Notes: generated by a model from the letters alone, not told the origin. Shown: positions 1 to 64,000, counted from the first letter of the stretch. The stretch is 64,000 nucleotides of DNA from Dehalococcoidia bacterium (GCA_965217675.1 OZ244559.1:2131979-2195978), one strand, 5' to 3'. Translations and numbers: made by a program.

Positions 1-105
1 GACGACGCCGTCACCCACTACGAGCACGGCGTCCTCTTCGTCACCCTGCCCAAGGCCGAGGAGAAGAAGGCCCGGCGCCTCGAAATAGGCACGCCTGCCG
101 CTTAA
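1..105 (+). CDS. Hsp20/alpha-crystallin family small heat-shock protein, C-terminal end only (gene starts upstream of window)
   Basis: Frame 1 open from base 1 to TAA 103-105; reads DDAVTHYEHGVLFVTLPKAEEKKARRLEIGTPAA. The GVL-V-LPK strand plus short basic tail is the usual Hsp20 C-terminus. Confidence 0.6.
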   Translation, partial: DDAVTHYEHGVLFVTLPKAEEKKARRLEIGTPAA

Positions 106-127
106 GCGCCGGACGTGACCGGCAACG

Positions 128-157
128 AAAACGGGGCCCCAATTGGGGCCCCGTTTC
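128..157. terminator. Bidirectional intrinsic terminator hairpin between convergent hsp20 and ABC ATPase genes
   Basis: AAACGGGGCCCC-AATT-GGGGCCCCGTTT, perfect 12-bp stem (129-156) with A/T runs on both sides. Confidence 0.65.
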
Positions 158-177
158 ATTTGGACTCAGGCTACTAC

Positions 178-1167
178 CTAAGGGCGCAAGTCCCCCTCCG
201 GATCCATGGGGTTGAAGCAGGCGACGAAGTGGTCATCGTACATCTCGACCAGCCCCGGCTTGGGGTTGACGCGGCACGTCACCATCGCCTTGTGGCACCG
301 CGCGAGGAAGGGGCACTCGTCCGGCAGGTCCATCATGTCCGGCGGCTGCCCCGGAATCGACTGCAGCTTCTGCTGCTTCACGTCGATCCGCGGCAGGCTC
401 TGCAGCAGCGCGTGGGTGTACGGATTCGTCGGGCGCACAAAGAGCTCCCGCGCCGTTGCCCGCTCCATGATTGAGCCCGCGTATATAACGGCAACCTCAT
501 CAGCGACGCGGCTCACCACAGCCAGGTCGTGCGTAATGTAGAGGATGGCCGTGCCGTTCTGCTTCTGCAAGCCCCGCAGCCTTGCCAGGATCTCCGCCTG
601 GATGGTGACGTCCAGGTTGGCGGTGGGCTCGTCGGCGACAATAATCTTGGGGTTGAGCGCCAGGGCCATCGCCAGCATGATCCGCTGCGCCTGACCGCCG
701 CTGACCTGATAGGGGTACCGCTTCATCATCTCCTGGGCGTCCGGCAACCCCATGTCTCGCAGCAGGTCAACAGCCAGCCGCTCCGCCTGCTTGCGACCCA
801 TCGCCAAATGCCCTTCCAGCGCCTCTACCATCTGGTTGTCAATGCGCAGCGTCGGGTTCAGCGCGGCGTTCGCGTCCTGCAGCACAATGCCGATCTCCTT
901 GCCCCGGATCTGCTGCAACTCAATCTCGGTCATCTGCATCAGGTCTCGGCCGTTCAGCAGCACCTCGCCGCCGACGACCTCGCCCGGGAAGGGCATCAGC
1001 CGCACAAGGGACAGCGCCAGCGTGCTCTTGCCGGAGCCACTTTCCCCCACCAGGCCAAGAACCTGGCCCTCCTCCAGCGTGAAGCTCACCCCGTTGACGG
1101 CCCTCACCGTCCCCAGCCGGGTGACATAGTGTGTGTGCAAATTGCGGACTTCCAGCAATGGGGGCAT
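178..1167 (-). CDS. ABC transporter ATP-binding protein, oligopeptide/dipeptide/nickel (OppD/F-DppD/F) type
   Basis: 329-aa ORF. Walker A GESGSGKST, signature VSGGQAQR, Walker B IIVADEPT, and the C-terminal Cys-containing tail typical of Opp/Dpp ATPases (ECPFLARCHKAMVTC). Confidence 0.9.
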   Translation of the reverse strand: MPPLLEVRNLHTHYVTRLGTVRAVNGVSFTLEEGQVLGLVGESGSGKSTLALSLVRLMPFPGEVVGGEVLLNGRDLMQMTEIELQQIRGKEIGIVLQDANAALNPTLRIDNQMVEALEGHLAMGRKQAERLAVDLLRDMGLPDAQEMMKRYPYQVSGGQAQRIMLAMALALNPKIIVADEPTANLDVTIQAEILARLRGLQKQNGTAILYITHDLAVVSRVADEVAVIYAGSIMERATARELFVRPTNPYTHALLQSLPRIDVKQQKLQSIPGQPPDMMDLPDECPFLARCHKAMVTCRVNPKPGLVEMYDDHFVACFNPMDPEGDLRP

Positions 1168-1324
1168 AACGCGCGGTTACCTCTACGCTCTTGTGGTGAA
1201 TCTGACTGTCGATGGGGGTGTGGTGAGTCGGCTAAGTGTTGCAGCAGCCCTAGGCAAAGTCAAGGCTGCCCGTCATGCCGGGGTGCCCGTCGCGCCGCAG
1301 GGGGTTCACGGCAACCTGCGTGCC

Positions 1325-1353
1325 TTTACTGTGGCTATGGCCGTCCATATAAT
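1325..1353 (+). promoter_or_regulatory. Candidate sigma70-type promoter for def-cca-secDF
   Basis: TTTACT (1325-1330), 17-nt spacer, TATAAT (1348-1353), about 40 nt upstream of the def start. Confidence 0.4.
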
Positions 1354-1392
1354 GGATGAGTTGTAATCTGCACAACATTCGTGAGGGCAGGC

Positions 1393-1953
1393 TTGGACGT
1401 TCGACCCATCTGCCAGTTCCCGGAGCCCGTGCTGACGCGCAAGACCCTCAAGGTCAATAGCTTCGACGCGACGCTGCCGCCGCTGGTTGAGGAAATGATA
1501 GAAGCCATGCGGGGGGCCAACGGCGTCGGTCTCGCAGCCAACCAGATAGGTGTGCCGCTCATGCTATGCGTCATAGAGATCCCGGAGGAGGAAGCCGTCC
1601 GCGTGTTCGTGAACCCAGAGCTCGTATCACAGGAAGGTGAGCGCCGCCTGTATGAGGGCTGTCTCAGTGTCGCCGGGTACCAGGGGGTGGTGAGCCGGTC
1701 TCAGAAGGTGAAGGTCCGCTACCAGGACCTGCAGGGCCGCAAGCACCGGCTTACGGCGAAGGACAGCCTGCTTGCCCAAGCCCTGGAACACGAGATCGGC
1801 CACCTGAACGGACACCTCTACCTGGAGCACCTGGTGGCCAAGGATGCCATCTGGAGGCTGTCGGAGGGGCCGCCGCCACAGTACGAACGGGAACACACCG
1901 ATGAGCCGGAAGACGACGAAGCGCCGGACGACGGCCCATCGACAGAGAAATAA
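1393..1953 (+). CDS. def: Peptide deformylase
   Basis: Three Def motifs: GVGLAANQIG, EGCLS, HEIGHLNG. TTG 1393 has GAGGG 5 nt upstream; the ORF-track start GTG 1381 is in the same frame. Confidence 0.9.
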   Translation: MDVRPICQFPEPVLTRKTLKVNSFDATLPPLVEEMIEAMRGANGVGLAANQIGVPLMLCVIEIPEEEAVRVFVNPELVSQEGERRLYEGCLSVAGYQGVVSRSQKVKVRYQDLQGRKHRLTAKDSLLAQALEHEIGHLNGHLYLEHLVAKDAIWRLSEGPPPQYEREHTDEPEDDEAPDDGPSTEK

Positions 1954-1981
1954 CCAGCAGCCCCGTCAAGAAAGGACTTCA

Positions 1982-3457
1982 TTGGACCTTCTACCGCGCC
2001 TTCGCGCGCACTGTGCCGCCGCCGGAGTACAGGCGTACCTCCTCGGCGGCTATGTTCGTGATGCGCTGCTGGGCCGAGCCACGCATGACATCGACCTTGC
2101 CGTGCCCGACGACGCCGAGGCGCTGGCGCAGGGGATTGCCAGGGCGTTTGGCGGGACCTCCGTCCCCCTCGACCCCGAGCGCGGCATCCACCGCGTCGCC
2201 GGCATTCCCTCCGGCCCCACCAAGTGGCGCGTCGACGTCTCCACCTTGCAGGGCAGCATTGACGATGACCTGCGTATGCGCGACTTCACCGTGGACGCCA
2301 TCGCTGTCACGCTCGCCGACACCGCCGAGCCGGTTTTCGAGTGGCCGCTCGTCGACCCCACCGGCGGCGTAGACGACCTGCGCGCCGGCATCATTCGCCA
2401 GACTTCGCCCGGCGTCCTTGCAGAGGACCCCTTGCGACTTTTGCGCGCCGTGCGCATCGCGGCCAAGACGGGTTTTGCCGTGGACGAGGACACGGAGCAA
2501 GCCGTCCGCGACCATGCCCCTCTGCTGGCCAACGTCTCCGCGGAACGCGTCCGTGAGGAGCTGCTCACAATCCTTTCGCTCCCGCATGTGGGCAAATCGC
2601 TAGAGATGCTGGACGAACTGGGCTTGATGGATGTCGTACTGCCGGAGCTTGCGCCCGCCCGCGGTGTAACGCAGCCGGTCGAGCACCACTGGGACGTCTT
2701 CTACCACACACTCCACTGCGTCGATTTCGCGGAACGTGTGCTCGACGCCGACTTCCGCGACACTGACCCGGCCGGCCGGCGCGTCCCATGGCCCGATTGG
2801 GCGGACGACTACTTCGCGGAAGAGTATGCCGACGGCCACACGCGGGCCACATTCCTGAAGCTCGCCTGCCTGCTGCATGACGTCGCCAAGCCGGAGACCA
2901 AGTCTGTGCAACCCAACGGTCGTGTGCGCTTCCTGGGCCACCCGGTTAAAGGCGCGACGACGGCGCGTAATGTTCTGCGCCGCCTGCGCACCAGCGGAAA
3001 GGCCCGCGAGGCGGTCGCCGTCATGGTCGAGCAGCACCTTCGTCCAAGCCAACTGGCACAGCGCGGTGAGATGCCCACGGCCCGCGCAATCTACCGCTAC
3101 TTCCGTGACCTGAATGACGTGGCGGTCGATACTCTCTACCTATGCATGGCCGACTACCTGGCAGCCCGCGGCCCTGATCTAGATCTGGAGGACTGGGCAC
3201 AGCACTGTGAGCGCATCCAGTTCACGCTGGACGAGGGCAGGGCCCAAAAGGCCCCGCAGCGCCGGGAGCGGCTACTGACCGGCCATGACCTGATGACGCT
3301 GTTCAATCTGCCCTCCGGCCCGGAGCTGCGCCCCCTACTGGAAATGGTGCAGGAGTCCGGCGCCGCGGGCGAGGTCAAAACTCGAGCAGAGGCGGTGACC
3401 CTAGTGAGTCAAGTATTGGGAAGACCCCCGGCCAGCGTGGAGGCGGGACATGGCTAA
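1982..3457 (+). CDS. cca: CCA-adding tRNA nucleotidyltransferase / poly(A) polymerase family with HD domain
   Basis: LLGGYVRDALLG...HDIDLAV nucleotidyltransferase head and HD-type motif LLHDVAKP. TTG 1982 has AAAGGA 5 nt upstream. Alternative ATG 1901 would overlap def by 53 nt; the ORF-track start 1844 is unlikely. Confidence 0.8.
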   Translation: MDLLPRLRAHCAAAGVQAYLLGGYVRDALLGRATHDIDLAVPDDAEALAQGIARAFGGTSVPLDPERGIHRVAGIPSGPTKWRVDVSTLQGSIDDDLRMRDFTVDAIAVTLADTAEPVFEWPLVDPTGGVDDLRAGIIRQTSPGVLAEDPLRLLRAVRIAAKTGFAVDEDTEQAVRDHAPLLANVSAERVREELLTILSLPHVGKSLEMLDELGLMDVVLPELAPARGVTQPVEHHWDVFYHTLHCVDFAERVLDADFRDTDPAGRRVPWPDWADDYFAEEYADGHTRATFLKLACLLHDVAKPETKSVQPNGRVRFLGHPVKGATTARNVLRRLRTSGKAREAVAVMVEQHLRPSQLAQRGEMPTARAIYRYFRDLNDVAVDTLYLCMADYLAARGPDLDLEDWAQHCERIQFTLDEGRAQKAPQRRERLLTGHDLMTLFNLPSGPELRPLLEMVQESGAAGEVKTRAEAVTLVSQVLGRPPASVEAGHG

Positions 3458-4817
3458 CAAGGACGTTCGCAGGCTGGCCCTCATTGTCATCCTCGTCGCG
3501 CTTGCGGCTTGGGCGCTTGCCGTTCAGACTTACTCCATAGACATATTCAGCTTCAACTTTACCCGCGGTGACGACGATGGCCCCCTCGGGCTGACCCTCG
3601 GGTTGGACCTGCAGGGCGGTGTTCAGCTCATCTACGAGGCCGTCGAGGAAGGAGTCACCGGGTCCCAGATGGCAGGCGTGCAGGAGAAGATCGAGCGCCG
3701 CACCAACTCCTTTGGCGTCACGGAGCCGAGCATTCAGCTGCTGGGCGAGAACCGCATCCTTATCCAGCTGCCCGGTGTGGAGGACGTAGAAGAAGCCAAG
3801 CGCCTCATCGGTTCGACCGGCAAGTTGGAGTTCAAGGAGCGCATCTGTGTCGACCCCGCCTGCACGGAATTCTCCGACCAGGACATCGGCCTGACGGGTG
3901 AGCTCCTCTCCCGCGCCTACGCCGGCACGCACCCGACCACCGGGAACCCCATCGTTAACCTGGAGTTCAACGCGGAGGGTGCGCGGCTCTTCGCCGAGTC
4001 CACCTCACGTATCGCCGGCACCAACAACCGCACCGCCATCTTCATAGACGAAGACGAGATCGTCGCGCCCGTTGCGCGTCAGCCCATCCTCGGTGGCCAA
4101 GCTTTCATCGAGGGCCCGGACTTCACCTTCGAGCGCGTGCGCACCATTGCCATCCAGCTGGAGGAGGGCCGCCTCGACACACCCATCGCCGTGATCTCCG
4201 AGCACAACGTCGACGCCACCCTCGGCGAGGAATCGCTTAACCGGAGCCTCGTTGCAGGGATGATAGGCTTCGGCCTAGTGGTGCTCTTTATGGTGCTCTA
4301 CTATCGGGTCCCAGGGGTGATGGCCAGCCTTGCCCTCATCTGCTACATCGTCCTCGTCATGTTCATCGTCAAGCTGGTGCCCGTGACGCTGACCCTCGCG
4401 GGCATCGCTGGCTTCATCCTTTCCATCGGTGTGGCGGTCGACGCCAACATCCTCATATCGGAGCGCACCAAAGAGGAGCTCCGCACGGGCCGGGCGCTGC
4501 TTGGCGCCATCAGCACGGGCTTCAACCGAGCGTGGCCCGCCATCCTCAACAGCAACGTCGCAACCATGATCACCTGCGCCATCCTCTTCTGGTTCGGCTC
4601 CCGTTTCGGCGCCAGCGCCGTTACCGGATTCGCCGTCACGCTCTTCATCGGCGTTGCGACCAGCATGTTCACCGCCGTAATCATCAGCCAAACGCTGCTG
4701 CGTATTCTGGCAATGACGCCCCTGTCCCGGCACACCGGCCTTTTCTCGCCGGTCCCGGGCAGGACGTCCACTGCGGGTCCTGGCCGAAGGTCCCAGGCCC
4801 AAGGAGGGAGAGGGTAG
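3450..4817 (+). CDS. secD: Protein translocase subunit SecD
   Basis: 455 aa. N-terminal TM helix, GLDLQGG periplasmic-domain motif, C-terminal multi-TM block. ATG overlaps the cca stop by 8 nt, with GGAGG upstream. Confidence 0.9.
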   Translation: MANKDVRRLALIVILVALAAWALAVQTYSIDIFSFNFTRGDDDGPLGLTLGLDLQGGVQLIYEAVEEGVTGSQMAGVQEKIERRTNSFGVTEPSIQLLGENRILIQLPGVEDVEEAKRLIGSTGKLEFKERICVDPACTEFSDQDIGLTGELLSRAYAGTHPTTGNPIVNLEFNAEGARLFAESTSRIAGTNNRTAIFIDEDEIVAPVARQPILGGQAFIEGPDFTFERVRTIAIQLEEGRLDTPIAVISEHNVDATLGEESLNRSLVAGMIGFGLVVLFMVLYYRVPGVMASLALICYIVLVMFIVKLVPVTLTLAGIAGFILSIGVAVDANILISERTKEELRTGRALLGAISTGFNRAWPAILNSNVATMITCAILFWFGSRFGASAVTGFAVTLFIGVATSMFTAVIISQTLLRILAMTPLSRHTGLFSPVPGRTSTAGPGRRSQAQGGRG

Positions 4818-4820
4818 GCT

Positions 4821-5762
4821 ATGGACATTGTAGGCAAGCGTAAATGGTTCTTCATGCTCTCCGCCATCGTCATCCTGGCGGGCATCATCAGCATGTCCAT
4901 CCCACCACGGTTCCAGGTTGGCATCGAGTTCGATGGCGGTTCCGCCCTCTCCATCACCTTTGTGGAAGGGGTGGATGAGTCCCGCGTACGCGAGATCATG
5001 GCGGACCTGGACCACAGCCAGGCTGTCGTCCAGCGCGTCGGCGACACCGGCATCCTCATCCGCACACGCACCCTCCAAAGTCCCGTAACCGAGGCCGACA
5101 TCTCCGAGCGCGAGACCATCGAGGCGCGACTTCAACAGGAGTTCGGCGCCATAGAGACCTCCGAGCTCTCCGCCGTCTCCGAGGTTGTGGCCAAGGAGAC
5201 CATCCGAAACGCCGGCATCGCCGTCGGCGTGGCCTCAGTCTTCATCATGCTCTACATCTCCTTTGCATTCCGACTCATGCCCAACTCCCTGCGGCTCGGC
5301 GCCGCCGCCATCGTAGCCGGCATCCATGACGTGCTCATCACCTTGGGCCTCTTCTCCATCTTGGGCAAGGTGATTGACCTTGAGGTCAACGCCATGTTTA
5401 TCACTGGCATCCTGACGGTGGTGGGTTATAGCGTCCACGACACCATCGTGGTGTTCGACCGCATCCGGGAGAACACCGCGCGGCGCATTTCGCGCGACTT
5501 CGGCACCACCATCAATGTCAGCATCATGGAGACCCTTGGCCGCTCCCTCACCACCAGCATCACCACGCTCACCGTGATCATCGCTCTGCTGCTGATGGGC
5601 GGCGGCACCATCCAGAGCCTGCTCTTCACGCTGCTCATCGGTGTCATCGTGGGGACGTACAGCTCCATCGGCATCGCGAGCCAGCTGTTGCTGGTGTGGG
5701 AGCAGCGCGGGTTGAACCCATTCCGCCGCGGCGCACCCGCGGAAGTGAGCACGAGAGGATAG
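4821..5762 (+). CDS. secF: Protein translocase subunit SecF
   Basis: 313 aa, starts 3 nt after secD. FDRIREN motif and six predicted TM segments. GGAGGGAGAGGG SD. Confidence 0.9.
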   Translation: MDIVGKRKWFFMLSAIVILAGIISMSIPPRFQVGIEFDGGSALSITFVEGVDESRVREIMADLDHSQAVVQRVGDTGILIRTRTLQSPVTEADISERETIEARLQQEFGAIETSELSAVSEVVAKETIRNAGIAVGVASVFIMLYISFAFRLMPNSLRLGAAAIVAGIHDVLITLGLFSILGKVIDLEVNAMFITGILTVVGYSVHDTIVVFDRIRENTARRISRDFGTTINVSIMETLGRSLTTSITTLTVIIALLLMGGGTIQSLLFTLLIGVIVGTYSSIGIASQLLLVWEQRGLNPFRRGAPAEVSTRG

Positions 5763-5800
5763 CGGCGCGCCGCCGATCCCGCCATACAGAGTGCAAAGCG

Positions 5801-5835
5801 AAGGGCCCCGCTCCCATGCAGGAGCGGGGCCCTTT
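5801..5835. terminator. Bidirectional terminator hairpin between secF (+) and dehydrogenase (-)
   Basis: AAGGGCCCCGCTCC-CATGCA-GGAGCGGGGCCCTT, 14-bp perfect stem. Confidence 0.6.
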
Positions 5836-5855
5836 CCGTCATTCAGAGGTGTGGG

Positions 5856-6965
5856 TTACGTCTCCATCCACGGGTCGATGCTGACGTGAATGGCGCCCGC
5901 CGCGCCGATGCCTCCCACGGAGTCGATGGCGTACGTGAGATCCTTGAGGCCGAAGTGGTGCGTGACGATCTCCTTGATGGGGTAGCGCCCGGAGGCGATG
6001 GTGTTGATGGCCCGCTCCACCGATGTGTAGGAGTGGCCGTGGCACCACTTCATGGTGAGGTTCTTGCGGCCCGTGCCACCCACGGAGATGGTCTCGTTGC
6101 CGGCAGCGGGCAGGCAGACAACTGCGTTGAACGCGGCCATGTCGATGCCTTCCTTCACCGTCTCGCGACCGCCGCCGGTGACGTTCACCACCACGTCCGC
6201 GCCGTGGCCGCCGGTGTAGTGCATCACCCGCTCCACCAGGTCCTCTGCCTCCACGTCCACGGTGTAGTCGGCGCCCATGCGCCGCGCGATCTCCAGGCGG
6301 TGCTCGTCACGGCCCATGCCGCTGACAATGATCATCGACGCTCCGGCCTCCCGCGCCGCGATGACCGCGGCCAACCCCTGCTGGCCCGGCCCCTGCACGA
6401 CGACGGTCTTGCCGATGGAGGCGCCGCCGTACTCGACGGCCCATTCGTACCCGTTGCCGAAGGGAAGGAAGAACGCGGCCTCCGAGGCGTCGACGTGGTC
6501 CGGGACCTTGTGCACCATGGCACCCGGGTGCATGTACATGTACTGGCTGTAGCCGCCCCAGAGAGCGGGCTCCACGTTGATGGGTGTGGAGCCATACCAA
6601 AGGCGGGGATTCTCGCCGGTGTGGCCGAAGGAGCTGGTCTGGGGGCAGAAGCGTGGGTACCCAGTGCGGCACAACTCGCAGGCGCCGCAGGGGACGTACT
6701 CCTCAAGGGCCACGCGGTCGCCTTCCTTCACGCCCCAGCGCTTGGAGGCCTCCTCCCCTATCTTGGCCACCCAGCCCAAATTCTCGTGGCCCATGATGCG
6801 CACGCCCTCACCCATCCGGTCGTAGCCGTGGACGTCGCTGCCGCAGATGCCGCAGCGCTCGACGCGCAGGAGCCCGCCGTCGGGGGGAATCTCGGGCAAG
6901 TCAAATTCGCGAATCTCAAACTTCCGGGGTTCTACCAAGACTGCTGCTGCTGACTTTTCAGCCAT
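5856..6965 (-). CDS. Zinc-dependent medium-chain alcohol/polyol dehydrogenase (MDR family)
   Basis: CGICGSDVH and GHENLG zinc motifs, GPGQQG Rossmann motif. ATG 6965 has GGAGGG 7 nt upstream; the ORF-track start 6995 lacks an SD. Confidence 0.85.
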   Translation of the reverse strand: MAEKSAAAVLVEPRKFEIREFDLPEIPPDGGLLRVERCGICGSDVHGYDRMGEGVRIMGHENLGWVAKIGEEASKRWGVKEGDRVALEEYVPCGACELCRTGYPRFCPQTSSFGHTGENPRLWYGSTPINVEPALWGGYSQYMYMHPGAMVHKVPDHVDASEAAFFLPFGNGYEWAVEYGGASIGKTVVVQGPGQQGLAAVIAAREAGASMIIVSGMGRDEHRLEIARRMGADYTVDVEAEDLVERVMHYTGGHGADVVVNVTGGGRETVKEGIDMAAFNAVVCLPAAGNETISVGGTGRKNLTMKWCHGHSYTSVERAINTIASGRYPIKEIVTHHFGLKDLTYAIDSVGGIGAAGAIHVSIDPWMET

Positions 6966-7076
6966 CACTGCCCTCCATTCCTTTTTGGTGTGCACCCCTC
7001 ACGTGCACACGTCCCCCCGTTCGCCCAAGAGCCGTAAACAGAGCGGGCGAGCCAAAGGGACGGTGTGTCTTCCGCC

Positions 7077-8366
7077 CTAGATGCGGGCTGCCAACCGGTC
7101 CGCCGCAGCCACGCGGTAGTCCTCATCTCGACTGACGAGCACAGACGCGGAGCGCACCTTGTAGCAATCCGGGTGGGTGGCAGCAAAGGACTCAATGCCC
7201 TCCTGCAGGTTGCGGCACTCCTTCAGCAGCCGGCGGCGGTAGGCGATGATGGCGCTGTCGCTGGAGCCGAGGTGCTCGCCGGCGCGCCACGTGAGGGCGC
7301 CCATGGACTCCTGCGTCCCCATGTCCTGCTCGCCGATGCCCTTGATGCCGGTGAAGGTGCGGTAGCGCTGCTCTTCCCGGTCGATGTTGTAGTCGTTGCT
7401 GCTGTTGCTCAGCGGCCGGTATTTGTGGTCCGTCAGCGCGTGGAGACCGTGGCCGCTCCAGTGCTCCTTGACCTCCTCCTCCGTGAAGGGACGATAGGGG
7501 TTCCAGGAAATGCTGAAGTTCCAGCAGTGGTAGTCGTCCAGCGGCACCCAGGCGTGTCCGCCAACCTGGTGGCCGGGCTCAATGGCGCCGGGGATCATCT
7601 GGAAGAAGGGCATAAGGAGTTGGGTGATGCGGAAGTAGTAACGGTTCTGATCGGCCTCGCGGCGGGCGGATATCAGAAGGCCGTAGTCCGTCTCGTCCAC
7701 CACGAACCGGGGAGACGTGTCCGTCGTCGTGAAGCCCAGCGGCTGACCGCCGCCTCTGCGGGCTGTGCGCTTTTCCGGGTTGTCGCGCATGAAAGGCGTG
7801 ACGCCGCTGTGCAGGAAGGAGATGTGGCTCGAGTCGATGCCGCCCTCGACGGACTGCACCCAGTTGCTTTCCTGCACTCGCTTGGAAATGACACGGTGGC
7901 TGTCAGGCAACTCCGCCCAGTCAATGCGGGGCAGCTCCGGCATGTGCTCGGCCGGGCCCATGTAGCACCAGATCAGGCCGCCGTATTCGCGGGCGGGGTA
8001 GGCCTTGATCTTGACCTTGTCCTTGAAGTTGGACTCAGCGGGCTCCGAGGGCATGTCGACGCAGTCGCCGTTCACGTTGTACTTCCAGCCGTGGTAGACG
8101 CAGCGCAGCCCGGATTCCTCGTTCCGACCGAAGAAGAGGCTGGCGCGGCGGTGCGGGCAGTAGTTGTCCACCACCCCAATTTCGCCGTTGGAGTCCTTGA
8201 ACGCGACCAACTCCTCGCCCAGCAGCGTGGTGCGGACCGGTGGACAGTCCGGCTCCGGCAACTCCTCGGGTAGGAGGAAGGGCAGCCAGAACCGTCGGAC
8301 GTATTCGCCCATGGGCGTGCCGGGACCAATTCGACACAAGTATTCGTTGTCGATGTCGCTCAACAT
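7077..8366 (-). CDS. Rieske [2Fe-2S] non-heme iron oxygenase, alpha-subunit type
   Basis: CPHRRASL...CVYHGWKY Rieske motif and EGGIDSSHISFLH mononuclear-iron motif. AAGAGGAGAG SD 7 nt upstream of the ATG. Confidence 0.9.
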   Translation of the reverse strand: MLSDIDNEYLCRIGPGTPMGEYVRRFWLPFLLPEELPEPDCPPVRTTLLGEELVAFKDSNGEIGVVDNYCPHRRASLFFGRNEESGLRCVYHGWKYNVNGDCVDMPSEPAESNFKDKVKIKAYPAREYGGLIWCYMGPAEHMPELPRIDWAELPDSHRVISKRVQESNWVQSVEGGIDSSHISFLHSGVTPFMRDNPEKRTARRGGGQPLGFTTTDTSPRFVVDETDYGLLISARREADQNRYYFRITQLLMPFFQMIPGAIEPGHQVGGHAWVPLDDYHCWNFSISWNPYRPFTEEEVKEHWSGHGLHALTDHKYRPLSNSSNDYNIDREEQRYRTFTGIKGIGEQDMGTQESMGALTWRAGEHLGSSDSAIIAYRRRLLKECRNLQEGIESFAATHPDCYKVRSASVLVSRDEDYRVAAADRLAARI

Positions 8367-8538
8367 AGTGGCACTCTCCTCTTTCCACTAACCGGAGCGC
8401 CCTGTGGCGCCCCACACGATTGCGGTATGATACTGCAAGGCGCGCGCGGTGTCACCTGGCGCGCCCGCGAGATTGCCACCGACCCAGCGGGTTGCGGTTG
8501 CTGATGGCCTTTGGCATGTTCGGGAATCCGAAAGGGGA

Positions 8539-9516
8539 ATGATCGAGGTGTCCACCCTGCTCGCCGTCAACGACCTGCGGACCTATTTCACCACCCAGGA
8601 GGGTGTGGTGAAGGCTGTCGACGGCATCAGCTACGACATCCAGGAGGGCGAGACCGTCGGCCTCGTCGGCGAAAGCGGCTGTGGCAAGAGCGTCAGCGCC
8701 CTCTCGCTGCTCCGCCTCGTGCAGGACCCGCCCGGCCGCATTGTCGGCGGCTCAGTCGAGTTCGAGGGCCGCGACCTGCTGGCGCTGAGCAACGCCGACA
8801 TGCGCGAGGTGCGCGGCAACGGCATCGCGATGGTCTTCCAGGAGCCCATGTCCTCGCTCAATCCTGTGCTCACCGTCGGACGGCAGATCACGGAGGCGCT
8901 GGAAGTCCACCTTCGCCTGCCCAGACGCGAGGCCGACTCACGCGCCGTCGAGCTCCTGCACATGGTCGGCATCCCCGACGCCGCCGACCGGCTGAAGAGC
9001 TACCCCCACCAGTTCAGCGGCGGCATGCGCCAGCGCGTGATGATTGCCATGGCCCTCAGTTGCAACCCCAGACTCGTCATCGCCGACGAGCCCACCACAG
9101 CCCTCGACGTCACCATTCAGGCACAGATCCTAGAACTGCTGCAGCGACTCTCGGCTGAGATGGGGACGGCCGTCCTCATCATCACCCACAACCTCGGCGT
9201 CATCGCCCGTTACGCCAGCCGCGTCAACGTCATGTATGCCGGCAAGATCGTCGAGAGCGGCACGGCAGAGGACCTCTTTCGCGACCCGCAACATCCGTAC
9301 ACCAGGGGCTTGCTGCAGTCCGTGCCGCGCCTTAACCAGGGCCGCGGCACATTGCTCTCGACCATCGAGGGCACGCCGCCGGACCTCGCGCACCTCCCCA
9401 CCGGCTGCGCTTTCCACCCCCGCTGCGCCTATGCCATCGACCAGTGTCGCGTCGAGACGCCCGCCCTGACGGTGCGGGCCCCGGGCCACACTGCCGCCTG
9501 CTGGGTCACGGGGTAG
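8539..9516 (+). CDS. ABC transporter ATP-binding protein, oligopeptide/dipeptide/nickel type
   Basis: Walker [10 protein letters not shown], signature FSGGMRQR, Walker [10 protein letters not shown]-terminal [15 protein letters not shown] tail. The N-terminal 30 aa of the ORF-track call (8449) look non-coding. Confidence 0.9.
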
Positions 9517-9550
9517 GGGCACGCGAAACCCGATGGCGACGGAGGAGAAC

Positions 9551-10177
9551 ATGACCTCGGCTTTCAGCATTCTGGCGGGGACCGTGGACGACGTCCGACC
9601 CGACTCCGGCGACTGGGTCATCGTCGACCTAAGCATCTCAGAAGCTGATGCCAGCCTCACAGAATCGGGCTCCACGTGCTGTGTTTACCGGCCCGGCGGC
9701 GACCTCCATGAGTCTACATTCGGAGAAGCGGTCAACCTCGTCATCGCAGCAGCGGGCGAGGCCGGCCAACCCCTCAACCTGCTCATCGAGGCACCGCTCT
9801 CGGCTGCATTCGACAAAGGCCTCAACCCAATACCGAGGAGCATCGAGCGCAAGTTCTTTCGAGGTCGCAACCAGGTGCGAGCGTGGCACTTTCGGACCGG
9901 GGCCGTCCCCCTCCTGAGCGCAATGACGCTGCTCCGCCTGGTGTCTCGCACCACGCTGGCCCGCGACGTGCGCCTCTTCGAGGGCTTTGGGGCATTTGAG
10001 TGGGCGGGGGCACCGGGAGAAGAGGTCGTGCTGGCGCTCTGGGCAGCAGTGCGTGGGAGGAACCGGCAGCACATCAGGGGCCCAGAGGCGCTCCTGGCCG
10101 GCGAGGATGACATCCTGCTTCCGGCTTTCACCATCGACGGGGGCGACATTGGCATTCCGCCGGTGATCATGGCCTAG
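9551..10177 (+). CDS. Hypothetical protein (possible RNase H-like/DUF429-like fold, unverified)
   Basis: Open frame with typical high-GC codon usage. ATG 9551 has GGAGG 5 nt upstream (in-frame ATG 9533 also possible). Acidic strand-end motifs WVIVDLS and LLIEAPLS. Confidence 0.55.
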   Translation: MTSAFSILAGTVDDVRPDSGDWVIVDLSISEADASLTESGSTCCVYRPGGDLHESTFGEAVNLVIAAAGEAGQPLNLLIEAPLSAAFDKGLNPIPRSIERKFFRGRNQVRAWHFRTGAVPLLSAMTLLRLVSRTTLARDVRLFEGFGAFEWAGAPGEEVVLALWAAVRGRNRQHIRGPEALLAGEDDILLPAFTIDGGDIGIPPVIMA

Positions 10178-10203
10178 CACTCGCTTTCGAAGGAGTTGGC
10201 AGC

Positions 10204-10308
10204 ATGACTCTCGACCCCCTGCGCCTTTACCGCGTCGGCTTTGCCGCGGTTGACTTGACGCCATGGACGGCGGTTCACTTCGCTGCCCGACGGGGCCGCT
10301 TTCGCTGA
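10204..10308 (+). CDS. Possible small ORF (34 aa), unknown function
   Basis: ATG 10204 preceded by GAAGGAG with 7-nt spacing. Reads MTLDPLRLYRVGFAAVDLTPWTAVHFAARRGRFR. No homology evidence available. Confidence 0.2.
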   Translation: MTLDPLRLYRVGFAAVDLTPWTAVHFAARRGRFR

Positions 10309-10326
10309 TAACCAGCGGGCACGTCA

Positions 10327-12765
10327 TTACCCGGTCTCGCGCCATAGCCGCTCACCGTCCGTGCTGAACTGCACGCGCCCGTGCTCCGCCGTCACGAAGA
10401 CGTTGCCCTCCCCCACGGCCCCCATCAGGCGCTCGACAACCTCCTGCGCCGGGTGCCCGAACTGGTTGTGGAGGCCTGCGCTCACCACCACGACCTCCGG
10501 CCCCACGGCGTTCAGGAACGCCTGCGAGGATGACGTCGCGGAGCCGTGGTGCGCCGCCTTGAGCACGGTGGCCTGAAGCGGCGCGCTGGAGGCCACCAGC
10601 GCCTCCTCGGTGTAGCGGTGGATGTCGGCGGGCAGCAGGAAGGATATATCGCCGTAGCTGACCCGGAGCGTCACGCCGCTGTTGTTGCGCAGGTCCGGCG
10701 TCCACTCGGGCACGTCTGCCGGGGGGTTCAGCACGCTTATGACGACGCCGTCGCCTGTGCGGAGCTCGTACCCCGCGAAGGCTTCCACCCTCTCGGTTTC
10801 TGCACGGCCCGCCAGCGCCCGAAATGAGGCGTACTGCGCGGACTCAGACTCGACGCTTGTCTCCGCCAACAGTGACACCGTGTAGCGCTCCAGCACGGAG
10901 ACTAGGCCGTTCAGGTGGTCGGCATCCGGGTGTGTTAGGACGATGAGGTCGAGGCTTCGGTCCCAGAAGGGCATCACGCGGCCAAGCTCCCGCTGCAGCG
11001 CCTCCGGGTCCGGCCCGCCGTCGATGAGCAACTGCTTTCCTGAGGGCGTCTGGATGAATATAGCGTCGCCCTGTCCGACGTCGAGAAACGTTACGGTGAG
11101 GCGAGCGTCGGGCGCCGTGAATGCCGCCGTCCACACGACGGCGCACGCCAGCAGCAGGGCGAGCGCCACCAATCGCAAGCGCCCGCCGCCCAGTCGTTGG
11201 CCACTCGGGCCGGAGGGAGCGGGCGCGCCGTCGTCGTCCTGCCAGCGTCGAAGGCCGTAGGCCGCTCCTACCAGCAGGGCGTAGTAGCCCCACACCATGA
11301 CCGGCGTCACTCCGCCGAGCTCCAGCAGGCCGCCGGGCAGCCTTGCGGTGCCGCCAACCATCGCCAGCAAGTACGACAGCGGCCCCCACGCCACCCACCC
11401 CGTTGCTATGCCCAAGGGAGTCCAGACCGCGCCCGCCACAGCGGACGCGCCCGATGCGGCCAGCGCCAACGGGAGTGCGGGCAGAGCCAGTAAGGTCACC
11501 GGAATGCCCACATAGGAGACTCGCTCAAAGACCATGGCTACCAGAGGCAGCGTTCCCAGCGTTGCGGCGATGCCCGCCGCAGACGCTGACGTCGTGGCGC
11601 GTCCGAGGGCGGCGGACGCGCCTTCACCACCAGTAACCCTCGACGCAACTCGCGCTAGGCGGGCCTCAATGGGCGGGGCCAGCAACAGCAGCCCCACCAC
11701 CGCCGTGAAGCTCAGTTGGAAAGAGACGTTGCCCAGCAGCCTCGGGTCCAGCGCCGTCATCAGGGCGGCGGCTGTGGCAAGCGCAGGCAGGCTCGCACCC
11801 TCGCGGCCAAGGGCACGGCCAAGCAGGAAGACGCTGCCCATGAGAGCGGCTCGGGTGACCGACGGCGACATGCCGCTGACCATCGCGTAGACCCACACCG
11901 CCACGAGGGCCAGCAGCAACGCCCAACGCGCGCCGCCGAAGAGCATTCGCCCGAACGCTAGCGCGGCCCCCAGCAGGATGGCGACGTGCAGGCCGGAGAT
12001 TGCCAACAGGTGGCTCGTGCCGGTCTCTATGAAGTCCTGCCGGACCTCGTCGGGGAGGCCGCGACGCTGCCCCAGCAGCAACGAGCGGGCCAGCGCCGAC
12101 GCGGGCTCCGGCAGGCTGCGCTGCAGGCTCTCAGAGAGGGTTGCGCGGAGGGCGTAGACCCGTCGCAGCAGGGGGCTGCCTGCACCCTCGGCGTCCAACG
12201 TCAAGGCGGGGAAGCGGGCCACCGCACCAACGCCCTGCCGAGCGAGGTACTCGCGGTAGTCAAAGTCGTCGAAGACAGGCGGAGACTCTATGCCGCCGGT
12301 CAGGGTGAGGCGGTCGCCGTAGCGTACGTGGGGCGCGGCGCGTTCGAGCGCCATGCCGGCGCTGGGCGGTGCGGTGACCTGAACGCGCCCGGCAACCGGC
12401 TGCCAATCGCCGCCGGTCTCACGCTGCAGCTCGCCAAGCTGGAAGCGGTACGCGGTTGCGTCGCGCTCAGGGTCAGTGAGGACTACGCCGCGCAGGGTAA
12501 CCTGCTCCTCCACGAAGAGCGGCGAGAGCGCCTCGTCGACGGGCTGCTGCGCGGCGCCATCGCCCCACCAGGCGGCCGCTGGGAGGAGCAGGGCGCAAGC
12601 GCACCCGACTGCAATGAGCCCTCGCCTCCGTGCATGCAGGGCAGCGGCCGAACAGAGCGCGGCGCCCGCGATGCTCCAGAGCGCGAGCGCCTCGATGGGC
12701 AGCGCGGCCTGCTGGCCGAGGAGGAGGCCGCCCACCCACGCGGCGGCGAGCGCCGTCAGCTTCAT
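10327..12765 (-). CDS. comEC: DNA internalization-related competence protein ComEC/Rec2 with C-terminal metallo-beta-lactamase domain
   Basis: 812 aa. Multi-TM competence core followed by an MBL domain (FLDVGQGDAIF, THPDADH, AAHHGS). Confidence 0.9.
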   Translation of the reverse strand: MKLTALAAAWVGGLLLGQQAALPIEALALWSIAGAALCSAAALHARRRGLIAVGCACALLLPAAAWWGDGAAQQPVDEALSPLFVEEQVTLRGVVLTDPERDATAYRFQLGELQRETGGDWQPVAGRVQVTAPPSAGMALERAAPHVRYGDRLTLTGGIESPPVFDDFDYREYLARQGVGAVARFPALTLDAEGAGSPLLRRVYALRATLSESLQRSLPEPASALARSLLLGQRRGLPDEVRQDFIETGTSHLLAISGLHVAILLGAALAFGRMLFGGARWALLLALVAVWVYAMVSGMSPSVTRAALMGSVFLLGRALGREGASLPALATAAALMTALDPRLLGNVSFQLSFTAVVGLLLLAPPIEARLARVASRVTGGEGASAALGRATTSASAAGIAATLGTLPLVAMVFERVSYVGIPVTLLALPALPLALAASGASAVAGAVWTPLGIATGWVAWGPLSYLLAMVGGTARLPGGLLELGGVTPVMVWGYYALLVGAAYGLRRWQDDDGAPAPSGPSGQRLGGGRLRLVALALLLACAVVWTAAFTAPDARLTVTFLDVGQGDAIFIQTPSGKQLLIDGGPDPEALQRELGRVMPFWDRSLDLIVLTHPDADHLNGLVSVLERYTVSLLAETSVESESAQYASFRALAGRAETERVEAFAGYELRTGDGVVISVLNPPADVPEWTPDLRNNSGVTLRVSYGDISFLLPADIHRYTEEALVASSAPLQATVLKAAHHGSATSSSQAFLNAVGPEVVVVSAGLHNQFGHPAQEVVERLMGAVGEGNVFVTAEHGRVQFSTDGERLWRETG

Positions 12766-12774
12766 GCGGCGCGG

Positions 12775-13530
12775 CTATCGGACAACGTGGGTGGAGCGCA
12801 CGGGCTCGCCGGAGATGGTCACGACGACCTCGCCGTTGCCGTGCCCCAAGTACTGGAAGATGCGGAAGTCCTTGTCGCCGCCCAGGTACTCGATGGTGCC
12901 GTCATCGTGGAGGCGGAAGGGGCGGTCGTGGCCGGGGTAGAAAATGGTGGCGTTGTCGAGGAGCCGCCGGACGCTCTGTGCCGCCGATTCCTCGTCCCAG
13001 AAGACCAGGAAGGGCTTGCCGGTCTTCACGCAGTCGGCGGCGGTGAGGGCGTCGCCGGTCAGCGCAACCGAGCCCGCCGGGGTCTCCGCGACGACGGAGA
13101 CGTGGCCCTTCGAGTGACCGGGCGTCCCGAGGATGCGCACGCCGGGGGCGAGCTCCTGGCCGTCGATGACGGCGAGCACGTCGCGGCGGTTGAGCATGTC
13201 GAGGAAGTAGCCCGACGTCGCCCAGTCGGTGAGGTGCGGGTCCTTGGCGTATTCCAGCTCGTCAGCGCCGACGGCCACCTGCGCGTTCTTGAAGATGTCG
13301 ACGTTCTGGACGTGGTCCCAATGGGCGTGGGTCAGCACGACCATGTCGATGTCGTTGGGGGAGACGCCGCGGTCGGCGAGGGCCTGGACGAGCATCATTC
13401 GCCTGCCGTGGTGCGCCGTGTCGACGATGATGGTCTTGTCGCCGCGGATGAGGCCGACGGTACAGAAGCCAAGGCGGCCCTGGTCAGTGTGCGAGGTGAA
13501 CCCGGTCAGAATGAGCTCCACTTCCGGCAT
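12775..13530 (-). CDS. MBL-fold metallo-hydrolase
   Basis: HxHxDH motif (LTHAHWDHVQN) and GTPGHSKGH. GAGAGGGGGAAGA SD. Confidence 0.85.
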   Translation of the reverse strand: MPEVELILTGFTSHTDQGRLGFCTVGLIRGDKTIIVDTAHHGRRMMLVQALADRGVSPNDIDMVVLTHAHWDHVQNVDIFKNAQVAVGADELEYAKDPHLTDWATSGYFLDMLNRRDVLAVIDGQELAPGVRILGTPGHSKGHVSVVAETPAGSVALTGDALTAADCVKTGKPFLVFWDEESAAQSVRRLLDNATIFYPGHDRPFRLHDDGTIEYLGGDKDFRIFQYLGHGNGEVVVTISGEPVRSTHVVR

Positions 13531-13553
13531 GTCTTCCCCCTCTCGTTGCCCGC

Positions 13554-14147
13554 CTATCGGACGGTTACGCGGTCCTTGATGCCACTCAGCGTCGCCGGGC
13601 CGATGCCTGCGACCTGCAGCACCTCCTCGACGGTGGCGAAGCGCCCTGCGGTCTCCCGGTGATCCACGATGGCCTGTGCCTTCACCGCGCCGATGCCCGG
13701 CAGCGTCTCGAGCTCCTGTGCCGTCGCCGCGTTCAGGTCGATGACGTCACCAGCTACGGATGCGCCGCTGAGAGACGTCACAGGCGGCGTCTCGCCAATG
13801 GCCGGGACGAAGTAGTGGCCCTCGTCGCGGAGGCGGAGCGCCAAGTTGAGGCCGGATGTGTCCGCGGCCTCGACGGGCTGGCCAGCCATTCGCAGCAAGT
13901 CGACGAGGCGATCACCGTCGGAAAACGTGTAGACGCCGGGGCGGTCAACCGCTCCGGCAATGTACGCCTGCAGGGTGGGCGTCGACGTGGCCACCGGCAG
14001 CGCCACCTCCACGCCGCTCCCCGCTTCTCGCTGCACCAGCAACGCGATGCCGCCCGCAAGGGCCAGCATGAAGAGGAGGACCAAGGCCAGGGGCATCCAC
14101 CTGTCGATGCTCCGCGGGCCCGGGCCGCCCTCCGGGTTCTGTGCCAA
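13554..14147 (-). CDS. comEA: ComEA family DNA-binding protein (TM anchor + helix-hairpin-helix)
   Basis: TM segment PLALVLLFMLALAGGIALLV and C-terminal tandem HhH (LETLPGIGAVKAQAIVDHR...VAGIGPATL). TTG 14147 has GGGAG 7 nt upstream; ATG 14096 is an alternative; the ORF-track start 14279 is unlikely. Confidence 0.75.
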   Translation of the reverse strand: MAQNPEGGPGPRSIDRWMPLALVLLFMLALAGGIALLVQREAGSGVEVALPVATSTPTLQAYIAGAVDRPGVYTFSDGDRLVDLLRMAGQPVEAADTSGLNLALRLRDEGHYFVPAIGETPPVTSLSGASVAGDVIDLNAATAQELETLPGIGAVKAQAIVDHRETAGRFATVEEVLQVAGIGPATLSGIKDRVTVR

Positions 14148-14260
14148 TCGCGCACTCCCAAGTTGCGGGGGCAATGTACCACTGCTGAAGGCACCGCCGC
14201 CAGACGCCACAGCGCAAGAATATCGACTAAACTGGGGCCATCCTGTTAATTGGGGGACAC

Positions 14261-14860
14261 ATGACGACCGACGCAACACCGCCTATGGAAGACCGCGGGG
14301 CGCTCCTCTCACAGGCCATCGACGCGATGCGCGCATTGGCCGCGAACGTCAGCGGCGACCAGTGGGACGCGCAATCGCCCTGCACCGAGTGGAAGGCCAG
14401 AGACGTGGTCAACCACGTGGTGGGGGGCTCGTCGATGATCACCTCGCTGTTCGCGGGGAAGACGTGGGAGGAGGCCGGGGGAAGCAGCGAGAGCATCCCT
14501 GAGGGCGGCGACCCACTGGCGGCCTTCGACGCGGCGACGGGTGCGGCGAAGGAGGCGGTCTCCAAGCCGGGGGCCATGGAGCAGGAGGTCCAATTTGCTC
14601 GCGGGCCCATGCCGGGGGCGGGCTTTGCCTCGATGATGTTCACGGACGTCCTCATCCACGCCTGGGACCTGGCGAAGGCGACGGGGCAGGACGCGACGCT
14701 GCCCTCGGAGCTGGTGGAGGCGTCGTACGCGCTTGTGCTGCCGCGCAAGGGGCAGATGCCGGCGCCGGCCTTCGGGACGGAGGTGGACGTGCCGGAGGAC
14801 GCGGACACGCAGACCAAGCTGCTGGCGATGCTGGGGCGCGACGCAGGCTGGTCGGCCTAA
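14261..14860 (+). CDS. DinB/MDMPI-like metal-binding protein (TIGR03086-like)
   Basis: About 200 aa with an N-terminal DinB-type helix bundle signature (QWDAQSPCTEWKARDVVNHVVGG). Confidence 0.7.
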   Translation: MTTDATPPMEDRGALLSQAIDAMRALAANVSGDQWDAQSPCTEWKARDVVNHVVGGSSMITSLFAGKTWEEAGGSSESIPEGGDPLAAFDAATGAAKEAVSKPGAMEQEVQFARGPMPGAGFASMMFTDVLIHAWDLAKATGQDATLPSELVEASYALVLPRKGQMPAPAFGTEVDVPEDADTQTKLLAMLGRDAGWSA

Positions 14861-15067
14861 GGGCCCTTTCAGGGCTTCTGCTACCCGTTGTTCCCGAACG
14901 CTCTCGTCCTTCACCGGCGTTGCTGGGAGGGGTGAAGGTGGGCGCGTCCGGCCAATGCGCATGGCCGCCTCCGGGACCGCTGAACCGCCTCGCACACAAG
15001 GTCGGGGCTGCCGCATTCCGCCATGCTGCGGGTGTGGAACTGCGCCAACTGGGGAATTGTTTTCTGG

Positions 15068-15770
15068 GGCCGCCGTAGCTGCGGGATCTGAGGCCGCCGT
15101 AGCTGCGGCTTTTTTGAAAAATGATTGGGTTCATAGCTGCCGTGACGCATTGCAGCTACAAATCCAATGCAAGAACGCTCCGCGGTGTTGAAACAAATCC
15201 CTGCTGTTGGGGAGCCGAACGGCGCGCCGTCATCGATGCGGGGCGGGCGGTTGGATGGCGCGATGGCGCCCACGACGCGGTTGGGGTTTGCTACGTGCTG
15301 AAGGCTGCGGTTGATTGGGGACTGCACCATTAGAGGGGCTGTGTCTCGGGCGGCCGTAGCTGCGGCTGACCCTCTTGTGCATTCGATTTTGTAGCTGTGG
15401 TGTCGCATTGCAGCTACAAATCCAAGAAACATATTTTCGGCGAACGCCAACTCCTGCTGTTGCAGGCCGAACGGCGACCGGTCCTCGCTGCCGATGGTGC
15501 AGGTGGCTACGTCCTGATTGCTGCGGTTGGTTGCGGCTTGCACCATTAGAGGGGTTGTGTCTCGGGCGGCCGTAGCTGGAGCTGGTCCTCTTGTGCATTC
15601 GATTTTGTAGCTGCGGTGTCGCATTGCAGCTACAACTCCAAGAAACATATTTTCGGCGAACGCCAACTCCTGCTGTTGCAGGCCGAACGGCGACCTGTCC
15701 TCGCTGCCGATGGTGCGGTTGGCTACTTCCTGATTGTTGTTGTTGATTGCGGCTTGCATGCGGGGAGGGT
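15068..15770. repeat. Three tandem direct repeats (about 257, 216, 216 bp) preceded by a duplicated 17-nt near-palindromic motif
   Basis: Units begin near 15092, 15349 and 15565. Units 2 and 3 align without indels, with 14 mismatches in 194 nt by hand alignment. Motif GGCCGCCGTAGCTGCGG at 15068 and 15092, related copies at 15349 and 15565. Conserved hairpin TTTGTAGCTG-N13-CAGCTACAAA at 15388-15420 and 15604-15636. Confidence 0.85.
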
Positions 15771-15941
15771 AGCGGGGGGTGCGGCGTGGGGGCAATGGGG
15801 TGGTGGCAGGGTGGGTGTGGGATGCGTGGCACCATTCGGTGAAATGTCTCGCTCTAAAAAGCGCAAGTGCGGTGCGGTGCGACTACCCTGTGGCCAAGCG
15901 AATTCACTTGGCTCCAGAGTAGCAACAGGTATGGCGCTCAA

Positions 15942-15971
15942 TTGACTGGCATTGCAGGACCTGACTACGAT
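15942..15971 (+). promoter_or_regulatory. Candidate promoter of the DUF3800 gene
   Basis: TTGACT (15942-15947), 18-nt spacer, TACGAT (15966-15971). Confidence 0.35.
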
Positions 15972-16017
15972 GCTAGCATCTCGTATGGGGTACCCTTGGA
16001 GGCTGGAAACTCCGGCT

Positions 16018-16917
16018 ATGGGAAATACCGGTCAAGAGGCTAATGTTCCTGTGACACAAATCATCGCCTACGGAGATGAGAGCGGACTTGATGAGAAGGC
16101 CGAATATTTCCTGATGGGTGGATTTGTAGGGACACCACTGGACTGGCAAACCGTTAGGACCGAATGGCAACAAGTCTTGCGTCAGTTTGGAGTCCCTGAG
16201 TTCCACTCAGCCGATTTCTTTGGAGGCAAAGGGCAGTATCGATATTGGGAAGGGAGACACCGGGATTCGCTACTAGATTCGTTGTTAAGTGTTCTGGGCA
16301 ATAGCAGCGTCATTCCCTTGGGTTGCGCCATAACCATGAGTGAATTCTTAGAACTCACCAGTAATGAACGCCGCCTTCTTTCGGGTGCACACATGAAATT
16401 ACGCCTGTCTCTCAGGAGGCGTGATACAAGTCAACTTTTTGAGACTGGGATCGGGAGGAAACTAGAGGGTCCCGATGCCGAAAAGCAAGTTTATCGCGTG
16501 GGATTCAGATACTTCCTGGCCGCGGTGGCCTACAAGTCGCCACCAAGTTGCAGTATTGAGGTCTTCCTTGACAAAAATGAGGAGTTTGCGCCAGGTGCCT
16601 TTGAATACTTCACGGAAAGAAAAAAGGGACACAAGTATCCTGGCGGCCGTAAGTTACAGAGTCTAGATTTCGTTGACTCAGCCAAGGAACCAGCCATCCA
16701 GGCTGCTGACCTCTATGCCCACGTAGTCGCCAGGCAGCTAAACGGACACCCAAAGGACCCTAGACGACAACGAGTATGGGAAGCTTTGTGTGAGGGGCAC
16801 CCCCCGCATCTGATGAATTATCAAACCTTTAGGCAACAGCTAGATCCGTTTGAGCAGTGGGACCGCCAATTCAACATTGATTGGGGATTCCCGCCCGATC
16901 ATGAAAGCGCACTTTGA
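16018..16917 (+). CDS. DUF3800 domain-containing protein
   Basis: N-terminal IIAYGDESG block and C-terminal AIQAADLYAHVV block, the two hallmark DUF3800 motifs. G+C is 45-55% in four hand-counted 60-nt lines versus about 63% in the flanks. The ATG 16018 start (GGAGG upstream) fits the candidate promoter; ORF-track start 15952 lies inside it. Confidence 0.75.
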   Translation: MGNTGQEANVPVTQIIAYGDESGLDEKAEYFLMGGFVGTPLDWQTVRTEWQQVLRQFGVPEFHSADFFGGKGQYRYWEGRHRDSLLDSLLSVLGNSSVIPLGCAITMSEFLELTSNERRLLSGAHMKLRLSLRRRDTSQLFETGIGRKLEGPDAEKQVYRVGFRYFLAAVAYKSPPSCSIEVFLDKNEEFAPGAFEYFTERKKGHKYPGGRKLQSLDFVDSAKEPAIQAADLYAHVVARQLNGHPKDPRRQRVWEALCEGHPPHLMNYQTFRQQLDPFEQWDRQFNIDWGFPPDHESAL

Positions 16918-16961
16918 CGGTGGGGGGAAATGAAGTACGACCAATTCCCATATAACGGGTG

Positions 16962-16980
16962 AGTGGCGCGACACGCCACT
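16962..16980 (+). terminator. Short hairpin downstream of the DUF3800 gene
   Basis: AGTGGCG-CGACA-CGCCACT, 7-bp stem, no T-run. Confidence 0.3.
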
Positions 16981-17173
16981 GAGCGACATCATCGACATTA
17001 AGCGGGTTCACATTCAAGGGTGTGTTTATAGAGGACGAGCCCAATGGTGACTGCGACGATGAATGCCGGGCCGCCCTGCCCAGGGTCTGACCTCCTCTCA
17101 AGACCCTCACCATGTTTTCGAAAGGCTCAGGGCGGCGTGGGACGCGACGGGTGCTGTTGGTGGCCAGAACCCG

Positions 17174-17211
17174 GTCCCGCAGCTGCGGGACGGGCGCTTC
17201 GCGAAGCGCCC
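17174..17211. repeat. Two abutting perfect palindromes (18 bp + 20 bp)
   Basis: GTCCCGCAGCTGCGGGAC (17174-17191) immediately followed by GGGCGCTTCGCGAAGCGCCC (17192-17211). Both are exact reverse complements of themselves. Confidence 0.85.
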
Positions 17212-17321
17212 CTACGGTGGGGTGGGGGAGTTGGGGAGGCGATGGAGGTTTGGGTCAAGCCAAGGGAACGAGCAATGCTCGGTGCCCAATGGGCTGGAAG
17301 TGATAGCGTTGCCTCAGCAGG

Positions 17322-18146
17322 CTACGGAGGTTTGGTCGCAATGATCCGCAGTCGGACGTAGTCTGCTACCCACTGATCTCCGTGGTAGAGGCGGGGCTGC
17401 AACTCTTCCACAATCGCATTCACGATCTTCGGTCGTGCCTGAATCGGGACCCTCTCAAAGAACGTGCCGGCAAACATGTCCAGCCAACGCGCCAAGCCTT
17501 CGGAGCCTCCGGTCAGGGGAGTGGGACGCGGGAACAGGGTGGCCATGGTGGTGTTGAGGCCATGCCGCTTTAGCAAGCCCGTGTACGAGGGGATGTCTGG
17601 GAAGTACCAGGGGCTTCGCGGTCTTGGGGTGCCGTAGCCTGCATCGGTGATGCACCTGCGGATGGCGTCTACGATGGTGCTGACGTTGCCTTGCCCGCCT
17701 AGCTCGGCAATGAGCCTGCCTCCGGGCTTCAGGGCTCGACTTATGCCCGATACTACGCGCGTTGGGGGGCGCATCCAGTGTAGGGAGGCGTTGGAAAACA
17801 CGGCGTGGAAGTCGTTGTGGTACGTCATTGCCCGGGCATCCATCACTTCAAAACCGACACCGGGGAAATTCTGCCGAGCAAGGTTCACCATGGCCTCATC
17901 GCTGTCAATGCCCGTTACCGCACTACCCGCTTCCGCAATGGCCGACGTCAACTGACCGGTGCCGCAGCCGATATCCAGAATCTTCTCACCCGGCTTGGGC
18001 CCGAGCATTGACAAAAGGTCCGTGGCGAACTCCCAGACGAACGCAAAGTCGGTGTTGTAGGCTTCGGCACCCCACGGACCGCCGGTTGGGGATTGAAGGA
18101 GGTTGCCCTTCATGCCTGAACCCGTGCCAAGGGGCTCTTCTTTCAC
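17322..18146 (-). CDS. Class I SAM-dependent methyltransferase
   Basis: SAM motif I ILDIGCGTGQLT, post-I GGRLIAEL. GTG 18146 has GGAGGG 6 nt upstream. Confidence 0.8.
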   Translation of the reverse strand: MKEEPLGTGSGMKGNLLQSPTGGPWGAEAYNTDFAFVWEFATDLLSMLGPKPGEKILDIGCGTGQLTSAIAEAGSAVTGIDSDEAMVNLARQNFPGVGFEVMDARAMTYHNDFHAVFSNASLHWMRPPTRVVSGISRALKPGGRLIAELGGQGNVSTIVDAIRRCITDAGYGTPRPRSPWYFPDIPSYTGLLKRHGLNTTMATLFPRPTPLTGGSEGLARWLDMFAGTFFERVPIQARPKIVNAIVEELQPRLYHGDQWVADYVRLRIIATKPP

Positions 18147-18247
18147 TGCGGGCCCTCCGAATTTAGCTTTGAGACATAGTCAGCAATGAACGACTGAGAC
18201 AGCGAGCCGCTGGCGGTGGGGGGAGTGCGGTGAGGCGGGGTGGCTCG

Positions 18248-18613
18248 CTATGGGGTAGTAGCAGCGCACTCGTGGCAGGGGCAGGACTCACGGAGGGCGT
18301 CGAAGGGGTAGATGCCTGTATAGTGGGCGTCGCTCCAGAGGAACTGGAGGGCGTAGCGGCCTACGGGCATGTACTCGAGCGCAACGATGTCCTCGGGCAC
18401 CGTGGCGGGGTCTATCGAGTGCCTGCCCATGCCTTCGCCGACGCAGGTGGCGCAGTGGCAGCGCAGTCGCAGGTAGCGGTGGGGGTAGACGCTCTGATGG
18501 CCGTCCTTCCAGACTATGGTGATGGCGTCGTCACTCACGTCGACGCTGGCCGGAGTGGGCCTCGCGGCACCGCTGGACGCGGGCGGCGGCGAGTCGTCGT
18601 GAGGCTGGGTCAT
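18248..18613 (-). CDS. DUF971 domain protein (gamma-butyrobetaine hydroxylase N-terminal-like)
   Basis: ITIVWKDGHQSVYPHRYLRLRCHCATC ... YALQFLWSDAHYTGIYPF pattern typical of DUF971. Start lies 2 nt after the upstream MFS stop. Confidence 0.75.
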   Translation of the reverse strand: MTQPHDDSPPPASSGAARPTPASVDVSDDAITIVWKDGHQSVYPHRYLRLRCHCATCVGEGMGRHSIDPATVPEDIVALEYMPVGRYALQFLWSDAHYTGIYPFDALRESCPCHECAATTP

Positions 18614-18615
18614 CG

Positions 18616-19851
18616 CTAGGCCTCGACGGCTGCGGCGGGCGTGTTGCCCTTAATCCGGGAGCCCAAGACCGTGAGCAGGAAGGCGACTGACGCGGGCGCC
18701 GCCGCGTACAGGAAGACGAACTCCACTCCGTACGTGTCGGCCACTCGGCCGGAGATCCAGCCTGACATGGCTGCCAGCACGATGGACACGCCGAAGACGA
18801 AGGAGACCGTCGTGCCCTGCACGCCGCTGCCGACGACGTCCATGGCCGCTGCCAGCAGGATGGCCATCATGGGGAAGAGGAAGAGGCCCGTGAAGGCGAC
18901 AGCCACGAAGAATGCCGGCCCGCTTCCGGCGGTGAAGAGGCCCAGGGTCCCCATCGTCAAGCCCGCGAAGCCGATGGCCAGCACAAGGCGCCGCCCAAAC
19001 TGGTCCGAGAGGTAGCCGAGGACCGGCTGCGAGCCAATGCCCGCCACCTGCAGCAGCGACAGCAGCGCGCCCGTGGCCGTGGTGGACATCGCCAGGTCCT
19101 CGCGGGCGTAGATGGGCAGGAAGCTCATGATGCCGATCTGCGCACCGCTAAAGCAGGCCGTCGTCGCGAGCACCAGCAGAAGGCGGGGGTTGCCCAGAGC
19201 GGCCTTGACGCCGCCGAAGTAGCGCTTCGTCGTCGTCTCTTCGGACATGGACGGGATGGACTTCAGGAGCAGGTAGATGCCGATGCCCATGAGGACGGCG
19301 GGAATCAGGGCCAGCTCCAGCACCGTGCGCCACGCCAGGAAGCCGATGAGGAATCCCGTCAAGATGGGCCCCACGGCCTCGCCGATGCTGCCGCCGGTGC
19401 CGTGCATCGCGACGGCGAACCCGCGCTTGTCGGGGTAGCGAACCGAGAGGGCGGCGAGGGCCGGCGGGTGCCAGAAGGTGATGGCCATGCTGAGGAGCGT
19501 CATGGAGATGACGGCCATCAAGAAGGTGGTCGACATGCCGACCAGGAACATCGACACACCCACGCCGATGAGCGTAAGGGCGAGCACCGCGGCCCACTTG
19601 CCGGAGTACCTGTCGGAGACGAAGCCCGCCGGGAGGTTTATCAGCCCGCCGAAGACGCTCCGGGTGGAGGTGAGCAAGCCGATGCTGGTGTTGGTGAGCC
19701 CGAGAGAGGACTTGAGCTCCGGCAGGATGAGCATCGAACCGGCGTTGAAGACGTGCTTGACGGCGTGGCCAGCCACCACCGCGATGAGCACGAGCATTCG
19801 ATTGTCTACCTGGACGCCAATGGGACGGGGAGCGGCGGTCGTCTGGGCCAT
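18616..19851 (-). CDS. MFS transporter
   Basis: 411 aa, about 12 hydrophobic segments. Paralog of 20011-21234. Confidence 0.85.
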   Translation of the reverse strand: MAQTTAAPRPIGVQVDNRMLVLIAVVAGHAVKHVFNAGSMLILPELKSSLGLTNTSIGLLTSTRSVFGGLINLPAGFVSDRYSGKWAAVLALTLIGVGVSMFLVGMSTTFLMAVISMTLLSMAITFWHPPALAALSVRYPDKRGFAVAMHGTGGSIGEAVGPILTGFLIGFLAWRTVLELALIPAVLMGIGIYLLLKSIPSMSEETTTKRYFGGVKAALGNPRLLLVLATTACFSGAQIGIMSFLPIYAREDLAMSTTATGALLSLLQVAGIGSQPVLGYLSDQFGRRLVLAIGFAGLTMGTLGLFTAGSGPAFFVAVAFTGLFLFPMMAILLAAAMDVVGSGVQGTTVSFVFGVSIVLAAMSGWISGRVADTYGVEFVFLYAAAPASVAFLLTVLGSRIKGNTPAAAVEA

Positions 19852-20010
19852 TGTTCACCTAGAATCGAGTTTGGAGCCGGGACACGCGGCAGGGCGGCGC
19901 CATCGGAGAACGTTCGGCGGAGCCTCGGAGCGCACCCGCAAATATACCTGTACGGCGGCTGCCGCGTCAATTGAAGCGGGGGCGAGCCAAGGCAACCACG
20001 AGGGTTGCCC

Positions 20011-21234
20011 CTACGAGGCGGGGCGGCCGCCGCGCAGCCGTCCGCCGAGCACGGTGAAGAGGAAGGCGAGGCTCGCGGGGGCGGCCGCGTAGAGGAAGAC
20101 GGCGTCCACACCGTAGGTGTCGGCGACGCGGCCTGCAATCCACGGGGACACGGCGGCGAGAACGATGCCCACGCCAAAGATGATGGATGCAGTCGTGCCC
20201 TGCACGGCACTCCCGACAATGTCCATGCCCAAGGCGAGGATGATGGCCATCATCGGGAAGAGGAAGAGGCCCGTCATGCCGACGGCGAGGTAGAATGCCA
20301 ACCCCTCTCCGGAAACGTAGAGCGCCAGCGTCCCCAGCGTCAGGCCTAGCAAGCCGAGCGCGAGCACCAACCGGCGGCCCACCCGGTCGGAGAGGTAGCC
20401 GAGGACCGGTTGGGAACCGATGCCCGCAATCTGCAGGAAGGACAGCATGGCGCCAGTGGCCGTGGGGGACAGGCCGAGGTCCTCGCGGGCGTAGATGGGG
20501 AGGAAGCTCGTGATGGCTATCTGCGTGCCGCTGAAGCAGGCCGCAGTGCCCAGGACCAATAGCAGGCGGGTGTTCCGCAGCACGGATCTCACGGCCGCAA
20601 AGTACCCCCTCGCGGTTGCTTCATTCGCAAGTGCAGGGGCGGCCCTCACGAGCAGGTAAATGCCTATGCCCATCAGCAACGCGGGAATGATGCTGAACTG
20701 CAGCACCGTTCGCCATAGCATGAAGCCCAACAGGAAGCCGAGGAGCGCCGGCCCTACAGCCTCGCCGATGCTCCCGCCCATGCCGTGCATCCCGATGGCG
20801 AAGCCGCGCCTGTCCGGGTACTGGCCGGAAACGGTGGCAAGGGCCGGAGGGTGCCAGAGGACAATGACCATGCCGAGAAGCGTTATCGAGACCAGGGCCA
20901 TCCAAAAGGTGGTGGACACGCCAACCAGGAACATGCACACGCCGAGGCCAAGGACGGAGACGCCAAGGATGCCTGCCAATTTGCCGGCAAACCGGTCCGC
21001 GACGAATCCGGCGGGAAAGCTGATCAGACCGCTAAAGATGTCTCGCGTAGCGGCGATGAGGCCGACGCCGGTATTGCTGATGCCCAGCGCGGCCTTGAGC
21101 TCCGGCAGAATCAGCAAGGCGCCGGAGAGAAAGATATGGTTCGTCGCGTGGCCTGCGACTGCGGCCACGAGCACAAGCATGCGGCTCTGGACGCGAAGGC
21201 CGAGCAGTCTCTTTGTGGTGTCGGACCGTGCCAT
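20011..21234 (-). CDS. MFS transporter (tandem paralog)
   Basis: 407 aa, alignable end to end with 18616-19851 (for example LILPELK, WHPPALA, GSIGEAVGP, LMGIGIYLL are shared). Confidence 0.85.
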   Translation of the reverse strand: MARSDTTKRLLGLRVQSRMLVLVAAVAGHATNHIFLSGALLILPELKAALGISNTGVGLIAATRDIFSGLISFPAGFVADRFAGKLAGILGVSVLGLGVCMFLVGVSTTFWMALVSITLLGMVIVLWHPPALATVSGQYPDRRGFAIGMHGMGGSIGEAVGPALLGFLLGFMLWRTVLQFSIIPALLMGIGIYLLVRAAPALANEATARGYFAAVRSVLRNTRLLLVLGTAACFSGTQIAITSFLPIYAREDLGLSPTATGAMLSFLQIAGIGSQPVLGYLSDRVGRRLVLALGLLGLTLGTLALYVSGEGLAFYLAVGMTGLFLFPMMAIILALGMDIVGSAVQGTTASIIFGVGIVLAAVSPWIAGRVADTYGVDAVFLYAAAPASLAFLFTVLGGRLRGGRPAS

Positions 21235-21391
21235 TCTTCACCAACTCCAGAATGCTAGAGACATCGAGCGGAGCGACGGCGCCATTGTGGGCGAATGCTC
21301 GGAGAGCATCACGCGCTCCCACAACAGGCGACGCACACTGCGTTGACCCGGGCTCGAAATGCTCCGTGGCGCGCGTTTCTGGACAACTGCG

Positions 21392-22507
21392 CTAGAGGAA
21401 GCGCTCAAGCCCCAAGGGGCCGATGGGCAGCTCTGTGCGGCCGTTTACGATGAGGTCCGCCGTCGCCATGCCGATCGCCGGGGCGGCGAGGATGCCCTTG
21501 CGGCCGCCGCCCGTCGCGAAATAGACGCCCCGCACCCCGGGGACAGGGCCGATGATGGGGGCACTGTCGGGCGTGACCGGGCGGAGGCAGGCGGTGTGCA
21601 ACTCGACGTGGCCCTCGGTGATGGCGGGAAAGACGCGTTTGGCACCCTCCATGATGCGCTCCGCAGCGGATGAGGACGGCTCCCGATCGAAACCCACTTC
21701 GTCCTCCGTAGTACCGGTCCACAGCAGGCCGCTGGGCTTTCTCACCAGGTAGCTGTGCTGCCAGCCGATATGCGCCTGCGCCGGCATTGTGTCCGTCCGA
21801 ATGCGCAGGATCTCGCCCTTCAGGGGACGGACCGGGACGGTCACGCCAAGCCACTCGTGCAGAAACGCCGACCAGGGACCCATCGCGAGCACGACGTTGT
21901 TGCATGCTATCTCGCCGTCGGCAAGCTGCACGCCAGTGACGCGGTCGCCGTCCCACTGCAGACCTCGAACGTCGCCAATCCGCAACTCGGCGCCACGGTC
22001 CTCGGCGGCGAGCATCAGCGACTTGGTCAGCGTGTCGCTGTCGAGGAGCCACGTGTGCCTCGTCAGCATGCCGCCAAGGACTCCCTGCCCGATGCCGGGC
22101 TCAAGCTCGCGCACCTGCTTGTCGTCAAGCCACTCGACCGTGAACCCGTTGGACTCCTGCGTTGCACGCAATTGTCGCAGGGCTTCCAGGTCGTCGGGCT
22201 CCAGGGCGACTGTGAGGATGTCCTTCTCGGCAAGGTGGCTGTCGAGGCCGGTAGCCTCGGTCAAGACGGGGTAGAGCTCGTGGTGCAGGCGAAGGCTCTC
22301 CTTGACCAGGGGGAAGAATGGGCCGTCCATGCCGGGGCCTGACATGATGTAGAGGCCCCCCTGCGCGAAGCCGGACGCCGACCCCGCCACCTCCTCGCGC
22401 TCCACCACGACGGGCCTCACGCCCATGGTGGTCAGGTAGTAGGCCACGGCACACCCAGCGATGCCCCCACCCACGATGACAACGTCCGCCGTTCCTCCGC
22501 TCTGCAT
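21392..22507 (-). CDS. FAD-dependent oxidoreductase (DAO/glycine-sarcosine oxidase-like family)
   Basis: VVIVGGGIAGCAVAYYL dinucleotide-binding motif, with length and C-terminal GGGRKGI typical of the DAO family. ATG 22507 has GGAGG upstream; the ORF-track start 22585 is unlikely. Confidence 0.85.
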   Translation of the reverse strand: MQSGGTADVVIVGGGIAGCAVAYYLTTMGVRPVVVEREEVAGSASGFAQGGLYIMSGPGMDGPFFPLVKESLRLHHELYPVLTEATGLDSHLAEKDILTVALEPDDLEALRQLRATQESNGFTVEWLDDKQVRELEPGIGQGVLGGMLTRHTWLLDSDTLTKSLMLAAEDRGAELRIGDVRGLQWDGDRVTGVQLADGEIACNNVVLAMGPWSAFLHEWLGVTVPVRPLKGEILRIRTDTMPAQAHIGWQHSYLVRKPSGLLWTGTTEDEVGFDREPSSSAAERIMEGAKRVFPAITEGHVELHTACLRPVTPDSAPIIGPVPGVRGVYFATGGGRKGILAAPAIGMATADLIVNGRTELPIGPLGLERFL

Positions 22508-22623
22508 ATCGCCTCCTTCACATTCGACAGTACCCGCGCATCGATGATAGCAAATTCCCTTCCTTTCGATGTCTCGTTCTGGCACACTAACGCTGCATCA
22601 ACCAGTGTCGCCGCAGGGGGGTC

Positions 22624-23451
22624 ATGCTGCGTCTCGGGTGGTTCAGCACCGGCAGGGGTGAAGGGTCACGGGGCCTTTTCACCTGCGTCAAAGACGCCAT
22701 CGACCGGGGGGAACTCGCCGCGGAGATCGCCTTCGTATTCTGCAATCGTGAGGCAGGAGAGCACGTGGGCAGCGACGCCTACATGGCATTGGTGCGCTCC
22801 CACGGCATCCCGGTAGTCGCGCTCTCGTCGCAGCGCTTCCGTCGAGAGCGGGGCGCCGCCCGCTTTGCCGAGGTACGCGAGGCTTACGACGACGAGACCT
22901 TCGCCCTCCTCGACGGGCACACAGCAGACCTCCACGTTACGGCGGGATACGGGCTGATCTTCGGGGCGGCCATGGCGCGGAGCCGGCCCGCACTGAACCT
23001 GCATCCGGCGTCGCCCGAGGGACCCGTCGGCACCTGGCAGCAGGTCATCTGGCAGCTCATAGAGTCGCGGGCCGAGGAATCCGGCGCCTTCACGCACCTG
23101 GCAACGGAGGACCTGGATCGCGGGCCGGTGGTGACGTACGTCACTTTCCCCATCCGTGGCGGGGACTTTGATGGTCTCTGGGCGCAGGCCGAAGCCTCGT
23201 CCGTGTCGGAGTTTCAGGCGACACAGGGTGAGGAAACCCCGCTCTTCCAGGCCATCCGACAGCAAGGCGTCGTGCGCGAGAGGCCGCTGCTGCTGGAGAC
23301 GCTGAAGGCGCTTGCGGAGGGCCGGATGCGGGTCGCTGGTCAGGGCATTGTTGATGCGGATGGTCGCGCCGCCGGGCCGCTTTGCCTGAACACGGAGGTG
23401 GAGCTGGCTGTGGCGACGGCCAGGCAACCCACGCCGGGGTCGCAGGCGTGA
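22624..23451 (+). CDS. Formyltransferase family protein (PurN-like N-terminal domain)
   Basis: Formyl_trans_N-like layout: [22 protein letters not shown] in place of [15 protein letters not shown]. Confidence 0.65.
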
Positions 23452-24452
23452 TATCCGCTCGGCCCGCCGGGGTCCTCATTATGCTGGCGGCGCTGGCCGT
23501 CGTCATTGCGTGCGGGCCCTCGGCGGAGGAGATCGACGCGACGACGACCGCCAAGATCGCGACAGCCGTCGCCGGCTTGCCCGATCCTGCAGCCCTACCA
23601 ACGGCAACACCCATCGCCTTCCCGACGCCGCCGCCGACGCCAACACCCATCGCTCTGCCCACGCCGCTACCGACAGCGACGCCGGCCACCTTCCCCACGC
23701 CGCTGCCGACGGCGACGGCCATCGCCTTGCCGACTCCACTGCCGACGCCAACGCCCTTCGCGCTCCCGACGCCGCTGCCAACGGCTACGCCGGTCACCTT
23801 TCCAACCCCGTTGCCGACTGCCACGCCGCAAGTCCTCGACCCTGACGTGGGCCCTGACGCATCCGCCCTGTACCAGCAGGTTGCAGGCTCCGTGCTGTAC
23901 ATCGAGACGCCGTCCGGCGCCGGCACGGGGTGGGTTGTTCGAGAAGGGCTCATTGTCACCAACCAGCACGTGGTGAACGGAGAGGATGCCGTGACCGTGC
24001 GCCACGCCTTCCTGCCGCCGTTCCGGGCGGAGGTCGTGTTCACTGACGCGGTTATAGACGTGGCCTTCATCTCCTACAACACGGAAACCACCACGCTCGA
24101 GCCGCTGCCGACGCGACTTGTGAACGGCGCCAACCTGGGTGAGACGATGCTGGTGCTGGGCTACTCTTCAATCGGCGTGCAGGAAGACGGGACAGTGGGC
24201 AGGGCAGCTATCAAGCGAGGCGTGCTCTCGCAGATCGTGAGCTTCGGAGACCAAGGGGGCCGCCGGCTGCGCATAGACGCGGCCGTCGACCCGGGCGACA
24301 GCGGGGGGCCGGTTCTGGACACGGAGGGGCGCGTTGTGGGCATGAGCAAGGGTGTCGTGGAAGTGGACGAGACCGGACGGCGCATCGTGGGCATTTTCTA
24401 CGCGGTGCACATGGAGGAGATCGAAGCGCTGCTGGCCCAATTCGAGGGTTAG
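23448..24452 (+). CDS. Trypsin-like serine protease (S1 family) lipoprotein with Pro/Thr-rich repeat linker
   Basis: Catalytic His (VTNQHVV), Asp (DVAFI), Ser (GDSGGPV). Signal peptide with lipobox VIAC. GTG 23448 overlaps the preceding TGA stop (GTGA). Confidence 0.8.
23613..23828 (+). repeat. Six in-frame 36-bp tandem repeats inside the protease gene
   Basis: Encodes [12 protein letters not shown] / [12 protein letters not shown] / [12 protein letters not shown] / [12 protein letters not shown] / [12 protein letters not shown] / [12 protein letters not shown]. Confidence 0.85.
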
Positions 24453-24453
24453 G

Positions 24454-24972
24454 CTACTCCAGCACGATATCGCCGCTTTGTCCGCCGCTCTTGCGCACCA
24501 GCCGAACGCCATCGAAGCGAATGGCCCGGTCGACTGCCTTGCACATGTCGTAGACGGTGAGGGCGGCGACGCAGACCGCGGTCATCGCTTCCATCTCCAC
24601 GCCGGTCTGCGCGGTGGTGGCGACGGTCGCGGTGATATGCACGGCGGAGGCGGCCTCGTCCGGCTGCAGGTCCACGGCGACGCGGGTCAGGGGGATGGGG
24701 TGGCAGAGGGGGATGAGCGACGGCGTCTGCTTGGCCGCCATGATGCCTGCGATGCGGGCCGTCGCGAGGGCGTCGCCCTTCTCGAGCTCGCCGGCGATGA
24801 TGAGCGCGAGGGTCTCCGGCTGCATGACGACGCTGCCGACGGCAGTGGCCTCGCGGCGAGTGGCGGGCTTGGCGCCGACGTCGACCATGCGGGCGTGGCC
24901 GGCGTCATCGAGGTGCGTCAGCTGCGCGTCCTTGCCGGTGGATGACTCTTGCCGCTGTGGATCATATGTCAT
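24454..24972 (-). CDS. moaC: Cyclic pyranopterin monophosphate synthase MoaC
   Basis: 172 aa, MVDVGAK...[20 protein letters not shown] motifs. AAGGAG SD. Confidence 0.9.
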
Positions 24973-25020
24973 GGGCGGCTCCTTGTCGCCTTGGGGCTCA
25001 ACGACGATTCGAACGGTTGC

Positions 25021-25155
25021 CTAGTGGGCCGGAACCGGAGGAACAGCGGGCCGGGGCGGCGGCAGGAGCGTGTCGGGCGGCGGGTTATACGTGTACCCTC
25101 GCCGCGGCGGAATCTCCTCATTCCACTTCCAGCCCTTGAAGATCCAGTCGAGCAT
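25021..25155 (-). CDS. Possible small Trp/Pro-rich ORF (44 aa) between moaA and moaC
   Basis: ATG 25155 lies 11 nt after the moaA stop, with AAAGGGAA just upstream. Reads MLDWIFKGWKWNEEIPPRRGYTYNPPPDTLLPPPRPAVPPVPAH and stops at TAG 25021-25023. Confidence 0.3.
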   Translation of the reverse strand: MLDWIFKGWKWNEEIPPRRGYTYNPPPDTLLPPPRPAVPPVPAH

Positions 25156-25166
25156 GTCTGTTCCCT

Positions 25167-26198
25167 TTACCCGCCTATCTTGTACATCTCGACCTTGCGG
25201 GGCGAGCCGTAGTTGGGGTCGGCGCGGAGGGCCCGCCGCAGGGAGGCGCGAAGCTCCGAGTAGCGGTCCTCCCGGTTGTTCCAGAGGCCCTCGATGATGG
25301 CGGTGAGCTCGGCGTCGGTGGCGGCGTCACGCATGGGCCCCATGAGGTCCGTTCCCTCGGTGCCGAACAGGCACGTGTAGAGCTTGCCGTCGGTGGAGAG
25401 ACGGGCCCTCGAGCAATCGCCGCAGAACGGGGCCGAGACCGAGGCGATGACGCCAATCTCGCCGTCGCCGTCCGCATAGCGCCAGCGCTGGGCAACCTCG
25501 CCGGTGTAGTTGGGGCTGGCGGGCTCCAGGGGAAGCTCCGCGCTGATGCGCTCGAGTATCTCCTTGGCCGGCACGACCTGCGACTCATCCCAGTCGTTGA
25601 GGTTGCCGACGTCCATGAACTCGATGAAGCGGGCGATGTAGCCTCGCTCCTTGCACCACAGCGCCAAGTCGACGAGGGTGTGGTCGTTGACGCCACGCAC
25701 GACGACGCAGTTGATCTTGATGGGCGTCAGTCCGGCGTCGGCAGCGGACTGAATGCCTTCCAGCACCCGGTCGACGCTGTGGCCGAGGCCGTTGAGCTGG
25801 CCAAAAATCTCCGGATCCAGCGAGTCCAGGCTCACCGTGACGCGGGAGAGGCCAGCGTCCTTGAGCGGCTGCGCATGGCGAGACAAGAGGTAGCCGTTGG
25901 TGGTCATCGCCATGTCCTGCACGCCTGCGATGCCGGCCAGCATGGCGATGAGCTTCTCAAGGTCGGCGCGCACCAGTGGCTCGCCGCCCGTAATGCGAAG
26001 CTTGGTGACGCCGAGACCCACGAAGAGTGACGCCAAGCGTGTAATCTCTTCGAAGCTGAGCACCTGCGCCTTGGACAGGAACTTGTAGCGCTCGCCGAAG
26101 ACTTCCGCGGGCATGCAGTAGGGGCACCGGAAATTGCACCGGTCCGTCACCGAGATGCGAAGGTCTTTGAGAGGCCTGTTCAGCGTGTCCAACGGCAA
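25167..26198 (-). CDS. moaA: GTP 3',8-cyclase MoaA (radical SAM)
   Basis: CNFRCPYCMP Cx3Cx2C cluster, GGEPLVR, C-terminal CGDCSRARL cluster. TTG 26198 with TAGGAGGG SD. Confidence 0.9.
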   Translation of the reverse strand: MPLDTLNRPLKDLRISVTDRCNFRCPYCMPAEVFGERYKFLSKAQVLSFEEITRLASLFVGLGVTKLRITGGEPLVRADLEKLIAMLAGIAGVQDMAMTTNGYLLSRHAQPLKDAGLSRVTVSLDSLDPEIFGQLNGLGHSVDRVLEGIQSAADAGLTPIKINCVVVRGVNDHTLVDLALWCKERGYIARFIEFMDVGNLNDWDESQVVPAKEILERISAELPLEPASPNYTGEVAQRWRYADGDGEIGVIASVSAPFCGDCSRARLSTDGKLYTCLFGTEGTDLMGPMRDAATDAELTAIIEGLWNNREDRYSELRASLRRALRADPNYGSPRKVEMYKIGG

Positions 26199-26208
26199 TG
26201 GAACCCTC

Positions 26209-26850
26209 CTACGTGGCCCCGTCCGGCGATGGCTTTCGGGCGGCGATCTCCCTCAGTAGGGACGCCGCCTTCCTGGCTGCCCTCGCGCGGTGACTAACCT
26301 GGTTCTTCTCCTCCAGGGAGAGCTCAGCCACGGTCTTGTCGTACTCGGGTAGATAGAAGACGGGGTCATAGCCAAAGCCGCCTTCTCCACGGGGCTCATA
26401 GTTAATGATACCAGAACACGCGCCCTCACAGGTGACGGTGGTCTCGCCGGGGGCCGCCAGAGCGAGCACGCAACGATAGCGCGCCGTTCGGCGTTGCCAC
26501 GGAGTCTCGCGGAGGCGCCGGAGGACGAGGGCCGTCCGATCATCGTCGGTGGCGTCATCGCCGGCGAAGCGCCGCGAGTGGACGCCGGGCGCGCCGTCGA
26601 GGGCGTCGACCTCCAACCCAGAGTCATCGGCCATGGTCAGGAGACCGCTCATTTGGGCGTAGGTCTCGGCCTTAATGACGGCGTTGCCCTCAAAGGTATC
26701 CGCGGGTTCCTCAATCTCGGTCGGCAGGCCGAGGTCACGCAGAGAGACGAGGGTATAGGGAATGCCACGGAGCAGCTCCGCCAATTCAAGGACCTTGCCC
26801 GGGTTTCCGGTTGCGACCAGCAGTCTGCGTTCCACGCGGCCCTCCCGCAT
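26209..26850 (-). CDS. rdgB: Non-canonical purine NTP pyrophosphatase (RdgB/HAM1 family)
   Basis: VATGNPGKVLEL, FGYDPVF, SHRARA motifs. Confidence 0.9.
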   Translation of the reverse strand: MREGRVERRLLVATGNPGKVLELAELLRGIPYTLVSLRDLGLPTEIEEPADTFEGNAVIKAETYAQMSGLLTMADDSGLEVDALDGAPGVHSRRFAGDDATDDDRTALVLRRLRETPWQRRTARYRCVLALAAPGETTVTCEGACSGIINYEPRGEGGFGYDPVFYLPEYDKTVAELSLEEKNQVSHRARAARKAASLLREIAARKPSPDGAT

Positions 26851-27071
26851 TCACCATAGCCCGCCTTCGCCGACAGTCAAGGGCGGGGTTCCGCGATTTG
26901 CGACCTTGCAATGGCGCAATAGGGAGTCCACAATCGATAGACGGGTCCCTACACGAGAAACGGGACCACAGGGGGCGATGCGTGCAGCGCGGCTGGGAGC
27001 CGAAGCCCGGCGATCAGGTTGTCCGGCGTCCAAGAATTCAGGAGACCCGCCCTACCACTGTCCACATTCCG

Positions 27072-28424
27072 ATGCGTGCCCCGCGATTCCGGCCCATCAA
27101 CTCTCCCTTCACGCTGCTTTTTGGCCTGGCGCTGCTCATTGCCACCGGCACAGTGCTGCTGCTCTTCCCCTTCGCCAGCACCGACGGCGAGTGGACCTCA
27201 CCCATGGTCGCGCTGTTCACCGCCACCTCAGCGGCAACAGTGACGGGGTTGGTCGTGGTGGATACGCCGACGCATTGGAGCTATGCGGGGCAGGCGGTCA
27301 TCTGGGTGCTCATCCTCGTTGGCGGCCTGGGCTGGATGACAATGGCCGGGTTCATCTACATCCTCCTGGGCCAGCGCATCACCCTGCCGCAGCGCATGGC
27401 CTTCCGCGAGGGCCTGGGCGATACCCGCATCGGCGGGATCCTGCGAGCTATCCGCAACCTCATGGTGACGGCGCTGGTGTTGCAACTCATAGGTGGCATC
27501 CTGCTGACGATCCGCTTCCGCGGCAGCCTGGACCTCGGTCTGCTGGAAGCCACGTGGCTCGGCGTTTTCCAAGCCGTCAGCGGCTTCAACAACGCGGGCT
27601 TCACCACTCTGCCTGACTCGCAGAGTCTGAGCGCCTTTCGAGACGACTTCTTCACGCTGGGCGTCATGGCCTTCCTCATCATGGTCGGAGGGCTGAGCTT
27701 CGCTGTCATGTCGGAGCTCGTGCGAGTGCGGCGGTTCTCCCGGTTCAGCCTCGACACGAAGATCATTGTACTGGCCAGCGTGGCGCTGTGGGTCCTTGGG
27801 GCCGCTGTGGTGTTGGGGTTCGAGTACGACCGGCCGGAAACCCTGGGCCCCATGTCCATCGGAAACAAAATCGTTCACGCGACCTTTGAGTCGATCACGG
27901 CACGCGCCGCGGGGTTCAGCACCATCGACACGGGGGTCCTCAACTCCACGACGATCTTCTTCATCATGGGGCTCATGTTCATCGGGACGGCATCGGCGTC
28001 CGCGGGCGGCGGCATTCGGCTGAACACACTTGGCGTGATTGTGGCTACGATCATGTCCTCGATCCGCGGGCTTGATCGCGTGACGGCGTTCGGCCGGGAG
28101 ATATCGCCGTTCCAGGTTCACCGGGCCATCACCGTGGTGTCGCTGGGGTTCCTGCTGGTCTTTGTGGTGTCGTTCATTCTGACGGGTACGCAAAGCGGTG
28201 ATCTGCCCTTCATAGACCTACTCTTCGAGGCGTTCTCCGCCGTGGGCACTGTGGGACTGAGCACCGGGGTCACGCCTGAGCTCGGCGTGGTGGGGCAACT
28301 GCTGATCATCGTGACGATGGTAATCGGGCGCATCGGGCCGCTGGCGCTGGGGCTCGCGCTGGTGCAACACGAGGGCAAGACACCGCTCTATCGATTCCCT
28401 ACGGAGAGGGTTAGAATAGGCTAG
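27072..28424 (+). CDS. ktrB: TrkH/KtrB family potassium uptake membrane subunit
   Basis: 450 aa polytopic protein with repeated pore-loop-like GFNNAG / GFST / SAGGG / TVGLSTG motifs. The ORF-track start 26811 adds 87 non-membrane residues and is unlikely. Confidence 0.85.
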   Translation: MRAPRFRPINSPFTLLFGLALLIATGTVLLLFPFASTDGEWTSPMVALFTATSAATVTGLVVVDTPTHWSYAGQAVIWVLILVGGLGWMTMAGFIYILLGQRITLPQRMAFREGLGDTRIGGILRAIRNLMVTALVLQLIGGILLTIRFRGSLDLGLLEATWLGVFQAVSGFNNAGFTTLPDSQSLSAFRDDFFTLGVMAFLIMVGGLSFAVMSELVRVRRFSRFSLDTKIIVLASVALWVLGAAVVLGFEYDRPETLGPMSIGNKIVHATFESITARAAGFSTIDTGVLNSTTIFFIMGLMFIGTASASAGGGIRLNTLGVIVATIMSSIRGLDRVTAFGREISPFQVHRAITVVSLGFLLVFVVSFILTGTQSGDLPFIDLLFEAFSAVGTVGLSTGVTPELGVVGQLLIIVTMVIGRIGPLALGLALVQHEGKTPLYRFPTERVRIG

Positions 28425-28432
28425 GGGTAGGT

Positions 28433-29128
28433 ATGGCAAACAGACAAATCGTTGTCATCGGACTTGGCAGGTTTGGGTCAAGCGTGGCCTACACTCTGTA
28501 CCAGATGGGCCACGACGTCCTGGCGCTGGAATCGAACGAGTCGTTGGTGCAGGAGGCCATGGGCCGCGTCACCTACTCCGTTCGCGCGGACGCGACCCAG
28601 GAGAACGTGCTGCGAGAGCTGGGCGTACCCAACTTTGATATGGCCGTGGTGGCCATCGGCTCCAACGTAGAGGCGAGCATCATGGCCACCGTGCTTCTCA
28701 AGAGCATGGGCATCCCGTACATCGTCGCGCGGGCCCGCACGCCGCTGCACGGGCAGACGCTGGAGCGTGTCGGGGCGGACGTCGTCGTACACCCGGAGCA
28801 GGAGACGGGACAGCACGTGGCCCGCAATCTCTTCCATCCAGAGGTGCAGGACTACATGGAAGTGGCCCCCAACTTTGTCATCAGCAAAGTGCGCGCGTCC
28901 GCGCAGAGCGCGAACCGGACGCTGAAGGACATGGGGCTGGTCGGCGCGAGGGACAAGTATGGTCTCGCGGTGCTGGCAATCCGGCGCGGCAAGGACGTCA
29001 TCCTGCTGCCCGCCGAGGACGAGCGCATCCGCCCCGAAGACACCCTGGTGCTGGCCAGCACGGAGGAACTGCTGGACCGGTTGAACGAGTCTGGGGTTGC
29101 GGGCATGAATGGCGCGGGGGGCCGGTAG
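28433..29128 (+). CDS. ktrA: TrkA/KtrA potassium uptake peripheral subunit (RCK N + C domains)
   Basis: VVIGLGRFGSSVA NAD-binding motif and a C-terminal TrkA-C domain. AGGGGTAGGT SD. Confidence 0.85.
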   Translation: MANRQIVVIGLGRFGSSVAYTLYQMGHDVLALESNESLVQEAMGRVTYSVRADATQENVLRELGVPNFDMAVVAIGSNVEASIMATVLLKSMGIPYIVARARTPLHGQTLERVGADVVVHPEQETGQHVARNLFHPEVQDYMEVAPNFVISKVRASAQSANRTLKDMGLVGARDKYGLAVLAIRRGKDVILLPAEDERIRPEDTLVLASTEELLDRLNESGVAGMNGAGGR

Positions 29129-29177
29129 CGCGGCGACATGGCGAGCAAGAATCCATAGCAAAAACCTAGCTATGCTC

Positions 29178-29206
29178 TTGCACAACCGTTGAGCAACGTC
29201 CATAAT
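29178..29206 (+). promoter_or_regulatory. Candidate promoter for usp-trkA-trkA-pheA
   Basis: TTGCAC (29178-29183), 17-nt spacer, CATAAT (29201-29206). Confidence 0.4.
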
Positions 29207-29265
29207 CGGTTTTTGGGCATAATGTAGCCGAACTGCCCCAAAACTAAGGCGAGAATATCCGTCGA

Positions 29266-29748
29266 ATGCACATAAAGCGGCTGCTACTCCCTATCAATGG
29301 GCAGCGGGTCGACGAACATGCGTTGGAGTTCGCCTGCAGCCTTGTGCGGCAAGAGCACGGGTGTGTTTGCCTCCTCTCTGTGATTGAAGTCCCCCGCTCG
29401 TATGCCGTGGATGCCGAGTTGCCCGCCGCCGTCGCACAGAGCGAGGCGCTGCTGCGCCAGGGCGAGGCCTACGTCAGGGCCCGCAAAGTGAAGGTGGAAG
29501 CGGACCTCCTCCAGGCCAGGGACTCCGGCCCCGCCATCGTCAAGGAGGCGCAGGAGGAGCACGTGGACGCCATCCTGTTGGGCCTTCCGTACCGCAGGAA
29601 GCAGGACGGCCTGGCGCCCCAAAGCGACACCGCCTTCATCCTCGAGCATTCCCCCTGCCCGGTGCTCATCTTCCGCGAACCGATGCCTCCAGAGCCCGCT
29701 TCGGAGAAACACGCAGCTGTGGAGCATACATCCAAAGGCCGCCAATGA
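29266..29748 (+). CDS. Universal stress protein (UspA family)
   Basis: 160 aa, Usp fold pattern (LLPINGQ..., DAILLGLP..., CPVLIF). Confidence 0.8.
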   Translation: MHIKRLLLPINGQRVDEHALEFACSLVRQEHGCVCLLSVIEVPRSYAVDAELPAAVAQSEALLRQGEAYVRARKVKVEADLLQARDSGPAIVKEAQEEHVDAILLGLPYRRKQDGLAPQSDTAFILEHSPCPVLIFREPMPPEPASEKHAAVEHTSKGRQ

Positions 29749-30152
29749 ACGTCATCGTGATGGGATGCGGTCGACTAGGAACGCAAGTTGCGACCTCCTT
29801 GTGGAGGGAGGGTCACCACGTCACCGTGCTAGACACCGTCCCCGAGAGCTTCCTCAGCCTCCCACGGGAACTCCGTGAAACCGAAGGCGCAACCATCGTG
29901 TGCGACGGCATTCTGGAGGAGGAGCTCATAGATGCAGGCATCCAGGAAGCCGATGTCTTTGTCGCCGTCTCCAACCGTGACAACCGCAATGCCATGGCCG
30001 CGCAGAGGGCCAAGCACATCTTCAACGTGCCGCAGGTGGTATGCCGGGTGGGCGACGTGGAGCGGCAGGATATGTACAACAGTCTGGGTCTGGCGGCGAT
30101 AAGCCCGACCAAAATCACGTCCGCCCTCATCCTGGAGGCGGTGTTTCCGTAA
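29745..30152 (+). CDS. TrkA-N (RCK N-terminal NAD-binding) domain protein, no C domain
   Basis: VIVMGCGRLGTQVA motif, 135 aa. ATGA overlap with the usp stop. Confidence 0.8.
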   Translation: MNVIVMGCGRLGTQVATSLWREGHHVTVLDTVPESFLSLPRELRETEGATIVCDGILEEELIDAGIQEADVFVAVSNRDNRNAMAAQRAKHIFNVPQVVCRVGDVERQDMYNSLGLAAISPTKITSALILEAVFP

Positions 30153-30155
30153 CCC

Positions 30156-30821
30156 ATGTACATCGTAGTCATTGGCGGCGGCAGAGTGGGCTTCTACCTG
30201 GCCCGCGCCCTATTCAACGCGGGCCACGAGGTCTTCATCGTCGAGCGGGACGACAAGCGCGTTGAGGAGCTAGTCGCACACTTCGGCAACGTCGCCATCA
30301 AGGGCGACGGCTCCGAGCCGATTATCCAGATGGAGGCAGGCGTCGCGCGGGCCGACATCCTCATCGCCACCACCGGCGCAGACGAGGACAATCTCGCGGC
30401 GTGCCAACTGGCCAAACACCGGTTCAACGTGCCGAAGACAGTAACCCTCATCAACAGCCCGGAGGATGAGCGGCTCTTCCAGATCCTGGGCATTGACGTG
30501 GTGGTCAGCAGCACTCAGCTGCTCCTAGGCGCCATCGAAGAGGAGTTGCCCGCCCACACGAGGGCGCATGTGTTGCCCGTGCAGGGCAACCGGGAGGCAG
30601 CCACCATCGAGGTGCACGCGGGCTCGCCGGTCATCGGCAAGCGGCTCTGCGACGTTCCGCTCCCGCCGGACACATACGTGGTTGCCGTGGTGGACCGGGA
30701 AGGGCGCATGAAGGAGCTCAACGACGACACACGGCTTGACCTCCACGACGAAATAGTCGCATTAACAGTGGCTGACCAGGCAGAAGCCCTCCTGGAAGTC
30801 CTGAGCGCCAGGAGGCAATGA
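30156..30821 (+). CDS. TrkA family protein (RCK N + C domains)
   Basis: VVIGGGRVGFYLA motif plus a TrkA-C domain. Starts 3 nt after the preceding gene. Confidence 0.85.
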   Translation: MYIVVIGGGRVGFYLARALFNAGHEVFIVERDDKRVEELVAHFGNVAIKGDGSEPIIQMEAGVARADILIATTGADEDNLAACQLAKHRFNVPKTVTLINSPEDERLFQILGIDVVVSSTQLLLGAIEEELPAHTRAHVLPVQGNREAATIEVHAGSPVIGKRLCDVPLPPDTYVVAVVDREGRMKELNDDTRLDLHDEIVALTVADQAEALLEVLSARRQ

Positions 30822-31672
30822 TGCCCAAGCGAATCGCGTACCTGGGCCCGCCGGGGACATACACCGAAGACGCTACGGAGCGCTACGATCCCGCCGCGGA
30901 GCGCCACCCGTACCCGACCATCACCGCGACCGCGGAGGCCGTGCGCTCCGGCGAGGTCGACGAGGGCGTCGCCCCCATCGAGAACAGCCTGGAGGGCGCC
31001 GTCAACGAAACCCTTGACCTGCTCATCCGCGAGGCCATGCTGTCGATTCGGCAGGAAGTACTGGTGCCCATCCGCCACTGCCTATTGGTCAAGCCGGGAA
31101 CGACGGCATCGAGCATCGAGGTGGTCTACTCCCACCCGCAGGCGCTGGGGCAATGCCGCCGCTACCTGGAGGCAACGCTCCCGAATGCTCGGCCTGTGGC
31201 CGCCCTCTCCACGGCGGGGTCCGTCGAGCAGATGCAGGCGAGCGACGTGCCCGCGGCGGCCATCGCGTCGAGGCGGGCCGGCGACCTCTACGGCGCGCAC
31301 GTGCTGGAAGAGGACATCCAGGACGAGGCCGGGAACTCCACGCGTTTTGTCGTACTGGCCATGGAGGACCACGAGCCGACGGGCGACGACAAGACGTCCA
31401 TCTGCTTCGACTTTGACGAGGACAAGGGCCCTCTCGTGGGGGACACGCCGGGACTGCTCTACAACGTCATCGGCGAATTTGCCCGGCGCAACATCAGCAT
31501 GACGAAGATCGAGTCGCGGCCAGCAAAGCGGGAGATGGGCCGCTACATCTTCCTGGTTGACCTGATGGGGCACCGGCTGGACCCGCTTATGGTGGAGGCG
31601 TTGGAGGAGGTTCGCATCCGCACCTCCACGCTCAAGGTCTTCGGCTCCTACCCGCGCTACAGGGAGCCCTAG
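30818..31672 (+). CDS. pheA: Prephenate dehydratase
   Basis: IAYLGPPGTYTE, TRFVVL and ESRP (ACT domain) motifs. ATGA overlap with the trkA stop. Confidence 0.9.
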   Translation: MMPKRIAYLGPPGTYTEDATERYDPAAERHPYPTITATAEAVRSGEVDEGVAPIENSLEGAVNETLDLLIREAMLSIRQEVLVPIRHCLLVKPGTTASSIEVVYSHPQALGQCRRYLEATLPNARPVAALSTAGSVEQMQASDVPAAAIASRRAGDLYGAHVLEEDIQDEAGNSTRFVVLAMEDHEPTGDDKTSICFDFDEDKGPLVGDTPGLLYNVIGEFARRNISMTKIESRPAKREMGRYIFLVDLMGHRLDPLMVEALEEVRIRTSTLKVFGSYPRYREP

Positions 31673-34600
31673 GACTCGACATCGGCGTCGACGCGGTAGA
31701 CCGTGACCTCGGGGTTTTCATACGCGACGGACAGGACTCCGCGCTCCCTCATCGCCTCGAACTTGGCCAGCCCCTCTTCCGGGTAGTATTGCCGCTCCGT
31801 TTGGCCGACGTACACATAGTCGACATCGTATTCCCGGAGCAGCGAGAGCGTTTCTTCCTCATCCAGTCCGGCATACATCCTGATCACCGCCGCTTCGCGT
31901 TCGTACACGGCAGGGCACGGGTCGACGCCGCAACGTTGCTGCCGCTGGTGCCAGTCCCATCCCAAGACCGTCGACAGGCCTGTGTACACCGAGACGCGGC
32001 TACCCCATCGATACAGCGGCGTCCTGCCGTCGAGAACAACGGGCGTGCCCTCGAGGTTGTCCCGCAGCCAATTGATGGCGTGCAGGTCCCACTTGAGCTC
32101 GGTTTCCTCCGGGTCGAAATAGACGGCGTTCTCCATGTACGCGGTACCGTCCAGCGTCAGCGGTGTCGTCGCAAACCTGTTGTCCAATCGCGCGCCAGTG
32201 CCCAGGACCGGATACACAGCCGATGCCGTGAGCAGCACCAGCAGGCCCGCCGTCCACGCGACTGTAACCAGGCGAGGGCGAGTGAACCAGCCGCGCACGA
32301 AGCCCAAGTGCCACAGCGCATATGAGCCGGCAAGCGAGAAGAACAGCCACGCCTGCAAGTAGAGCTTGAACACCGTATTCTGCCGGTCGATGTCGCCCTT
32401 CATGACAAGGAGGTCCACTCCCACGCCGATAGCGAGGGCCATCGCCAGCAGTCCCAAGGGCAGTAGGGTGTAGGGCGCGGCGCCCTTGGCCCAAACTGAT
32501 GTGCCGCCCCAACTCCAGCGTCGGAAGAACGTCCACCCAAGCAGCAGCGCCAGCACGGACAGGAGAGCAACGCTGAGCATTGCCACTACACCAAGGCCGA
32601 AGACCGTCAATGCGAGGACGAGTGACCCCAGAACGCCGACCACGAAGCCCAGCACCAATTGCCAAGGGCCTCCGCGCGTTGACGCCCAGCGCCAGAATCG
32701 CGGCAGAGCCTCCACCGCCAGCAGGGTCAGAAGCACGTAGATGAACAGTCCGTGTATTGCGAGGTACTGCGCAATGGGCGTCGTCACCGGGGCAACGCCG
32801 ATTCCGGGGAAGCCGTTCTCCAACCTCAGGTGAAACGGAAGCCAGAATGCAATCGCCAACATGGCGAACAGCAGCAACAACCCCGCTGTCCGATATGCCA
32901 GCGCCCGGCTCAGGCTTCGAGACGCCAGCCACTGACCAGCGACAATGCTGACCGCGCCAAGGCCAACGTACGTGGGGAGGTCCCACGTGTTGGTGATTGC
33001 CATCGCGCCTGCGGTTAGCGCAAGCAAGGCGAACGATAGCGCGAATCGCCATGGGGGGATGCCTCGACGCGAGAGCAGCACGGTGTTCATGCACAGGCCG
33101 ATGGCCAACAGGGCTAGGGGCATCGCCATGAGGTGGGCGTGTAGGTCGGCGAAGAGGAAGGTGAAGAAGGGGAACTCCGTGATCTCGAAACCGGGCGGGT
33201 CCGGCGGCATCATGCGCGTGGGCGCCCAGAAGTCGAAGTTGGCGATTGCGCCGCGCACAAGCTGCCCACCGCCGTGCAGGTTGCCCAAGACGACGGCCAT
33301 CGTCGAGGCAGCGCCGCCCGCGGCAACGGCGGTCCATCGTGGGGGGCGCACGGCTCGTCGCAACCACCGCCGAGCGCTTTCTGTGACGTTGTAGCCGAGG
33401 GAGAAGGCGGCGCCGGCGGTCAAGGCAAAGAAGAGGGGCACGGCCAGGTTGTACGCCACTGCCGACGGAATGCCGGTTGCGCGAATGATCGTCGCAACCA
33501 TGAACTGCCCGTAGTAGTAGTAGTTCAGGGCGCCGCCAGCAAACCACGGGTCCAGCGGCGGCATGGTGGTGGAACGGAGGACGGCGTTCAGGTACGCGAA
33601 GTCCATGGGCTTTTCGCCACCCAAGTACGGGTGCCACAGGTCCGGGTTTGCGGCGCGCACGAACACGAAGGCCAGGAACGCTGTGAGGAAGAGGGCCTCC
33701 TCAGCAAGCAGGATTCGCCAGCGCCGTCGCACAAAGCTCAGCAGGCTCTGGCGGAAGCGGTAGGCCAACCAGCCTGAAGCCAGCGCGGTCAGGAGAAAGC
33801 CAAGGGCAATGCTCGTTCGCCCAAACCCAATCCACCCAAGGCTCGCCAGCAGCCAGGGGACGTACGTCAACAGCAGCAGCCCCAGCGGTCGCGCCAGCAG
33901 GTAGCCACGGTCGGGGAGCGCGCGGAAGACCACGAGTCCCAGCGGCAACGTCACCAGTGTCCCTGCGTACACGGCCAGTAGCCACATTACGACAGGCCAT
34001 CGCGCGCCGACGCCGTCGGGAGGCGTGATGTCGCGCAGGGCGCCGCCGGCCTGCTGCCGCTCCCACTCGTCCGCGGGCATTAGCATGGGGTCGAACCGGG
34101 GCCCATCCTGTCTTGAAGCAGGGCCGAGTATCCCCAGCAGCTGTGCGACGTTGCGCCGCCCCGTGTTCTCGAACACGAGCACCTGCGGGTGGTCATAGAC
34201 GCTGAAGCTCTCGTCCGCAAAGCCCATGTGCACGCGGAGGCCGCCGAGCGCGAAGGCGTCGATGCCCTCGGGCGGCGTCAGCGCAGGTCGGCCGAAGACG
34301 TCGTTCACGAGGCTTACGCCTAAGAGCGAGGGGTACTTCTGCTCGACGTGCACAAGCTCGTAGCCGAGCTCACCTTCGAAGAGCAGCGGATAGAAGGCGC
34401 GGGTCATGGTGTATGGAATGGGGTAGTCCTCGGGCAGTCGAGGGATCGTGCCAAAGAGGCGGCTGCTGTAGAAGTGGAGGTAGTCCCCCTCTGCCAAGTC
34501 GGTCGCGACCTTCGCAATCTTGTCCGATGTGTCCGCGTTGTACATGGGCAGCTCGCGGTGCTGGTAGCCCTCGAGTCCGCGCAGCCCCTCTTCCCAATGC

Positions 34601-35961
34601 TCCTTGAGCATCACCGCGCCCTCCGGCGCATTGGCCTTGAGCCACGACGCAGCCTCGTTCGCGGGGTGCGGCACGGCGTACATCGCCGCGAAGCTCATCG
34701 CATAGAGGGCCGTTGCCGCAGTCGCTACGACGATGCCTGCTGCGGCCCATCGGGCGAACGACGGCGCACGCTCCCGGACCCAATCCACTCCGCCAAACAG
34801 CATGGCCGCGCCAAGCAGGACCGCGAGCGGCGTTGCAGGCAGCAGGTAGCGGAGGAACTTGACCTCCAGCATTCCCGTGACAAGGAGCAGTGGGACGAGG
34901 AATGACAGCAGCAGTGTCAACTCGGCGCCGCCGCGCCACAGGACTTTGACGCCGGCCCAGACCAGCCCGCCCAGCGCCACGAGGCCTAGCGGCGGGCCGA
35001 GGCTAAACAGCGTGAGGTGCCAAGCCTGGTACACGAAGGGGATGGTGTCCACGTACTGCCGCGTGTAGGGGTAGTCGCGGATGCGGCGGACCACCTCGCT
35101 TTGCTCCATGACGTCGGCGAGGTACCGGCCTGAGTCCAACAGCGCGTATGGCTCCGTCACAACGAATGCCACGGCCGCGACGCCGAAGGCCGACGCTACG
35201 GCAATCGCCTGCCTCCACCACGCGGCGGGAACGTCGAAGGGGACCGCGAACACCGGCGCCTGCCGCCATGCCGCGAAGACATGTGCCAGCGCCAGCGGCA
35301 GCAGAATCGGCGCCGAGCTCACCTTGGTGGCCATCGCCAGGCCCACGAAGACTCCGGCCCACAGGGAGTCGCGCAGGCGGCCTCGCCGAACGATCTGCAC
35401 CATGAAGTAGAGGCTCGTGGTGGTGAACAGCGTCTGAAAGGTCTCGGCGGCAAAGAAATGGCTCAACTGAATGTGCAGCACGGCCATCGCAATCAGCCCG
35501 GCGGCCAGCAGCCCGACGCGCCGGTTAAACAGCAGCAGCCCGAGTTTGTAGACCACAGCCACTGTCGCCGTATCCGCCAGCGCCGACAGCACGCGGCCCA
35601 CGCGACTCAGCTCCACGATGTCCAAGTTGGTGAAGGGCGCGATCGCCAGTTGCAGCGCCTTCAGCGCGTAGATGGGGAGCGTGCCGTAGGGGAACCACCG
35701 GGGATTCAGCGGACTCTCGTCGGCGTTGAACAGGATGCCGAGGTTGCTCAGTGCGGGCAGACCGAGATCGTAGGTGTGGGTCAGAATGGCGCGCTCGTCA
35801 GGGTGGTAGAGGCCGCCACCATCCCAGTCGATGCCGTAGAGGCGGAGGACAAGGGCGACCGCCAACACGAGCGGAAGCGCCAGCCTCTCGGCCCAAGGCA
35901 GCAGCGCGTGCCATGCCTGCACGGCGCCACCAGAGCGCAGTTCTCCCTCAGTTTCCGCCAT
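31669..35961 (-). CDS. Giant polytopic membrane protein: GT-C/PMT_2-like N-terminal region + DUF2298 ('chlor_Arch_YYY') domain
   Basis: 1430 aa with dozens of hydrophobic segments. NYYYYGQ motif; C-terminal soluble region with LGWDWHQRQQR, typical of DUF2298 proteins. Confidence 0.85.
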   Translation of the reverse strand: MAETEGELRSGGAVQAWHALLPWAERLALPLVLAVALVLRLYGIDWDGGGLYHPDERAILTHTYDLGLPALSNLGILFNADESPLNPRWFPYGTLPIYALKALQLAIAPFTNLDIVELSRVGRVLSALADTATVAVVYKLGLLLFNRRVGLLAAGLIAMAVLHIQLSHFFAAETFQTLFTTTSLYFMVQIVRRGRLRDSLWAGVFVGLAMATKVSSAPILLPLALAHVFAAWRQAPVFAVPFDVPAAWWRQAIAVASAFGVAAVAFVVTEPYALLDSGRYLADVMEQSEVVRRIRDYPYTRQYVDTIPFVYQAWHLTLFSLGPPLGLVALGGLVWAGVKVLWRGGAELTLLLSFLVPLLLVTGMLEVKFLRYLLPATPLAVLLGAAMLFGGVDWVRERAPSFARWAAAGIVVATAATALYAMSFAAMYAVPHPANEAASWLKANAPEGAVMLKEHWEEGLRGLEGYQHRELPMYNADTSDKIAKVATDLAEGDYLHFYSSRLFGTIPRLPEDYPIPYTMTRAFYPLLFEGELGYELVHVEQKYPSLLGVSLVNDVFGRPALTPPEGIDAFALGGLRVHMGFADESFSVYDHPQVLVFENTGRRNVAQLLGILGPASRQDGPRFDPMLMPADEWERQQAGGALRDITPPDGVGARWPVVMWLLAVYAGTLVTLPLGLVVFRALPDRGYLLARPLGLLLLTYVPWLLASLGWIGFGRTSIALGFLLTALASGWLAYRFRQSLLSFVRRRWRILLAEEALFLTAFLAFVFVRAANPDLWHPYLGGEKPMDFAYLNAVLRSTTMPPLDPWFAGGALNYYYYGQFMVATIIRATGIPSAVAYNLAVPLFFALTAGAAFSLGYNVTESARRWLRRAVRPPRWTAVAAGGAASTMAVVLGNLHGGGQLVRGAIANFDFWAPTRMMPPDPPGFEITEFPFFTFLFADLHAHLMAMPLALLAIGLCMNTVLLSRRGIPPWRFALSFALLALTAGAMAITNTWDLPTYVGLGAVSIVAGQWLASRSLSRALAYRTAGLLLLFAMLAIAFWLPFHLRLENGFPGIGVAPVTTPIAQYLAIHGLFIYVLLTLLAVEALPRFWRWASTRGGPWQLVLGFVVGVLGSLVLALTVFGLGVVAMLSVALLSVLALLLGWTFFRRWSWGGTSVWAKGAAPYTLLPLGLLAMALAIGVGVDLLVMKGDIDRQNTVFKLYLQAWLFFSLAGSYALWHLGFVRGWFTRPRLVTVAWTAGLLVLLTASAVYPVLGTGARLDNRFATTPLTLDGTAYMENAVYFDPEETELKWDLHAINWLRDNLEGTPVVLDGRTPLYRWGSRVSVYTGLSTVLGWDWHQRQQRCGVDPCPAVYEREAAVIRMYAGLDEEETLSLLREYDVDYVYVGQTERQYYPEEGLAKFEAMRERGVLSVAYENPEVTVYRVDADVES

Positions 35962-36015
35962 AGCTCGCCGCCACGACAGATCGAGCCCGACGGCCCCCCC
36001 TGGGCATCGTCTTGG

Positions 36016-37029
36016 CTACAGCCCCTTGGCCGCGAGGAATGCACACAGGTCCGACGTTCGGCAAGAGTAACCCCACTCGTTGTCGTACCAGCCCATGACC
36101 TTCACCATGTTGCCGCCAAGGGACATGGTAATGCCGGAGTCGATGCTGCAGGAGTGCGGGTCCTCCTTGAAGTCGCTGCTGACGAGGGGCTCATCACAGA
36201 CCTGCAGGATCCCCATGAGCGGGCCCGCGGCCGCCGCCCTGAAGGCGTCGTTTATCTCCTCCGCGGTGGCATCGATGTCCAGCGTGGCGGTAAGGTCGAT
36301 AATCGAACCGGTTGGTACGGGGACCCGGTAGGCCAGGCCGTGGATCTTGCCGTTCAGTTCCGGCAGCACAAGGCCGACCGCGCGCGCCGCGCCCGTCGTC
36401 GTTGGGATAATGTTCTCCGCCGCCGCACGCGCTCGACGCAGGTCCGAGTGGACGACATCCAGGGTGCGCTGGTCGTTAGTGTAGGCGTGCACGGTGGACA
36501 TCAGCGCCTTCTCGATACCAAAGGCCTCGTGGAGCACCTTGGCCATTGGCGCGACGCAGTTGGTGGTGCAGGAGGCGTTGGAGAGCACGTTGTGCAGGGA
36601 GGGGTCGTACTTGTCCTCGTTCACGCCCAGGACTATCGTCAGGTCCTCGCCGGTGGCCGGGGCGGAGATGACGACCTTGCGGACGGTGTCGTGGATGTGG
36701 GCCGCGGCCTTCTCGGCCTGGGTGAAAATGCCGGTGGACTCTATCACCATCTCGGCGCCCACCTCGCCCCAGGGGATCTGGGCTGGGTCTCGCTCGGAGA
36801 AGACGCGGACGGCCCGCTCATTGACCACGAGATTGCCATCGCTGACCTCGACGGTGCCTGGGAATCGGCCATAGTTGGTGTCATACTTTAGCAGGTGGGC
36901 GTTGGCATGGCTGTCCGCAAGGTCGTTCACCGCGACGACTTCCAGGTCGGACGGGTGCCGTTCCAGAATCGCCTTGAACACCTGCCGACCAATCCGGCCA
37001 AACCCATTGATCCCAATCTTGGTCGCCAT
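36016..37029 (-). CDS. gap: Type I glyceraldehyde-3-phosphate dehydrogenase
   Basis: INGFGRIGR and active-site SCTTNC. GGAGGGAG SD. Confidence 0.95.
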
Positions 37030-37056
37030 GCTCTCCCTCCGTCTGTCTTCTCTGAA

Positions 37057-38843
<1,787 letters not shown>

Positions 38844-38991
38844 TGCTACGGCCATGATACCATTCAGCACACTACAGGCCAACGGGGAACGGGTCGCTTA
38901 GACATCAACTGAGGAGACTTACAGACGCCTTCTTGCCGTTCCCCTCGAAGTGAAAATGGGACGCCTCCGACAAGAATTTAACAATAGGTCA

Positions 38992-39019
38992 TTGCTCTGT
39001 GCCTTGCCCCCGCTATAGT
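38992..39019 (+). promoter_or_regulatory. Candidate pyr operon promoter
   Basis: TTGCTC (38992-38997), 16-nt spacer, TATAGT (39014-39019). Confidence 0.35.
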
Positions 39020-39059
39020 CACGGTGCTACCCTAGTAACGACATCGTTGGGTGGTTCCC

Positions 39060-39166
39060 TCCTTATTGGGAGGAAGCCTTTAAGGGCAGCCCCGTGAGGC
39101 TGGCAAGGCGCTCCACTCCGTAGCAATGGCGTGCAACCTGCGCGCCCGAGCCAATGGCTTCGGAGA
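39060..39166 (+). promoter_or_regulatory. Candidate PyrR-binding leader RNA (binding loop / antiterminator region)
   Basis: CCUUUAAGGGCAGCCCCGUGAGGCUGGCAAGG (39077-39108) resembles the PyrR binding-loop pattern (UUUAA ... CAG-loop-GAGGCUG ... AAGG). It lies directly upstream of a strong terminator and pyrR. Confidence 0.55.
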
Positions 39167-39194
39167 CCCTTGCCGGAATGGGCAAGGGTTTTTT
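39167..39194 (+). terminator. Attenuator intrinsic terminator in the pyrR leader
   Basis: CCCTTGCC-GGAATG-GGCAAGGG followed by TTTTTT, 46 nt upstream of the pyrR ATG. Confidence 0.75.
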
Positions 39195-39236
39195 CTTGCC
39201 CGCTTCACACGGTCTGCGAGTAGTCGCGAAGGGTGA

Positions 39237-39806
<570 letters not shown>

Positions 39807-39809
39807 ACC

Positions 39810-40850
39810 ATGACAAGCACGCAAACCCCTCGCGAACAGTATGCAACGGCGGCGCACGCTCCGCTCGTAGAGACACCGCCGCCGGCCGTATGGCGCCACC
39901 GTCACCTGCTGGACCTGGACGCGGTTTCGCGGGAGGAGATCGCCACCGTGCTCCGGTCGGCACAGGCGATGAAGGCGATGTTGCGGCGCGATGTGAAGAA
40001 GGCTCCAACGTTGCGGGGCCGCACCATCGTCACCCTCTTCAGCGAGCCCAGCACACGCACTCGCGTGTCCTTCGAGACTGCGGGCAAACTCCTCTCCGCT
40101 GATGTCATCAACCTCTCCTCCGACGGCAGCAGCACGGAGAAGGGCGAGTCGCTGGTGGACACGGTGCTCACCCTGCAAGCCGCCGCCGCGGACGTGCTGG
40201 TGATGCGGCACAGCCACTCGGGGGCACCGTACCTGGCTGCCAAGACTCTGGAGCGCACGGCCGTCATCAACGCCGGAGATGGCGCGCACGCCCACCCGAC
40301 GCAGGCGCTGCTCGACCTCTTCACCATCCAGGAACGCCTGGGAAGCCTTGAAGGCAAGCGTGTGGCGCTCGTCGGCGACATCTCCCACAGCCGCGTCGCG
40401 CGGTCGGACCTGTGGGGGCTCTGCAAGATGGGCGCAAAGCCCGTGCTGTGCGGGCCACCGACGCTCATGCCGTGGGACCTGCTCAAACGCCGCGCTGACG
40501 AAGGCCATCCCTTCGCCGCCGTGGAGGTGGAGACCGACATCGACCGGGCCATGCGGGGAGCCGACGTCGTCATGCCTCTGCGCCTTCAAAAGGAGCGTCA
40601 GACGGCGGGCCTCTTGCCAAGCGTACGCGAGTACGTACGACTCTGGCAGGTGGACCAGGACCGGCTCTCGCGCAACTGCCCGCAGGCAATCGTCATGCAC
40701 CCCGGCCCGATGAACGAGGGTGTAGAAATCAGCCCGGACGTGGCCCATGGCGCGGCCTCCGCCGTAGAGGAGCAGGTCGCCAACGGCCTCGCCGTCCGCA
40801 TGGCGCTGCTGCTCATCCTCGCCGCGCCCCACGGAGGTGACCATGACTAA
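39810..40850 (+). CDS. pyrB: Aspartate carbamoyltransferase catalytic subunit
   Basis: STRTR, HPTQALLD and HPGP motifs. Confidence 0.95.
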   Translation: MTSTQTPREQYATAAHAPLVETPPPAVWRHRHLLDLDAVSREEIATVLRSAQAMKAMLRRDVKKAPTLRGRTIVTLFSEPSTRTRVSFETAGKLLSADVINLSSDGSSTEKGESLVDTVLTLQAAAADVLVMRHSHSGAPYLAAKTLERTAVINAGDGAHAHPTQALLDLFTIQERLGSLEGKRVALVGDISHSRVARSDLWGLCKMGAKPVLCGPPTLMPWDLLKRRADEGHPFAAVEVETDIDRAMRGADVVMPLRLQKERQTAGLLPSVREYVRLWQVDQDRLSRNCPQAIVMHPGPMNEGVEISPDVAHGAASAVEEQVANGLAVRMALLLILAAPHGGDHD

Positions 40851-42261
40851 CGCAATCCTGATCAAGGGCGGCCGCATCATAGACCCGGCGCAGGGGCTGG
40901 ACGGCGGCGGCGACGTGCTCATCGTCGATGGTGTGGTCGTGTCCGCGGGCCCGGAGGCACAGGCTCCGGACGGCTGCACTGTCTTCGACGCCACAGGCCT
41001 CGTTGTCACGCCGGGCTTCATCGACTTGCACGTCCACCTGCGTGAGCCGGGGTATGAGGACAAGGAGACGGTTGCCACGGGCGCCCTGGCCGCCGTTCGG
41101 GGCGGCTTCACCACCGTGTGCGCCATGCCCAACACCGACCCACCCATGGACAACGCCGCTGTCATTCGCCACGTCCGCGAGGCCGCGGGGCAGGCGGGGT
41201 TAGCCCGTGTGCTGCCGATCGGGTGCGTCACCCGCGGCCGCGCAGGCAAGGCCCTCGCCGACATGGGCGAGATGGCCGAGGCCGGGGCCATCGGCTTCAG
41301 CGACGACGGCTCGCCCGTCGCCGACCCGACGCTCATGCGCAACGCCCTCACCTACAGCACGATAACCGGCCTGCCCGTCATCAACCACTGCGAGGAGCCG
41401 TCGCTGGCAAATGACGGCGTACTGCACGAGGGCTGGGTCGCCAGCCGGTTGGGCCTGCCGGGGCAGCCCGCCGCCGCGGAGGAGACGATGGTGGCGCGGG
41501 ACATCGAGCTTGCGGCGCTCACCGGCGGCAAGCTGCACCTGGCCCACATCAGCACGGAAGGGACCATGACGCTGCTGCGGCAGGCCAAGGCCGCAGGCAA
41601 GGCAAACGTCACCTCGGAAGTGACGCCGCACCACCTGCTGCTGACGGAAGAGTGGGCACTGGGCGGAATCGAGGGCGGCTCCGGCGAGTTGACCGCGCCA
41701 GACCCCTACGGCGCACTGACGCGCACCGCCTACGACACTCGCGCCAAGGTCAACCCACCCCTGCGCACGGAGGACGACACTATCGCCCTCATCGAGGGGC
41801 TCAAGGACGGGACGATCGATGCCATCGCAACCGACCACGCGCCGCATGCGTCGACCGACAAGGCGTGCACGATGCAGGAGGCTGCATTCGGCATCTCCGG
41901 ACTGGAGACGGCCTTCGGGTTGGTCTACTCGCTGGTGGACCGGGGGGACACCGACCTACCGACGCTCATCGCTCGGCTGACCGCTGGTCCGGCGCGGGTG
42001 CTGGGCGCGGACACCGTCGAGGCAGCGGAGGCCTCGGGGTTACCGGTGCTCGGCACGCTGCAGCCCGGTGCGGCTGGCGACGTGACGGTGCTGGACCCCG
42101 ACGCCGAATGGGCAGTTGACACGACCACCTTCGCGTCCAAGGGGCGGAACACCCCGCTGGATGGGATCACCCTGAAGGGGCACGTCGTCAAAACGATCGT
42201 CGGCGGGCGCCTGGTGCACGACGCGCAAGGCGACGCCAAGGGAGAGGCCAATGGCAACTAG
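40843..42261 (+). CDS. pyrC: Dihydroorotase
   Basis: DLHVHLREPG metal motif, ATDHAPH. ATG 40843 has GGAGG 5 nt upstream and overlaps pyrB by 8 nt. Confidence 0.9.
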   Translation: MTNAILIKGGRIIDPAQGLDGGGDVLIVDGVVVSAGPEAQAPDGCTVFDATGLVVTPGFIDLHVHLREPGYEDKETVATGALAAVRGGFTTVCAMPNTDPPMDNAAVIRHVREAAGQAGLARVLPIGCVTRGRAGKALADMGEMAEAGAIGFSDDGSPVADPTLMRNALTYSTITGLPVINHCEEPSLANDGVLHEGWVASRLGLPGQPAAAEETMVARDIELAALTGGKLHLAHISTEGTMTLLRQAKAAGKANVTSEVTPHHLLLTEEWALGGIEGGSGELTAPDPYGALTRTAYDTRAKVNPPLRTEDDTIALIEGLKDGTIDAIATDHAPHASTDKACTMQEAAFGISGLETAFGLVYSLVDRGDTDLPTLIARLTAGPARVLGADTVEAAEASGLPVLGTLQPGAAGDVTVLDPDAEWAVDTTTFASKGRNTPLDGITLKGHVVKTIVGGRLVHDAQGDAKGEANGN

Positions 42262-42288
42262 CGACCCGCACCTGACGGAGGGCCGGCA

Positions 42289-43401
42289 ATGACCACACCC
42301 GCCTTCGTGGTGCTGGAGGACGGCACGATCTACCGGGGCGAGTCCTTCGGCGCGCCCGTCACGGTCTACGGTGAAGTTGTCTTCACGACTGCTATGACCG
42401 GCTACCAGGAGATGCTTACGGACCCCTCCTTTGCCGGGCAGATCGTTGTGCCCACGTACCCGCTGCAGGGCAACTACGGCATCAACGTGATGGACGTGGA
42501 GTCGCGGCGCATTCAAGCGGCCGGGTACATCGTGCGGGGGCATTCCTTGACGCCCAGCCACGCCCTCAGCGACATCACCCTGCATGAGTACCTCCTCTCG
42601 GAGGGCATCCCCGGCGTCAGCGGAATCGACACGCGGGCACTGACGCGTCGACTGCGGGTGAGCGGCGTAATGATGGGCGCAGTCGCCGTCGATGTCTCGC
42701 CGGATGAAGCGCTGGCGCAGTTGCGGCACGGACCCCGCTATGAGACAACGGACTTCGTTGGACGGGTGTCAACGAACGCTCTTTACGCCTGGGAGGGGGG
42801 CGGAACGGCATTCGAGGGTCAGGAGCCCGGCGACCGGAAGCGCATTGTCGTCACCGACTACGGGGTGAAGTACAACATCCTGCGCATCCTTGAACGCAAC
42901 GGCTGCGAGGTCATCGCCGCACCGCCGGGCGCTTCCGCGGAGGAAATCCTCGAGCTGAAGCCGGACGGCGTGCTGCTGTCGCCTGGGCCCGGGGACCCGG
43001 TGCACCTCGACTACGGCGTTGACACGGCGAGGGCGCTCATAGGCAAGACACCCATCATGGGCATCTGTCTCGGGCACCAAGTAGTGGCGCGGGCGTTGGG
43101 TGGCAACACCTACAAGCTGAAGTTCGGCCACCGGGGTGCGAACCACCCCGTGAAGGAACTCCACTCGGGCCACGTCCATATCACGGCGCAGAACCACGGC
43201 TACGCCGTCGACGCAGACAGCCTGCCCGCGGACCTTGAAATTACCCACCTCAGCCTGAATGACGGCACGGTGGAGGGGCTTCGGCACCGCTCCGCCCCTG
43301 TGCTGACCATCCAGTACCACTCCGAGGCGTCGCCAGGCCCGCGCGACAATGAGTACCTCTTCGACGCCTTCATGCGCATGGTGTGGGACGGGCGCATATA
43401 A
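42289..43401 (+). CDS. carA: Carbamoyl-phosphate synthase small (glutaminase) subunit
   Basis: GICLGHQ catalytic Cys motif, [13 protein letters not shown]. Confidence 0.95.
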
Positions 43402-43462
43402 CCAGCAGGGTACACTTCGCGCCGTGACGCAGGGCGGCGGCGGAATGGAAGGACAGGGTCGG

Positions 43463-46789
<3,327 letters not shown>

Positions 46790-46812
46790 GTGGCTTCCCA
46801 GCCACCCCAAAA

Positions 46813-46839
46813 GAAGGCCCCTCTTGGAGGGGCCCTTTC
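46813..46839. terminator. Hairpin between convergent carB and methyltransferase genes
   Basis: AAGGCCCCTC-TTGG-AGGGGCCCTT (one bulge) followed by TTT. Confidence 0.55.
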
Positions 46840-46861
46840 AGATTCACTTGATTGGTGGCCG

Positions 46862-47677
46862 CTACTGCCGCGTGGCGATCACCGTGAGCCAGTTGCGGGG
46901 GACGTTCTCCAAGCCCAGCTCCTCAAAGGCCTGACGGGCGCCGGTCTGGAGGGCCTCTGAGCCGTATTCCAGCGGCACGCCGGGCATTGCGCCTTCAATG
47001 AAGGCCTCGTACTGGCTGATGGCTAGGAAGCCTGCCAGGTCCATCGGCGCGGGGCAGAGGTGGGTGCGGGCCACGGAGAAGCCATTGCGCAACAACAGGG
47101 CTTCGTATTCCTCGGCGGTAAGCTGAAGGCGGGCGGCCACCTTCTCATGCTTGGGGAACATGTTGTATTTGGATTTGAGGGCACGAAGGGACTTTGACAT
47201 CCAGCGGCGGTAGAACTGTTCGGACTCCGGAGGGACACTGCCCAGGAAAAAGGTGGTGTTGAAGGCAAAGGTGCCGCCGGGCCGGAGCGTTGCTGCAACC
47301 TCCGCAACCAGCGTTTGCTTGTCGGGCACCATATGAATGCCGTTGCAGAACACTACGCCATCCACCCTGAAGTTGACGATGGTGGACAGGTGCTCGGCGC
47401 GGCTGTGGATGAATTCCAACGCCACGTCGCGCGCAGAACCCAGTTGCGTCATCGCCTCCCGAATAGCCGACGCAGACATGTCAATTGCGATGACAACGCT
47501 GTCCCGCGCGCCCTTAATGCGGTCGGCGATGAGCCGGGTCACGGCGCCAGTGCCACAGGCAAGGTCAACGATCTTCTGCCCGGGGTGGAAGTCGACCATA
47601 TCCACCAGTTGGCGGTTGACCACCTGGTAGAACCCCTGCGCTGCAAAGGGGGCGTACGAGAACCGGGACTCTTCCAT
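46862..47677 (-). CDS. Class I SAM-dependent methyltransferase
   Basis: SAM motif I VDLACGTGAVT. ATG 47677 has GAGGTG 5 nt upstream (ORF-track GTG 47683 is in frame). Confidence 0.8.
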   Translation of the reverse strand: MEESRFSYAPFAAQGFYQVVNRQLVDMVDFHPGQKIVDLACGTGAVTRLIADRIKGARDSVVIAIDMSASAIREAMTQLGSARDVALEFIHSRAEHLSTIVNFRVDGVVFCNGIHMVPDKQTLVAEVAATLRPGGTFAFNTTFFLGSVPPESEQFYRRWMSKSLRALKSKYNMFPKHEKVAARLQLTAEEYEALLLRNGFSVARTHLCPAPMDLAGFLAISQYEAFIEGAMPGVPLEYGSEALQTGARQAFEELGLENVPRNWLTVIATRQ

Positions 47678-47817
47678 CTGCACACCTCAGGCTAACGCCT
47701 TATCGGGATAGCCCTGGTTGACAAGCGCCGCCAATGCCATTGAGGGGGGCTTTTCAACCATTCCATATTGTAATGGCCTTGTCCAGTTATTGATAGAGGA
47801 TGGAAGAAACCCGCGCG

Positions 47818-47846
47818 TTGACACCGGCTGAGGCCCTTTCTACACT
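47818..47846 (+). promoter_or_regulatory. Candidate promoter
   Basis: TTGACA (47818-47823), 17-nt spacer, TACACT (47841-47846). Confidence 0.4.
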
Positions 47847-47879
47847 GAAATTCCGCAGCCAGTCCAGGCGCAGCGCCAT

Positions 47880-48140
47880 TTGTGCTCCCCCTCAAGAAGC
47901 TTGGCTGCGGAAGGATGGCCCGTCGCCGTGTACGATCCACGTTACAGGTTCTACCGCGCCACCCTCAGCTCCGGCAGCAGGATTGTCCTCGGGGTTGTGG
48001 TGTTTGCCTTCGGCCTGTTTCTGATATCGCCCGTGGCCGAATGGCTCCTGAAGCTCGTGGGTTGGGTTGCCATGATTGGAGGCGCTGTCGTCTTCGCCGC
48101 AGGACTTTGGACCGCTCTACGGAGCAGGGAGCAGCACTGA
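47880..48140 (+). CDS. Possible small two-TM membrane protein
   Basis: Two hydrophobic segments: IVLGVVVFAFGLFLISPV and LVGWVAMIGGAVVFAAGLW. Start uncertain (TTG 47880 or GTG 47928). Confidence 0.4.
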   Translation: MCSPSRSLAAEGWPVAVYDPRYRFYRATLSSGSRIVLGVVVFAFGLFLISPVAEWLLKLVGWVAMIGGAVVFAAGLWTALRSREQH

Positions 48141-48141
48141 C

Positions 48142-48471
48142 ATGCCCGGTTCCAACCAATCCGGATCCCGTACAGACACCCTCGCCCGCATTGCTGTGAA
48201 GCTTGAAGGCCCTTCGGAGTACCGGGGAACCGAAATCATCGGCGACCTGCGCGTCATCGCGGAGACGCTCTACTACCCCTTCAAGTTTGTCGCGTTTTGG
48301 GACGGGCAGACGGGCAACCACCTCTGTCCGCAGACGCAGGCCGGGCTACCCTGCGCGCACACCCCAGACGACGCCGGCCGCACCGCCTACTCCGTTGCCG
48401 TAGAGGACGAGATGGCCGGTGAGTTAGAGGTGATCTTCCCTCACGCCGACCTGTCCATCTTTCTGGGATAG
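48142..48471 (+). CDS. Hypothetical protein (109 aa)
   Basis: ATG 48142 lies 1 nt after the stop of the preceding small ORF. No recognisable motifs. Confidence 0.45.
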   Translation: MPGSNQSGSRTDTLARIAVKLEGPSEYRGTEIIGDLRVIAETLYYPFKFVAFWDGQTGNHLCPQTQAGLPCAHTPDDAGRTAYSVAVEDEMAGELEVIFPHADLSIFLG

Positions 48472-48525
48472 ACGGTTGTTTCGCCTCCGTTCAATGGGTC
48501 CCGTGGTACCCCTTCCATCTCCCTA

Positions 48526-48534
48526 TGCTATAAT
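48526..48534 (+). promoter_or_regulatory. Candidate extended -10 promoter element for tig
   Basis: TGCTATAAT (TGn + TATAAT), 53 nt upstream of the tig start. Confidence 0.4.
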
Positions 48535-48581
48535 TGAAACGACCCTCACACGAGGCAATTGAAACAACCCTCACACGAGGC
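48532..48581 (+). repeat. 25-bp tandem duplication in the tig leader
   Basis: AATTGAAACGACCCTCACACGAGGC (48532-48556) and AATTGAAACAACCCTCACACGAGGC (48557-48581), one mismatch. Confidence 0.85.
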
Positions 48582-48586
48582 TGCCA

Positions 48587-49969
48587 TTGAAGATAACCCG
48601 TGAAGAAGAAGCCGTCCGCCAAACTGTGCTCAACATTGAGATGGAAGAGGCGGACCTCGAGAGCTACCTCCAGCGCGCGTACCAACGTGTTGTCCAGAAG
48701 GTCAAAGTTCCCGGTTTTCGCCCTGGCAAGGCACCCCGGCGCGTAGTCGAGCGGATCCTTGGACGGGAGTCGCTTCTCAATGAAGCGCTGGACTTCATGG
48801 TGCCGGAGGTCACTGCCAAAGCCATCGAGCAAGAGGATATCGAGGCTGGCGCTCAACCGGACGTAGAAGTCGTCGAGACTGAGCCGGTCACCATCAAGGC
48901 CATCGTGCCGCTTACGCCGCTGGTCGACACCGGCGACTACCTCTCCGTGCGGATCCCCTGGGAACCGCCCATCGTCACCGAGGAGCAGGTGGACGAGGCT
49001 CTCGAGGAAGCGCGCCGCAAGGAATCCGTATGGGAGCCCGTCGAACGAGCTGCGGAGATAGGCGACGACCTCACCATGGAATTCAAGGGCGTTGTGGAGG
49101 GTGAAACGGTGGTGGAGCAGGAAGACGCCGCCTTCGTCCTCGACTCGGAGGCCCCCATTGCCGGATTCGGCGACGCCCTCAGCGGCATCGTCGCCGGCGA
49201 GACCCGAGAGTTCGAACTTCCCTTCCCGGACGAGTACTTCAACGAGAATCTGTCCGGTAAGATATGCACGTTCACCGTGACAGCCAAGGAGATAAAGGCC
49301 CAGGTCCTGCCGGAATTGGACGATGAGTTCGCCAAGGGCGTGGAGGACGGCTACGACTCCCTCGACTCCCTTAAGGACCACCTGCGAGAGCACCTGCAGG
49401 AGGAGCTGGACCATGAGGACGAGCACACCTACCAGGACGCCGTCATAGATGAGCTGCTTTTCGTCGGCTCCGTGGAACTGCCCCCCATCATGGTGGAGCG
49501 CGGCATAGACAACCACCTGCGGGAGATCCAGGACACTATCGGCCAGCGCATTGGCCGCGCCATTTCCCTTGAAGAGTACGTGGAGATAACCAAGAAGTCC
49601 GAGGAGGAGCTGCGGGAGGAGACTCGCGTCACCGTTGAAGAGCAGCTCCGTCGATCCTACCTCCTTACCCAGGTGGCCGAGAACGAGAGCATTGACCCGA
49701 CCGACAAGGACGTCGACGTGGAGATCGAGGAAATGGCGGTCCGCGCCGGTGACCAAGGCGAGCAGGTGCGCCAGCTCTTCATGAGCCAGGAGAACCGCGA
49801 TTCAGTCGCGCGCTCGATCCGCTCACGCCGCACGGTGGAACGGCTCGTCGACATCGCAAAGAGTGAGCCCGTATCCGAGCAGCCGTCGAACGAAGCCGGG
49901 CAAGAGGCGGCAGATGCCCCGGAGACCAGCGAAGCACAAACAGAGGAATCCACTGAGCAGGCCACCTAG
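48587..49969 (+). CDS. tig: Trigger factor
   Basis: 460 aa. N-terminal ribosome-binding region with GFRPGKAPR motif, acidic C-terminus. TTG start with GAGG 5 nt upstream. Sits in the conserved tig-clpP-clpX arrangement. Confidence 0.9.
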
Positions 49970-50022
49970 CTGGACGGCCTGTTTGGGTGAGACATAGACA
50001 AGAGCACACAGGAGGAACGTCC

Positions 50023-50697
50023 ATGGCACGCAGGAACGTACACAGCGAGTCGGAGCTGATCAGCGCGGCAGGCAAGCTGATGGGACCGCCGCCGCAGAAC
50101 ATCATCCCCATGGTCATTGAGAGCGGCGCCAGGGGCGAGCGGTCCTTTGACATCTACTCCCTTCTCCTCAGGGAGCGCATAATCTTCCTCGGCACTCCTG
50201 TTGGCGACCAGGTGGCCAACCTCATCGTCGCGCAGCTCCTCTACCTGGAGCGGGAGGACCCGGAGAAGGACGTCAGCTTGTATATCAACTCACCGGGCGG
50301 CCAGGTCACTTCAGGAATGGCCATCCTGGACACCATGAACCTCGTCGCACCCGACGTGTCCACCATCTGCGTGGGCCTGGCCGCCAGCATGGGCACCATC
50401 CTCCTCTGCTCCGGCGCCACGGGCAAGCGCTATGGCCTGGCAAACTCCACCATCCACATGCACCAACCCCTTGGCGGCGCGCAGGGCCAGGCCACGGACA
50501 TTGAGATTGCGGCGAGGGAGATTCTACGGGTGCAGGACAAGCTCCGCCAGATTATCTCGTCGCAGACAGGAAAGCCCTACGAGCAGGTGGCCCGTGACTC
50601 GGACCGTGACTTTTGGCTGACAGCGGACGAAGCGGTGGACTACGGCCTGATAGACGAGGTCCTGGCAAAGCCACAGCCCGCGGCAGTGAGCAGCTAG
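50023..50697 (+). CDS. clpP: ATP-dependent Clp protease proteolytic subunit
   Basis: Ser GLAASMG, His IHMHQP, Asp motifs. ATG 50023 with GGAGGA SD. Confidence 0.95.
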
Positions 50698-50708
50698 GAA
50701 AGGGCGGC

Positions 50709-52019
50709 ATGGCCAGCAAGGCGAAGGGCGGAAACGACTACACTTGCTCCTTCTGCGGCAAAGCGCAGGGGCAGGTGAAACGGCTGGTGGCGGGCCCCGG
50801 CCTGGTCTTTATCTGCGACGAGTGCGTCGCCCTTTGCCAACAGATCATGGGCGACTACGCCGCGGCGGAATCGACCTCCGAGGCCGAGACTCCGGAAGTG
50901 CAGCAGGCACCCCAACGAGCCGAGTTTCTGCCGCCAAAGGTCATTTACGACAGGTTGGACGAGTACGTCATCGGGCAGGAGCATGCCAAGAAGGTCCTCA
51001 GCGTCGCTGTCTACAATCACTACAAGCGGATCTGGAACTCCGCAGACAGCTTCAGCAATGTGGAGCTGCAGAAGAGCAACATCCTGCTTATCGGCCCTAC
51101 CGGCAGCGGCAAGACCCTCCTCGCCCAGACCCTCGCCAAGATTCTCGACGTGCCATCCGCCATCTCCGACGCGACTTCCCTGACCGAGGCGGGCTATGTC
51201 GGCGAAGACGTGGAGCACATCTTGCTGCGCCTCATTCAGGCGGCCGACTGGGACTTGAGCCGCGCCGAACACGGCATTCTATACATTGACGAGATAGACA
51301 AGATTGCCCGCAAGAGTCCGAACCCTTCCATCACCCGGGACGTCTCCGGTGAGGGGGTGCAACAAAGCCTCCTCAAGATCATCGAGGGCACGCAGGCTGC
51401 CATTCCCCCGAATGGCGGCCGAAAGCACCCGCACCAGGAGTTTGTCCAGTTTAGGACGGACAATATCCTCTTCGTGTGCGGCGGCGCATTCGACGGGCTG
51501 GAGCAGGTGGTTGAAAAGCGCATCTTGAAGGACCGCCGCAGCATTGGCCTCGTTCGGGACGGTCGAAATCAGCCGGACACCGGCGAACTTGAGAACATCC
51601 TCCAGCACGTCAACAGCGATGACCTGCTGGAATACGGCTTCATTCCAGAGCTTGTGGGCCGTTTCCCTGTCGTAGTATCCCTGAACCCGCTCACCAAGGA
51701 TGACTTGGTGCGCGTCCTCACGGAGCCCAAGAACGCGGTGGTCAAGCAATACCAGCACCTGTTCTCGCTGGACAACGTGGAACTGGTCTTCCAACGCGAC
51801 GCCCTAGTGGCCGCAGCGGAGGAGACGATGCTGCACAAGACCGGCGCCCGAGGCCTCCGCACCATCATCGAGCGCACACTGCTGGAAGTCATGTACGAGT
51901 TGCCGTCACTGGAAGGGGTTAACCGCTGCCTCGTAGACGCTGAGGTGGTGCGGGGACTCAAGCCACCAGCGCTCCTCACCTCGGCAGGCGACACCGTGGA
52001 CCTGCCACGCGCGGCGTAG
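50709..52019 (+). CDS. clpX: ATP-dependent Clp protease ATP-binding subunit ClpX
   Basis: N-terminal zinc ribbon CSFCGK...CDEC, Walker A GPTGSGKT, Walker [10 protein letters not shown]. Confidence 0.95.
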
Positions 52020-52022
52020 CAC

Positions 52023-52958
52023 CTACTCCGGCACTCGCAACCGCGGCACAACGTCTGAGGCAATCCGCTCCAGGTGGCCCACGTCCAATGACGGCACGCC
52101 CAACATGAACGTGGTGACTCCTGCGTTTACAAATTCTTGCAACTCAGCCGCCACTTCCTCCGGGGGCCCGTACACAGTAAACGCCGAGGGGTCCCTCTCT
52201 GGGCCGTAATACGCCTGAAGGAAAGGGGTTAGCGACGCCAGCGCCCGGCCACGGTCGTCGTCAACCGCCACGTAGACCAGCTTCCCTGCTTCCAACTGTT
52301 CCGGGTCGCGGCCCAATTCCCGCGCGTGCTCCAGCACCTGCTGCCAGCACGCGCGGAACTCGTCCGGCGGCGAGAATGCACCTCCGATCCAACCCTCCGT
52401 CAACTCCGCAGCGCGCCGCAGCACTGCGTCGGCCCGGCCGCCCATGTACAACGGGATGCCGCCATCGCGAATCGCCGCGGGTCGCACCACAGCCTCCTCC
52501 AACGTGTAAAACCGCCCATCATATGTGACCGGCTCACCGCGAAGCAGCGACTTCAGCAGCAGGATGTTTTCCCGCAAGCGAGGCACGCGTTCAGAAAGCT
52601 GCATTCCCAGCCCCGGAAATTCGTTGGGACGTCCACCTACGGACACCCCCAACAACACGCGACCGCCGGAGAAGTGGTCCAACGTGGAGAGCTGACGCGC
52701 CAGCGACGAGGCATTGCGCATCGAAAGCAGCAACACAGCCGTGCCGAGCATGATGCGCTCAGTCGCGCCCGCCGCCAGGGTAAGGAGCGTCAGCGGCTCC
52801 AGCAAATTGGCGCCGTGGAAGAGACGGTCCTCCGTCCACAAGCCGTGGTAGCCCAGCCGCTCCGCGTGCCGGAAGAAGTCGGTGTACCTTGCCGCAGAGG
52901 GCAGCGGCCCATCCGCCGCCGCTGGGACGTGCAACCCGACCTTAATTTCGTTTGTCAT
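52023..52958 (-). CDS. LLM-class (luciferase-like) flavin/F420-dependent oxidoreductase
   Basis: TIM-barrel LLM pattern (GYHGLWTEDRL, GGRVLLGVSVG). ATG 52958; the ORF-track start 53036 overlaps the etf gene. Confidence 0.85.
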   Translation of the reverse strand: MTNEIKVGLHVPAAADGPLPSAARYTDFFRHAERLGYHGLWTEDRLFHGANLLEPLTLLTLAAGATERIMLGTAVLLLSMRNASSLARQLSTLDHFSGGRVLLGVSVGGRPNEFPGLGMQLSERVPRLRENILLLKSLLRGEPVTYDGRFYTLEEAVVRPAAIRDGGIPLYMGGRADAVLRRAAELTEGWIGGAFSPPDEFRACWQQVLEHARELGRDPEQLEAGKLVYVAVDDDRGRALASLTPFLQAYYGPERDPSAFTVYGPPEEVAAELQEFVNAGVTTFMLGVPSLDVGHLERIASDVVPRLRVPE

Positions 52959-52969
52959 GGCCTCGCGCC

Positions 52970-54820
52970 CTACGCGCCGGCCCGCGACTTGGCCTCTCGC
53001 AGCGCCGAAGTCAGGGCGGGCACCACCTCGGCCCAATCGCCGACGATGCCGTAGTCGCAGGAGCGGAAGATGAAGGCGCGGGCCCGAGTGTTGATGGCCA
53101 CGACAATCCCCGCTCGCAGCACGCCCACCATGTGGTTGAGGTTGCCGCTCACGCCGACCGCAACGTACAGCTTCGGCGCAATGGCCTTGCCGGTGATGCC
53201 TACTTGCTGCTGCTTCGACACCCAGCCCCGGTCCGTCACCTCCCGTGTGGCGGCCACCGCCGCGTCCAGCGCCTTCGCCAGCTCGTGGACCGGGCCGTAG
53301 TTGTCGGGCGTGCCGACACCCATCCCAATGCTCACCACAACGTCGGCGTCATAGAGGCGGGCGCCCTCGCCGCCGACTTCGTTCTCTGATGACACCACGG
53401 TGACCGGGTCCTCCAACGCGTCCGCCGGCACATCAAGCTCGTCCGTCACCGCCGTTCGCGAGTCGTCCCGCGTCGCACGGGCCAGCATGCCGGGCCGCAC
53501 CGTCGCCATCTGCGGCGTCGTGCGTGACAGGATGGGCGAAACGATGTTGCCACCAAAAGCCGGCTTGTACTGCACCAGCTGACCTTCGCTGTTGATGGCC
53601 AAGTCGATGCAGTCGCCAGTCAGGCCAAGGCCCAGCCTTGCGGCCAGCCGAGCGGCCAGGTCGCGGCCGTTCACCGTCGCGGGAAGCAGCAGCGCATAGG
53701 GCCGCTTGCCTGCAACGGCGTTCGCCAGCACGCGCGTGTAGGGCAGCGTGGCGTACTGGGCCAGACCGGGATGGTCTGCCGTAAAGACGAGGTCTGCCCC
53801 ATGGGCCGCCAACTCCGGGACGTGTCGCTCCACATCGTGGCCAATCAGCACCGCCGCCACGGCTCGATCAGATTGCGCCTCCAGCTTGCCAGCGACCCCC
53901 AGCAGCTCGTACGTCACGGGCCGCAATGCGCCTTCGGCATCCTGCTCTGCGATCACCCAGATGGCGTCGAAGGGGTTCTTGGGGAATCGCGCCTGCCGAG
54001 CGACCTCACCTTTGGCATCGTCGCCCCAGCCATGGAAGAGGCCACGCCCTTCCAGTTCCTCCACCAGCCGCCGCACGTTGACCTGCACGTCCTCGTCGTC
54101 GAAGATCTCCGGCTGGCGCGTGCTCTCGAAACTCTCGATGGCGTCCACCCACGTGGGTGAGCCAGCGAAACCAAAGATGGACGTGTCCTGCGACAGGTCC
54201 GCCGCAGTCACCTCTTCAATGGGTTTTTCCTTGGCCGCCTCCAACTGTTCCGGTCCGGGCCACATTTCCTCCGCGATGCCGTCGCCACAGGCGAGCAACA
54301 CCGGCAGGGGCGACTCTACAGTCTGCATCCCGTCGTCCGTCTCGCGCCGCGCCGAGATGACGTTACGAGCCGCATCGAAGGTCAGGCCGCTCACGCTCGT
54401 GACCTGCGGGATGGAAAGCATCTCCGCCACTTCGGGCCCAACCTGGCCGGTCTCGGCGTCCAGGCTGTGCTTACCGCAGAGGATGAGGTCGTACTCCCCA
54501 CGGGACAGCGCAAGGGTCAGGGCGCGGGCCGTCGCCAGGGTGTCCGCGCCGGCAAAGGCCCGGTCCGTCAGCAGCACGGCCCGGTCGGCCCCAAGCGCCA
54601 AGCACTGCACCAACGCGTCGCGGGACTGTGGCGGGCCCATCGTCAGCGCCGTCACCTCTCCGCCGTGCTCCTCAGCCAACTTGACTGCGGCGGACACGGC
54701 AAGCAGGTCATACGAATTGACCTCGAGCGGCACGCCCTCCCGCACGATGGTGCGCGTCTCCGGGTCAAACCTGACCCGGGCGATGACCGGGATCTGCTTG
54801 ATGCATACGGCGATCTTCAT
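52970..54820 (-). CDS. Fused electron transfer flavoprotein beta-alpha (EtfB-EtfA single polypeptide)
   Basis: The N-terminal ~260 aa are EtfB-like (MKIAVCIKQIP, FGFAGSPTWV). The C-terminal ~320 aa are EtfA-like (KLYVAVGVSGNLNHMVG, AINTRARAFIF). One uninterrupted 616-aa frame. Confidence 0.85.
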   Translation of the reverse strand: MKIAVCIKQIPVIARVRFDPETRTIVREGVPLEVNSYDLLAVSAAVKLAEEHGGEVTALTMGPPQSRDALVQCLALGADRAVLLTDRAFAGADTLATARALTLALSRGEYDLILCGKHSLDAETGQVGPEVAEMLSIPQVTSVSGLTFDAARNVISARRETDDGMQTVESPLPVLLACGDGIAEEMWPGPEQLEAAKEKPIEEVTAADLSQDTSIFGFAGSPTWVDAIESFESTRQPEIFDDEDVQVNVRRLVEELEGRGLFHGWGDDAKGEVARQARFPKNPFDAIWVIAEQDAEGALRPVTYELLGVAGKLEAQSDRAVAAVLIGHDVERHVPELAAHGADLVFTADHPGLAQYATLPYTRVLANAVAGKRPYALLLPATVNGRDLAARLAARLGLGLTGDCIDLAINSEGQLVQYKPAFGGNIVSPILSRTTPQMATVRPGMLARATRDDSRTAVTDELDVPADALEDPVTVVSSENEVGGEGARLYDADVVVSIGMGVGTPDNYGPVHELAKALDAAVAATREVTDRGWVSKQQQVGITGKAIAPKLYVAVGVSGNLNHMVGVLRAGIVVAINTRARAFIFRSCDYGIVGDWAEVVPALTSALREAKSRAGA

Positions 54821-54939
54821 TGAAGCCCCCTAGGTTGGTATGCGCTCCGTATTCTACCCCACGCAGCGACCTCGCGCCGTTCCCGCGGTAGACGCCACTC
54901 GCAGCCCACCCCTCGGCCGCCAGCCTCCACCTACCTCTA

Positions 54940-55101
54940 TCGCCGTACTTGTGAACAAATTCGCAAATAAGTTGCCGGAATAAGTTCATATAGTACGTGA
55001 TATTTGCAGAACTCGGTGCGTACTTGACAATTATCGTCAGGGATACAACAATCTCTCTATTCGTTCAACCTATATATGGCATTACCTAAGGGGGTGTAGT
55101 A
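54940..55101 (+). promoter_or_regulatory. AT-rich upstream region of the binding-protein gene
   Basis: Local drop in G+C. TTGACA at 55024-55029. Direct repeat AATAAGTT at 54966 and 54979. AAGGGGGTG SD before ATG 55102. Confidence 0.35.
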
Positions 55102-56925
55102 ATGAACGTTTCTGTTCTGTGTACGACTCGGCTGTTCCTGCTGTTTGCGGCCCTTAGTGCAGCGCTGCTTACGATGGCCGCCTGCGGAGGCAGTGACGAC
55201 GCCTCCGCGGCGCCGGACCCTGTGGAGTCTACGACCGGCCAAACGACGGCTCCCGCTCCGGTCGACACCCCGATTGCTGCGGTTGTTGCCGCGCCGGAGT
55301 CCGCGCCCGTCGCCGAGCCGACGAAGGCCCCGGACACGGCCATGGTCAAGACAGACCCCAAGACGAAGCGGTTGGTCTTTGGCACCAACATGTCCCAAGA
55401 GACCACGTCCCCGCCCTTGGGCGGCGGCGGCATCGCAGGCTTCATCTCACTTCGGCCCATGTACGAGTTCCTGGTGGACATCACAGCGGACAAGGGCCAG
55501 TTCGTCCCCATGCTGGCAACAGAGTGGTCGATCGAAGGCGGCGACAAGATCCGCTACAAGCTGCGCGAGGGTGTGCCTTTCCACAAGGACAAGGGCGAGT
55601 TCACTGCCCAAGATGTGGTCCACACCTGGGAGCAGGTGACCCGCGAGGACGCGGAGCACGGGAACACCACACTCTTTCGCAGCTCAACCGACCACATCGA
55701 GATCGTGAACGACCACGAAGTCCTTTGGCACCTCACCAAGCCGGAGGCAGAGCTGTTCTGGATCATCTCCCAGATGTCCGCCGGAGGGCTGGAGATCCAG
55801 AGTAAAGACCACTTCGACGAGCTAGCCGGGGGGGACCCCAATTTCCGCCCGTCGTTTGACGGCGAAGCCATAGCGGGCACGGGGCCCTACCAGTTCCAGA
55901 GCCGGTCCCAGGCCCAGAATATCCGGTTCGAACGGGTCCCCTATGACCACTGGCAACTCCGCGCCGACTTCCCCGAATTCGAGTGGCGGATCATCAATGA
56001 GAACTCCACCCGCCTGGCGGCCCTGCTGGCTAAGGAGATCCATATTGCCTCGCTGCCGGAAGACCTGAAAAGGCAGGCAGCGACGGCTGGCATGAGGAAC
56101 ATCGCCGGCAAGGTCAAAGGACTGCGCACCTTTATGAGTTTCAACTGCTGCTATATGGTGGACGGCGACCGAAGCGCGGAGGGCAAGTACCTCTACCCGG
56201 ACAGCCGTCTGCTCGACGGCCGCGTACGCCAGGCCCTCAACAAGGCCGTGGACAAGGATGCGCTGAACGAGGCCTTCTTTGACGGCAAAGCCTTCCCCAT
56301 GTACCACACCCACCTGAACGAGAACACCCTGGGATGGGACACCAGCTGGGAAACCCGCTTCCCGGGGGAGTACGGCTACGACCCCGCCGCAGCGCGGACC
56401 CTTCTGCGGGAGGCCGGCTACTCGTCCAACAACCCGCTGGAAATCACCACCTACTCTGAAGAGGTTTCAGCCTATGCCGGCGCCGCCGACGTGGTGGACA
56501 TCATCGTGAGCTACTGGTCGGACGTGGGCGTAAAGGTGACCCTGGAGCAATATGACCCCACACGGTTCCGGTCTGCGGAACGGGGCTTTGAGGTCTACAA
56601 CGACATCGACATCGTGGGAACGTCCTCCTACCCCTTCGTGGCCCAGCGCATCTACAACTGGGCCTACCGGGCCACCAGCAACAACTTCACTTCAACGGAG
56701 ATCAACGTGTTGGGCACCAAGGTCCGCGGCATCCTGGACCTAGAGGAACAGGCGAAGGCATGGAAGGAGTGGGGCGAGGCTGTCTACAGCAGCCACTCCA
56801 ACCTCAACCTCTTCTGGCTGCCGGCTGAGGCCACTGTCAACCCTGACGTTGTTGAGGACTGGGTCTTCTCCAGCAACGTGACGGGCACCTGGACGCACAT
56901 TCCCTACATCAAGGGCGTGAAGTAG
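55102..56925 (+). CDS. ABC transporter substrate-binding lipoprotein, family 5 (peptide/nickel type)
   Basis: 607 aa. Signal peptide with lipobox LTMAAC, low-complexity linker, then an SBP_bac_5-like body. Confidence 0.85.
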   Translation: MNVSVLCTTRLFLLFAALSAALLTMAACGGSDDASAAPDPVESTTGQTTAPAPVDTPIAAVVAAPESAPVAEPTKAPDTAMVKTDPKTKRLVFGTNMSQETTSPPLGGGGIAGFISLRPMYEFLVDITADKGQFVPMLATEWSIEGGDKIRYKLREGVPFHKDKGEFTAQDVVHTWEQVTREDAEHGNTTLFRSSTDHIEIVNDHEVLWHLTKPEAELFWIISQMSAGGLEIQSKDHFDELAGGDPNFRPSFDGEAIAGTGPYQFQSRSQAQNIRFERVPYDHWQLRADFPEFEWRIINENSTRLAALLAKEIHIASLPEDLKRQAATAGMRNIAGKVKGLRTFMSFNCCYMVDGDRSAEGKYLYPDSRLLDGRVRQALNKAVDKDALNEAFFDGKAFPMYHTHLNENTLGWDTSWETRFPGEYGYDPAAARTLLREAGYSSNNPLEITTYSEEVSAYAGAADVVDIIVSYWSDVGVKVTLEQYDPTRFRSAERGFEVYNDIDIVGTSSYPFVAQRIYNWAYRATSNNFTSTEINVLGTKVRGILDLEEQAKAWKEWGEAVYSSHSNLNLFWLPAEATVNPDVVEDWVFSSNVTGTWTHIPYIKGVK

Positions 56926-56958
56926 CGAGGCAACTCCAGCAACGTCTCGGGAACTCAA

Positions 56959-56987
56959 GGGGCCCCGGCGCTTGATGCCGGGGCCCC
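56959..56987 (+). terminator. GC-rich hairpin downstream of the binding-protein gene
   Basis: GGGGCCCCGGC-GCTTGAT-GCCGGGGCCCC, 11-bp perfect stem, no T-run. Confidence 0.45.
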
Positions 56988-57102
56988 TCACCATTGCTCT
57001 CTCGTTCTTTCCTTGCCTGCCCGATAGTACCAACTGCGGTGCTGCCCGCATCGCGCCTTCCGGGGTACAATAGTTTGAGCCCACAATCAATCGGGAGCAA
57101 CA

Positions 57103-57828
57103 ATGGCAATCCAGGCAGTGGTTTTCGATGCCTTCGACACGCTGTTTCTGAACACAAGAAACCTCTGGCGGGACTGTTTCGCGCGCATTTGCAAGGACCA
57201 GGGCTTGGCGACAGATTCCAACAATCTCTATGACGCGTGGGCAATATCTGAGTTGGACTTCCGTCGAAAGAGAATCGACGTTGAGACGATGACTGCCCGG
57301 GGCCCGTTCCAGACGTATCAGGAGGTGTGGCACGACGCCTTCGTGGGCGCGTTTGCCACACTCCGCATCGCGGGGGATGCGGACGCCGCCGTCACGTACT
57401 TTCTGCAGGACTTGGGTACGCGTCCTGTATTCCCGGAGACGATGGTCGTGTTGGAGCGGCTGCGCGAGATGGCGCCCATTGCCGTGCTCTCCAACGCCGA
57501 CGACGCCTTCCTCTACCCGGTCATAGAGCGCCACGGCCTCTCGGACGCCTTCGCGGAGGTGCTGTCCTCGGAAGAGGCGCGGCTGTACAAGCCGCACCCG
57601 GACATCTTCACGCAAATGCTGGAGCGCCTAGGGACGGCACCGGAAGAGACGCTGATGGTGGGCGATACCCTGTTGGAGGACATTTACGGCGGTTACAACG
57701 TTGGGATGCCCAGCGCCTGGATCAATCGCTACGGGGCGCCCATGAACGGGCGAGTAGCGCCCACGTACGAGATGACCACCCTGGAGGACCTGCTCCCCAT
57801 CGTGGCCGGAGAGCCGGTGGGAGGGTAA
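57103..57828 (+). CDS. HAD-superfamily hydrolase (haloacid dehalogenase type II-like)
   Basis: Motif I VVFDAFDTLF, motif II LSNAD, motif IV VGDTLLEDI. Confidence 0.8.
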   Translation: MAIQAVVFDAFDTLFLNTRNLWRDCFARICKDQGLATDSNNLYDAWAISELDFRRKRIDVETMTARGPFQTYQEVWHDAFVGAFATLRIAGDADAAVTYFLQDLGTRPVFPETMVVLERLREMAPIAVLSNADDAFLYPVIERHGLSDAFAEVLSSEEARLYKPHPDIFTQMLERLGTAPEETLMVGDTLLEDIYGGYNVGMPSAWINRYGAPMNGRVAPTYEMTTLEDLLPIVAGEPVGG

Positions 57829-57840
57829 GGAGGAAGCGTC

Positions 57841-58464
57841 ATGACCATGCCGCTGAAGCGCAACGAGAACGGCCTCATCCCAACTATCGCACAGCACCAT
57901 GAGACGGGGCAGGTGCTCATGCTGGCCTACATGTCGGCGGAATCTCTTGCGCACACGCTGCAGGACGGCGACGCGTGGTTCTACAGCCGCAGCCGGCAGG
58001 CGCTCTGGCACAAAGGTGAGGAGTCAGGCAACATCCTGCGGGTCAAGTCGATGCATGTGGACTGCGACGGCGATACGCTGCTTTTGAAGGTGGACCCAGA
58101 GGGGCCCGCGTGTCACACGGGCGCGGTCTCTTGCTTCTTCGAAGACTTGGACGCCGAGCCGACCTACGCCGAGAGCGACGCGGGCGTTGGCGTGCTGGAA
58201 GAGCTCTTCGCGGTCATCAAGGACCGGCAGGCGAACCCCACCGCCGAGAGCTACACGGCCAAGCTGCTTCAAGAGGGCATTGGCCGCGTGGCGCAAAAGG
58301 TGGTTGAAGAGGCCGGCGAGTCGGCCATCGCGGCGGTGCAGGGCGAGCGAGAGGCGCTGGCCGGAGAGGTCGCGGACCTGCTCTACCACACGCTGACGCT
58401 GCTTGCCGCCGCTGACGTCTCCCCTCGCGACGTGTGGACGGAGCTGGCCAAACGTCGGAAGTAG
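57841..58464 (+). CDS. hisIE: Bifunctional phosphoribosyl-AMP cyclohydrolase / phosphoribosyl-ATP pyrophosphatase
   Basis: HisI part ([21 protein letters not shown]) fused to a HisE part (YTAKLL...KVVEEAGE). AAGGAGGAAG SD. Confidence 0.9.
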
Positions 58465-58542
58465 TTGCCTCGACTCTTCGCCCGCGTTTCGGCTTTGTGG
58501 GCGAGAAGGCCATAGTCATCCACTAACGGAGGAAACAGTCTC

Positions 58543-59448
58543 GTGTTGTCATACGCGGAAGTGCGCGTGCCCGCCACAACGGCAAACCTCGGCCCGGGGT
58601 TCGACTGCCTGGGTATGGCGCTCGACATCTGGAACACGGTGAGGTTGGAGACTGGCGGCTCGGGCGTCACGATCACCGGCGAGGGTGAGGGAACACTAAG
58701 CACTGGCCGCGACAATCTCGTATTTCGAGCAGCAGCATCTCTCTTCGAAGCCATAGGGAAGCCCGTGCCACAGTTGTCTCTGACTTGCGACAACCAGGCG
58801 CCGCTGGGCCGGGGGCTCGGCAGCAGCTCCGCCGCAGCGGTCGGCGGGCTGGTTGCGGCCAACGCCCTCTGCGAGAACCCGCTTTCGCAGGATGAGGTGT
58901 TGGCGCTGGCCGTGGAAATGGAGGGTCACCCGGACAACGTCACCCCAGCACTGCACGGCGGGTGCCAAATCGTGGTCCAGGACGGGGAGCGGCTGGTGAC
59001 GTCGCCGGTGGCCCTGGCTCGTGACCTGTGGGCAGTGTTGTACATTCCGTCGCAGCAGATGCCGACGCAGCAGGCGCGGGGGCTTCTCGGTCCAACCGTC
59101 AGTCGCGGCGACGCTGTGTTCAATATGGGCCGCGCCGCACTCCTGGTTAACGCCCTCTCCAGCGGCGACATCTCGCTGCTGCGCACGGCGACCCAGGACC
59201 GGCTGCATCAGCCAGCGCGCGGAGTGCTCTTCCCCGCCATGGCGCGCATCATTCGAGCGGCGCTGGAGGCCGGCGCCGCTGGGGCGTTCCTGTCAGGCGC
59301 AGGCTCGACAATCCTGGCGCTTACCGTCGACCGCGAGATGACTGTCGGGTACGAGATGGCGGACATGGCGGACAAAGCCGGAGTGCCGGGAGACCTGAAG
59401 GTTACGAGGGTGAGCCAGCAGGGCGCTCACGTGGTGTCCAAAGGGTAG
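58543..59448 (+). CDS. thrB: Homoserine kinase
   Basis: VPATTANLGPGFDCLG and GHMP motif GLGSSSAA. GTG start with GGAGGAAAC SD. Confidence 0.9.
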   Translation: MLSYAEVRVPATTANLGPGFDCLGMALDIWNTVRLETGGSGVTITGEGEGTLSTGRDNLVFRAAASLFEAIGKPVPQLSLTCDNQAPLGRGLGSSSAAAVGGLVAANALCENPLSQDEVLALAVEMEGHPDNVTPALHGGCQIVVQDGERLVTSPVALARDLWAVLYIPSQQMPTQQARGLLGPTVSRGDAVFNMGRAALLVNALSSGDISLLRTATQDRLHQPARGVLFPAMARIIRAALEAGAAGAFLSGAGSTILALTVDREMTVGYEMADMADKAGVPGDLKVTRVSQQGAHVVSKG

Positions 59449-59507
59449 CACGGGCGAATGGCACCCGGGACAAGCGGAATGGGTAGGGCAACACACAAAC
59501 CGGAGAA

Positions 59508-60731
59508 ATGTCACGCATGGCAGTCATAGTACAGAAGTATGGGGGGAGCTCCCTGGCTGACCCCGAGAAGGTGCGGGGCGTCGCGCGGCGCATCACGGCA
59601 TCGAGGTCGGCGGACACCGGCGTCGTGGTGGTCTGCTCGGCCATGGGCGACTCAACAGACGACCTGTTGGCGCTGTCGCGCAGCGTCGCCGCCTCGCCGG
59701 TGGAGCGCGAGGTAGACCTCCTGCTGTCGACTGGAGAGATCGTCTCATGCGCGCTGGTGGCGATGGCGCTCAACGACATGGACTGCCCCGCCGTCAGCCT
59801 GACCGGCCTGCAGGCAGGCATCCAGACCGAATCGCTGCACGGAAAGGCTCGCATTGCTGACGTCGCGCCGGACCGCATCTTGGCGGAGCTGGATGCGGGC
59901 CGCGTCGCAGTGGTCTGCGGCTTCCAGGGCGTGACCGAGGAGCAGGAGGTCACCACTTTGGGCCGCGGCGGTTCGGATACGACGGCCGTCGCGCTGGCCG
60001 CGGTACTCGGGGCGGAGCGGTGCGAGATATACACGGATGTCGAGGGCATCTACACCGCCGACCCGCGCATCGTGCCCGAGGCGCGTAAGCTGGTTGAGAT
60101 TGACTACGAGGAGATGCTTGAGTTGGCGGCCAGCGGCGCCAAGATGCAGCCCCGCTCTATTGAGCTGGGCGAGCTCTATAACATTCCGATTCTGGTGGCC
60201 TCGACGTTCAGCGAGGCCCCGGGCACCCTGATTCACCGGGAGGCAGGCATGGAGGTCCGCAGCAAGGTACGCGGTGTGGCGAGCGACACCAACGTCGCGA
60301 AGGTGACTGTGCTGGGGGTGCCGGACCGCCCCGGCATCGCAGCCGCCTTCTTCGAGCCGCTGGCGCAGGCCGGGGTCAGCGTCGACACCATCGTGCAGAA
60401 CACCAGCGTGGAAAACCTGACGGACCTCTCCTTCACGGTGACGCGCACGGACATCGAAAAGACGCTGCCACTGGTACGGCCCGTGGCGGAGGCGATTGGC
60501 GCCCGTGGCGTAACCCATGACGATGAACTGGCGAAGGTGAGCGTCGTTGGCACCGGCATGCAGAACTCGCCGGGCTACGCCTCCACGATGTTCCGCGCGC
60601 TGGCAGAGGCCGGCGTGAACATTGAGATGATCACGACGTCGGAAATCCGCATCACCTGCATCGTGTCCGGCGAACAAGCCGCCGATGCCGTGCGCGCCCT
60701 GCACCGGGCCTTTGAACTGGACGTGGACTAG
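59508..60731 (+). CDS. lysC: Aspartate kinase (monofunctional, with ACT domains)
   Basis: VQKYGGSSL, GRGGSDTTA, C-terminal tandem ACT. Start ATG 59508 or 59517. Confidence 0.9.
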   Translation: MSRMAVIVQKYGGSSLADPEKVRGVARRITASRSADTGVVVVCSAMGDSTDDLLALSRSVAASPVEREVDLLLSTGEIVSCALVAMALNDMDCPAVSLTGLQAGIQTESLHGKARIADVAPDRILAELDAGRVAVVCGFQGVTEEQEVTTLGRGGSDTTAVALAAVLGAERCEIYTDVEGIYTADPRIVPEARKLVEIDYEEMLELAASGAKMQPRSIELGELYNIPILVASTFSEAPGTLIHREAGMEVRSKVRGVASDTNVAKVTVLGVPDRPGIAAAFFEPLAQAGVSVDTIVQNTSVENLTDLSFTVTRTDIEKTLPLVRPVAEAIGARGVTHDDELAKVSVVGTGMQNSPGYASTMFRALAEAGVNIEMITTSEIRITCIVSGEQAADAVRALHRAFELDVD

Positions 60732-61162
60732 GTGGGTTCTTCCCACTCCGCCCACGGGTCGTAGCTGCCGATGTTCCAGAGCTGTCCCTCGGGGTCGCGG
60801 ACCGCGAAGAGACTTCCTCCGTAGTGCTGCTCTGTGAACTCCATGACGATGTTGGCGCCGGCGGCCTGGACCCGCTCGTAGAGAGCGCGAATATCCTGCA
60901 CCACAATGTACGCGCTTTGCGTCAGAGTAGCTTCCGGGGCAGGCGGACCGACAATGTCGCCAAAGTTGTCGTCGTGGGCTGAGCCGAGCATGATCATGCC
61001 GTTGCCGAGGACGAGCTGCGCGTGAGCTATCGTGCCGTCTTCGTTGGGGACTACGAGATGACGCTCAAACCCCAAGACATCGCACAGCCAGTCAATTGCA
61101 GCCTGGGCATCACGATACCGCATGCCCGGAATGATGTTGGCCTTCAGATCAGAGTCGGCCAT
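60728..61162 (-). CDS. VOC family (glyoxalase/bleomycin-resistance fold) protein
   Basis: 144 aa, paired beta-alpha-beta-beta-beta module pattern. TAGGAGTAGAG SD. Confidence 0.75.
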   Translation of the reverse strand: MADSDLKANIIPGMRYRDAQAAIDWLCDVLGFERHLVVPNEDGTIAHAQLVLGNGMIMLGSAHDDNFGDIVGPPAPEATLTQSAYIVVQDIRALYERVQAAGANIVMEFTEQHYGGSLFAVRDPEGQLWNIGSYDPWAEWEEPT

Positions 61163-61192
61163 GCTCTACTCCTATCATTCCGGGGCAGACGC

Positions 61193-61774
61193 CTAGACGC
61201 CCAAGCTCGTCATCAGATCCTTGATGGCCACGCGCGTGGGCTTGACGCCGGTGCGCGGACGAAGACCGATGGGCTCGTTCTGGATCTCTGGCACAGTCTT
61301 GATGCAAATGAAGACGGGTCCCTCGGCCTCCAGCACCTCATCGGCGCGGGAGGCGAAGTCCTCCAAGTCGTCGAACTCGTAGGCCGCGGCATACCCGGCC
61401 TCCCGGGCCATACCCGCGAAGGAAAGCTTGTTGACGCCGGGGATGGGCTGGCCGCCTGTGACGGCGTAGACGCCGTTCTCCAGCACGAAGTGGTAGAAGT
61501 TCTTGGGCGACTTCTCCGCGACGGTGACCAGCGTGCCCAGATTCATCAGCAGGGAGCCGTCGCCGTCAAAGACAAAGACCTTTAGGTCCGGCTGCGCCAG
61601 GGCCACGCCCAAGGCGAAAGACGATGCCTTGCCCATGGCTCCGCCCAGGGGGATGTCCCTATCCTTGTTGCTGCTGACCTCGTTCCAGCCCCTGCTGCCG
61701 GTCATCGTGGGCACGACGACGCCGTTGTCGCGGTGCTTCTCCACCACGGCCATCAGGTCTACCTGGTTAATCAT
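61193..61774 (-). CDS. Thiamine-diphosphate enzyme, C-terminal PP-binding subunit (sulfopyruvate/phosphonopyruvate decarboxylase beta-like)
   Basis: ThDP motif GAMGKASSFALG...VFDGDGSLLMN. About 190 aa, a stand-alone subunit. Confidence 0.75.
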   Translation of the reverse strand: MINQVDLMAVVEKHRDNGVVVPTMTGSRGWNEVSSNKDRDIPLGGAMGKASSFALGVALAQPDLKVFVFDGDGSLLMNLGTLVTVAEKSPKNFYHFVLENGVYAVTGGQPIPGVNKLSFAGMAREAGYAAAYEFDDLEDFASRADEVLEAEGPVFICIKTVPEIQNEPIGLRPRTGVKPTRVAIKDLMTSLGV

Positions 61775-61791
61775 GGTTGTTCCTCGCTTTG

Positions 61792-62304
61792 CTATCGATT
61801 GAAACCGTGGTACTCGTCGCCGACCAGGACCACCACCGGGCCGCTGCTGCGCGCCGCGTCTGAGAACGCCGCGGAAATACGGTCGGCGTCGCCATCATGC
61901 TCAACCAGGTAGTAGGGCACATTCCAGGCGCGCAGCGTCGGCTCAGTGAAGCGCGCGGCGGAGTCGGGCGTCAGTCCGTGGCGCGTCCAGCCACGATAGC
62001 CCACCAACATCACGACGGGCATCTGACAGTCCAGCGCGATGCCGCGGATGGAGTCGCCGGACTCCAGCATGCCGGTGTTTTGTATGAGCACGACGGGCTT
62101 CTTGCCCCCGGCGATGATCCCTGCCGCAATCGCGATGCTCTCGCCTTCCCTGGAAACTGGGACCAAGTCCAATGTGGGGTCTGCCTCCATCAGCTGGTAC
62201 ATCCAATTGGTCTCGCTGTCCGGCAGGTACACCACGTGGGTCACGCCGTTGTTCTTGAACTCCTGGATAACAGCCTCCGGGCTGAGGAGCGCTTGTTGCG
62301 CCAT
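61792..62304 (-). CDS. Thiamine-diphosphate enzyme, N-terminal PYR subunit (sulfopyruvate/phosphonopyruvate decarboxylase alpha-like)
   Basis: VVYLPDS...PVSREGESIAIAAG...VLIQNTGMLESGD pattern. ATG 62304 with AAGGAGG SD. Confidence 0.75.
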   Translation of the reverse strand: MAQQALLSPEAVIQEFKNNGVTHVVYLPDSETNWMYQLMEADPTLDLVPVSREGESIAIAAGIIAGGKKPVVLIQNTGMLESGDSIRGIALDCQMPVVMLVGYRGWTRHGLTPDSAARFTEPTLRAWNVPYYLVEHDGDADRISAAFSDAARSSGPVVVLVGDEYHGFNR

Positions 62305-62394
62305 GTCGCCTCCTTGCGTCGCCGGCTCACGGGCCGGGTTGGGCTCGCACATGATAGCAGACGGACGGGTAGATGCGGCGTGTCCACGCCTGCT

Positions 62395-63519
62395 CTAGCC
62401 AATGTTGTACAGGCGTGAGCAGTTTTCCCACAAAATGCGCTTCTTGCTCTCATTGGTCACGTCCGGCATTTTCAGGAACTCCTCCGTTGCGTAGGGGAAC
62501 TCCGAGTCGTGGTGGGGGTAGTCGGTGGAGAAGACGACGTTGGCGTCACCAAACGCGTCGAGTGTGTACTTGAGCTCGGCCTCGTCGGCCTCTGTGCCCA
62601 CGTAGCAGTTGCTGCGGAAGTAGTCGCTGGGCTTGCGGGTGAGGATGCGAGCGTCCCACTCGCCGTAGAGCTCGTAGTCGCGGTCCATTCGCGCGAGCCA
62701 GAAGGGGACCCAGCCTGCATTCGCCTCGAGGTATGCGGCGCGGAGGCCGGGGAAGAGCTCGAAGACGCCGCCGCAGACCATGCTCATCACTGCCTTCATC
62801 ATGCCGATGGGGTGGGAGCAGGCATGGCGCATCAGCCGGTTGTCGCCGAACTCCGAGCCATCCTGATGATAGACCGACCCCGTGCCCTCGTGGAAGCCCA
62901 CCGGCACGTCGAGCTCCTGCAGCGTGCTCCATAGCGGGTGGTAGTAGCCGCTGTGGAGCGTCCTGCCGTTGACGAAGTTGGGGCGCATGTAGACACCCAC
63001 CGCGCCGAGCTCCTTAACGGCCCGCTCGGCTTCCTTGGCCGCCTCCCCCGAATCGTGCTTGGGGAGCATCGCGCACACCTTCATGCGTGCCGGGTCCGCC
63101 TGGCAGAAGTCGTAGAGCCAGTTGTTGTAGGCGCGGCACACGGCGGCCGAAAGGCCTGGGTCCACGTTGTCCATGCCGTTGGGGATATAGAGCGCCACCG
63201 TCGGGAACATGATGGCGATGTCTATGCCCTCCATGTCCATTGCTTCAAGTTGGGACTCGCCGGTGTACCCCTTGTCGCGCATGGGCTTCGATGCGGCGTC
63301 GGCACGGCTGGCCATTCCAACGTTGCGGACTGGATTGTCCACGTCGACCGTCGGAAATGCGTGACCTTCGAAGAGGAAGATGCCGACGCGCTGCCCCCGG
63401 ACGCGGGTGATCTTGGGGGCCTGGTGCTTGTAGGGGGCGTCCAGATACCGATCAAATAGGTCGTTGGGCTCGACAATGTGCATGTCGGAGTCCATCACGG
63501 AGAAGCCGTTCTTGGCCAT
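62395..63519 (-). CDS. Amidohydrolase-2 family metal-dependent hydrolase/decarboxylase (ACMSD-like)
   Basis: Starts ...VMDSDMHIVEP. Has HEGTG, ...STDYPHHD metal-ligand pattern. ATG 63519. Confidence 0.8.
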   Translation of the reverse strand: MAKNGFSVMDSDMHIVEPNDLFDRYLDAPYKHQAPKITRVRGQRVGIFLFEGHAFPTVDVDNPVRNVGMASRADAASKPMRDKGYTGESQLEAMDMEGIDIAIMFPTVALYIPNGMDNVDPGLSAAVCRAYNNWLYDFCQADPARMKVCAMLPKHDSGEAAKEAERAVKELGAVGVYMRPNFVNGRTLHSGYYHPLWSTLQELDVPVGFHEGTGSVYHQDGSEFGDNRLMRHACSHPIGMMKAVMSMVCGGVFELFPGLRAAYLEANAGWVPFWLARMDRDYELYGEWDARILTRKPSDYFRSNCYVGTEADEAELKYTLDAFGDANVVFSTDYPHHDSEFPYATEEFLKMPDVTNESKKRILWENCSRLYNIG

Positions 63520-63656
63520 GGGGCGGTCGCTTTCTCGCGCGGCAGGGCGCGACTGCAGAATGACGGGATGGTGCCATTGCGGGCCGCCGTGTGTCAATGC
63601 GCCCATTGACGCCGCGTGGTTGTGCTACCGTAGCCTCACTGCGAGGAGGGCAGACG

Positions 63657-64000
63657 ATGGCGGACCACGAAGCGCCCAAGGGTCTACACAAGCGCACAAA
63701 GACGCAAGAGCGGCGGCTGGCCGAGCTCGAATCGGCGATGGTGACCCTGCAGTCCGCGTACGCAGGCGCGTCCCGGCCCGGGGGCGATGCAGAAGGAGCG
63801 GGTCTGGCCGGGGGGCTGGCTCAAACACAGGGGGAATACGACGACGCTCTGCTCGTGCTGCGGGATCTCCAGGCCATGGCCCGCCGCTTGCGCGATTGGG
63901 GACTGACCCCGGTCGATACGGCGTCGTGGGCGAGCGTTTGCCGCAAACTCGGTATGCCTTCAGCCAGCGGAGCGCACGCCACCCTGCGCTCCCGCGAGCC
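63657..64000 (+). CDS. Hypothetical protein, N-terminal part (runs off the window)
   Basis: ATG 63657 with GAGGAGGG 6 nt upstream. The frame stays open for all 114 codons to the window end (MADHEAPKGLHKRTKTQERRLAELESAMV...). Confidence 0.4.
   Translation, partial: MADHEAPKGLHKRTKTQERRLAELESAMVTLQSAYAGASRPGGDAEGAGLAGGLAQTQGEYDDALLVLRDLQAMARRLRDWGLTPVDTASWASVCRKLGMPSASGAHATLRSRE

Follow-up and report, generated by a model that had tools for sequence, protein, structure and literature searches.

Small-terminase (TerS) genes of phages adjoin the pac or cos recognition site, as in SPP1, where G1P is accompanied by the pacL and pacR boxes, and in lambda, where Nu1 is accompanied by the R sites of cosB. 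Such TerS recognition sites are usually built of repeated short boxes beside the gene.

Homologues of terS are also carried, along with accessory or defense cargo, by satellites and other hitchhiking elements (PICIs/SaPIs, VEIMEs and tycheposons), which are found at tRNA 3′ ends along with partial tRNA repeats and can be arranged in tandem (PMC9618062; bioRxiv 10.1101/2020.12.28.424599). The small terminases of phage satellites have been listed as phage-interference genes (PMC9618062). These terS-carrying satellites and tycheposon-like elements are the nearest described systems to the locus analyzed here.

The window, i.e., the whole stretch of 64,000 nucleotides of a Dehalococcoidia bacterium that was analyzed, contains three tandem units at 15063-15759. 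It is well supported that they are tandem modules made of terS tails, decayed, located on the minus strand, and partly accreted, partly duplicated. Our preferred reading, to which we give a probability of roughly 0.55, is that they represent the 3′ parts of a dispersed TerS-derived module whose palindrome and boxes are DNA sites, likely pac-like ones.

The module resembles phage terS loci in that repeated short boxes, to which TerS binding is putative, lie beside a gene whose family matches TerS profiles of the PHROG database and, in viral contigs, is encoded where terS would be expected, ahead of the TerL and portal genes. Unlike phage terS, the module gene is unaccompanied by TerL, portal or other phage genes in the chromosome, is usually truncated to its last 25 to 45 codons, and occurs at at least nine dispersed sites. 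Furthermore, the structure predicted for the family by AlphaFold has no recognizable N-terminal HTH domain. With the satellites, the modules share adjacency to tRNA-Ala and tRNA-Met, the duplication of a tRNA end and low-GC cargo. However, known satellites measure 5 to 25 kb and carry an integrase, regulators and replication genes, whereas the module is approximately 300 bp long, has no such genes nearby, is associated with single-gene cargo and has no known helper phage. A PICI-like island was rejected, as neither the window module nor the examined loci have an integrase, primase or replication gene in their vicinity, and an att-like tRNA-end repeat was found only at loci L005 and L006.

Two other types of repeats were compared with the module. 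REP/BIME and MITE-like elements are likewise short, dispersed and intergenic, with a GTAG-containing central palindrome, and sometimes occur in tandem. The module differs from them in being far longer than a REP and in having a putative promoter of its own and a coding remnant with phage homologues. We could link no RAYT or transposase gene to it, and neither terminal inverted repeats nor target duplications were seen in the module alignment or in the comparison between loci L007 and L009. A separate REP-like family is present nearby, at 17175-17243. Integron attC arrays are similar to the locus in that they have tandem units in which a short ORF is followed by a hairpin, and single-gene cargo that varies at a fixed position. 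In contrast to attC arrays, there is no intI, the palindrome is shorter than attC and devoid of R″/R′ GTTRRRY motifs, and the cargo genes carry no hairpin copy of their own. An integron cassette array was rejected, the 64-kb window containing no integrase and the 33-nt palindrome no GTTRRRY.

Three tandem units of two subfamilies

Tandem Repeats Finder reported a period of 216 nt (2.2 copies, 91% matches) at 15290-15758 and an additional 24-nt duplication at 15063-15108, and a repeat search of the window placed all three units in register, showing that the three tandem repeats noted in a preliminary description of this DNA are real. The features of the array and its surroundings are listed below, in the direction of the module.

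15952..16917, plus strand: DUF3800 cargo gene, 51% GC against a background of about 66%, divergent from the module promoter-like region
15802..15811, minus strand: upstream conserved box CCCTGCCACC; low-GC cargo begins about 50 nt beyond
15766..15795, minus strand: promoter-like region, with TTGCCC at 15795-15790, an 18-nt spacer, TACCCT at 15771-15766, 6 nt, then ATG
15565..15759, minus strand: unit 3 (U3), the sole unit with a promoter-like region; ATG at 15759-15757; decayed terS C-terminal remnant without in-frame stop
Core of unit 3, ...IGSEDRSPFG: codons end at 15682
15605..15635, no strand: palindrome of unit 3, sense strand TTGTAGCTGC-AATGCGACACC-GCAGCTACAA
15570..15581, no strand: degenerate box of unit 3, sense CTCCAGCTACGG, 35 nt past the palindrome 3′ arm
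15349..15564, minus strand: unit 2 (U2), without promoter-like region
15389..15419, no strand: palindrome of unit 2
15354..15365, no strand: box of unit 2, sense CCGCAGCTACGG, 35 nt past the palindrome 3′ arm
15063..15348, minus strand: unit 1 (U1), of a different subfamily; core remnant PRIDDGAPFG, followed by a 1-nt insertion relative to the copy at locus L001
15131..15161, no strand: palindrome of unit 1, with a weakened outer stem (TCATAGCTG ... CAGCTACAA)
15073-15084 and 15097-15108, no strand: two boxes of unit 1, 24 nt apart
14911..15759, minus strand: putative read-through ORF of 282 aa, crossing the three units and 150 nt beyond

Every unit comprises a palindrome with 10-bp arms and one CCGTAGCTGCGG box, with a second box in U1. 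The 28-nt palindrome pattern has three matches in the window, compared with none expected from shuffled sequences, and the box has seven matches, compared with 1.7 expected; those in the array start at 15073, 15097 and 15354, with the degenerate copy at 15570. The hairpin and the near-palindromes that had been described in and before each unit were thereby recovered, including the copy at 15096-15109, which is followed by TTTTTT on the plus strand and has a terminator-like score for the upstream MDMPI gene.

Over 194 positions, U2 (15349-15542) and U3 (15565-15758) align with 14 differences and no indels, and they diverge from about 15759, which reproduces the earlier alignment. They are 95% identical from core to box, and their closest other copy is that of locus L004. 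U1 has diverged from both (71 to 72% identity), with 83% identity to the L001 copy and 77% to that of L011. The window array thus appears to be a mosaic of two subfamilies, one represented by U1 and the other by U2 and U3, of which one looks to be a recent duplication of the other. A template and variable repeat of a diversity-generating type (DGR) were also considered and rejected, as the differences between U2 and U3 are not adenine-specific.

The unit spacings of 258 and 216 nt are both multiples of 3, as initially reported. This is however not a property of the family, since related arrays have spacings of 114, 225, 209, 208 and 515, and thus the preservation of frame between the window units is probably coincidental.

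A dispersed module with a promoter-like region

A search with the hairpin pattern revealed eight dispersed loci in one complete Dehalococcoidia MAG chromosome (OZ252245.1), and further copies were obtained from ENA assemblies reached through protein searches, the relatives forming a narrow set of MAG assemblies and contigs. Their multiple alignment defined a module of about 300 bp, dispersed in high-GC Dehalococcoidia, whose sense strand corresponds to the minus strand of the window. The module starts with a box, CCCTG(A/C)CACC, followed by TTGCCCCC, approximately 17 nt, GCTACCYT, 5 to 6 nt and an ATG. Next come a short ORF with the core L-A-R-M-V-R-I-(D/E)-(D/E)-R-x-R-F-G, a variable A/T-rich stretch and the 33-nt palindrome, composed of TTTGTAGCTG, a conserved 13-nt loop, CAATGCGnCACnn, and CAGCTACAAA. 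One or two more boxes, CAGCTACGnCGG (CAGCTAC), each 34 to 35 nt from the previous copy, and a tail, GAnAACAAnnGCCCAAAAC, complete the module. Its start (CCCTGACACC...) and its end (CCGTGAGAACAAC...) weakly resemble each other.

The upstream box is conserved as CCCTG(A/C)CAC in every promoter-bearing copy of the alignment, and the hexamers TTGCCC and TACCYT, separated by a 17- to 18-nt spacer, are conserved upstream of the ATG in the copies of L001 to L014. We infer that the region at 15766..15795 is a promoter. As the promoter-like hexamer ends 6 nt before the ATG, the mRNA of the small gene is suggested to be leaderless.

The module gene family resembles phage small terminases

Most chromosomal copies of the module gene are truncated to the last 25 to 45 codons, with the same promoter-ATG junction retained. 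A long form of 108 to 122 aa, which carries an N-terminal RKRGGQPGNQNARKHGFYS motif, was found at L007 (2182-2520), in P0001-P0003 and at L011, the latter frameshifted and on a contig of 1x coverage. It defines a family of approximately 110 aa with the pattern RKRGGQPGNQNARKHGFYS ... LARMVRIDDRVRFG-stop. An exhaustive HMMER search brought together 158 representative clusters of this family, mostly of 100 to 180 aa, whose alignment is coherent and typically ends in ...RxRFGx-stop.

Among 57 members compared with the PHROG profiles, 44 matched phrog_1889 (best E-value, 7.8e-10) and 33 matched phrog_509 (best E-value, 8.2e-07), two families that carry the annotation terminase small subunit; the E-value of the L011 protein was 1.1e-07. 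These matches covered the phage profiles in part only. A homologue lies directly upstream of a Terminase_6C-type TerL gene followed by an SPP1-type portal gene in IMG/VR contigs L018 and L020, and directly upstream of a GpA-type TerL gene (ATPase/nuclease) in L021. Given the PHROG matches and the position upstream of TerL/portal in the three viral contigs, the sequences and gene order place the module gene family among phage TerS proteins. The window and MAG copies are stand-alone genes without an adjacent TerL gene.

No Pfam or NCBIfam match was obtained for the long form, the 57 tested family members or the unit peptides. The AlphaFold model of the long form (pLDDT of 79) predicts a disordered basic tail followed by three helices, and a sequence search of the PDB and Foldseek searches of the PDB and BFVD with this model yielded generic helical matches only.

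The module lies at a site of variable accessory genes

The array and the DUF3800 gene are contained in a 2.1-kb low-GC patch (15000-17100; 51 to 59% GC versus about 66%). Syntenic loci, i.e., gaps between MDMPI and methyltransferase genes, were found through orthologues of the flanking MDMPI/TIGR03086 gene. They are listed with the identity of their MDMPI protein to that of the window.

Window: reference; three units; DUF3800 cargo
L012: 95%; two units; a different low-GC gene of 292 aa
L013: 87%; two units and other repeats; no cargo
L014: 82%; one unit in a 388-nt gap; no cargo

The flanks of the window and L012 loci are 90 to 91% identical and their interiors cannot be aligned. An empty site was sought at the orthologous locus. 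Loci L031 and L032 contain no module, yet synteny downstream of MDMPI also differs there, so that the ends of the module cannot be defined from them. Elsewhere, comparison with L009 revealed in L007 a 1.7-kb insert (55% GC) whose position coincides exactly with the upstream box of the module, and the cargo at L006 is a split GmrSD restriction gene. The module thus appears to sit at a spot of exchange of low-GC accessory genes. No terL, portal, integrase, primase or replication gene was found near the window copy, and no tRNA or tmRNA gene in the window.

Such a context would also be expected if the palindrome and phased boxes were recombination sites, of the arm or accessory type, for an integrase or excisionase. 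The modules would then be the att-proximal arms of small islands that insert in tandem, the window array the scar of successive integrations, and DUF3800 an island cargo. We consider this possible, if unlikely, and regard recombinase arm sites as the main rival to a pac-like role because of a tRNA-end duplication and the mosaic array. The box end of the two-unit array of L006 is located 140 nt from the 3′ end of tRNA-Ala, and L005 harbors a 19-nt copy of the tRNA-Ala end followed by the same 800 nt as in L006 (92% identity), a further tRNA 3′ fragment being present on the other side. The L010 module faces the 3′ end of tRNA-Met. Adjacency to tRNA 3′ ends at two loci, with the 19-nt duplication at one of them, is at least as compatible with recombinase arm sites as with a pac site, and a mosaic of two subfamilies would be expected from accretion rather than from simple duplication; the resemblance between module start and end, albeit weak, and the differences in cargo between close relatives also favor recombination. 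However, no integrase was found in the 64-kb window or beside the examined modules, the sole match being a weak DDE fragment at L005, and tRNAs or their fragments are missing around most modules, that of the window among them. Moreover, no clear flanking direct repeats or target duplications border the L007 insert, and recombination sites would leave the terS derivation of the module unexplained. It is because the module derives from terS that we prefer a pac-like role.

Decay of the coding sequence in the window

Conservation of the short ORF was assessed over the 14 codons of its core. In the preserved copies, 3, 4 and 9 sites vary at codon positions 1, 2 and 3 of the sense frame, respectively. 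Synonymous and non-synonymous codon differences amount to 42:59 in the sense frame and 10:91 in the frame of the plus-strand ORFs (“−0” to sense), in a test that covers 14 codons of six copies and in which one antisense frame with the same wobble positions scores similarly to the sense frame. The preliminary description had proposed plus-strand genes for Cys-containing small peptides. The listed ORFs exist, as does the open minus-strand frame at 14911-15795, but the 10:91 ratio speaks against plus-strand peptide genes, and these ORFs are best viewed as the antisense shadow of the minus-strand frame. Their shared head, (T/S)HCSYKS, corresponds to the translated loop of the conserved palindrome.

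In contrast to the pooled pN/pS of 0.39 for the preserved copies, the window units have values of 2.9 to 3.9 against the core consensus. They retain only the last 25 codons or so of terS, and no intact full-length ORF is present. Their cores, IGSEDRSPFG in U2 and U3 and PRIDDGAPFG in U1, depart from the family core VRIDDRVRFG by non-conservative changes at the conserved RIDDRxRFG, the canonical stop codon after RFGx is lost (CAACAG in L001 and the window versus TGATGA in L011), and the 1-nt insertion in U1 is a frameshift. Between U2 and U3, all six frames show 2 to 3 synonymous versus 8 to 11 non-synonymous differences, and none is constrained. The coding sequence of the window copies has therefore decayed. 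Given the core changes, the lost stop codon and the U1 frameshift, the 282-aa minus-strand ORF (15759-14911), for which no Pfam match was found, is judged to be a fortuitous read-through of three dead remnants; with the stop codon gone and a period divisible by 3, its frame has stayed open. The earlier notion of a decaying repeat protein was apt as regards decay, but what has decayed is not a repeat protein but three small-terminase-like 3′ ends. As for the relatives, in which random decay without a preserved frame or hairpin was to count as a refutation, the hairpin is preserved but the frame is not.

The coding pattern of the preserved copies raises another possibility, i.e., that their short ORFs encode functional decoy peptides of 40 to 60 aa, corresponding to the TerS C-terminal helix and directed against terminase assembly as an anti-phage function. 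The palindrome would then be a regulatory or terminator element, and the window copies would be dead members. In agreement with this, the short forms at L001, L002, L004, L008 and L010 keep LARMVRIDDRVRFG with mostly third-position changes and the low pooled pN/pS, and all have the same promoter-ATG junction. Their neighbors include the GmrSD-type restriction gene and other low-GC accessory genes, the long form is predicted to consist of a basic tail plus helices, and satellite-encoded small terminases are counted among phage-interference genes (PMC9618062). Nevertheless, the tested core is very short, neither the frame downstream of the core nor the position of the stop codon is conserved, conservation of the peptide does not extend to the orthologous locus of L014, and core residues are lost in the window units. 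No PADLOC model matched the unit peptides or the long form. Interference would be purely conjectural, and we consider decoy peptides improbable.

The palindrome and boxes point to a DNA site

Whether the hairpins act as RNA was addressed by comparing 19 copies of the palindrome. A tandem structured RNA had been put forward in the preliminary description; alternatively, the palindrome might merely be a terminator or 3′ stabilizer of the small gene, without function at the DNA level. The predicted hairpins, at -14 to -20 kcal/mol, are indeed far more stable than shuffled sequences on either strand (z-scores of -3.3 to -5.2). The palindrome of full-length copies is located 20 to 45 nt past the stop codon, where a terminator would be expected, and the conservation of the promoter-like region makes transcription probable. 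However, no Rfam family matched at the gathering score anywhere in the window, and only chance-level matches appeared at E-values up to 10 in 14800-16100. In the 10-bp stem of the 19 copies, 91.6% of the cells are paired and 16 cells are unpaired, the substitutions disrupt pairs, and none of the 10 pairs changed on both sides, shuffled alignments performing equally or better.

Other characteristics also argue against a folded RNA. The loop is as conserved as the arms, with invariant bases AATGyGnCAC. The heptamer of the 3′ arm, CAGCTAC, is found again in nearly every module as unpaired direct repeats, with offsets of 20, 54/55 and 88 from the palindrome start, although the sequence between the copies varies from module to module. 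In the window the boxes are spaced by 35 nt in U3 and U2, and by 34 then 24 nt in U1. The palindrome is not followed by a U-tract, and several copies have a separate small stem-loop and U-run just 5′ of it. At L008 the element persists with its loop inverted relative to the flanks, and the diverged L010 copy retains the arms with another loop. The absence of compensatory changes in the 19 copies leads us to read the palindrome as a protein-binding site on DNA rather than a structured RNA. Together, palindrome and boxes suggest that an oligomeric protein binds the DNA here in a sequence-specific manner, making a folded RNA or plain terminator quite improbable. Finally, a functionless relic, i.e., a prophage or satellite fragment duplicated by slippage and conserved through youth only, is very improbable, since despite the decayed window peptides, the neutral look of the U2/U3 differences in every frame and the lack of a nearby mobility gene, conservation is strongly uneven (87% average identity in palindrome columns, with invariant loop bases, versus 65 to 80% in the flanks of the same copies), the box phasing is fixed, and the module has been retained at this position even in genomes in which identity of the flanking protein is down to 82%. 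Both the RNA or terminator and the pure-relic explanations are less likely than the pac-like, recombinase-site and decoy ones.

A putative pac-like site and its implications

According to our preferred reading, that of a TerS-derived module with a pac-like site, what selection maintains would be the promoter region, the palindrome and the boxes, the last two acting as sequence-specific sites for an oligomeric binding protein. A candidate terminase-recognition, pac-like site together with the TerS remnant would tie the locus to the packaging machinery of a helper phage. The link between palindrome and packaging is one of association only, because no phage or viral contig carrying the palindrome was found: a palindrome scan of JGI metagenome contigs and IMG/VR gave no match, a blastn search of phage and plasmid collections with the array was equally negative, and the repeats near terS in phage contigs include no homologous palindrome. 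Between terS and terL, contig L018 has only GTAG-rich boxes and hairpins.

The module might go further and serve as a packaging beacon, the pac-like site and the TerS-derived peptide recruiting or subverting a phage terminase, or else the peptide poisoning terminase assembly as a defense; we deem this distinctly unlikely. The palindrome and the heptamers phased by 34 to 35 nt would constitute a chromosomal pac-like site, and the peptide would be produced from its own leaderless promoter. Packaging in situ would drive high-frequency exchange of the adjacent single-gene cargo, making the locus a platform for lateral transduction; in the alternative version, the TerS C-terminal peptide would poison the assembly of the terminase as a means of defense. 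Either way, an element of about 300 bp derived from a phage would work without integrase or replication genes.

On its own, the window feature is a degenerate copy of modest interest. It also accounts for annotation artifacts at such loci, as the 282-aa/294-aa “repeat protein” stems from a terS tail that has decayed, and the Cys-rich small ORFs from the strand antisense to it. Among phage-derived hitchhiking elements, the module itself represents a variant not described so far. High-GC Dehalococcoidia are an uncultured lineage for which, to our knowledge, almost no mobile-element biology has been described. If the palindrome/box array is a terminase or recombinase site, the modules would mark places of accessory and defense gene swapping in these bacteria. 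They would then hint at the mechanism of this swapping, and few of the phage-derived hitchhiking units described to date would be smaller.

Att-like tRNA repeats and a module copy with an inverted loop

In one of the Dehalococcoidia loci that carry the module (L006), an array of two units adjoins a tRNA gene, and counterpart repeats lie in another such locus, L005:

L006 1121-1196: tRNA-Ala, adjoining the two-unit array
L005 2390-2421 and 3210-3260: counterpart repeats

In L005, the last 19 nt of the L006 tRNA-Ala are repeated together with about 800 nt (92% identical), both units included, and a second fragment of the tRNA 3′ end lies on the opposite side. Such an arrangement is an att-like mark of integrations in tandem.

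In the copy at L008 806-849, whose module reads in sense on the minus strand, the loop of the palindrome points the other way with respect to the flanking sequence than it does in all other copies. The segment between the 10-bp arms looks as if it had been flipped.

At the window locus, a plus-strand intrinsic terminator is predicted by its score at 15096-15115, where T6 follows a module box. The stop codon of the MDMPI gene lies 235 nt upstream, and this box may be a co-opted terminator.

Other repeats and cargo at the window and orthologous loci

Window 17175-17243: GGGACGGGCGCTTCGCGAAGCGCCCCTAC, a REP-like palindrome in the gap that separates the DUF3800 gene from the methyltransferase gene
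L012 7420-8298: cargo gene (292-aa protein), orthologous locus of the closest relative

The palindrome belongs to a dispersed repeat family of its own, separate from the module. Resembling copies are present at L007 4991-5049 and L008 1298-1355, and in the orthologous loci L012 and L013 such copies lie close to the same gene as in the window. In L013, a dense array of a different short repeat, CTGGATTCCTGCCTTCGCAGGAATGACG and its relatives (7150-7780), occupies the gap from the module to the methyltransferase gene. The L012 cargo gene has a GC content of about 45-50%, and its product, which starts with a CxxC motif, had no match in a Pfam search.

Two further tandem repeats were found in the window:

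23601-23827: 36-nt repeats nested with 108-nt repeats, within ORF 23382-24452
48532-48581: two tandem copies of the 25-nt unit AATTGAAACAACCCTCACACGAGGC, 96% matches

The former ORF codes for a trypsin-like peptidase, of which the repeats probably encode a low-complexity linker. The AATTGAAACAACCCTCACACGAGGC pair is located upstream of clpP/clpX, in a stretch of slightly lower GC.

The terS-terL gap of a viral contig

L018 1620-1725: terS-terL gap of an IMG/VR viral contig, with several boxes that contain GTAG as well as two perfect 9-bp hairpins

These boxes and hairpins could represent the packaging site of that phage, which bears a homologue of the module's gene family.
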